From: Armatimonadota bacterium | GTDB taxonomy: Bacteria; Armatimonadota; Zipacnadia; Zipacnadales; UBA5352 | Reading direction: 5' to 3' | Assembly (NCBI GenBank): GCA_034722055.1 | Contig: JAYENL010000210.1 | Location: 1 to 28,828 of the forward strand | DNA: 28,828 nucleotides | Part shown: positions 1 to 28,828 of the stretch, piece after piece | How positions within the stretch are numbered: position 1 is the first letter of the stretch | How the letters are laid out: the number at the start of each line of letters is the position of its first letter | Notes under the pieces: generated by a model | The model's input: the letters and a program-made list of their open reading frames with translations, nothing else | Database searches by the model: none | Told to the model about the DNA's origin: nothing | Program-made: the position numbers and the translations under genes

Positions 1-1252
1 TCCGGTCATCGGCCAGAGCGCCGGATACCTGGGCGAGAGGGGCATGTACAACATCTTCGCGGGCGTGGCACGCGGCACCATGGTGGAGATGGACGTCTCC
101 GACGTGGCGCTGAAGGGCGTCCGCTACACCGGCACCAGCGGCTCGGCCATCGAGGACCTGCAGACCACCATCGACATGACCGACCGCGGGGAGCTGGCCC
201 CCAATCGCGCGGTGGCGGCCATCGGCGGGATCGGCGCGGTCTGGGAGGGCCTCCGAGCGGTGAAGGAGGGCGACCTGACCGGCAAGGCGGTCATCTATCC
301 GCACGTGCGCGACCTCCCGCTGACGCCACTGGAGGAACTCGCGGACGTGGAGCCGGAGGTGGCGGAGCAGCTCGACCAGGCGGGGGCGTGGACCAAGGCG
401 GCCGAGGAGACGCTGCTGCGGCGACACGTCCGCGGCTGCCCCAGTCCTGCTCAGGGGCCGTGCAGACACCTGGAGGACCGGGTGGCGCTGGTCACCGGCG
501 GCGCGCAGGGGCTGGGGGAGGCGCTGGCCCTGCGGCTGGCGACGGAGGGCTGCGATGTGTGCATCGGCGATATCAACCTGGAGGGCGCCGAGGAGACGGC
601 CAGCAACGTGGCGACCCAGACCGGCCGGCGCACCATGGCGATGGACATGGATGTCACCAACGAGCAGTCGGTGGCGGCGGGCATCGAGCGGTGCGCGCGG
701 GAGCTGGGCGGTCTCGACATCGTGGTCAGCAACGCGGGCATCCTGATCTCGGGGGACACGCCGGACTTCGAGGTCGCCGACTGGCGGAAGGTCATGGAGG
801 TCAACCTGGTGGGCTACTTCATCGTTGCCAAGCACGCGGCCTCGAAGATGATGGAGTTGGGCGCCCCTGGCGCCATCATCCAGATCAACTCCAAGTCCGG
901 CAAGAAGGGCAGCTTCAAGAACTCCGCCTACGCCTCCAGCAAGTTCGGGGGGATCGGCCTCACCCAGAGCCTGGCGCTGGAGTTCGCGGAGCATGGCATC
1001 CGCGTGAACTCAGTGTGCCCGGGCAACCTGCTGGACTCGCCGCTGTGGGTGGACAGCCTCTACGCCCAGTACGCCGAGCGGTGGGGTATCACCGAGGACG
1101 AGGTGCGCCAGAGGTACGTGGAGCAGGTGCCCATGAGGCGGGGGTGCACCTACGAGGACGTCGGGAACGTGGTGGTCTTCTTGGCCTCGGACGCTGCCAG
1201 CTACATGACCGGGCAGGCGATCAACGTCACCGGCGGGCAGATCATGCACTGA
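1..1252 (+). CDS. 5'-truncated fusion: C-terminus of a zinc/MDR-type sugar-phosphate reductase (L-sorbose-1-P reductase SorE-like) joined to an SDR sorbitol-6-phosphate 2-dehydrogenase (SrlD/SorD-like)
   Basis: Frame is open from position 2. The N-part (NIFAG..GTSGS..IGG..GKAVIYP..LPLT..WTKAAEETLL) resembles the SorE C-terminus. The SDR part from ~475 has TGGAQGLG, NAG, NSKSGKKGS..YASSKFGG and PGNLLDSP..TGQAINVTGG, typical of SrlD. Confidence 0.8.
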   Translation, partial: PVIGQSAGYLGERGMYNIFAGVARGTMVEMDVSDVALKGVRYTGTSGSAIEDLQTTIDMTDRGELAPNRAVAAIGGIGAVWEGLRAVKEGDLTGKAVIYPHVRDLPLTPLEELADVEPEVAEQLDQAGAWTKAAEETLLRRHVRGCPSPAQGPCRHLEDRVALVTGGAQGLGEALALRLATEGCDVCIGDINLEGAEETASNVATQTGRRTMAMDMDVTNEQSVAAGIERCARELGGLDIVVSNAGILISGDTPDFEVADWRKVMEVNLVGYFIVAKHAASKMMELGAPGAIIQINSKSGKKGSFKNSAYASSKFGGIGLTQSLALEFAEHGIRVNSVCPGNLLDSPLWVDSLYAQYAERWGITEDEVRQRYVEQVPMRRGCTYEDVGNVVVFLASDAASYMTGQAINVTGGQIMH

Positions 1253-1277
1253 TTCAGCCGCGGGGGGTGGAGAAGCG

Positions 1278-2162
1278 ATGCGCTGCACCAGTTGTGGCAG
1301 AGAGCTACCCGAGGGTGCCACGTTCTGCCAGTACTGCGGGGAGCGGGCGCCGGTGCCGCGGCGGCTCGCGGAGATCATGGAGACCGCGAGGGCCGAGGGT
1401 ACGGTCGGCGGCGAGGACGTCCCGGAGGCTGCTGAGCCCGCGAAGGCGGCCAGTTCAGTCCCGGAGATTCCAGAGCCCGCCGAGATCGCCGGGGTCGCCG
1501 GCATGGAGATTCCGGGCACGGGGGCAGTCGCCCGCACCAGGAGACGCATGCAAGAGAGCGACGCGGAGCGCCTCCGCGAGATGAGCGAGCGGGAGGCGGC
1601 GGCCGCGATCCAGGACATCGATGAGGACCTGGCAGCGCTGCAGCGGGCGCATACCGTGCCCGAGACCGTAGGGGTTGAGGTCGAGACCAGGCCTCCGCCT
1701 CCTCCTCCCGACGAGCCTGCGTGGGAGGAGCGCGTGCGGGAGGAGACACAGAGGCGCGCCAGGGCTTACGGCATGAGGGTCGAGGAGGGGGATATCGGGG
1801 TGGAGGTTGCGGGCAGCAGAGCCTGCCTGGTGCTGCTGATCTTGGTCGGCCTCGCCCTGGTGCTGGCCTTCTTCCTGCGCGCCATCCGGGAGGACGCCCC
1901 CGGAGAGCCCTCCGCCTCGATCATGACGGTGCACACCGATGACGCGGCACGCCCGATCACTGTCCGCGGCCGCACAGCGGCAGATCACGATGACGCGGGA
2001 TATTCGCTTCGTGCACATCGACGGCCAGAGGCGCATGGACTACCTGGCGTCGGGCTGATGACAAGGGTGAGACGATGGCACGAGAGGTTCACATCGAGCT
2101 GGGCATCAACGGTGCGTTCATCACCCGGCGCTGGGAGCGGCCGGGCAACTGGATGCGCCTGA
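1278..2162 (+). CDS. Zinc-ribbon (CxxC..CxxC) protein with acidic/Pro-rich linker and single TM helix; true C-terminus uncertain
   Basis: Starts MRCTSCGRELPEGATFCQYCGE after a GGAG SD; hydrophobic segment CLVLLILVGLALVLAFFL. As translated it overlaps the next gene by 88 nt (see findings). Confidence 0.7.
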   Translation: MRCTSCGRELPEGATFCQYCGERAPVPRRLAEIMETARAEGTVGGEDVPEAAEPAKAASSVPEIPEPAEIAGVAGMEIPGTGAVARTRRRMQESDAERLREMSEREAAAAIQDIDEDLAALQRAHTVPETVGVEVETRPPPPPPDEPAWEERVREETQRRARAYGMRVEEGDIGVEVAGSRACLVLLILVGLALVLAFFLRAIREDAPGEPSASIMTVHTDDAARPITVRGRTAADHDDAGYSLRAHRRPEAHGLPGVGLMTRVRRWHERFTSSWASTVRSSPGAGSGRATGCA

Positions 2163-3073
2163 CGCGCGAGATGGGCTTCCGCAACCATGAGTTCTGCGCC
2201 GACGTGTTGGACCCGTTCTTCTCCGGGGATCCGGACTACCAGATGGAGACCGCAAGGCAGGTGCGCTCTGAGGCGCAGCGCTACGGGGTGACCATCACGG
2301 ACATCTACACCGGGGTTGCCACCCATCGCTTCCACGGGCTCTCCCACAGCCATCCCGCGGCGCGGCAGCGCATGAAGCAGTGGATACTGGACTGCTGCGA
2401 CATCGCGCTGGCCATGGGCACCGACCGGGTGGGCGGGCACTGGGACGCCATCCCGGTGGAGGTGATGGAGGACGAGCGCGCCTATCAGAGTGCGGTCGGG
2501 CGGGTGCAGAGCATCTTCCGGGAGCTCTCGCGCGCCGCCGCCCGCAAGGGGATCGGCGCCCTGTATGAGGAGCAGATGTACATCCCCAGCGAGGTGCCCT
2601 GGACGCTGCAGCAGGCGGAGGAGTTCATGCTGGCCGTCAACCGCGACAATGACCAGGGCTGCCCCGTTTATCTGACCCTCGACGTCGGCCACCAGGCCGG
2701 GATGCACTACGGGCTGGAGGGCCAGGACCTGGACTACGTGGCGTGGTGCCGGCGCTTTGGGGCCGTGGCGGAGATCGTTCACCTGCAGCAGACCACCCCC
2801 GACGCCAGCGCTCACTGGGCCTTCACAGAGGAGCTCAACGAGCTCGGACACGTGCAGATCCCGCCGATCCTGGAGGCGCTGGAGCAGGCTCACCGACAGT
2901 TCGAGGACTCGCGCTTCGCGGAGGTCATGGCTCCGGTCGATCACATCTACCTGATCGCGGAGATCATACCCGGCTCCACGAAGACCGAGGAGAAGCTGCT
3001 GGACGAGCTCAGACAATCATCGGAGTATCTGCACCAGTTCGTGCCCGAGGAGGGCATGGTGCTGGAGATCTGA
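2075..3073 (+). CDS. TIM-barrel (AP endonuclease 2/xylose isomerase-like) sugar-phosphate epimerase, EryC (D-erythrulose-1-P 3-epimerase)-like
   Basis: Metal-ligand pattern EQM..E, LDVGH, HLQQT and AEI. The segments H.HPAAR...W and HWAFTEELNELGHVQ parallel EryC as I recall it. Confidence 0.75.
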   Translation: MAREVHIELGINGAFITRRWERPGNWMRLTREMGFRNHEFCADVLDPFFSGDPDYQMETARQVRSEAQRYGVTITDIYTGVATHRFHGLSHSHPAARQRMKQWILDCCDIALAMGTDRVGGHWDAIPVEVMEDERAYQSAVGRVQSIFRELSRAAARKGIGALYEEQMYIPSEVPWTLQQAEEFMLAVNRDNDQGCPVYLTLDVGHQAGMHYGLEGQDLDYVAWCRRFGAVAEIVHLQQTTPDASAHWAFTEELNELGHVQIPPILEALEQAHRQFEDSRFAEVMAPVDHIYLIAEIIPGSTKTEEKLLDELRQSSEYLHQFVPEEGMVLEI

Positions 3074-3089
3074 GGCGGGAGGTGGCGGC

Positions 3090-5525
3090 GTGCGCACGCG
3101 AATGGTGCTGTCGGTCCTGGTGGCGATTCTGATGGCTGAGGCCGCGCCCCTCGCGCAGACTCCTCGCAGGCACGAGGAGCTTGTCACCCAGTCCGGCCAC
3201 GAGTACGCCATCACCATGGGCGGCACGCTCGACGGGCCCACCACGCGCGATCCCATCGGCTACCAGGCCTGGAGCCAGGGCTTCGAGCCGATGCGTTCGG
3301 TGCGCATCGAGAACGTGGGCGAGGCGCCGGTCGTGAATCCGTGGATCTTCACCGGCCAGCGCGGCCACTGGCGCACCTGCGCCGAGCTTGTCGAGCACGT
3401 CACCGCGCCCTACCAGAGCGAGCTGGATCAGGCGCTGGCGCTGTGGTGGTGGGAGACCCGGCACCGCTGGCACTACACCACCGGGGACTCGACCAACAAC
3501 GATCCCGTGAAGGTGTGGAACATCCTCGGCCACACCCTCTGCGGCAACGACGCGCACGTGCTGGCCGACTGCTGGCGGACCGCCGGGCTGCGCACCCACT
3601 ACCCGGCAATCCAGGGGCACTCCATCACCGAGGTCTTCGCGGTCGGCGACTGGCACCTGCTGGATGGCGACGAGAACATCATCACCCTGCTGCGCGACAA
3701 CGAGACCCCCGCGGCGGAGGAGGACATCCGCCGCGACCACGACCTTATGAAGCGCACCCACACCTACGGCATCCTTCGCGCCGACTCCCGCCAGACGGAC
3801 GAGTTCTCGGCCTCGCTCTACGCGCGTGACAACCAGCCTCCGATTGAGAACGATCTGAGCTCGCACATCGATCACGAGATGACCTTCACTCTCCGGCCCG
3901 GCGAGGCCCTCGTCTGGGCGTGGGATCGCCGCGGGAAGGTCTACGTCCCCTGGGAGGAGGGGAGCGCCGAGCGCGTCGTTGATATGATCTACAACGGCTG
4001 GTGGGAGTTCACGCCCCGGCTGACGATGGAGCGCCTCGCCGAGGATACCGAGAGTGTGGAGGGGCTGACCGCGGCCAACGGCGTGGTGCGGGCCGGGGCG
4101 GAGGGCGGGGAGCTGGTCTACCGCGTCGCTGCCCCCTACGCCATCGTCGGCGGCACGCTGTCCGTGGGCGCGCAGGGACAGGTGGAGGCCGCGTTGTCGT
4201 GGGACGGCGAGGAGTGGGTGCCGCTGGAGCTGTCCGAGGGGGAGCACGGGCGAGCGGCTGACCTCGACGAGCACTTCGCGCACGCCAAGGGTGCCATGAG
4301 GCTGGAGTACCTGGTGCGGCTGCGGCTGGAGCCCGACGCGGTGCTGCGCGTGGTGAGCGTGCGCAACGACCTGCAGATGGCGCCGCTGTGCATGCCCTAC
4401 CTGGAGCTGGGGGAGAACACGATCCGCTACGGGGACGAGAGCGACGGCCCGCGGCAGGTGCGGATCACGCACCAGTGGGTGGAGACTGACGAGAACCGCC
4501 CGCCGGCTGCGCCGGCCCGCCCCATCTTCCCCGCCGACGGCCAGGCCCTCAACCGCACGAAGTTCGTCTTCGAGTGGGCGGAGCCGCCGGACCCGGACGG
4601 GGATGAGATCGCCGACTACCAGTTCATCCTCTCCCAGCACAGGGACCTGCGCTGGCCGCTGTCGCCGAACTTCTTCAAGCTCATCTCCAGGACCGCCGAC
4701 AAGGGGACCGCGACCTACACCGTGCCCTACCGGGGCCTGCTGAATCCAGGCACGACCTACTACTGGCGGGTGCGGGCCCGCGATGGCCGCGGCGCGTGGG
4801 GGCCGTGGAGCGAGACGTGGACCTTCCGGCCCGGCGGACCGGGCATCCCGGTGCACCTGGCGCGGCGCGTGGACAAGCAGCGGCGCACCGTCACCATCTC
4901 GTGGCAGGACAGCTCATACGGCACCCGGCCGGTGCGCTACAAGGTCTACGGCTCCGACGAGAAGGGCTTCACGGTCTCGGACACGGAGTACGAGGTCTGG
5001 GTGGGCAATGAGGGCGAGCCGCAGGGCTGGCAGACATGGCCCGCCAACCTCGCGGCGGAGACGACCCAGCGGAGGCTCCAGGTGGTGGGCCCGGAGCTGG
5101 AGTTCGAGAACGCCAACCGGGCCTACTACCGCGTGGTGGCGGTGGACGCGGAGGGCGTGGAGAGCGGGCCGTCGGACTACATCGCGATGCCCCGGCCGCT
5201 GATCGTCACTGCGCCGGTCACAGAGGTCGCCGGCGGTGGCGAGTACCGCTATCAGCCGGAGACGATCTCCTCCCTGGGCGATCTGCGCTGCCGCAGCATC
5301 GAGGATGAGGGCTCCTACAACGCCAAGTTCTGGGACATCGAGCACCCGACATGGGAGCTGGCTGAGGCGCCGCGGTGGCTGAGCATCGACCCGGAGACCG
5401 GCGAGATTACCGGCACAGCGCCGGAGGAGCCGGGCGAGCACGAGGTCACCGTGAGGACGGTCATCGAGGGAGTCGGCGAGGACGTGCAGCAGTTCAAACT
5501 CACGGTAGGGCCGGCCGAGGGCTGA
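3090..5525 (+). CDS. Secreted multidomain protein: transglutaminase-like Cys-His-Asp domain, fibronectin type III-like domain(s), C-terminal putative Ig domain
   Basis: GTG start after GGAGG; signal peptide; LCGNDA..GHSITEVF..GDWHLLDGD; LNPGTTYYWRVRARD..WGPWSE; PRWLSIDPETGEITGT. Confidence 0.75.
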   Translation: MRTRMVLSVLVAILMAEAAPLAQTPRRHEELVTQSGHEYAITMGGTLDGPTTRDPIGYQAWSQGFEPMRSVRIENVGEAPVVNPWIFTGQRGHWRTCAELVEHVTAPYQSELDQALALWWWETRHRWHYTTGDSTNNDPVKVWNILGHTLCGNDAHVLADCWRTAGLRTHYPAIQGHSITEVFAVGDWHLLDGDENIITLLRDNETPAAEEDIRRDHDLMKRTHTYGILRADSRQTDEFSASLYARDNQPPIENDLSSHIDHEMTFTLRPGEALVWAWDRRGKVYVPWEEGSAERVVDMIYNGWWEFTPRLTMERLAEDTESVEGLTAANGVVRAGAEGGELVYRVAAPYAIVGGTLSVGAQGQVEAALSWDGEEWVPLELSEGEHGRAADLDEHFAHAKGAMRLEYLVRLRLEPDAVLRVVSVRNDLQMAPLCMPYLELGENTIRYGDESDGPRQVRITHQWVETDENRPPAAPARPIFPADGQALNRTKFVFEWAEPPDPDGDEIADYQFILSQHRDLRWPLSPNFFKLISRTADKGTATYTVPYRGLLNPGTTYYWRVRARDGRGAWGPWSETWTFRPGGPGIPVHLARRVDKQRRTVTISWQDSSYGTRPVRYKVYGSDEKGFTVSDTEYEVWVGNEGEPQGWQTWPANLAAETTQRRLQVVGPELEFENANRAYYRVVAVDAEGVESGPSDYIAMPRPLIVTAPVTEVAGGGEYRYQPETISSLGDLRCRSIEDEGSYNAKFWDIEHPTWELAEAPRWLSIDPETGEITGTAPEEPGEHEVTVRTVIEGVGEDVQQFKLTVGPAEG

Positions 5526-5632
5526 GGGCAGGTGCGAATGGCCTCACGATCGGTCCGAGGCCGGCCGCTTCATGGCCCAGCGAACGGCGCGGCTGCAGCG
5601 CCGCCGGATCCGCGGGTTCCTGACAGGTGGCG

Positions 5633-6058
5633 CTACTCCTCCGCCTGATCCTCGTCCGGGGGTTCGGGGATGCCCGGGATGTCGGGTACGTTGGGTATGT
5701 TGGGCGGGAGCTGCATCTCGTCCTCAGCCTCCGCGGACGGGGCCTCCACTTCCGCCTCGATGTCATCGGGGAGGAAGACGCCCGGGTAGGGCGACTGCCG
5801 GCCGGCCGGCTGCGCATCGCGACCCAGCACGTTCGCGCCGGTCGCCTGGTGCTGGGCGTCCACGATCTTGCGGCTGTACTCGAAGCCCTCCTGCATGCGC
5901 CGGTAGCGGCGGACCAGGATTACCGCCAGGACGATGGGGCTGACGTAGTAGATAAGCGCGTGGTACCAGCCGACATCAAAGCCGAGGAACAGGTGCGGCC
6001 ACCACGCCACGATAATGGCGATGATGATGATCCACTCGATGAGCTCGCCTCGCTCCAT
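5633..6058 (-). CDS. Small membrane protein (2 N-terminal TM helices, acidic Pro-rich tail)
   Basis: ATG at 6058, 4 nt after the upstream gene's stop; MERGELIEWIIIIAIIVAWWPH..ALIYYVSPIVLAVILVRR; GC-biased codons. Confidence 0.75.
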   Translation of the reverse strand: MERGELIEWIIIIAIIVAWWPHLFLGFDVGWYHALIYYVSPIVLAVILVRRYRRMQEGFEYSRKIVDAQHQATGANVLGRDAQPAGRQSPYPGVFLPDDIEAEVEAPSAEAEDEMQLPPNIPNVPDIPGIPEPPDEDQAEE

Positions 6059-6062
6059 GAAA

Positions 6063-7043
6063 TCACACTCCGGCGTCGCCGCTGGGCTCGAGCTGGCGAA
6101 TCGCCATGAGAGTCTCGTAGATGGAGAGCCGCAGGACCTCGTCGAGCGGGATGTCCGGGGCGTCCTCGGGCGGGCACAGTAGCGCCGTGTCCACGTTCCG
6201 CAGCGCCTCCGTCTCCCGGGGCGTCTCGGGGAGCAGGTTGCCGCCATGCCGGCGGCGGAACTCCGCCAGGCGCTTCTGCAGCTCTTTGGCGTCCTTCGCC
6301 AGCCGCTTAGTTCCCTCCTCGTGAGGCGTGGGCCGCTTGCTGCGCACCCGATCCAGCCACGTGGGCCGCTCGGGCTCAATGAGATAGCCCTGCGCGATGA
6401 GCGCGGACTCCACGTACTGGCGGATGTCACCGTAGACCCCGGAGCGCTCCCAGAATGTCATCTCCTGGCGCATGGTCTTCAGGGCCTGCTCGATGACGGC
6501 ATCGAGGGTCACCCACTGCCGGCTGTCCTCATCCTCGTCGCGCCCCCGGGAGCGCTTGCGCAGCAGCCCGAAGGCCACCGCCAGCGCGTCGCTGATCGGG
6601 GACTCGGGCATGGGCCCCACCTGGCAGAGCTGCAGCTCCCAGGTCTTCTGCGGGAAGGGGGGCATGAGAGTCGCCGGTCGGTCCACCACCCGCATCTCGA
6701 TGGAGCCCTGCTCGTGGAGATCGACGAGGCAGGCGTAGAGGATCTGCAGGGCCCAGTGCTGGGCGTCCAGCTCCTCCTCGGTCAGCGGCGCGTAGCAGCG
6801 CAGCCTGGGGCTGACCATCTTGCCCCCGGGCGGGGGGTCCACGAAGCGGTCGCCAAAAAGCACGATGAGCCCGTCGGGGCCCACGGGCCCGACCGGCTCC
6901 ACCGGCTCCCTGGGGATCTCCATCTCCTCCCGGGTCCCCTCGGCCTGCCCCGCCATCAGGGAGCTGACGAACCTGGCGCCGGCCCTGTAGATCAGGACTG
7001 CGGCGATGGCGAGCACGATGATGATGCCGATCTGAACAGCCAT
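6063..7043 (-). CDS. Hypothetical protein with N-terminal membrane anchor
   Basis: ATG at 7043 preceded by GGAG; MAVQIGIIIVLAIAAVLIYR hydrophobic anchor; long ORF with typical codon bias. Confidence 0.75.
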   Translation of the reverse strand: MAVQIGIIIVLAIAAVLIYRAGARFVSSLMAGQAEGTREEMEIPREPVEPVGPVGPDGLIVLFGDRFVDPPPGGKMVSPRLRCYAPLTEEELDAQHWALQILYACLVDLHEQGSIEMRVVDRPATLMPPFPQKTWELQLCQVGPMPESPISDALAVAFGLLRKRSRGRDEDEDSRQWVTLDAVIEQALKTMRQEMTFWERSGVYGDIRQYVESALIAQGYLIEPERPTWLDRVRSKRPTPHEEGTKRLAKDAKELQKRLAEFRRRHGGNLLPETPRETEALRNVDTALLCPPEDAPDIPLDEVLRLSIYETLMAIRQLEPSGDAGV

Positions 7044-7105
7044 GCAATCGCTCCGCGCGGCACGGCCTGATATGCTGATGACACCCGCAGCGCTGCCAAG
7101 AAGGC

Positions 7106-7897
7106 CTACTGTGCACTCGGCGCCGGCCACTGTGTCTGGGCGTAGGCGCTGTGATTGTGGATGGACTCGAAGCTCTCACAGGAGACGGAGAACCACTCCA
7201 CGTCCGGCACGGCCTTCAGGGCGATGACGCTGTCTCGTACAACGTCCTCCACGAACTTGGGGTTCTCGTAGGAGCGCTCGGTGATGAGCTTCTCGTCCTC
7301 CCGCTTGAGCATGGGATAGACCTGCTCACTTCCCTGATTCTCGAGAAGGGGGATAAGGTCCTCCAGCCAGATGATCTCCTCATCGCGGGCCCGCACGCTG
7401 GCGGTAATGATGGCCCGCTGGCTGTGGGCTTCCCGTTGGGAGATCTCCCGCGAACAGGGACACACAGTGATGACCGGCACCTCCACGCCCACCAGGAAGT
7501 CGAACTCGTCGGCAATATCGCTGGCGGTGAAGGAGCACTGGTAGTCGAGCTGGCAGGGAAGTCCGGTCGCGGGCGAGCGCTTGTCCAGGAAGTAGCGAAA
7601 GCCAAGGTCCAGGTGGGCGGCGTAGGCGTCGAAACGACTCCGGACCTCCCCCAGCATCTCGCGCATCTCGGGCATGGCCACGGCGTGCTTGGACCAGTGG
7701 GAGAGGATCTCCACGAACCGGCTCATGTGCGTGCCGCGCTCGTGCTGCGGCAGCTCCACTGAGGCCCGGAAGACCCCGGTCACTCGCGCGTGCCCACCCC
7801 CCTTCTCCCGAATCATAACCGGCAGGTGGATCTCCCGGACGCCCACCCGCTGGATTGTGATGCCACGCTCGTCCCTCTCCGCCGCAACGTCGCGCAT
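7106..7897 (-). CDS. folE2: GTP cyclohydrolase I type B (FolE2)
   Basis: IQRVGV, RGTHMSRF, TVCPCSREIS..AHSQR, LKREDEK..TE..YENPKFVEDVVRD and ESIHNHSAYA motifs. Confidence 0.95.
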   Translation of the reverse strand: MRDVAAERDERGITIQRVGVREIHLPVMIREKGGGHARVTGVFRASVELPQHERGTHMSRFVEILSHWSKHAVAMPEMREMLGEVRSRFDAYAAHLDLGFRYFLDKRSPATGLPCQLDYQCSFTASDIADEFDFLVGVEVPVITVCPCSREISQREAHSQRAIITASVRARDEEIIWLEDLIPLLENQGSEQVYPMLKREDEKLITERSYENPKFVEDVVRDSVIALKAVPDVEWFSVSCESFESIHNHSAYAQTQWPAPSAQ

Positions 7898-7934
7898 CCG
7901 ACCTGCTCCATCCCCCTGGGCTGTCGTTAGCAGT

Positions 7935-7963
7935 AGTATATACCATGCGCCTGCTGCACACAA
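7935..7963 (-). promoter_or_regulatory. Putative sigma70 promoter for folE2
   Basis: Minus strand TTGTGT-17 bp-TATACT, 37 nt upstream of the ATG, in a locally AT-rich patch. Confidence 0.55.
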
Positions 7964-8158
7964 GCGGCGCCGGCGCGGGGGTGCGAATCCCTACCGTGAG
8001 CGGAACGCGCGGCCGGGACACCCGCGCCCCGGAAGGTTGCGCTTCGCGCCCGTCGTCGTGCGGCCTGTCCAACGGAAACGGCTGCGGGCCTTTCGCACTC
8101 CGTCGTGCTTGACAGCCCTCCTCGGGACGGCTCCTCCGACGACGTTTGCCGTGCCGTT

Positions 8159-8420
8159 TGGAGGGGCGCGCCGCCATCCGCGCCCGGTCGTTGTTCGTTG
8201 TCGTTCGGGGTTCAGACGGGCAAACGGCGCACGGACAGGAGTGTCCGTGCCACGGACCGACGAGCAAGCATCAATACTTCATCCTGGGAAGCCGGCGCCC
8301 TCGCCGGCTTGTGGCGCGCAGCGCCACTCTACTCTTGGGGCACCTCAGTCAAAGGGTGCGGGCGAGGGCGCCCGGCGGCCCGTGCGCGGCCCTTCCCACA
8401 GCCTCGCCCGCGCTCCAGGA
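8159..8420. repeat. Cluster of REP-like GC-rich palindromes
   Basis: GGGCGCG/CGCGCCC (8164-8185); GCACGGACA-ggag-TGTCCGTGC (8229-8250); AAGCCGGCG-ccct-CGCCGGCTT (8289-8310); GTGGCGC-gca-GCGCCAC (8311-8327); GCGGGCGAGG..CCTCGCCCGC (8358-8411); TCCTGG..CCAGGA closing 8282-8420. Confidence 0.55.
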
Positions 8421-8537
8421 ACGGCGGACGACCGGGCATCCGCCGCCCGGCAGCATGTGGGCCGGAACGACCGGGGCCCTGAAGCGTCTAAACAACTGCA
8501 CGGCGCGCATTGCAGAGGTCCGAGGATGGTGAGGACG

Positions 8538-9260
8538 ATGGACCGAAGCGGCAGGCTCGTTCTGATCCTGGGGGTCCTGGCCGCCTGCGCCATGACCTGG
8601 ACGGCATGCGCCCAGCCGGACTGGGAGGCCCAGCGGGAGGCGATGGTCAGCTCCCTGGTGGAGCGGGGGATCATCTCCAACCAGAAGGTCATCGACGCCA
8701 TGAAGGCCGTCCCCAGGCACCTCTTCGTGCCCCAGGGGCAGCGCTCCTCGGCGTACGAGGACCACCCGCTTCCTATCGGGCACGGCCAGACGATCTCCGC
8801 CCCCAGCATCGTAGGGATGATGACCGAGGCGCTCAAGCCCAAGAAGACCGACCGAGTGCTGGAGATCGGCACCGGCTCCGGCTACCAGGCGGCAGTGCTG
8901 GCCAAGATGGTGCGCCACGTCTACACGATCGAGATCCTGGAGCCGCTGGCCGTCAGCGCGCGGGAGCGGCTCAAGGACCTGGAGTGCGAGAACGTAACGG
9001 TCAAGCACGGGGACGGGTACAAGGGCTGGCCGGAGCATGCACCCTTCGACTCCGTCATCGTGACGTGTGCTCCCGACGAGGTCCCACAGGCCCTCGTGGA
9101 TCAGCTTAGAGACGGCGGACTGATGGTCATCCCGGTGGCCGAGGAGGGCTGGGCGCAGAAGCTGTACGTGATCGAGAAGAAGGGCGATCAGCTCGAGAAG
9201 ACGGAGCTGGCGGACGTCATCTTCGTGCCCATGGTCCACGAGGAGGACGTGCAGGAGTAG
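8538..9260 (+). CDS. pcm: Protein-L-isoaspartate O-methyltransferase with N-terminal signal/lipoprotein-like peptide
   Basis: VPRHLFVP, AYEDHPLPIGHGQTISAP, VLEIGTGSGYQAAVLA, GDGYKGWPEHAPFD. Alternative start at 8526. Confidence 0.92.
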   Translation: MDRSGRLVLILGVLAACAMTWTACAQPDWEAQREAMVSSLVERGIISNQKVIDAMKAVPRHLFVPQGQRSSAYEDHPLPIGHGQTISAPSIVGMMTEALKPKKTDRVLEIGTGSGYQAAVLAKMVRHVYTIEILEPLAVSARERLKDLECENVTVKHGDGYKGWPEHAPFDSVIVTCAPDEVPQALVDQLRDGGLMVIPVAEEGWAQKLYVIEKKGDQLEKTELADVIFVPMVHEEDVQE

Positions 9261-9284
9261 CATGGGCCGAGGGACAGCATTGCG

Positions 9285-9310
9285 GCGGGCCGCCCACAGG
9301 GGCGGCCCGC
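9285..9310. terminator. Perfect hairpin between convergent genes (terminator or REP-like)
   Basis: GCGGGCCGCCC-acag-GGGCGGCCCGC, an 11 bp stem with no clear U tract. Confidence 0.5.
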
Positions 9311-9323
9311 GTTGCGTTCTGCG

Positions 9324-10940
9324 TCATCGTCGGGCGAACACCCGGACGGTGGGGCCATTACCGGTGGAGACCTCGTGCACCTTCTCCCAGCCCCAGGCTC
9401 CCTCGAACAGGGCCTGGTAGAAGCGCCGCCTCTGCTCGAACTCCGCAGCCAGCTCGCTGCCGGGCGGGGGCGGCAGACGTGTGAAGCGGCCGAACTCGAA
9501 GAACCGGGCGTAGGCGGTGGAGCTGGTGACCAGCCAGTCGGCGTCGGTGTCGCGCAGGAAAGCCTCGGTGTACTGGATGTCACGCCCCGTGAAGACCCGC
9601 AGGCCGGCATAGAGGCGCCGGACGCGCTCGGTACGCAGGCCCTCGGTCAGCGGATCCACCTCCTCGTGAGTGAGCAGGCGGGGGACGTCGATCCAGTCCA
9701 CACTGACGACGGCGTCATCTGGCAGGTGCGCGTTCAGCCACTGGCGTGCGACCCCGAGGCTGTCGGGCACCATTGCGACGCGGTAGCCCCAGAACAGCCC
9801 GCACGCCGCTGAGCCCACCAGCACAACGGCGCACAGCCACCGGTAGCCGCGCCCGGTCCTCCCCCCGGCCGCCACTCCGCACACCACCGCCAGCACGGGA
9901 TAGAGCCCGAAGAGGTACTGCAGCGACTGCTTCCTGGCCGGGGCGGCCATGGCGAACACGGCCACGGCCGCAGCCGCCAGCACCAGCCGGCCGGGATCGG
10001 GGCTTCGGCCCCTCACCAGCAAGAGCACCAGCCCCAAGGCGGCCAGCGCCGTCACGGCCGGATCGGCGGTGACGAGCAGCTCGAGCTGCCCCAGCACGGG
10101 CACGCCCATCATCCCCAGGTGGCCGCGTGCCATGTGTGCTCGCTCGTACGCCAGGCCCTGCCAGTAGTGCCCGGGCGCGAGCAGCCACCCCGGGCAGCCC
10201 ACAAGGAAGGCCGCCACAGCGCAACCCACCATGATGCCCACCAGCCGAACGCGGATACGCCAGTCGTCTGCGGCCAGCAGCGATGCAACTAGCAGTGGCA
10301 GGGCCAGGGCCGTCGCGGTGTACTTCGTCGCCATGGCCAGGCCGGCAAAGAGGCCCGCCAGCACCGCACTGCGCCGCACATGCTCCCGGCGCGCCAGGCG
10401 AGCGGCCTGCACCAACGCCAGCGCCAGCCACATCGTCATGGCCACGTCCGGGAGGCCGTAGCCGCTGTACTCCAGCGTCCCCAGCGCGGCGCCGAAGGCC
10501 GCCGCCGCCAGCAGCCCCGGCCCCCACCGTCCCAGGCTCTCCGCGGCCAGCCGATAGACCGCCCATGCGCAAACGCACCAGCAGGCCACGCTGACCAGGC
10601 GCGCCGGCCACATGGCCGCCTCGGGAGCGTAGGCGGACCACTCCGACATGTCGTAGATCGACGGGGGCATGCCCCGGAGGACCGAGGCCGCGAAGAACGC
10701 GGCGGTCACCGGGGCGGTCATGTAGCTGTAGAGCGCCGGGTACTGGGTGTGCTCGGGGATGATGGTACGGTGCTGGATGAACTCCCAGAGGTTGCCGAGA
10801 ATGACGAACTCATCGCTGAAGACCGGCTGCCGGGTGGCCAGCACTCTGGCCAGCGCGCCCATCGCAAGCGCGCAGATGAGGGCGACCGCCAGAGCCACCT
10901 CACGGCGGCCCCTCGAAAGCTGGTGGCGACCCGCTGTCAC
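9324..10940 (-). CDS. Polytopic membrane glycosyltransferase, GT-C fold (ArnT/PMT, family 39/83-like)
   Basis: SDE acidic motif after TM1, YPALY, ARLVS, PDV, GLAMATKY; many TM helices; soluble C-terminal domain. Confidence 0.8.
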   Translation of the reverse strand: MTAGRHQLSRGRREVALAVALICALAMGALARVLATRQPVFSDEFVILGNLWEFIQHRTIIPEHTQYPALYSYMTAPVTAAFFAASVLRGMPPSIYDMSEWSAYAPEAAMWPARLVSVACWCVCAWAVYRLAAESLGRWGPGLLAAAAFGAALGTLEYSGYGLPDVAMTMWLALALVQAARLARREHVRRSAVLAGLFAGLAMATKYTATALALPLLVASLLAADDWRIRVRLVGIMVGCAVAAFLVGCPGWLLAPGHYWQGLAYERAHMARGHLGMMGVPVLGQLELLVTADPAVTALAALGLVLLLVRGRSPDPGRLVLAAAAVAVFAMAAPARKQSLQYLFGLYPVLAVVCGVAAGGRTGRGYRWLCAVVLVGSAACGLFWGYRVAMVPDSLGVARQWLNAHLPDDAVVSVDWIDVPRLLTHEEVDPLTEGLRTERVRRLYAGLRVFTGRDIQYTEAFLRDTDADWLVTSSTAYARFFEFGRFTRLPPPPGSELAAEFEQRRRFYQALFEGAWGWEKVHEVSTGNGPTVRVFARR

Positions 10941-11058
10941 AGCCCATCCCTCCGCGAATCCGGCGGCCGGTAGCGCCGCTGGGGAGGATTCGCCGAGTGC
11001 ATCGGCAATCCTTCACCGGAGGAAGCCCCGGCGCCTCGATCACCAAGCATGGAGGGAG

Positions 11059-13509
11059 ATGCGGCAAGTGGCGACCACCGGCGAGCTACCGGCGGAGCAG
11101 TGCCGCTGGCACTGCGACCCGACGATCTACCAGTTCGAGACCACCGAGGAGCTGCCCGAGGAGGTGGCGCCCATCGGGCAGGAGCGGGCCACCCACGCCC
11201 TGGAGTTCGGGGCCTCGATGAGCAGCGAGGGCTACAACGTCTTCGCCCTGGGGCGGCCGGGCAGCGGCCGGCGCACCATCGTGATGGATACGCTACGGCG
11301 GCACGCCGCGGAGATGCCAGCGCCTGATGACTGGTGCTATGTGTACAACTTCGACGAGCCCCGCCGCCCCCGGGCGCTGCGGCTGCCATCAGGGATGGCG
11401 GTGGACTTCCGCGAGGACATGGAGGAGCTGATCGAGGACGTGGACCGGGAGATCACCCGGGCCTTCGAGAGCGAGGAGTACCAGCAGCGGCGGGAGGAGG
11501 TGCTCAGCGAGTACCGGGATGATCGCGCCCAGACGCTGCAGGAGCTGGAGCGGGAGGTGCAGGAGAAGGGCCTGGCCATCGGCCGGGGCCCCACGGGGCT
11601 GGTCGTGGCGCCGGCGAAGGATGGCGAGGTGCTCAGCCCCCAGGAGTACCAGCAGCTCCCACCGGACGAGCGGGAGGAGATCGAGCGGAAGCGGCGCGAG
11701 ATGCAAGAGAAGCTCGAGGAGGTGTTGCGGCGCGGCCAGCGGCTTGAGAAGCAGGCCCGGCAGAAGGTCGCGGAGCTGGATCGCGAGGTTGCTGAGTTCG
11801 CCATCGGCGGTCTCTTCGAGGACATCAGGGAGAAGTACCGCGATCTGGAGGACGTTGCCAACTACCTGGGCCAGGTGCGCGAGGACATCATCGACAACGT
11901 GGACATCTTCCGCGCCGATCGGGAGGCCGAGGAGGAGGAGCAGGCCGGCAGGCTCCGTCAGCCGCTGGGCATGGGCGTGCAGGATATCCCGCACAGCCCC
12001 TACAACCGCTACGCCGTCAATGTGCTCATCACCCACAAGGGCGAACAGGGCGCGCCGGTGGTCTTCGAGACGAAGCCGAACATCGAGAACCTCACCGGCG
12101 ACATCGAGCACCTCCCTTACATGGGGGCGCTGCTGACCGACTTCACCATGATCAAGGACGGCGCGCTGCATAAGGCCAACGGCGGCTACCTGGTGCTGGA
12201 GGCGCTGACGCTGCTGACCCGCCCCTTCGCCTGGGAGGCGCTGAAGCGGGCGCTGAAGGAGGCGGAGGTGCGCCCCGAGTCCATCCGCGAGCACCTGCGG
12301 CTGGTCTCCACGGTGACCCTGGAGCCTGAGCCGATCCCCCTGGATGTGAAGGTGGTGCTGATCGGCACCCCGCTGCTGTATTACCTGCTGTACGAGCACG
12401 ATGAGGACGTGCAGAAGCTCTTCAAGGTCAAGGCCGACTTCGGCGTGCTGATGGACCGAGACCCGGACTCGCTGCAGAGCTACGCGCACTTCGTGGCCGC
12501 CTGCTGCCATCGGGAGGGCCTGCCGCACTTCGTGCCGGAGGCCGTGGCTCGGGTGGCGGAGGAGGGCGCGCGGCTGTCCGGCGACAGCGAGAAGCTCACC
12601 GCCCACTTCCTGGAGGTGGCCGACCTGGTGCGGGAGGCGGGCTACTGGTGCCAGAAGGCCGCCCAAGACAGGGTGCGGCCCGAGCACGTGGAGCGGGCGG
12701 TGGAGGACAAGATCTGGCGTTCCAACCGCATCGAGGAGCGGCTCCTGGAGCTGATCGAGCAGGGGACGTTGCTCATTGACGCGGAGGGGGAGGTGGTGGG
12801 ACAGGTCAACGGCGTGGCTGTGCTGCCGCTGGGGGACTACGTCTTCGGAAAGCCCACACGCATCACCGCTCGCAGCTTCCTGGGCAAGCCCGGTGTGATC
12901 AACATCGAGCGTGAGGCGGAGCTGGCCGGTCCCATCCACAACAAGGCCACGATGATCCTGGGAGGCTACATCGGGGAGCGGTTCGCAGTGGATTACCCCA
13001 TGAGCGCCGCGGCGACGGTGGCCTTCGAGCAGGTCTACGAGGAGGTGGAAGGCGACAGCGCCGCCGCTGCAGAGCTCTACGCACTGCTCTCGACCATCGG
13101 CCAGGTGCCGCTCCGGCAGGACCTGGCGGTGACCGGGTCCGTGAACCAGCATGGCCACGTGCAGGCGGTGGGTGGCGTCAACGAGAAGACCGAGGGCTTC
13201 TTCGCCGCCTGCAAGCTCTCCGGGCTCACCGGCAACCAGGGCGTCATCATTCCGGCGTCCAACGCCCGCAACCTGATGCTGCGCCAGGAGGTTGTGGACG
13301 CCATCGAGGCCGGGCAGTTCCACGTCTACGCGGTGGAGACCGTTGAGGAGGCTATGGAGCTGCTCACCGGCCTGCCCTTCGGCGAGCGGGATGAGGAGGG
13401 CAACTTCCCGCCGGACACCGTCGGTGCGGCCGTGCAGAAGAGGCTGGAGGAGATGGCCGAGACCCAGCAGCAGTACCGCTCCAGGGGCGAGGAAGCGCTG
13501 GGGCAGTGA
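11059..13509 (+). CDS. Lon-family (S16) protease, LonB/LonC-like with coiled-coil insertion
   Basis: IGQERA, GRPGSGRRT P-loop, GALHKANGGYL, EPEPIPLDVKVVLIG, VGQVNG; catalytic Ser (EGDSA) and Lys (GGVNEK); ATG after GGAGGGAG. Confidence 0.92.
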   Translation: MRQVATTGELPAEQCRWHCDPTIYQFETTEELPEEVAPIGQERATHALEFGASMSSEGYNVFALGRPGSGRRTIVMDTLRRHAAEMPAPDDWCYVYNFDEPRRPRALRLPSGMAVDFREDMEELIEDVDREITRAFESEEYQQRREEVLSEYRDDRAQTLQELEREVQEKGLAIGRGPTGLVVAPAKDGEVLSPQEYQQLPPDEREEIERKRREMQEKLEEVLRRGQRLEKQARQKVAELDREVAEFAIGGLFEDIREKYRDLEDVANYLGQVREDIIDNVDIFRADREAEEEEQAGRLRQPLGMGVQDIPHSPYNRYAVNVLITHKGEQGAPVVFETKPNIENLTGDIEHLPYMGALLTDFTMIKDGALHKANGGYLVLEALTLLTRPFAWEALKRALKEAEVRPESIREHLRLVSTVTLEPEPIPLDVKVVLIGTPLLYYLLYEHDEDVQKLFKVKADFGVLMDRDPDSLQSYAHFVAACCHREGLPHFVPEAVARVAEEGARLSGDSEKLTAHFLEVADLVREAGYWCQKAAQDRVRPEHVERAVEDKIWRSNRIEERLLELIEQGTLLIDAEGEVVGQVNGVAVLPLGDYVFGKPTRITARSFLGKPGVINIEREAELAGPIHNKATMILGGYIGERFAVDYPMSAAATVAFEQVYEEVEGDSAAAAELYALLSTIGQVPLRQDLAVTGSVNQHGHVQAVGGVNEKTEGFFAACKLSGLTGNQGVIIPASNARNLMLRQEVVDAIEAGQFHVYAVETVEEAMELLTGLPFGERDEEGNFPPDTVGAAVQKRLEEMAETQQQYRSRGEEALGQ

Positions 13510-13521
13510 GCTCACGGCCCC

Positions 13522-13614
13522 ACATAGAGGGACCGGCGGGCAGTCCCGGGGGGGGAGGACATTCCGCCGGCCCCTTCCTCACGCAGCACTGCCGCGCGAG
13601 GAAAACCTCTTTAC
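13522..13614 (-). ncRNA. Candidate small RNA with two hairpins and a C-rich loop
   Basis: Lies immediately downstream of a near-consensus minus-strand promoter. Hairpins at 13575-13603 and 13529-13574 contain four G-U pairs that form only on the minus strand. No plausible ORF. Confidence 0.55.
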
Positions 13615-13620
13615 GCCTTC

Positions 13621-13648
13621 ATTATACCACGTTGCTGATTGTTCTCAA
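13621..13648 (-). promoter_or_regulatory. Strong putative sigma70 promoter (extended -10)
   Basis: Minus strand TTGAGA-16 bp-TATAAT with TG-n directly before the -10; an AT-rich island in GC-rich DNA. Confidence 0.7.
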
Positions 13649-13779
13649 ACTCTTAAGACGAAGCAACGGCGGCAGAGCCGGGGCGGTTCCAAGCACCGGG
13701 AATGCCGCTGCAGCATGCAGACTCGTGTGCCCAGCACGAGGGCCGGGGAGCGGACTGTCGGAATGCCGGTGGTAGGAGG

Positions 13780-13932
13780 GGAGGGGCCGCCTGAGGCTCC
13801 AGCGTGGTTTGCTGGAGCCGAAGCCGGCCCGGCCGTTCGCCGTTCGGAGCAGGGCCTCGCGACGCTGTCTCGTGGGGTCGCGGGCCGGCTTCGTCGCGCA
13901 TAAAGGGCATGCGCTCCTCAGGCGGCCCCTCC
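13780..13932. repeat. Nested inverted-repeat element (MITE/REPIN-like or structured RNA)
   Basis: Perfect 17 bp IR GGAGGGGCCGCCTGAGG (13780-13796 / 13916-13932) enclosing a 13 bp IR (13819-13831 / 13881-13893) and smaller hairpins. Confidence 0.6.
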
Positions 13933-14004
13933 GCGGGCATCGGCGGCGTCAGTACAGAGGACAGGCACATGAATCTGGATGCTGCCGAATGCCGCAAACG
14001 GCTC

Positions 14005-14033
14005 TTGCAATGCGCCTCGCCATGCTGTATACT
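14005..14033 (+). promoter_or_regulatory. Putative sigma70 promoter of the rimP-nusA-infB operon
   Basis: TTGCAA-17 bp-TATACT upstream of the leader hairpin. Confidence 0.7.
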
Positions 14034-14062
14034 ATACGTTGAGACAGCTCTCAGAAATTCTC

Positions 14063-14098
14063 TGGGAGTGGGCCGCTGGCCCACTCCCATTCTTTTCT
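14063..14098 (+). promoter_or_regulatory. rimP leader attenuator hairpin
   Basis: TGGGAGTGGGCC-gct-GGCCCACTCCCA followed by TTCTTTTCT, between promoter and rimP. Matches the widespread GAGTGGG..CCCACTC rimP leader. Confidence 0.8.
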
Positions 14099-14139
14099 CG
14101 GGGAACGGGCGTGCGACAGACAGTAGGTCGAGGCAGACG

Positions 14140-14625
14140 ATGAACATACGCAAGCATCCGGTGGTGCGCAAAATCGAGGCCGAAGTCGAACAGACCGTTG
14201 GCGACTTCGGCTATGAGCTGGTGCAGCTCAAGTACGGCGGCGAGGCGGGCGGCAAGACGCTCTCGATTCTGATCGACAGGCCGAAGGGCGTGAGCGCCGA
14301 GGACTGCTGCGACATGAGCCGGCGCCTGTCCATGCTGCTCGACACGCTGGACCCTATTCCCAGCTCCTACACGCTGATCGTCTCGTCGCCCGGGCTGGAC
14401 CGCCCACTGACCCGCGACAGCGACTTGGAGCGCTTCGAGGGAGAGATGGCGGCGGTGAGGCATCCCACCGGGGACGGCGGCTGGCGCACCGACACGGGTG
14501 TCCTGCGGGGTGTACAGGATGGCGAGGTGATCATGGACGTGGACGGCGAGACTCTCCGGGTGCCACTGGCGGAGATAGAGGAGGCTCACCTGGTCTACGA
14601 CTGGGACGCCGAGGAGGCCCAATAG
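14140..14625 (+). CDS. rimP: Ribosome maturation factor RimP
   Basis: GYELV, LIDRPKGVSAEDC..SR.LS..LD..DPI...YTL.VSSPGLDRPL; directly upstream of nusA. Confidence 0.95.
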   Translation: MNIRKHPVVRKIEAEVEQTVGDFGYELVQLKYGGEAGGKTLSILIDRPKGVSAEDCCDMSRRLSMLLDTLDPIPSSYTLIVSSPGLDRPLTRDSDLERFEGEMAAVRHPTGDGGWRTDTGVLRGVQDGEVIMDVDGETLRVPLAEIEEAHLVYDWDAEEAQ

Positions 14626-14660
14626 GACCATCAACCTTCCCCCTGGGGGTTGAGTGTGCG

Positions 14661-15926
14661 ATGAACGGTGAATTCATAGAAGCCCTGGAGCAGCTCCAAC
14701 GCGAGAAGGACATCCCGATGAGCGCGCTCATCGAGACGGTGGAGGCCGCTATGGCGTCGGCCTACCGCAAGCACTACGGCGCGAACGATGACGTGCGGCT
14801 GGAGATCGACTTCGAGAACCGCACGGTTCGCATGTTCGCCAAGACGCTGGTCGAGGGGCCGGAGGATGGCAAGGTGCCCGACGACGATCAGACGGCGGGC
14901 GTGCACTACGAGGAGCATGAGGTTGACGCCGCGGAGTTCGGCCGCATCGCGGCCCAGACGGCCAAGCAGGTCGTCATGCAGCGGGTGCGGGAGGCCGAGC
15001 GCGAGATCGTCTTCGATGAGTTCAGCCATCGCGTCGGCGAGATGATCACCGGCGAGGTGCAGCGCAAGGATGCCCGCAACGCCTTCATCGCCGTGGGGCG
15101 CACCGAGGCGCTGCTGCCTGCCAACGAGCAGATCCCGGGCGAGACCTTCCGGTTTGGGGATCGCCTCAAGCTCTACGTGCTGGACGTGCGCAAGACCACG
15201 CGCAACCCGCAGATTATCCTCTCGCGAAGGCACCCGGGGCTGGTGGTGCGCCTGTTCGAGCAGGAGGTCCCGGAGGTCTACGACGGAGTGGTGGAGATCA
15301 AGTCGGTGGCGCGGGAGGCCGGCGCCCGCTCCAAGGTGGCCGTGATCTCCGGCGATGCGCAGATCGACCCCGTGGGCGCCTGCGTGGGCCACCGGGGGGC
15401 GCGGGTGCAGTCGATCGTGGACGAGCTGCGCGGTGAGAAGATCGACATCGTGCGCTACTCGGAGGACCCATCGGAGTATCTCAAGAGCGCCCTGTCGCCA
15501 GCCAAGGTCTCCCAGGTGCAACTGAATGAGGAGCAGCGCTCAGCGGTGGTGGTGGCTCCGGACGACCAGCTCTCGCTGGCCATCGGCCGGCGCGGGCAGA
15601 ATGTGCGTCTGGCGGCCCAGCTCACCGGCTGGCGCATCGACATTCAGAGCCACACTCAGTGGGAGAGCGAGGCCGAGCGCGCCGCCGAAGAGGAGGCCGC
15701 CGCGGCCGAGGAGGAGGCCAAGCGGGTCCGGGTCTACGAGCTGGCCAAGGAGCTCGAGGTCCCCAGCGCCGAGCTCGTGGAGATCATGCAGGAGGAGGGC
15801 ATGGACGTCACCAGCCACGCCTCCAGCGTGACCGCCGCGGAGGCCGACATCATCCGCGACCTGCTGCTCGGCGGCGAGGGGACGCTGGACGACATCGAGC
15901 TGGGCAACATCGAGATCGAGCTGTGA
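14661..15926 (+). CDS. nusA: Transcription termination/antitermination factor NusA with C-terminal IF2_N-like extension
   Basis: [13 protein letters not shown]1 domain, [46 protein letters not shown]. Confidence 0.97.
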
Positions 15927-15982
15927 TACCGGCGCGCCAGGCGTGCCATGCAGTGACGGATTGACGTGCGGAGGTGTAGGTC

Positions 15983-18031
15983 TTGGCAGACCAGGTCCGA
16001 ATCTTCCAGCTTGCCAGGAAGCTAGGGTTGCGTACGCAGGCCCTGCTGAAGGTCCTTGCCGAGCTGGGCGTGGAGGACGTGACCGCGGCCTCGAGCATCG
16101 ACATCGAGACCGCCCGCGCTGCCGCGGAGCTGCTCGCCGAGCAGGCCCGGGAGGCGAAGCAGCGTGCCGAGGAGGAGGCCGCCCGTGCCGAGGCCGAGGC
16201 GGCCGAGGCGGCTGAAGCGGAGGCAGCCGAGGCCGAAGAGGAGGTCGTGGAGGCCGAGGAGGTTCCTGCAGAGGAAGAGGAGGAGCCCGAGGCCGAGGAG
16301 TACGAGGTGGAAGAGGAAGAGGAGGAAGAGGAGGAGTACGAGCGCTTTGTGCCCGCCTGGGCGGCGCCTGAGAGCCTCCGAAGCCTCGAAGAGCAGCTTG
16401 CCGAGCTGGAGGAGGACCTCGAGGAGGAAGAGGAGGAGGTCTACGTCCCCCTCCCCGAGGAGGCCCGCCGGCCCTCCGGCGAGCGTCCCGAGAACGCCAT
16501 CGACGTCCCCCCGGTCGTCTCCGTGCTCGGTCACGTTGACCACGGCAAGACCACCTTGCTCGACGCCCTGCGTGAGACGAACGTGGTGGACAGCGAGTCC
16601 GGCGGCATCACCCAGCACATCGGCGCGTCCGAGGTGCAGGTTGGGGAGCAGACGATCGTCTTCGTGGACACCCCCGGCCACGCCGCCTTCACGGCCATGC
16701 GAGCCCGCGGCGGGCAGGTGGCCGATATTGTGGTGCTGGTGGTGGCCGCCGATGACGCGGTGATGCCTCAGACGGTGGAGGCCATCGGCCACGCCCGGGC
16801 GGCCGGCGTGCCCATCATCGTGGCCATCAACAAGACAGACCTGCCCGGCGCAGACCCCGACCTGGTCAAGCAGGAGCTGCTGGAGCACGAGCTGGTCGCC
16901 GAGGACTACGGTGGGGACACGATCATGGTGCCCATCTCCGCGCTCCAGCGCGAGAACCTGGCCGACCTGCTGGAGATGATCCTGCTGCTGGCAGAGGTCC
17001 AGGAGCTGTGGGCTGACCCCGACGCGCCCTTCACCGGCGTGGTGGTGGAGGCGGGCATGGACGAGAGCCGCGGCCCGGTGGCCACCGTCCTGGTACGCAA
17101 CGGCGAGATCCAGGTGGGCGACGTGGTCATCTGCGGCACCGCCAACGGGCGCGTGCGGCGGCTCAATGACTGGCGGGGCAAGTCCGTCAAGAAGATGGGC
17201 CCGGGCCATCCCGTGGAGGTCATCGGACTCTCGGACGTTCCGGAGGCCGGGCAGATCATGGCCCGGGCCGAGAGCGTCAAGCAGGCCCGGGAGGTGGTCG
17301 CCGAGCGCGAGGAGCAGATCCGCGAGGAGCAGCTTGAGGGCACCGCCCGCGCCTCGCTCCAGGACCTCTACCGGGAGCTGGGCGAGCTGGAGGTCAAGAG
17401 CCTCAACCTCATGCTCAAGGCCGACGTCTGGGGCTCCGTCCAGGCCCTGGAGGGCTCGCTGATGGAGCTGGACGAGCAGCTCGAAGAGGTGGAGATCACC
17501 GTCATACACACCGGCGTGGGCGATGTGACCGAGTCCGACGTGCTCCTGGCCGTGGCCTCCGACGCCATCATCCTGGGCTTCCACGTGGGGGTCCCCGACA
17601 CCGCCGAGCGCACCGCCGAGGCCGAGCACGTGGAGATCCGCACCTACGACGTGATCTACGAGGCCATCGAAGATATCCAGCGCGCCATGGTGGGAATGCT
17701 CGAGCCCATCTACGAGGAGCGCGTGGTCGGTCATGGCCGCGTCCTGCAGACCTTCCGCATCTCGCGGGTGGGCGTGGTCGCGGGGACGGTGGTCACCGAC
17801 GGCTTCGCCCAGCGCGGCGCCGACATGGTGGTCACTCGCGACGGCGAGGTCATCTACGAGGGCGTGCTGGAGTCCCTGAGGCACTTCGACGAGGCTGTGC
17901 GACGTATTGAGGCGCCGAACGAGTGCGGAATCTCCACCGCCGACTTCCGCGGCTGGCAGGAGGGCGACGAGATCGAGTTCCGCGCCAGGGTGGAGGTGCC
18001 CCGGGAGACCTCCTTCGAGAGCGCACGATAG
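15983..18031 (+). CDS. infB: Translation initiation factor IF-2
   Basis: TTG start after [51 protein letters not shown]. Confidence 0.97.
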
Positions 18032-18063
18032 CCTGACCGCGGTTCCAGCGGAGGTGGACTTCG

Positions 18064-18348
18064 GTGCCCGTCGTGGTGGGGCTGCTTACCGTTGACCTGT
18101 TCATCTCCGACGCCCTCACCCTCAAGGACAGGCGGCGGGTGGTCAGGAGCCTCCTTGACCGGCTCGCCCAACGGCACAACGTCGCCGTGGCAGACCTGGG
18201 CCCCGACACCCCCACCCGAGCGGAGCTGGCCATCACCACTGTCGCCAACGAGGAGGCCCACGTGCATCGCGTGCTCAACGCCGCTCTGGCGCTGATCGAG
18301 TCCGAGCGGCGCGCGGTCTGCGAGCACAGCCAGATCTCCGTGCTCTGA
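18064..18348 (+). CDS. DUF503 (YlxP-like) protein
   Basis: 94 aa with LKDRRRVVRSLLDRL...NVAVA; conserved position between infB and rbfA. Confidence 0.85.
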   Translation: MPVVVGLLTVDLFISDALTLKDRRRVVRSLLDRLAQRHNVAVADLGPDTPTRAELAITTVANEEAHVHRVLNAALALIESERRAVCEHSQISVL

Positions 18349-18397
18349 TCCGCGCGGCGCCCACCGGCGCGCGGAGCGGACAGGAGGATCGGTCGCC

Positions 18398-18778
18398 ATG
18401 ACCACGCATCGCCAGGAGAGCGTCTCACGAGAGCTTCAGCGAGAGATCTCGGACATCATCCGCACCGAGATCGATGATCCCCTGATCGGCTTTGTCACCA
18501 TCACCGACGTGGAGATCTCTCCCGACCTCAAGCACGCCCGCGTCTACTTCAGCGTCCTCGGCGACGAGCAGGAGAAGGCCGACACCGCCAAGGGCGTTCG
18601 CCGCGCCGGGAAGTACATCCGCAGCCTCATCGCCGAGCGCATGGAGCTGCGCTACGTCCCCACGCTCCGCTTCGAGCTGGACGAGACGGCCGAGCGGGCC
18701 CAGCGCGTCGAGCGGCTTCTGCGCGAGGAGGCCGAGGAGCTGAACCTGGAGGAGTCCACGCCCGATGACCAGCAGTGA
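18398..18778 (+). CDS. rbfA: Ribosome-binding factor A
   Basis: DPLIGFVTITDVEISPDLKHARVYFS, LRYVPTLRFELD. Confidence 0.95.
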   Translation: MTTHRQESVSRELQREISDIIRTEIDDPLIGFVTITDVEISPDLKHARVYFSVLGDEQEKADTAKGVRRAGKYIRSLIAERMELRYVPTLRFELDETAERAQRVERLLREEAEELNLEESTPDDQQ

Positions 18779-19742
18779 TTCCGCGGCGGATGTGGCGGCT
18801 GCCATCCGGGAGGCCTCAGCCGTTTTCGTCGCCTGCCACGAGAATCCCGACGGCGACGCCATCGGCTCGCTGCTGGCCCTGCGGTCAATGCTGCTGTCGC
18901 TGGGCAAGCGAGTGCACGCGGCGGCGCCCACGCCGCCGCCGGTGCGGTTCAGCTTCCTGGCCGGGTTCGACCGGATCACGGCCGAGCCGCCTCCCTGGGA
19001 GCCCGATCTGGGCATCGCCCTGGACTGCGACGGGCCCGAGCGGCTGGGCGAGCTGAAGGAGAGCCTGCTGGCCGCAGCCACGGTCGTGGACATGGACCAC
19101 CACCGGGGCGTGTCGGCCTTCGGCGACATCCTCTACGTGGTGCCCGGCGCTCCCGCCACGGCCTCCCTGGTCATGGCGGTGGCCGGCGAGTTGGGCCTCT
19201 CCCCCACCCCGGAGCAGGCAACTGCACTTTACGCCGCCCTCATCGCCGACACCGGCGGCTTCCGCTTCACCAACACCTCGCCCGAGGCCCTGCGGCTGGG
19301 CGCCGAACTCATCGCCGCCGGCGCCGACCCCGCCGACCTGGCCCGCCGCGTCTTCAGCGTCCGGCCGCTGGCCGCCGCGCGCCTGGAGGCCCGGGCTCTG
19401 GCATCGCTGGAGATGCACGACAGCATCATCATCGCCACCCTCCACCGCGACGACTTCGCGCAGAGCGGCGCCGACCCCAGCGACACTGACGGGCTGATCG
19501 ACTCCTTCCGGGACGTCACCGGCGTGCAGGTGGCGGTGCTGCTCAAGGAGACCGAGCCGGATGTGTGGCATGTCAGCCTGCGGGGCAACGGCGTGAACGT
19601 GGCGTCGGTGGCCGCGCACTTCGGAGGCGGCGGCCACGCCTTCGCGGCCGGCTGCACCCTCGAGGGCCGGCGCGACGGAGTGACCGCCCGTCTGCTGGAG
19701 GCCCTGCCACGGGCCGCCGGCGAGGAGGCCGGCGATGCCTGA
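18765..19742 (+). CDS. nrnA: DHH/DHHA1 bifunctional oligoribonuclease/PAP phosphatase (NrnA)
   Basis: HENPDGDAIGS, LDC, DHH, DTGGF, SLR and FGGGGHAFAAG; position rbfA-DHH-truB. Confidence 0.9.
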   Translation: MTSSDSAADVAAAIREASAVFVACHENPDGDAIGSLLALRSMLLSLGKRVHAAAPTPPPVRFSFLAGFDRITAEPPPWEPDLGIALDCDGPERLGELKESLLAAATVVDMDHHRGVSAFGDILYVVPGAPATASLVMAVAGELGLSPTPEQATALYAALIADTGGFRFTNTSPEALRLGAELIAAGADPADLARRVFSVRPLAAARLEARALASLEMHDSIIIATLHRDDFAQSGADPSDTDGLIDSFRDVTGVQVAVLLKETEPDVWHVSLRGNGVNVASVAAHFGGGGHAFAAGCTLEGRRDGVTARLLEALPRAAGEEAGDA

Positions 19743-20649
19743 GGGCCTCCTGAACATGCTCAAGCCCCCGGGCATGACCTCCCACGACGTGGTGGACCGG
19801 GTGCGCGAGATCATCGGCCTGCGGCGGGTCGGTCACACCGGCACCCTCGACCCCGCCGCCGCCGGCGTCATGGTGCTTATGGTGGGGGGAGCGACTCGCC
19901 TCAGCGAGTACCTCACCGCCCGCGATAAGGTCTACCGCGCGGAGATCACGCTGGGTCTGGCCACCGATACCCTCGACGGTGAGGGCGTGATCGTGGAGCG
20001 CCGGGACGCCGGCGACATCAGCCGAGAGGCCGCCGAGGAGGCGCTGGCGGCGCTGACGGGCGAGATGGAGATTACCCCCCCGCTGCACTCGGCGGTCCGC
20101 CATCAGGGCAAGCGCCTGTATGAGATCGCGCGCGCCGGAGGCGAGGTGGCGGTCGAAACGCGCCAGGTCACGATCCGGCGCTTTGAGCTGCTGGACTTCC
20201 GTCCCGGGGAGCTGACCCGGCTGCTGGCGGAGATCGAGTGCTCCAGCGGCACCTACGTGCGCAGCCTCGCGGCCATGGTCGGCGAACGCCTCGAGCGCCC
20301 GGCCTACCTGTCGCTTCTGGTGCGCACGCGCGTGGGGAATCAGCGCGTCCAGGACTCGCTGACGGGCACTGAGCTGTCCGAGGCGGTCCGCGCGGGGCGG
20401 CTGGAGGAGACGCTCATCGCGCCCGAGGACGCCCTGGAGGACTGGCCGCGCATCGGGTCCGAACACCCGGAGGCGCTGGACCTGTGCCGTGGACTGCAGA
20501 TTCGAGCTCCCGCCTCGGTGGAGCCGGGCGGACACGTGCTGGTGATGACCCCCGACGACCGCCTGCTGTGCGTGGCGGAGCTTGTGCGTGAGGGTGGAGA
20601 GACGATGGTGCAGCCCCGCCGGGTGCTGCTGGGCGAGGACGAGATCTGA
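19735..20649 (+). CDS. truB: tRNA pseudouridine(55) synthase
   Basis: KPPGMTSHDVV, GHTGTLDPAAAGV, CSSGTYVRSL. Confidence 0.96.
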   Translation: MPEGLLNMLKPPGMTSHDVVDRVREIIGLRRVGHTGTLDPAAAGVMVLMVGGATRLSEYLTARDKVYRAEITLGLATDTLDGEGVIVERRDAGDISREAAEEALAALTGEMEITPPLHSAVRHQGKRLYEIARAGGEVAVETRQVTIRRFELLDFRPGELTRLLAEIECSSGTYVRSLAAMVGERLERPAYLSLLVRTRVGNQRVQDSLTGTELSEAVRAGRLEETLIAPEDALEDWPRIGSEHPEALDLCRGLQIRAPASVEPGGHVLVMTPDDRLLCVAELVREGGETMVQPRRVLLGEDEI

Positions 20650-20653
20650 CATC

Positions 20654-21685
20654 ATGCACATCGTGCACTGGAGCCCCGGCCTCCACTTCCCCACCCGGCC
20701 GCGCGCGGTGGCGCTGGGGGCCTTCGACGGCCTGCACCTGGGTCATGCCAGGACCATCCAGGTCATGCGCAGCTTCGCACACCGCAGTGGCGCCGAGGCG
20801 ACGGTGCTGACCTTCAACCCCAGCCCCCGTGAGTTCGAGCACGGGCAGCGCCAGCCGGGCCGGCGGCTGACACCCGTTGACGAGCAGATCTACTACCTGC
20901 GTCGGCTCGGCATCGACACGGTGGTTCTCTTCGAGTTCCCCGGCCGGATCCACGCGGTGGAGCCGGAGGAGTTCGTGCGCGACATCCTGGTGCGGCAGCT
21001 CAGCGTCGTGCACGTCACGGGCAGCAGGACCCACCGCTTCGGGCGCGGCGGCCGCGGCGACCTGCAGATGCTGCACGAGCTGGGCGCGGAGTACGGCTTC
21101 GGGGTGGAGACGGTCAGCCCCGTGACGCTGGGAGGTCAGCGCGTATCCAGCACACGGATCCGCGACCTGCTTGCCGAGTGCAAGGTGCACCAGGCGGGAG
21201 CGCTGCTGGGCAGACCCTACGCCATCTGCGCACCAGTGGTGGCCGGCGCCGGCCTCGGCACTAACCTGGGTTTCCCAACCGCGAACCTGAGACTCCCGCG
21301 GGAGAAGGTCCTCCCCGGTGACGGCGTCTACGCCGGCCTCAGCGGCAAGGTCAGGGGCGGCGACTACCAGGCCGTGGAGCAGCCCCGGCCGGCGGCCATC
21401 AACGTGGGCCTGGCGCCCACCGTGCGCGGCGATGAGCGGCTCGTCGAGGTGCATCTGACGGGAGAGCAGTGCGACCTCCGGGACTCCTGTATCAAGGTGG
21501 AGTTCCTGCGCTGGTTGCGCGACGAGGAGGAGTTCGAGGACACCGAAGAGCTCTCCGCCCAGATCGGGCGTGACGTCGAGCGGACGGCCGAGCTGGCCGG
21601 CCGACCGATGCCCGAGGAGCTGCTCCGCTTCAACGACTTCTGCACCTCAGAGTACGTGATCCGGCGCGGCGATTGCGCTGGTTGA
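20654..21685 (+). CDS. ribF: Bifunctional FAD synthetase/riboflavin kinase
   Basis: GAFDGLHLGH, VSSTRIR, LGFPTAN, GVYA, EVHL. Confidence 0.94.
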   Translation: MHIVHWSPGLHFPTRPRAVALGAFDGLHLGHARTIQVMRSFAHRSGAEATVLTFNPSPREFEHGQRQPGRRLTPVDEQIYYLRRLGIDTVVLFEFPGRIHAVEPEEFVRDILVRQLSVVHVTGSRTHRFGRGGRGDLQMLHELGAEYGFGVETVSPVTLGGQRVSSTRIRDLLAECKVHQAGALLGRPYAICAPVVAGAGLGTNLGFPTANLRLPREKVLPGDGVYAGLSGKVRGGDYQAVEQPRPAAINVGLAPTVRGDERLVEVHLTGEQCDLRDSCIKVEFLRWLRDEEEFEDTEELSAQIGRDVERTAELAGRPMPEELLRFNDFCTSEYVIRRGDCAG

Positions 21686-21711
21686 CAAAGCCGGGGGGCA
21701 TGGCCTATACT
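21682..21711 (+). promoter_or_regulatory. Putative sigma70 promoter of the ffh operon
   Basis: TTGACA-18 bp-TATACT; the -35 overlaps the ribF stop codon. Confidence 0.7.
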
Positions 21712-21858
21712 CAGTTGCTGTGAAGCGGTTGCACCAGGAATCGGCCGGATCGGGCGTTTCTCCGGGGTCCGGCCGCGTTCTGTCTCGGACGCGATCTCCG
21801 GTGACGGTGCAGTGGGAGGGCCTTTGACCACAATACGGGGGCATGGAGGTATTGGCGG

Positions 21859-23193
21859 TTGTTTGAGACGCTGACGGACAGACTTCAGAGAACTTTCAAA
21901 GAGCTCAGCGGGCGGGGCAAGCTTCGCGAGCGAGATATCCGCTCCGGCCTCAAAGACGTGCAGATGGCGCTGCTCGAGGCCGACGTGAACTATAACGTCG
22001 TGAAGGACTTCGTGAAGCGGCTCCAGGCGGAGGCGTTGGGTGAGGACATCCTGGAGGGGCTCAACCCCACCCAGCAGCTCGTGAAGATCGTTCACGACGA
22101 GCTGGTGGAGCTTCTGGGCGCCGAGCACGCCGAGATCGAGTTCGCCGACCAGCCACCGACCGTGATTCTGCTGTGCGGCCTGCAGGGCAGCGGGAAGACT
22201 ACCACCGCGGCAAAGCTGGCCAGGCGCCTGCAGAAGGAGGGGCATCGGCCGCTGCTGTGCGCCACGGATGTGTATCGGCCCGCGGCCATCGAGCAGCTCA
22301 AGCAGGTTGGCGAGGAGGTGGAGGCCGAGGTCTTCACCCTCGCGGAGGGCGACCCGGTGCGCATCACCGAGGCCGCCGTCGGCCACGCCCGCTCCAAGGG
22401 CTACGAGGTGGTCATCGTGGACACCGCCGGGCGCCTGCACATCGACGAGGAGATGATGCAGGAGCTGTCGGCCCAGGCCGAGGTGCTCGATGACCCGGAG
22501 GTGCTGCTGGTCGTCGATGCCATGACCGGCCAGGAGGCCGTCACGGTCGCCGAGGACTTCCAGGACGCTCTGGAGCTGGACGGGCTGGTGCTGACCAAGC
22601 TCGACGGCGACGCCCGGGGCGGCGCGGCCCTCTCGGCCCGAGCGGTGACCGGGCGGCCGATCAAGTACGTGGGGGTGGGCGAGAAGCTCGACGCCCTGGA
22701 GGTCTTCCATCCCGACCGGATGGCCTCCCGCATCCTGGGGATGGGCGACGTGCTGACGCTGGTTGAGAAGGCCCAGGAGGCGGTTGACCAGGAGGCGGCG
22801 CAGAAGCTCCAGGAGCGGCTGATGACCGCCCAGTTCGACCTGGAGGACTTCCGCGATCACCTGCGCAACGTTCGGAAGATGGGGCCGCTGGACCAGGTCA
22901 TGAAGATGATCCCGGGCATGGCCCAGCAGATGCCCGATCTCAGCGCCGCGGACCTCGACGAGCGGGAGCTGGACCGGGTCGAGGCCATCATCAGCTCCAT
23001 GACGTCCCAGGAGCGGCACAACCCGGATGTCCTCAACGCCTCCCGCAAGCGCCGCATCGCCAGGGGAAGCGGCGTGTCTGTTCAGGATGTCAATATCATG
23101 CTCAAGGAGTTCCGCGAGCTGTCGAAGATGATGAAGCAGCTCACCGGCGGCAAGCGGGCCCGCATCGGGAACATGCAGATCGGCCTGCGCTAG
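21859..23193 (+). CDS. ffh: Signal recognition particle protein Ffh
   Basis: TTG start after GGAGGT; ALLEADV, GLQGSGKTTT, DTAGR, TKLDGDARGG, SRKRRIARGSG. Confidence 0.97.
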   Translation: MFETLTDRLQRTFKELSGRGKLRERDIRSGLKDVQMALLEADVNYNVVKDFVKRLQAEALGEDILEGLNPTQQLVKIVHDELVELLGAEHAEIEFADQPPTVILLCGLQGSGKTTTAAKLARRLQKEGHRPLLCATDVYRPAAIEQLKQVGEEVEAEVFTLAEGDPVRITEAAVGHARSKGYEVVIVDTAGRLHIDEEMMQELSAQAEVLDDPEVLLVVDAMTGQEAVTVAEDFQDALELDGLVLTKLDGDARGGAALSARAVTGRPIKYVGVGEKLDALEVFHPDRMASRILGMGDVLTLVEKAQEAVDQEAAQKLQERLMTAQFDLEDFRDHLRNVRKMGPLDQVMKMIPGMAQQMPDLSAADLDERELDRVEAIISSMTSQERHNPDVLNASRKRRIARGSGVSVQDVNIMLKEFRELSKMMKQLTGGKRARIGNMQIGLR

Positions 23194-23217
23194 CCGGCTG
23201 AAGGGAGAGACGCGAGG

Positions 23218-23610
23218 GTGGCCACCAGGATTCGACTCAAGAGGGTCGGCGGCAGGAATGACGCGCATTTCCGCATCGTTGTCGCTGACGGCCGCAAGCG
23301 GCGAGACGGTCGTGTCATCGAGGAGCTCGGCTGGTACAGGCCGAGCGGCGAGACCAAGCTGGAAGTCAACAGCGAGCGCGCGGCCGACTGGCTGAGCGTG
23401 GGAGCACAGCCCAGCGACACGGTGCGCTCGCTTCTGCAACAGGCCGGGGTCATTGAGGGCCCAGTCGAGGAGACTGCTCAGGAGGCAGAAGGGGAGACGG
23501 AGACCGAAGCCCAGGAGGCTGCTGAGGCCGCCGAGGCCGTCGAGGCTGAGGAAGCGGTGGCGGAGGAGCTGGAAGGGGAGGGCGAAGAGGAATCTGAGGA
23601 GGCCTCGTAA
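23218..23610 (+). CDS. rpsP: 30S ribosomal protein S16 with acidic C-terminal tail
   Basis: RIRLKRVG..FRIVVAD.R..RDGRVIEELGWY.P..WLSVGAQPSDTV. Confidence 0.95.
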   Translation: MATRIRLKRVGGRNDAHFRIVVADGRKRRDGRVIEELGWYRPSGETKLEVNSERAADWLSVGAQPSDTVRSLLQQAGVIEGPVEETAQEAEGETETEAQEAAEAAEAVEAEEAVAEELEGEGEEESEEAS

Positions 23611-23694
23611 CCCGGCGCCGACGACGAGGGCACGAGAACCTGCGCTTCTCGCACGCACCACGCACCCACTCATCGTGGACTGGGGGCGCCGCCG

Positions 23695-23925
23695 ATGCGC
23701 GAGCTAGTGGAGCTGATGGTCAGGTCGCTCGTGGACGAGCCCGAGCAGGCACGCATCAACGAGGTGGCGGGGGAGAGTATCGTCGTATACGAGGTTTCGG
23801 TGGCTGAGAGTGACCTGGGGAAGGTGATCGGCAAGGGCGGGCGCATCGCCAACGCCATGCGCACCATCGTCAAGGCCGCAGCCACCAAGATGGACAGGAA
23901 GGCCACCGTCGAGATCCTCTCCTGA
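23695..23925 (+). CDS. khpA: KH-domain RNA-binding protein KhpA
   Basis: 76 aa with DLGKVIGKGGRIANAMRT; follows rpsP. Confidence 0.92.
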   Translation: MRELVELMVRSLVDEPEQARINEVAGESIVVYEVSVAESDLGKVIGKGGRIANAMRTIVKAAATKMDRKATVEILS

Positions 23926-24001
23926 CCCGGCGCAGACGGACGTGCCGTCACGCGAGGGAGAGCAACCCGGCCGGCACCGCCGGCATGGAGGGTCGTTTCT
24001 G

Positions 24002-24502
24002 ATGCCCGATTCCGTCACGATCAAACGCGACGTCATTCTGCGCGCCATCGTTACCGAGGGCCTCAAGGAGGAGCTCGACGACGAGTTCGAGGAGGCCATC
24101 GGGCAGCTCGATCAGCGCATTACTCAGCTCGACATCGGTGCGCGGCAGTACGTCACCGAGCTGCAGCGCAACGACATCCAGCAGGCCATGGCCGTGCGCC
24201 AGCAGATCGAGGCCGAGAAGCGGCGACTGCGCCAGGCCAAGGATGGGCTGATCCAGCGCCAGCGAGCGGTCCAGGAGCTGGAGCTGGGCTCGGAGATCAT
24301 CCGCGGGACGCTGGAGGGGCAGACCGAGGTGCAGGTCGGTGACAACCTCCAGACCGCCCTCCGGGGCGTGGAGGTCGTCGTCAAGGACGACGAGATCGTC
24401 GAGATCCGCGAGACCGAGGGTGGCGTGAGCCTCGAGGCAGAGCGAGAGGTGACCCCGGAGGTTGCCACCGAGGTCGAGACGCCGAGCATTGAGCGGCCCT
24501 GA
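24002..24502 (+). CDS. YlqD-family protein
   Basis: Coiled-coil with V.VGDN...VEVVVKD..IVEIR; conserved position between khpA and rimM. Confidence 0.82.
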   Translation: MPDSVTIKRDVILRAIVTEGLKEELDDEFEEAIGQLDQRITQLDIGARQYVTELQRNDIQQAMAVRQQIEAEKRRLRQAKDGLIQRQRAVQELELGSEIIRGTLEGQTEVQVGDNLQTALRGVEVVVKDDEIVEIRETEGGVSLEAEREVTPEVATEVETPSIERP

Positions 24503-24998
24503 TGCCGACTACATTGAGCTGGCCACCGTCGTCAAGCCACATGGCCTTGACGGCGAGGTGTGGGTGGACCTGAACACGGACTTCCCGGAGCGTCTCCCGC
24601 AGTGGTCCGATCTGCAGCTCGTGGGGCCCGCCGGCGCGCGCCAGGCCCGCGTGGAGTACATCCGCGGCATCACCGGCGGACGCTGTATCGTGAAGCTGCA
24701 GGGCGTCGAGGATCGCGATCAGGCGGAGGAGATTCGCGCGGCCAGCCTGCAGGTGCGGCGGCACGCTGTCCCTCCCCCGCCGGACGGCGAGTACTACGAC
24801 TTCCAGATACTGGGGCTGCGCGTGGTGACAGCAGACGGCTGCCACCTGGGGCGAATCCGGGATATCCTCCGGACGGGCGCCAACGATGTCTATGAGACCG
24901 ACCGCGCGCTGATCCCGGCCGTGGACAGATACATCAAGGAGATCGACCTCGAGCGGGGGGAGATGGTGGTGCAGGAGGTCGATGACCTGCTTGAGTAG
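24489..24998 (+). CDS. rimM: Ribosome maturation factor RimM
   Basis: KPHGLDGEV, TDFPER, GEYY...ILGL.V, TGANDVY, LIPAV. Start uncertain (TTG 24489 chosen). Confidence 0.92.
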   Translation: MSGPDADYIELATVVKPHGLDGEVWVDLNTDFPERLPQWSDLQLVGPAGARQARVEYIRGITGGRCIVKLQGVEDRDQAEEIRAASLQVRRHAVPPPPDGEYYDFQILGLRVVTADGCHLGRIRDILRTGANDVYETDRALIPAVDRYIKEIDLERGEMVVQEVDDLLE

Positions 24999-25001
24999 AC
25001 G

Positions 25002-25772
25002 GTGAGACCGGTGCGCATTGACGTGGTGACCCTCTTCCCGGAGATGATCGCCGGCGCGCTGGACTTCAGCATTATGGCGCGGGCTCGTGACGCCGGGCTG
25101 GTCAGCTTCGGGGTCCACAATCCGCGCGATTGGACTACCGACAGGCATCGCGTGGTCGATGATACGCCCTACGGCGGCGGCCCAGGGATGGTTCTCAAGC
25201 CCGAGCCGCTGACGGCGTGTCTGGAGGAGATCATCGGCGAGGATCAGCCGGCGGTGATCCTGATGACGCCGCAGGGCGAGCGGCTTAGCCAGGAGCACGC
25301 TCGTCGGCTGTCGATGCTCGACCGGCTGGTGGTTGTCTGCGGTCACTACGAGGCGATTGACGAGCGCGTCAGGCAGCGCCTGATCACCGAGGAGATCTCC
25401 ATCGGCGACTACGTTCTGACCGGCGGCGAGCTTCCCGCCCTGGTGCTCATCGACGCCGTGGTGCGCCTGGTGCCGGGCGTGCTGGGCAACGAGGCGTCCG
25501 CCGCGGCGGAGTCCTTCGGGAACGGGCTGCTGGAGCATCCGCATTACACGCGCCCGCCGCAGTTCCGCGGGATGAGCGTGCCCCAGGCACTGCTGGAGGG
25601 CGATCACGCCCGGGTGCGGCGGTGGCGGCGAAAAACGTCTCTGCTGCGCACCCTGCGGCGCCGGGCCGACCTGCTGGCACGCGCTGAGCTGTCCGAGGAC
25701 GATCGGGAGCTGCTCGCCGAGATCGCGAACCAGGGACTCAGCGCCCCCGAGGCCGGCAGCGAGGACACCTGA
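25002..25772 (+). CDS. trmD: tRNA (guanine37-N1)-methyltransferase
   Basis: [46 protein letters not shown]. Confidence 0.97.
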
Positions 25773-25819
25773 ACTTCGGGCTGAGGCCATGCGTCAGCCT
25801 TATGTGAGGAGCCACGAGG

Positions 25820-26317
25820 ATGACGGACCTTCTGAGGCAAATCGAAGAAGAAAATATGAAGCAGGCCGTGCCGGAGTTCCAGCCCGGCGACAGCGTTCGC
25901 GTGGGGGTGCGCATCAGCGAGGGCAGCGGCGAGGAGCAGCGAGTGCGCGTCCAGCCCTTCGAGGGCGTTGTAATCGCTCGGGACGGCAGCGGCCTGAACG
26001 AGACCTTTACCGTCCGCAGGGTGACGCATGGCGTGGGCGTGGAGCGGGTCTTCCCGCTGCACTCGCCCACCGTGGACAGCATCGAGGTGCTCCGGCCGGG
26101 CAGCCCGCGGCGCGCCAAGCTCTACTACCTGCGTGAGCGGGTCGGCCGCGGCGCCCGCGTGCGGGAGCGGATTGCTCGGGAGGAGATTCCCGCGGAGGCC
26201 GAGGAGGCCGCCGCGGAGGGGGATGAGCTCGCCGCCGACGTCGAGGAGCCCGCCGACGTCGAGGGGCCTGTCGCAGACAGTCAGGAGCCGGCACCGGAGG
26301 CCGAAAGCGAGGGGTAA
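25820..26317 (+). CDS. rplS: 50S ribosomal protein L19 with acidic C-terminal tail
   Basis: [47 protein letters not shown]. Confidence 0.96.
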
Positions 26318-26336
26318 GGGCGTGCCCGCCGAGTCC

Positions 26337-27224
26337 ATGCTGGCGTTCGACAACCCATGGGAGGTCATCGGCCTCATCGGGGCCATCGTCGCAGTGCGGG
26401 TGGTGGTGCCGCGCATCGAACTCAAGAAGTCGATGCGGGCCACGATCCTGGAGTTCGTGGACTCCATCCTGGTGGCCGCGTTGCTGGTATTCTGCCTGTT
26501 GCGGCCCTTCGTGATCCAGGCGTTCTTCATCCCGTCGGGGTCGATGAGCCCCACCCTCCTGAAGGGCGACCGGATCCTGGTGAACAAGTTCATCTACTTC
26601 CTCCGCGATCCCAAGCCCGGCGAGATCGTGGTCTTCAACGCTCCCCCGGCCGCCTCGGAGATGGACAAGGACTTCATTAAGCGCGTGGTGGGGACGCCGG
26701 GCGATCGTCTTTGCGTACATGACGGGGCGCTCTATCGTAACGGGAAGCGCATCGAGGAGGAGTACATCGCAGGGACGCCTCATTACGTCTGGCCCCCCAC
26801 TCCTCATGACCCGATGACACCCTCGACACTCCATCCGAATGAGGACGCCGCAAAGGCGGCAGCGCTGTACTACGCACAAGCGCCGGATGGCGTGGCCCAA
26901 ATCACACAGCACTCGGCCGACTGGGTACGCGTGACGGCGCAGGTTGCTGCCTCAAGAGACAGCCCTCGCCTGTACCGGGTGGAGCTGCGGTGGGACGATG
27001 ACTGGCACACCTATGACCGGCAGTCCCTCTGCTGCGAGGTGCCCGAGGGAAGTCTGGTCGTGATGGGCGACAACAGGAACGACTCCAACGACAGCCACAA
27101 GTGGGGCCACTGGGACCCGCGTACGGGGAAGTACGTCAACCAGCCCTACCTGCCGCGCGAGAACGTGCTGGGAAAGGCCATGGTCATATTCTGGCCGCCA
27201 CAGCGGATTCGGCTGCTGAACTGA
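26337..27224 (+). CDS. lepB: Signal peptidase I with internal insertion
   Basis: Two TM helices, IPSGSMSPTL (Ser), DFIKRVVGTPGD (Lys), MGDNRNDSNDS, GKA..IFWPP. Alternative GTG start at 26322. Confidence 0.93.
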   Translation: MLAFDNPWEVIGLIGAIVAVRVVVPRIELKKSMRATILEFVDSILVAALLVFCLLRPFVIQAFFIPSGSMSPTLLKGDRILVNKFIYFLRDPKPGEIVVFNAPPAASEMDKDFIKRVVGTPGDRLCVHDGALYRNGKRIEEEYIAGTPHYVWPPTPHDPMTPSTLHPNEDAAKAAALYYAQAPDGVAQITQHSADWVRVTAQVAASRDSPRLYRVELRWDDDWHTYDRQSLCCEVPEGSLVVMGDNRNDSNDSHKWGHWDPRTGKYVNQPYLPRENVLGKAMVIFWPPQRIRLLN

Positions 27225-27249
27225 TCTCGCTCCGCCAGAGGACCATCTC

Positions 27250-27294
27250 GGGCCCGCACGCGCTCCCTCCGGGGTTTACAGTGCGGGCCTTTTT
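27250..27294 (+). terminator. Putative intrinsic terminator after lepB
   Basis: GGCCCGCAC..GTGCGGGCC stem followed by TTTTT; the 21 nt loop is long for a terminator. Confidence 0.55.
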
Positions 27295-27321
27295 GCAACA
27301 CTGAGCACAGGGGACGGCACG

Positions 27322-28011
27322 ATGACCCCCGGCCAGCATCCGCGATATGAGTTCGGCCAGCCGGACCAGTGGGCGCTCGACCAGGGCTACCGCCTGGTAG
27401 CCGGCGTGGATGAGACCGGTCGCGGCGCCATGGCGGGGCCGCTGGTCGCCGCGGCAGTGGTGGTGCCTGAAGGCGTGGAGCTGCGGCTGGTCAACGACTC
27501 CAAGCTGCTGACGCCCCAGCAGCGGAACGCGGCCTCCGAGGAGATACGCAACCGCGCCGCGGCGTGGTCGATCGGCATGGTGGAGCCGGCCATGATCGAC
27601 CGCCTGAACGTGCAGGGCGCCACCTGGCTGGCCATGCGGCGCGCGCTGGCGGGGCTGACGGTGCAGCCGGACTTCGTCCTTTTCGACGGCCTGGAGCCTC
27701 GCGGCATGGACTGCGAGCACAAGGCCTTCGTGGGAGGGGACGCCTGCTCCCCGCGCATCGGCGCCGCCTCTATCATGGCCAAGGTCACCCGGGACCGAGC
27801 CATGGAGCGGCTGGACCTGGTGTATCGCGGCTACGCGCTGGCCAGCAACAAGGGCTACATCACTCCCGAACACTGCCGGGCGCTGCTGGAGCTGGGGCCC
27901 TCCGCCATCCACCGGCGGCGGTTCTGGCGGGTGGCACAGCAGCGCCGCGAGCACCTGCCCTTCGACGACGAGGAGCTGCGACGGCTGGGCGTGATTGGAG
28001 GCGAGAGCTGA
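27322..28011 (+). CDS. rnhB: Ribonuclease HII
   Basis: [49 protein letters not shown]. Confidence 0.94.
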
Positions 28012-28640
28012 TGCGGCGCGGGGGGTTCACGCTTATCGAGATGCTGGTGGTAGTGGGGATCATCGCGATCCTCGCGGCGCTGCTGTTCCCCGTCTTCGCG
28101 CGGGCCCGGGCCACCGCCCGCAAGACCCAGTGCATCGCCAACCTCAAGCAGCTCGGTCATGCCATGGAGATGTACGCCTCCGACTACGATGACCGCTATC
28201 CCTGGGCCAAGGACGCCGCCGACGCCTACTGCCCCCAAATCTGGTCGGGCTTCCCCCAGTGGCAGGCACAGCTTCCCTACATGCCCCGCCTCAAGGACGT
28301 CATCCAGCCCTACACGAAGAGCCGCGAGGTGCTGCACTGCGCGGCCGACACCGGCTACGACCGCCTGGAGGGCACCCCCTATCCCATCGACGCCGAGCCC
28401 GTGGCCTTCCACGCCGTCGGCAACAGCTACCACTGGCGCACGGAGGTGGCCTTTGCCGGCACCGGCCCCTCCACGCTCGCCAAGCCGGCCGAGACGAACG
28501 TCATGATGGACGCCAACGGCGGCTGGCACGGCGACAACAGCTACATGAAGGGCCGCTGGAACGTCCTCTACGGCGACGGGCACGTCAAGAACATCAACCG
28601 CTCCCAGCTCGACGAGGCCTGGTTTACGCCGGTGCGGTGA
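28011..28640 (+). CDS. Prepilin-type N-terminal cleavage/methylation protein with C-terminal H-X-DG motif (DUF1559-like)
   Basis: [42 protein letters not shown]...[15 protein letters not shown] overlap with rnhB. Confidence 0.9.
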
Positions 28641-28707
28641 GGCGAGTGCCCAGTGGCAGAAGTTTGCGTGTTATCCAGTGTCGCGGTGGTGCCTCTGCTG
28701 GTACCAT

Positions 28708-28812
28708 GGAGGGGCCGCCGCGAGCGAAGCGAGCGGGGCGCGGTCAGGAGCGGTAGCAACTGACCGCGCAGGTTCCACCCCGGCCCACTGGAGACCTTCG
28801 GTCTCACGGGCT
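28708..28812. repeat. Palindrome cluster (REP-like or terminator)
   Basis: CCGC-ga-GCGAAGC-ga-GCGG; GCGCGGTCAG/CTGACCGCGC 10 bp IR; GAGAC-cttcg-GTCTC. Begins with the same GGAGGGGCCGCC as position 13780. Confidence 0.45.
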
Positions 28813-28828
28813 TCCAGCCCGACCATCA

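Follow-up and report, generated by a model that had tools for sequence, protein, structure and literature searches.

A described counterpart of the locus reported here is the contact between initiation factor IF2 and NusA in Escherichia coli. Domain I (N1) of E. coli IF2-alpha binds the C-terminal part of NusA, as detected in pull-down and in cross-linking assays, and the accompanying model places N1 in contact with KH2 and AR1 of NusA (Metelev and Johansson 2025, PMC12297416; available portions of the article). In these portions, the generality of the IF2-NusA link was left open, both termini were described as not conserved and a natural fusion was not mentioned. E. coli N1 also speeds the recruitment of IF2 to the 30S pre-initiation complex (10.64898/2026.06.26.734871, available part). 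The N2 domain sits on 16S h16, the minor groove of which is its docking site, and the residues upstream of N2 were unresolved (10.64898/2026.06.26.734871, PMC12820379; available parts). A single IF2N domain in IF2 is common (57/191 genomes; PMC1780047, available excerpt), and 4KJZ is an IF2 structure of Thermus thermophilus (PMC5037330, available excerpt, which does not mention the location of the N domain). The lengths of the IF2 N-extension and the NusA C-extension showed a weak negative correlation with r -0.18 (10.64898/2026.02.08.704698), and the available text of this source contains neither 'fusion' nor 'Armatimonad'. No description of a NusA-IF2_N fusion was found in the literature outside subscription papers; the architecture is visible in Pfam annotations of databases.

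The window analysed was a stretch of 28,828 nucleotides from a genome of Zipacnadia, a class of Armatimonadota. Its features are listed in the table. NusA comprised NusA_N, S1 and two KH domains by Pfam, followed in frame by an IF2_N domain, as the initial annotation had proposed from the letters. PF04760 matched amino acids 355-400 (nt 15723-15860) with 42.5 bits (E 5.5e-11) at a cut-off of 25.3. Searched across the whole genome, PF04760 gave exactly two matches, the NusA tail with 46 bits and the IF2 N-terminus. The core NTD-S1-KH1-KH2 scored 391.8 bits with TIGR01953 against a cut-off of 253.4, and the top Foldseek matches of the protein were NusA. The AF2 model had a mean pLDDT of 85.8. 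Behind the helical linker, the tail was modelled with helices at 358-365, 369-378 and 392-403 (block pLDDT 81-91), which matches the fold expected of PF04760, three helices packed compactly within about 50 residues. The tail profile found the IF2 N domain as its best PDB match (4b3x, which we take to be Thermus thermophilus IF2, and 5lmv; E 6e-15), and both had the pattern RxYxLAKEL...SHAS in common. As a lead, the ESM Atlas returned IF2_N clusters at 0.79-0.81. No AR or HhH family was detected in NusA by Pfam at E<=0.1. The acidic end motif had no match in PDB or Pfam; a suspected resemblance to the AR repeats of NusA gained no support.

Table. Features of the nusA-infB locus in the window
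Feature	Position	Strand	Basis
rimP, which opens the run rimP-nusA-infB-DUF503-rbfA-DHH-truB-ribF	14140..14625	+	Pfam RimP_N, E 1.2e-19
nusA, 421 aa, NTD-S1-KH1-KH2-linker-IF2_N-acidic end motif	14661..15926	+	ORF, Pfam, TIGR01953
GXXG loop of NusA KH2, GRRG	15585..15596	+	Loop comparison across NusAs
Ala/Glu linker of NusA, aa 331-354, predicted helix	15651..15722	+	Alignment, AF2
N1-type IF2_N on NusA, aa 355-403, RVYELA...SHAS, three predicted helices, net charge -7	15723..15869	+	
Acidic NusA end motif GGxGTLxxLxxG, order-specific, no known family	15870..15923	+	Comparison of class genomes
Shine-Dalgarno GGAGGTG of infB, 6 nt before TTG	15970..15976	+	Sequence
infB, 682 aa, for an IF2 that has N1 but lacks N2, TTG start at 15983	15983..18031	+	
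IF2's own N1, drifted motif RIFQLA...TAASS	15992..16138	+	
LExxL helix within acidic IF2 linker	16373..16408	+	Conservation; AF2 predicted helix
IF2 G1 motif GHVDHGKT	16529..16552	+	

The junction between KH2 and tail was spanned without joints by contigs from 4/4 sequencing runs, all of one study and two of them possibly the source of the window. PF04760 was present in 120/120 of the best NusA homologues listed. Together, these two results rule out a misassembly or a frameshift as the cause of the fusion, which is real.

The infB gene has its own Shine-Dalgarno sequence and TTG start, as first read, and a similar GGAGGTG..TTG arrangement was present in relatives. The gap between nusA and infB is 56 nt and holds neither ylxR nor L7Ae. 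Their reported absence extends to the genome, with no match to PF04296 or PF01248 anywhere in an assembly that is 92.7% complete. IF2 retains one IF2_N (aa 4-49, 34.8 bits), and the N2 profile found no N2, in agreement with the annotated single copy. The IF2 linker had been described as only poly-Glu. Glu does make up 52 of its 124 residues, yet the linker also contains an amphipathic helix conserved in the order, the LExxL helix, which occupies the place of N2 in other Armatimonadota IF2s. In the IF2s of the order, which lack N2, this conserved helix and a PLPExARRP motif lie before the G domain (window 16373-16474, +). The window's IF2 starts with the same kind of N domain as Thermus thermophilus IF2 (4b3x, 4kjz, 5lmv); a long predicted helix comes after it, and N2 is missing. 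In Thermus, however, the N domain opens IF2, whereas the additional copy here ends NusA and is followed by the order-specific acidic motif. IF2's own N1 showed the same predicted helix pattern as the NusA tail in AF2, and the two aligned at an hhalign probability of 97.8. Only 14/49 residues are identical between them, so the copy is old.

Within the class, the NusA alignment extended to the tail in 75 of 79 genomes (G033 partly, at a contig end). The tail was absent from G162 and G163, and in G171 and G178 NusA stops at the contig edge before the tail. Named records with a tail were labelled candidate division WS1, Ca. Zipacnadia or Armatimonadia. Family f7 (four genomes, L035-L038) carries a degenerate tail that was missed by Pfam and reached 15-35 bits with the tail profile; its YE and SH motif is lost, its hydrophobic pattern survives together with the GGxGTL end motif, and ylxR is kept in 3/4. 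Outside the class, no PF04760 was found within NusA in 56 other Armatimonadota genomes, and the tail profile had 0 matches against 45 fetched out-of-class NusA frames. The end motif GGxGTLxxLxxG was present in 39/40 genomes of the order and in 0/8 tail-bearing class members outside it. In the NusA-core tree, the tail distribution in Armatimonadota needs one change. Two tail-bearing clades were recovered at SH-aLRT 100 in the NusA+IF2 tree, their union at 7. The fusion is an old, conserved variant of NusA and not a new system. A second, distant NusA-KH-like match was seen in G035 (C49:684-1556, -), with 26-31% identity in two stretches of a 706-aa open frame.

Among 48 homologues, column identity was 0.75 in the tail, 0.76 in the NusA NTD and 0.45 in the linker (aa 331-354). 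The linker varies in length among homologues, which suits a tethered domain. Ser, His and Ser of SHAS were invariant in 30/30 aligned tails, a set chosen by motif pattern. Selection on the tail is supported by this conservation.

The initial annotation implied that the tail was the second IF2_N missing from IF2, and this identification did not hold. Identity of the tails was 35-40% with N1 and 21-25% with N2. In a tree of 48 columns, for which 138/206 extracted domains were kept with a limit of two for each family and type, N1 and N2 were split at SH-aLRT 99 and every tail lay with N1. The window's tail has the YE and SH motif of the N1 type. Profiles for N1, N2 and tail were built from the fetched loci. 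The N2 profile, seeded with 15 sequences from among these loci, scored no NusA tail above 11 bits and gave none on that of the window, against mostly 20-87 bits on true N2 domains. Before the G domain, N2 was matched with 10 bits or more in 45/45 out-of-class IF2s and in G162, G163, G091, G127, G168, G169 and G170. With the same profile, N2 was absent from IF2 in f45, f46 and all 39 genomes of the order with an IF2 N region. The five tail-bearing genomes G091, G127, G168, G169 and G170 thus keep three copies, NusA tail, IF2 N1 and IF2 N2. A displaced N2 is ruled out by the N1-type identity, the weak N2 scores and these three-copy relatives.

The tail is a duplicated N1-type domain by sequence type, and the three-copy genomes indicate that N2 was lost afterwards in a subclade. 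Of the two origins first offered, deletion or duplication, the latter is borne out by the three-copy relatives. A simple deletion joining nusA to infB is ruled out, because ylxR persists directly behind the tailed nusA in nine genomes (f7 3/4, f44, f45 twice, f46, f9 and f47) and IF2 keeps its N1. The ylxR gene was missing in f1-f6 (0/36) and f8 (0/3) and present in 19/19 out-of-class genomes. We infer that both the loss of N2 in the subclade and the loss of ylxR followed the gain of the tail. These observations would fit a ylxR-infB 5' stretch that was duplicated in tandem and then underwent a deletion, or else an ectopic copy.

The two elements of the N1 motif, scored as [YWH][ED] and [ST]H[ASVT][ST], were distributed unevenly between the copies. 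In families f1-f6 of the window's order, the tail held both elements in 35/35 genomes, a count that leaves out G018 with YA for YE and SHAS kept, and IF2's own N1 held them in 0/36. This pattern can be read as a hand-over of the N1 contact. In f8, f9 and f47 both copies hold the motif, the elements being present in the IF2 N1 in 4/5 and 5/5. In f7 it is lost from NusA (0/4) and from IF2 (0/3). The IF2 N1 domains of tail-less genomes had the first element in 17/35 and the SH element in 8/35, after 12/47 genomes without an N1 match over 15 bits were dropped. Since the SH motif is rare in tail-less IF2s and lost in f7, its loss from IF2 need not stem from the fusion. The net charge of the tail is -7 in the window and on average -5 in the order.

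The KH2+tail profile was searched against 1.84 billion representative proteins. An IF2_N-like stretch was present in 26 of the 150 matches listed, and some of the listed matches were clean C-terminal NusA-IF2_N fusions outside Armatimonadota. P0127-P0129, P0131, P0132, P0134 and similar proteins were rejected as fusions; they are long, of high GC and look like frameshift read-throughs from nusA to infB. For P0335 and P0388, the C-terminal IF2_N was confirmed by Pfam. A search with one of the clean fusions, P0164 (aa 270-402), listed PF04760 in 119/120 proteins, and the named ones among those listed were mostly Margulisbacteria, Saganbacteria or WOR-1, with two Helcococcus and one labelled Sulfotelmatobacter. 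The Helcococcus NusAs P0376 and P0388 likewise end in IF2_N, the motif here being SHMS. In Margulisbacteria and Helcococcus the tail was always N1-type and placed after KH2. Five tailed WOR-1-like loci had an IF2 with N1 and N2 in three cases, with N2 only in one (L137) and with a start lacking N1 and cut off by the contig end in one (L138). The IF2s of these latter two loci (L137:4638 onward, L138:4632 onward) lie directly behind the tailed nusA and have a Lys/Pro-rich start. The 571-aa protein P0219, which is neither IF2 nor NusA, carries N1-type IF2_N in four repeats, of which three follow each other closely in tandem.

We tentatively favour the reading that the tail is a tethered protein-docking tag handed over from IF2, most likely towards the initiating 30S subunit, which seems plausible on the comparative evidence but is far from assured. 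The 5' end of infB would have been duplicated long ago, placing a copy of N1 on the C-terminus of NusA, after which N2 would have been lost from IF2 and IF2's own N1 would have drifted. The N1 contact would thereby have passed from IF2 to NusA. NusA bound to RNA polymerase could then reach the partner normally contacted by IF2 N1, most likely the initiating 30S. Since the acidity of the tail speaks against touching rRNA directly, the 30S would probably be contacted via a protein. Little would be won by fusing a tag to the very target that it binds; the tail more plausibly brings NusA to the target of N1. The IF2s without N1 in 2/5 tailed WOR-1-like loci speak for the docking tag, and N1 beside the tail in 3/5 of them speaks against a hand-over. 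The reading is also favoured by the recurrence of N1-type tails after KH2 in other lineages and by the effect of E. coli N1 on IF2 recruitment (10.64898/2026.06.26.734871), and disfavoured by N2 being the resolved 30S anchor (10.64898/2026.06.26.734871, PMC12820379). Being a single small protein, the fused NusA offers a way to look for N1's partner. The graded relatives, with three copies, N2 lost, motif moved or motif lost as in f7, provide natural controls.

The main rival, docking in cis, is rather unlikely, though favoured by the fact that the sole proven N1 partner in the available portions of PMC12297416 is NusA itself. The tail would then fold onto NusA's own KH2 in the manner of an AR domain and gate RNA binding or block IF2, uncoupling IF2 from NusA. 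In the E. coli complex, too, a domain of this class from IF2 meets NusA on its C-terminal side next to KH2 (PMC12297416, available portions). The tail occupies the position of AR1. E. coli-type AR1/AR2 likewise form an acidic folded domain after KH2, but this is unrelated to the IF2_N found here. The drift of IF2's own N1 would be expected were its site on NusA occupied. The acidic tail also coincides with a doubly basic GXXG loop in KH2, present in 48/48 tail-clade NusAs (one GRHG) and in 0/46 tail-less ones, with two genomes not parsed. This loop is one clade event, however, and the association is phylogenetically confounded; the Margulisbacteria and Helcococcus fusions retain GKEG in 118/120. 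The E. coli complex is moreover transient, forms in trans, required an AR-containing fragment and includes IF2 strands 57-90 in its model (PMC12297416, available portions), whereas the NusA-N1 of the window is covalent and has no AR repeat in its NusA. The N1 types differ as well: no E. coli IF2 chain occurred among 10 PDB matches of the tail profile at E<=10, so the two are distant in sequence.

The domain may also have gained no new partner at all, having been retained to cap the acidic NusA C-terminus for solubility or stability, or by neutral entrenchment. In every carrier examined nusA lies next to infB, which eases such duplications and would explain their recurrence. In f7 the motif decayed and the hydrophobic pattern stayed, and the motif is often gone from the IF2 of tail-less relatives. 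This explanation is nevertheless improbable in view of tail conservation equal to that of the NusA NTD and of the invariant Ser, His and Ser, seen not only in the motif-chosen set but also in the 35/35 tails picked by profile.

More doubtful is a bridge in which the tail binds the drifted N1 or the LExxL helix of IF2 and so rebuilds the E. coli-type link with new parts. It would account for the fact that one clade has both the NusA end motif and the LExxL helix, each specific to the order, and the two genes are adjacent. Yet both new elements are acidic, their co-appearance in one clade is not co-evolution, and the tail is older than both, as f8, f9 and f44-f47 have it without them. That the tail binds RNA, as the initial annotation speculated, here as a helix-turn-helix-like nucleic-acid-binding module widening the RNA-binding surface of NusA, is very improbable, since its negative charge and N1 type oppose this, even though the tails of other lineages (mostly Margulisbacteria-like) are basic with a mean of +2.6 and N2, the known anchor in the h16 minor groove (10.64898/2026.06.26.734871, available part), belongs to the same Pfam family and is itself absent from the window's IF2.

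The tailed groups Margulisbacteria, Helcococcus and Armatimonadota are distant from one another and separate in the NusA tree, and an independent origin in the three lineages is likely. A single clade of tailed lineages was not rejected by AU tests (p 0.44 and 0.18), so the recurrence is no proof of convergence. A wider reading, in which three lineages independently moved N1 onto NusA and hard-wired transcription to translation initiation, with elongating RNA polymerase carrying its own tag for the initiating 30S and IF2 then shedding its anchors, appears somewhat unlikely; were it correct, the fusion would expose a conserved job of N1. Anchor shedding would here mean that N2 was lost and that the N1 motif decayed or N1 was lost; IF2 states were sampled in the Armatimonadota genomes and the five WOR-1-like loci. 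The occurrence of the NusA-N1 fusion throughout the class and in two other phyla is evolutionary evidence for N1 at the transcription elongation complex beyond E. coli. One carrier outside the class is a named species, Helcococcus massiliensis.

An Rfam scan of the window gave 0 matches. The leader of rimP-nusA-infB contains a promoter-like site at 14005-14033 (+), a consensus match only, and downstream of it, upstream of rimP, a 12-pair G+C hairpin that carries a T-rich tail at 14063-14089 (+). Judged by their sequence, the two would suit an attenuator of the operon. Upstream of the operon lies a gene for a LonC/LonB-like AAA protease at 10747-13509 (+), with Pfam matches to AAA_32, LonC_helical and Lon_C.
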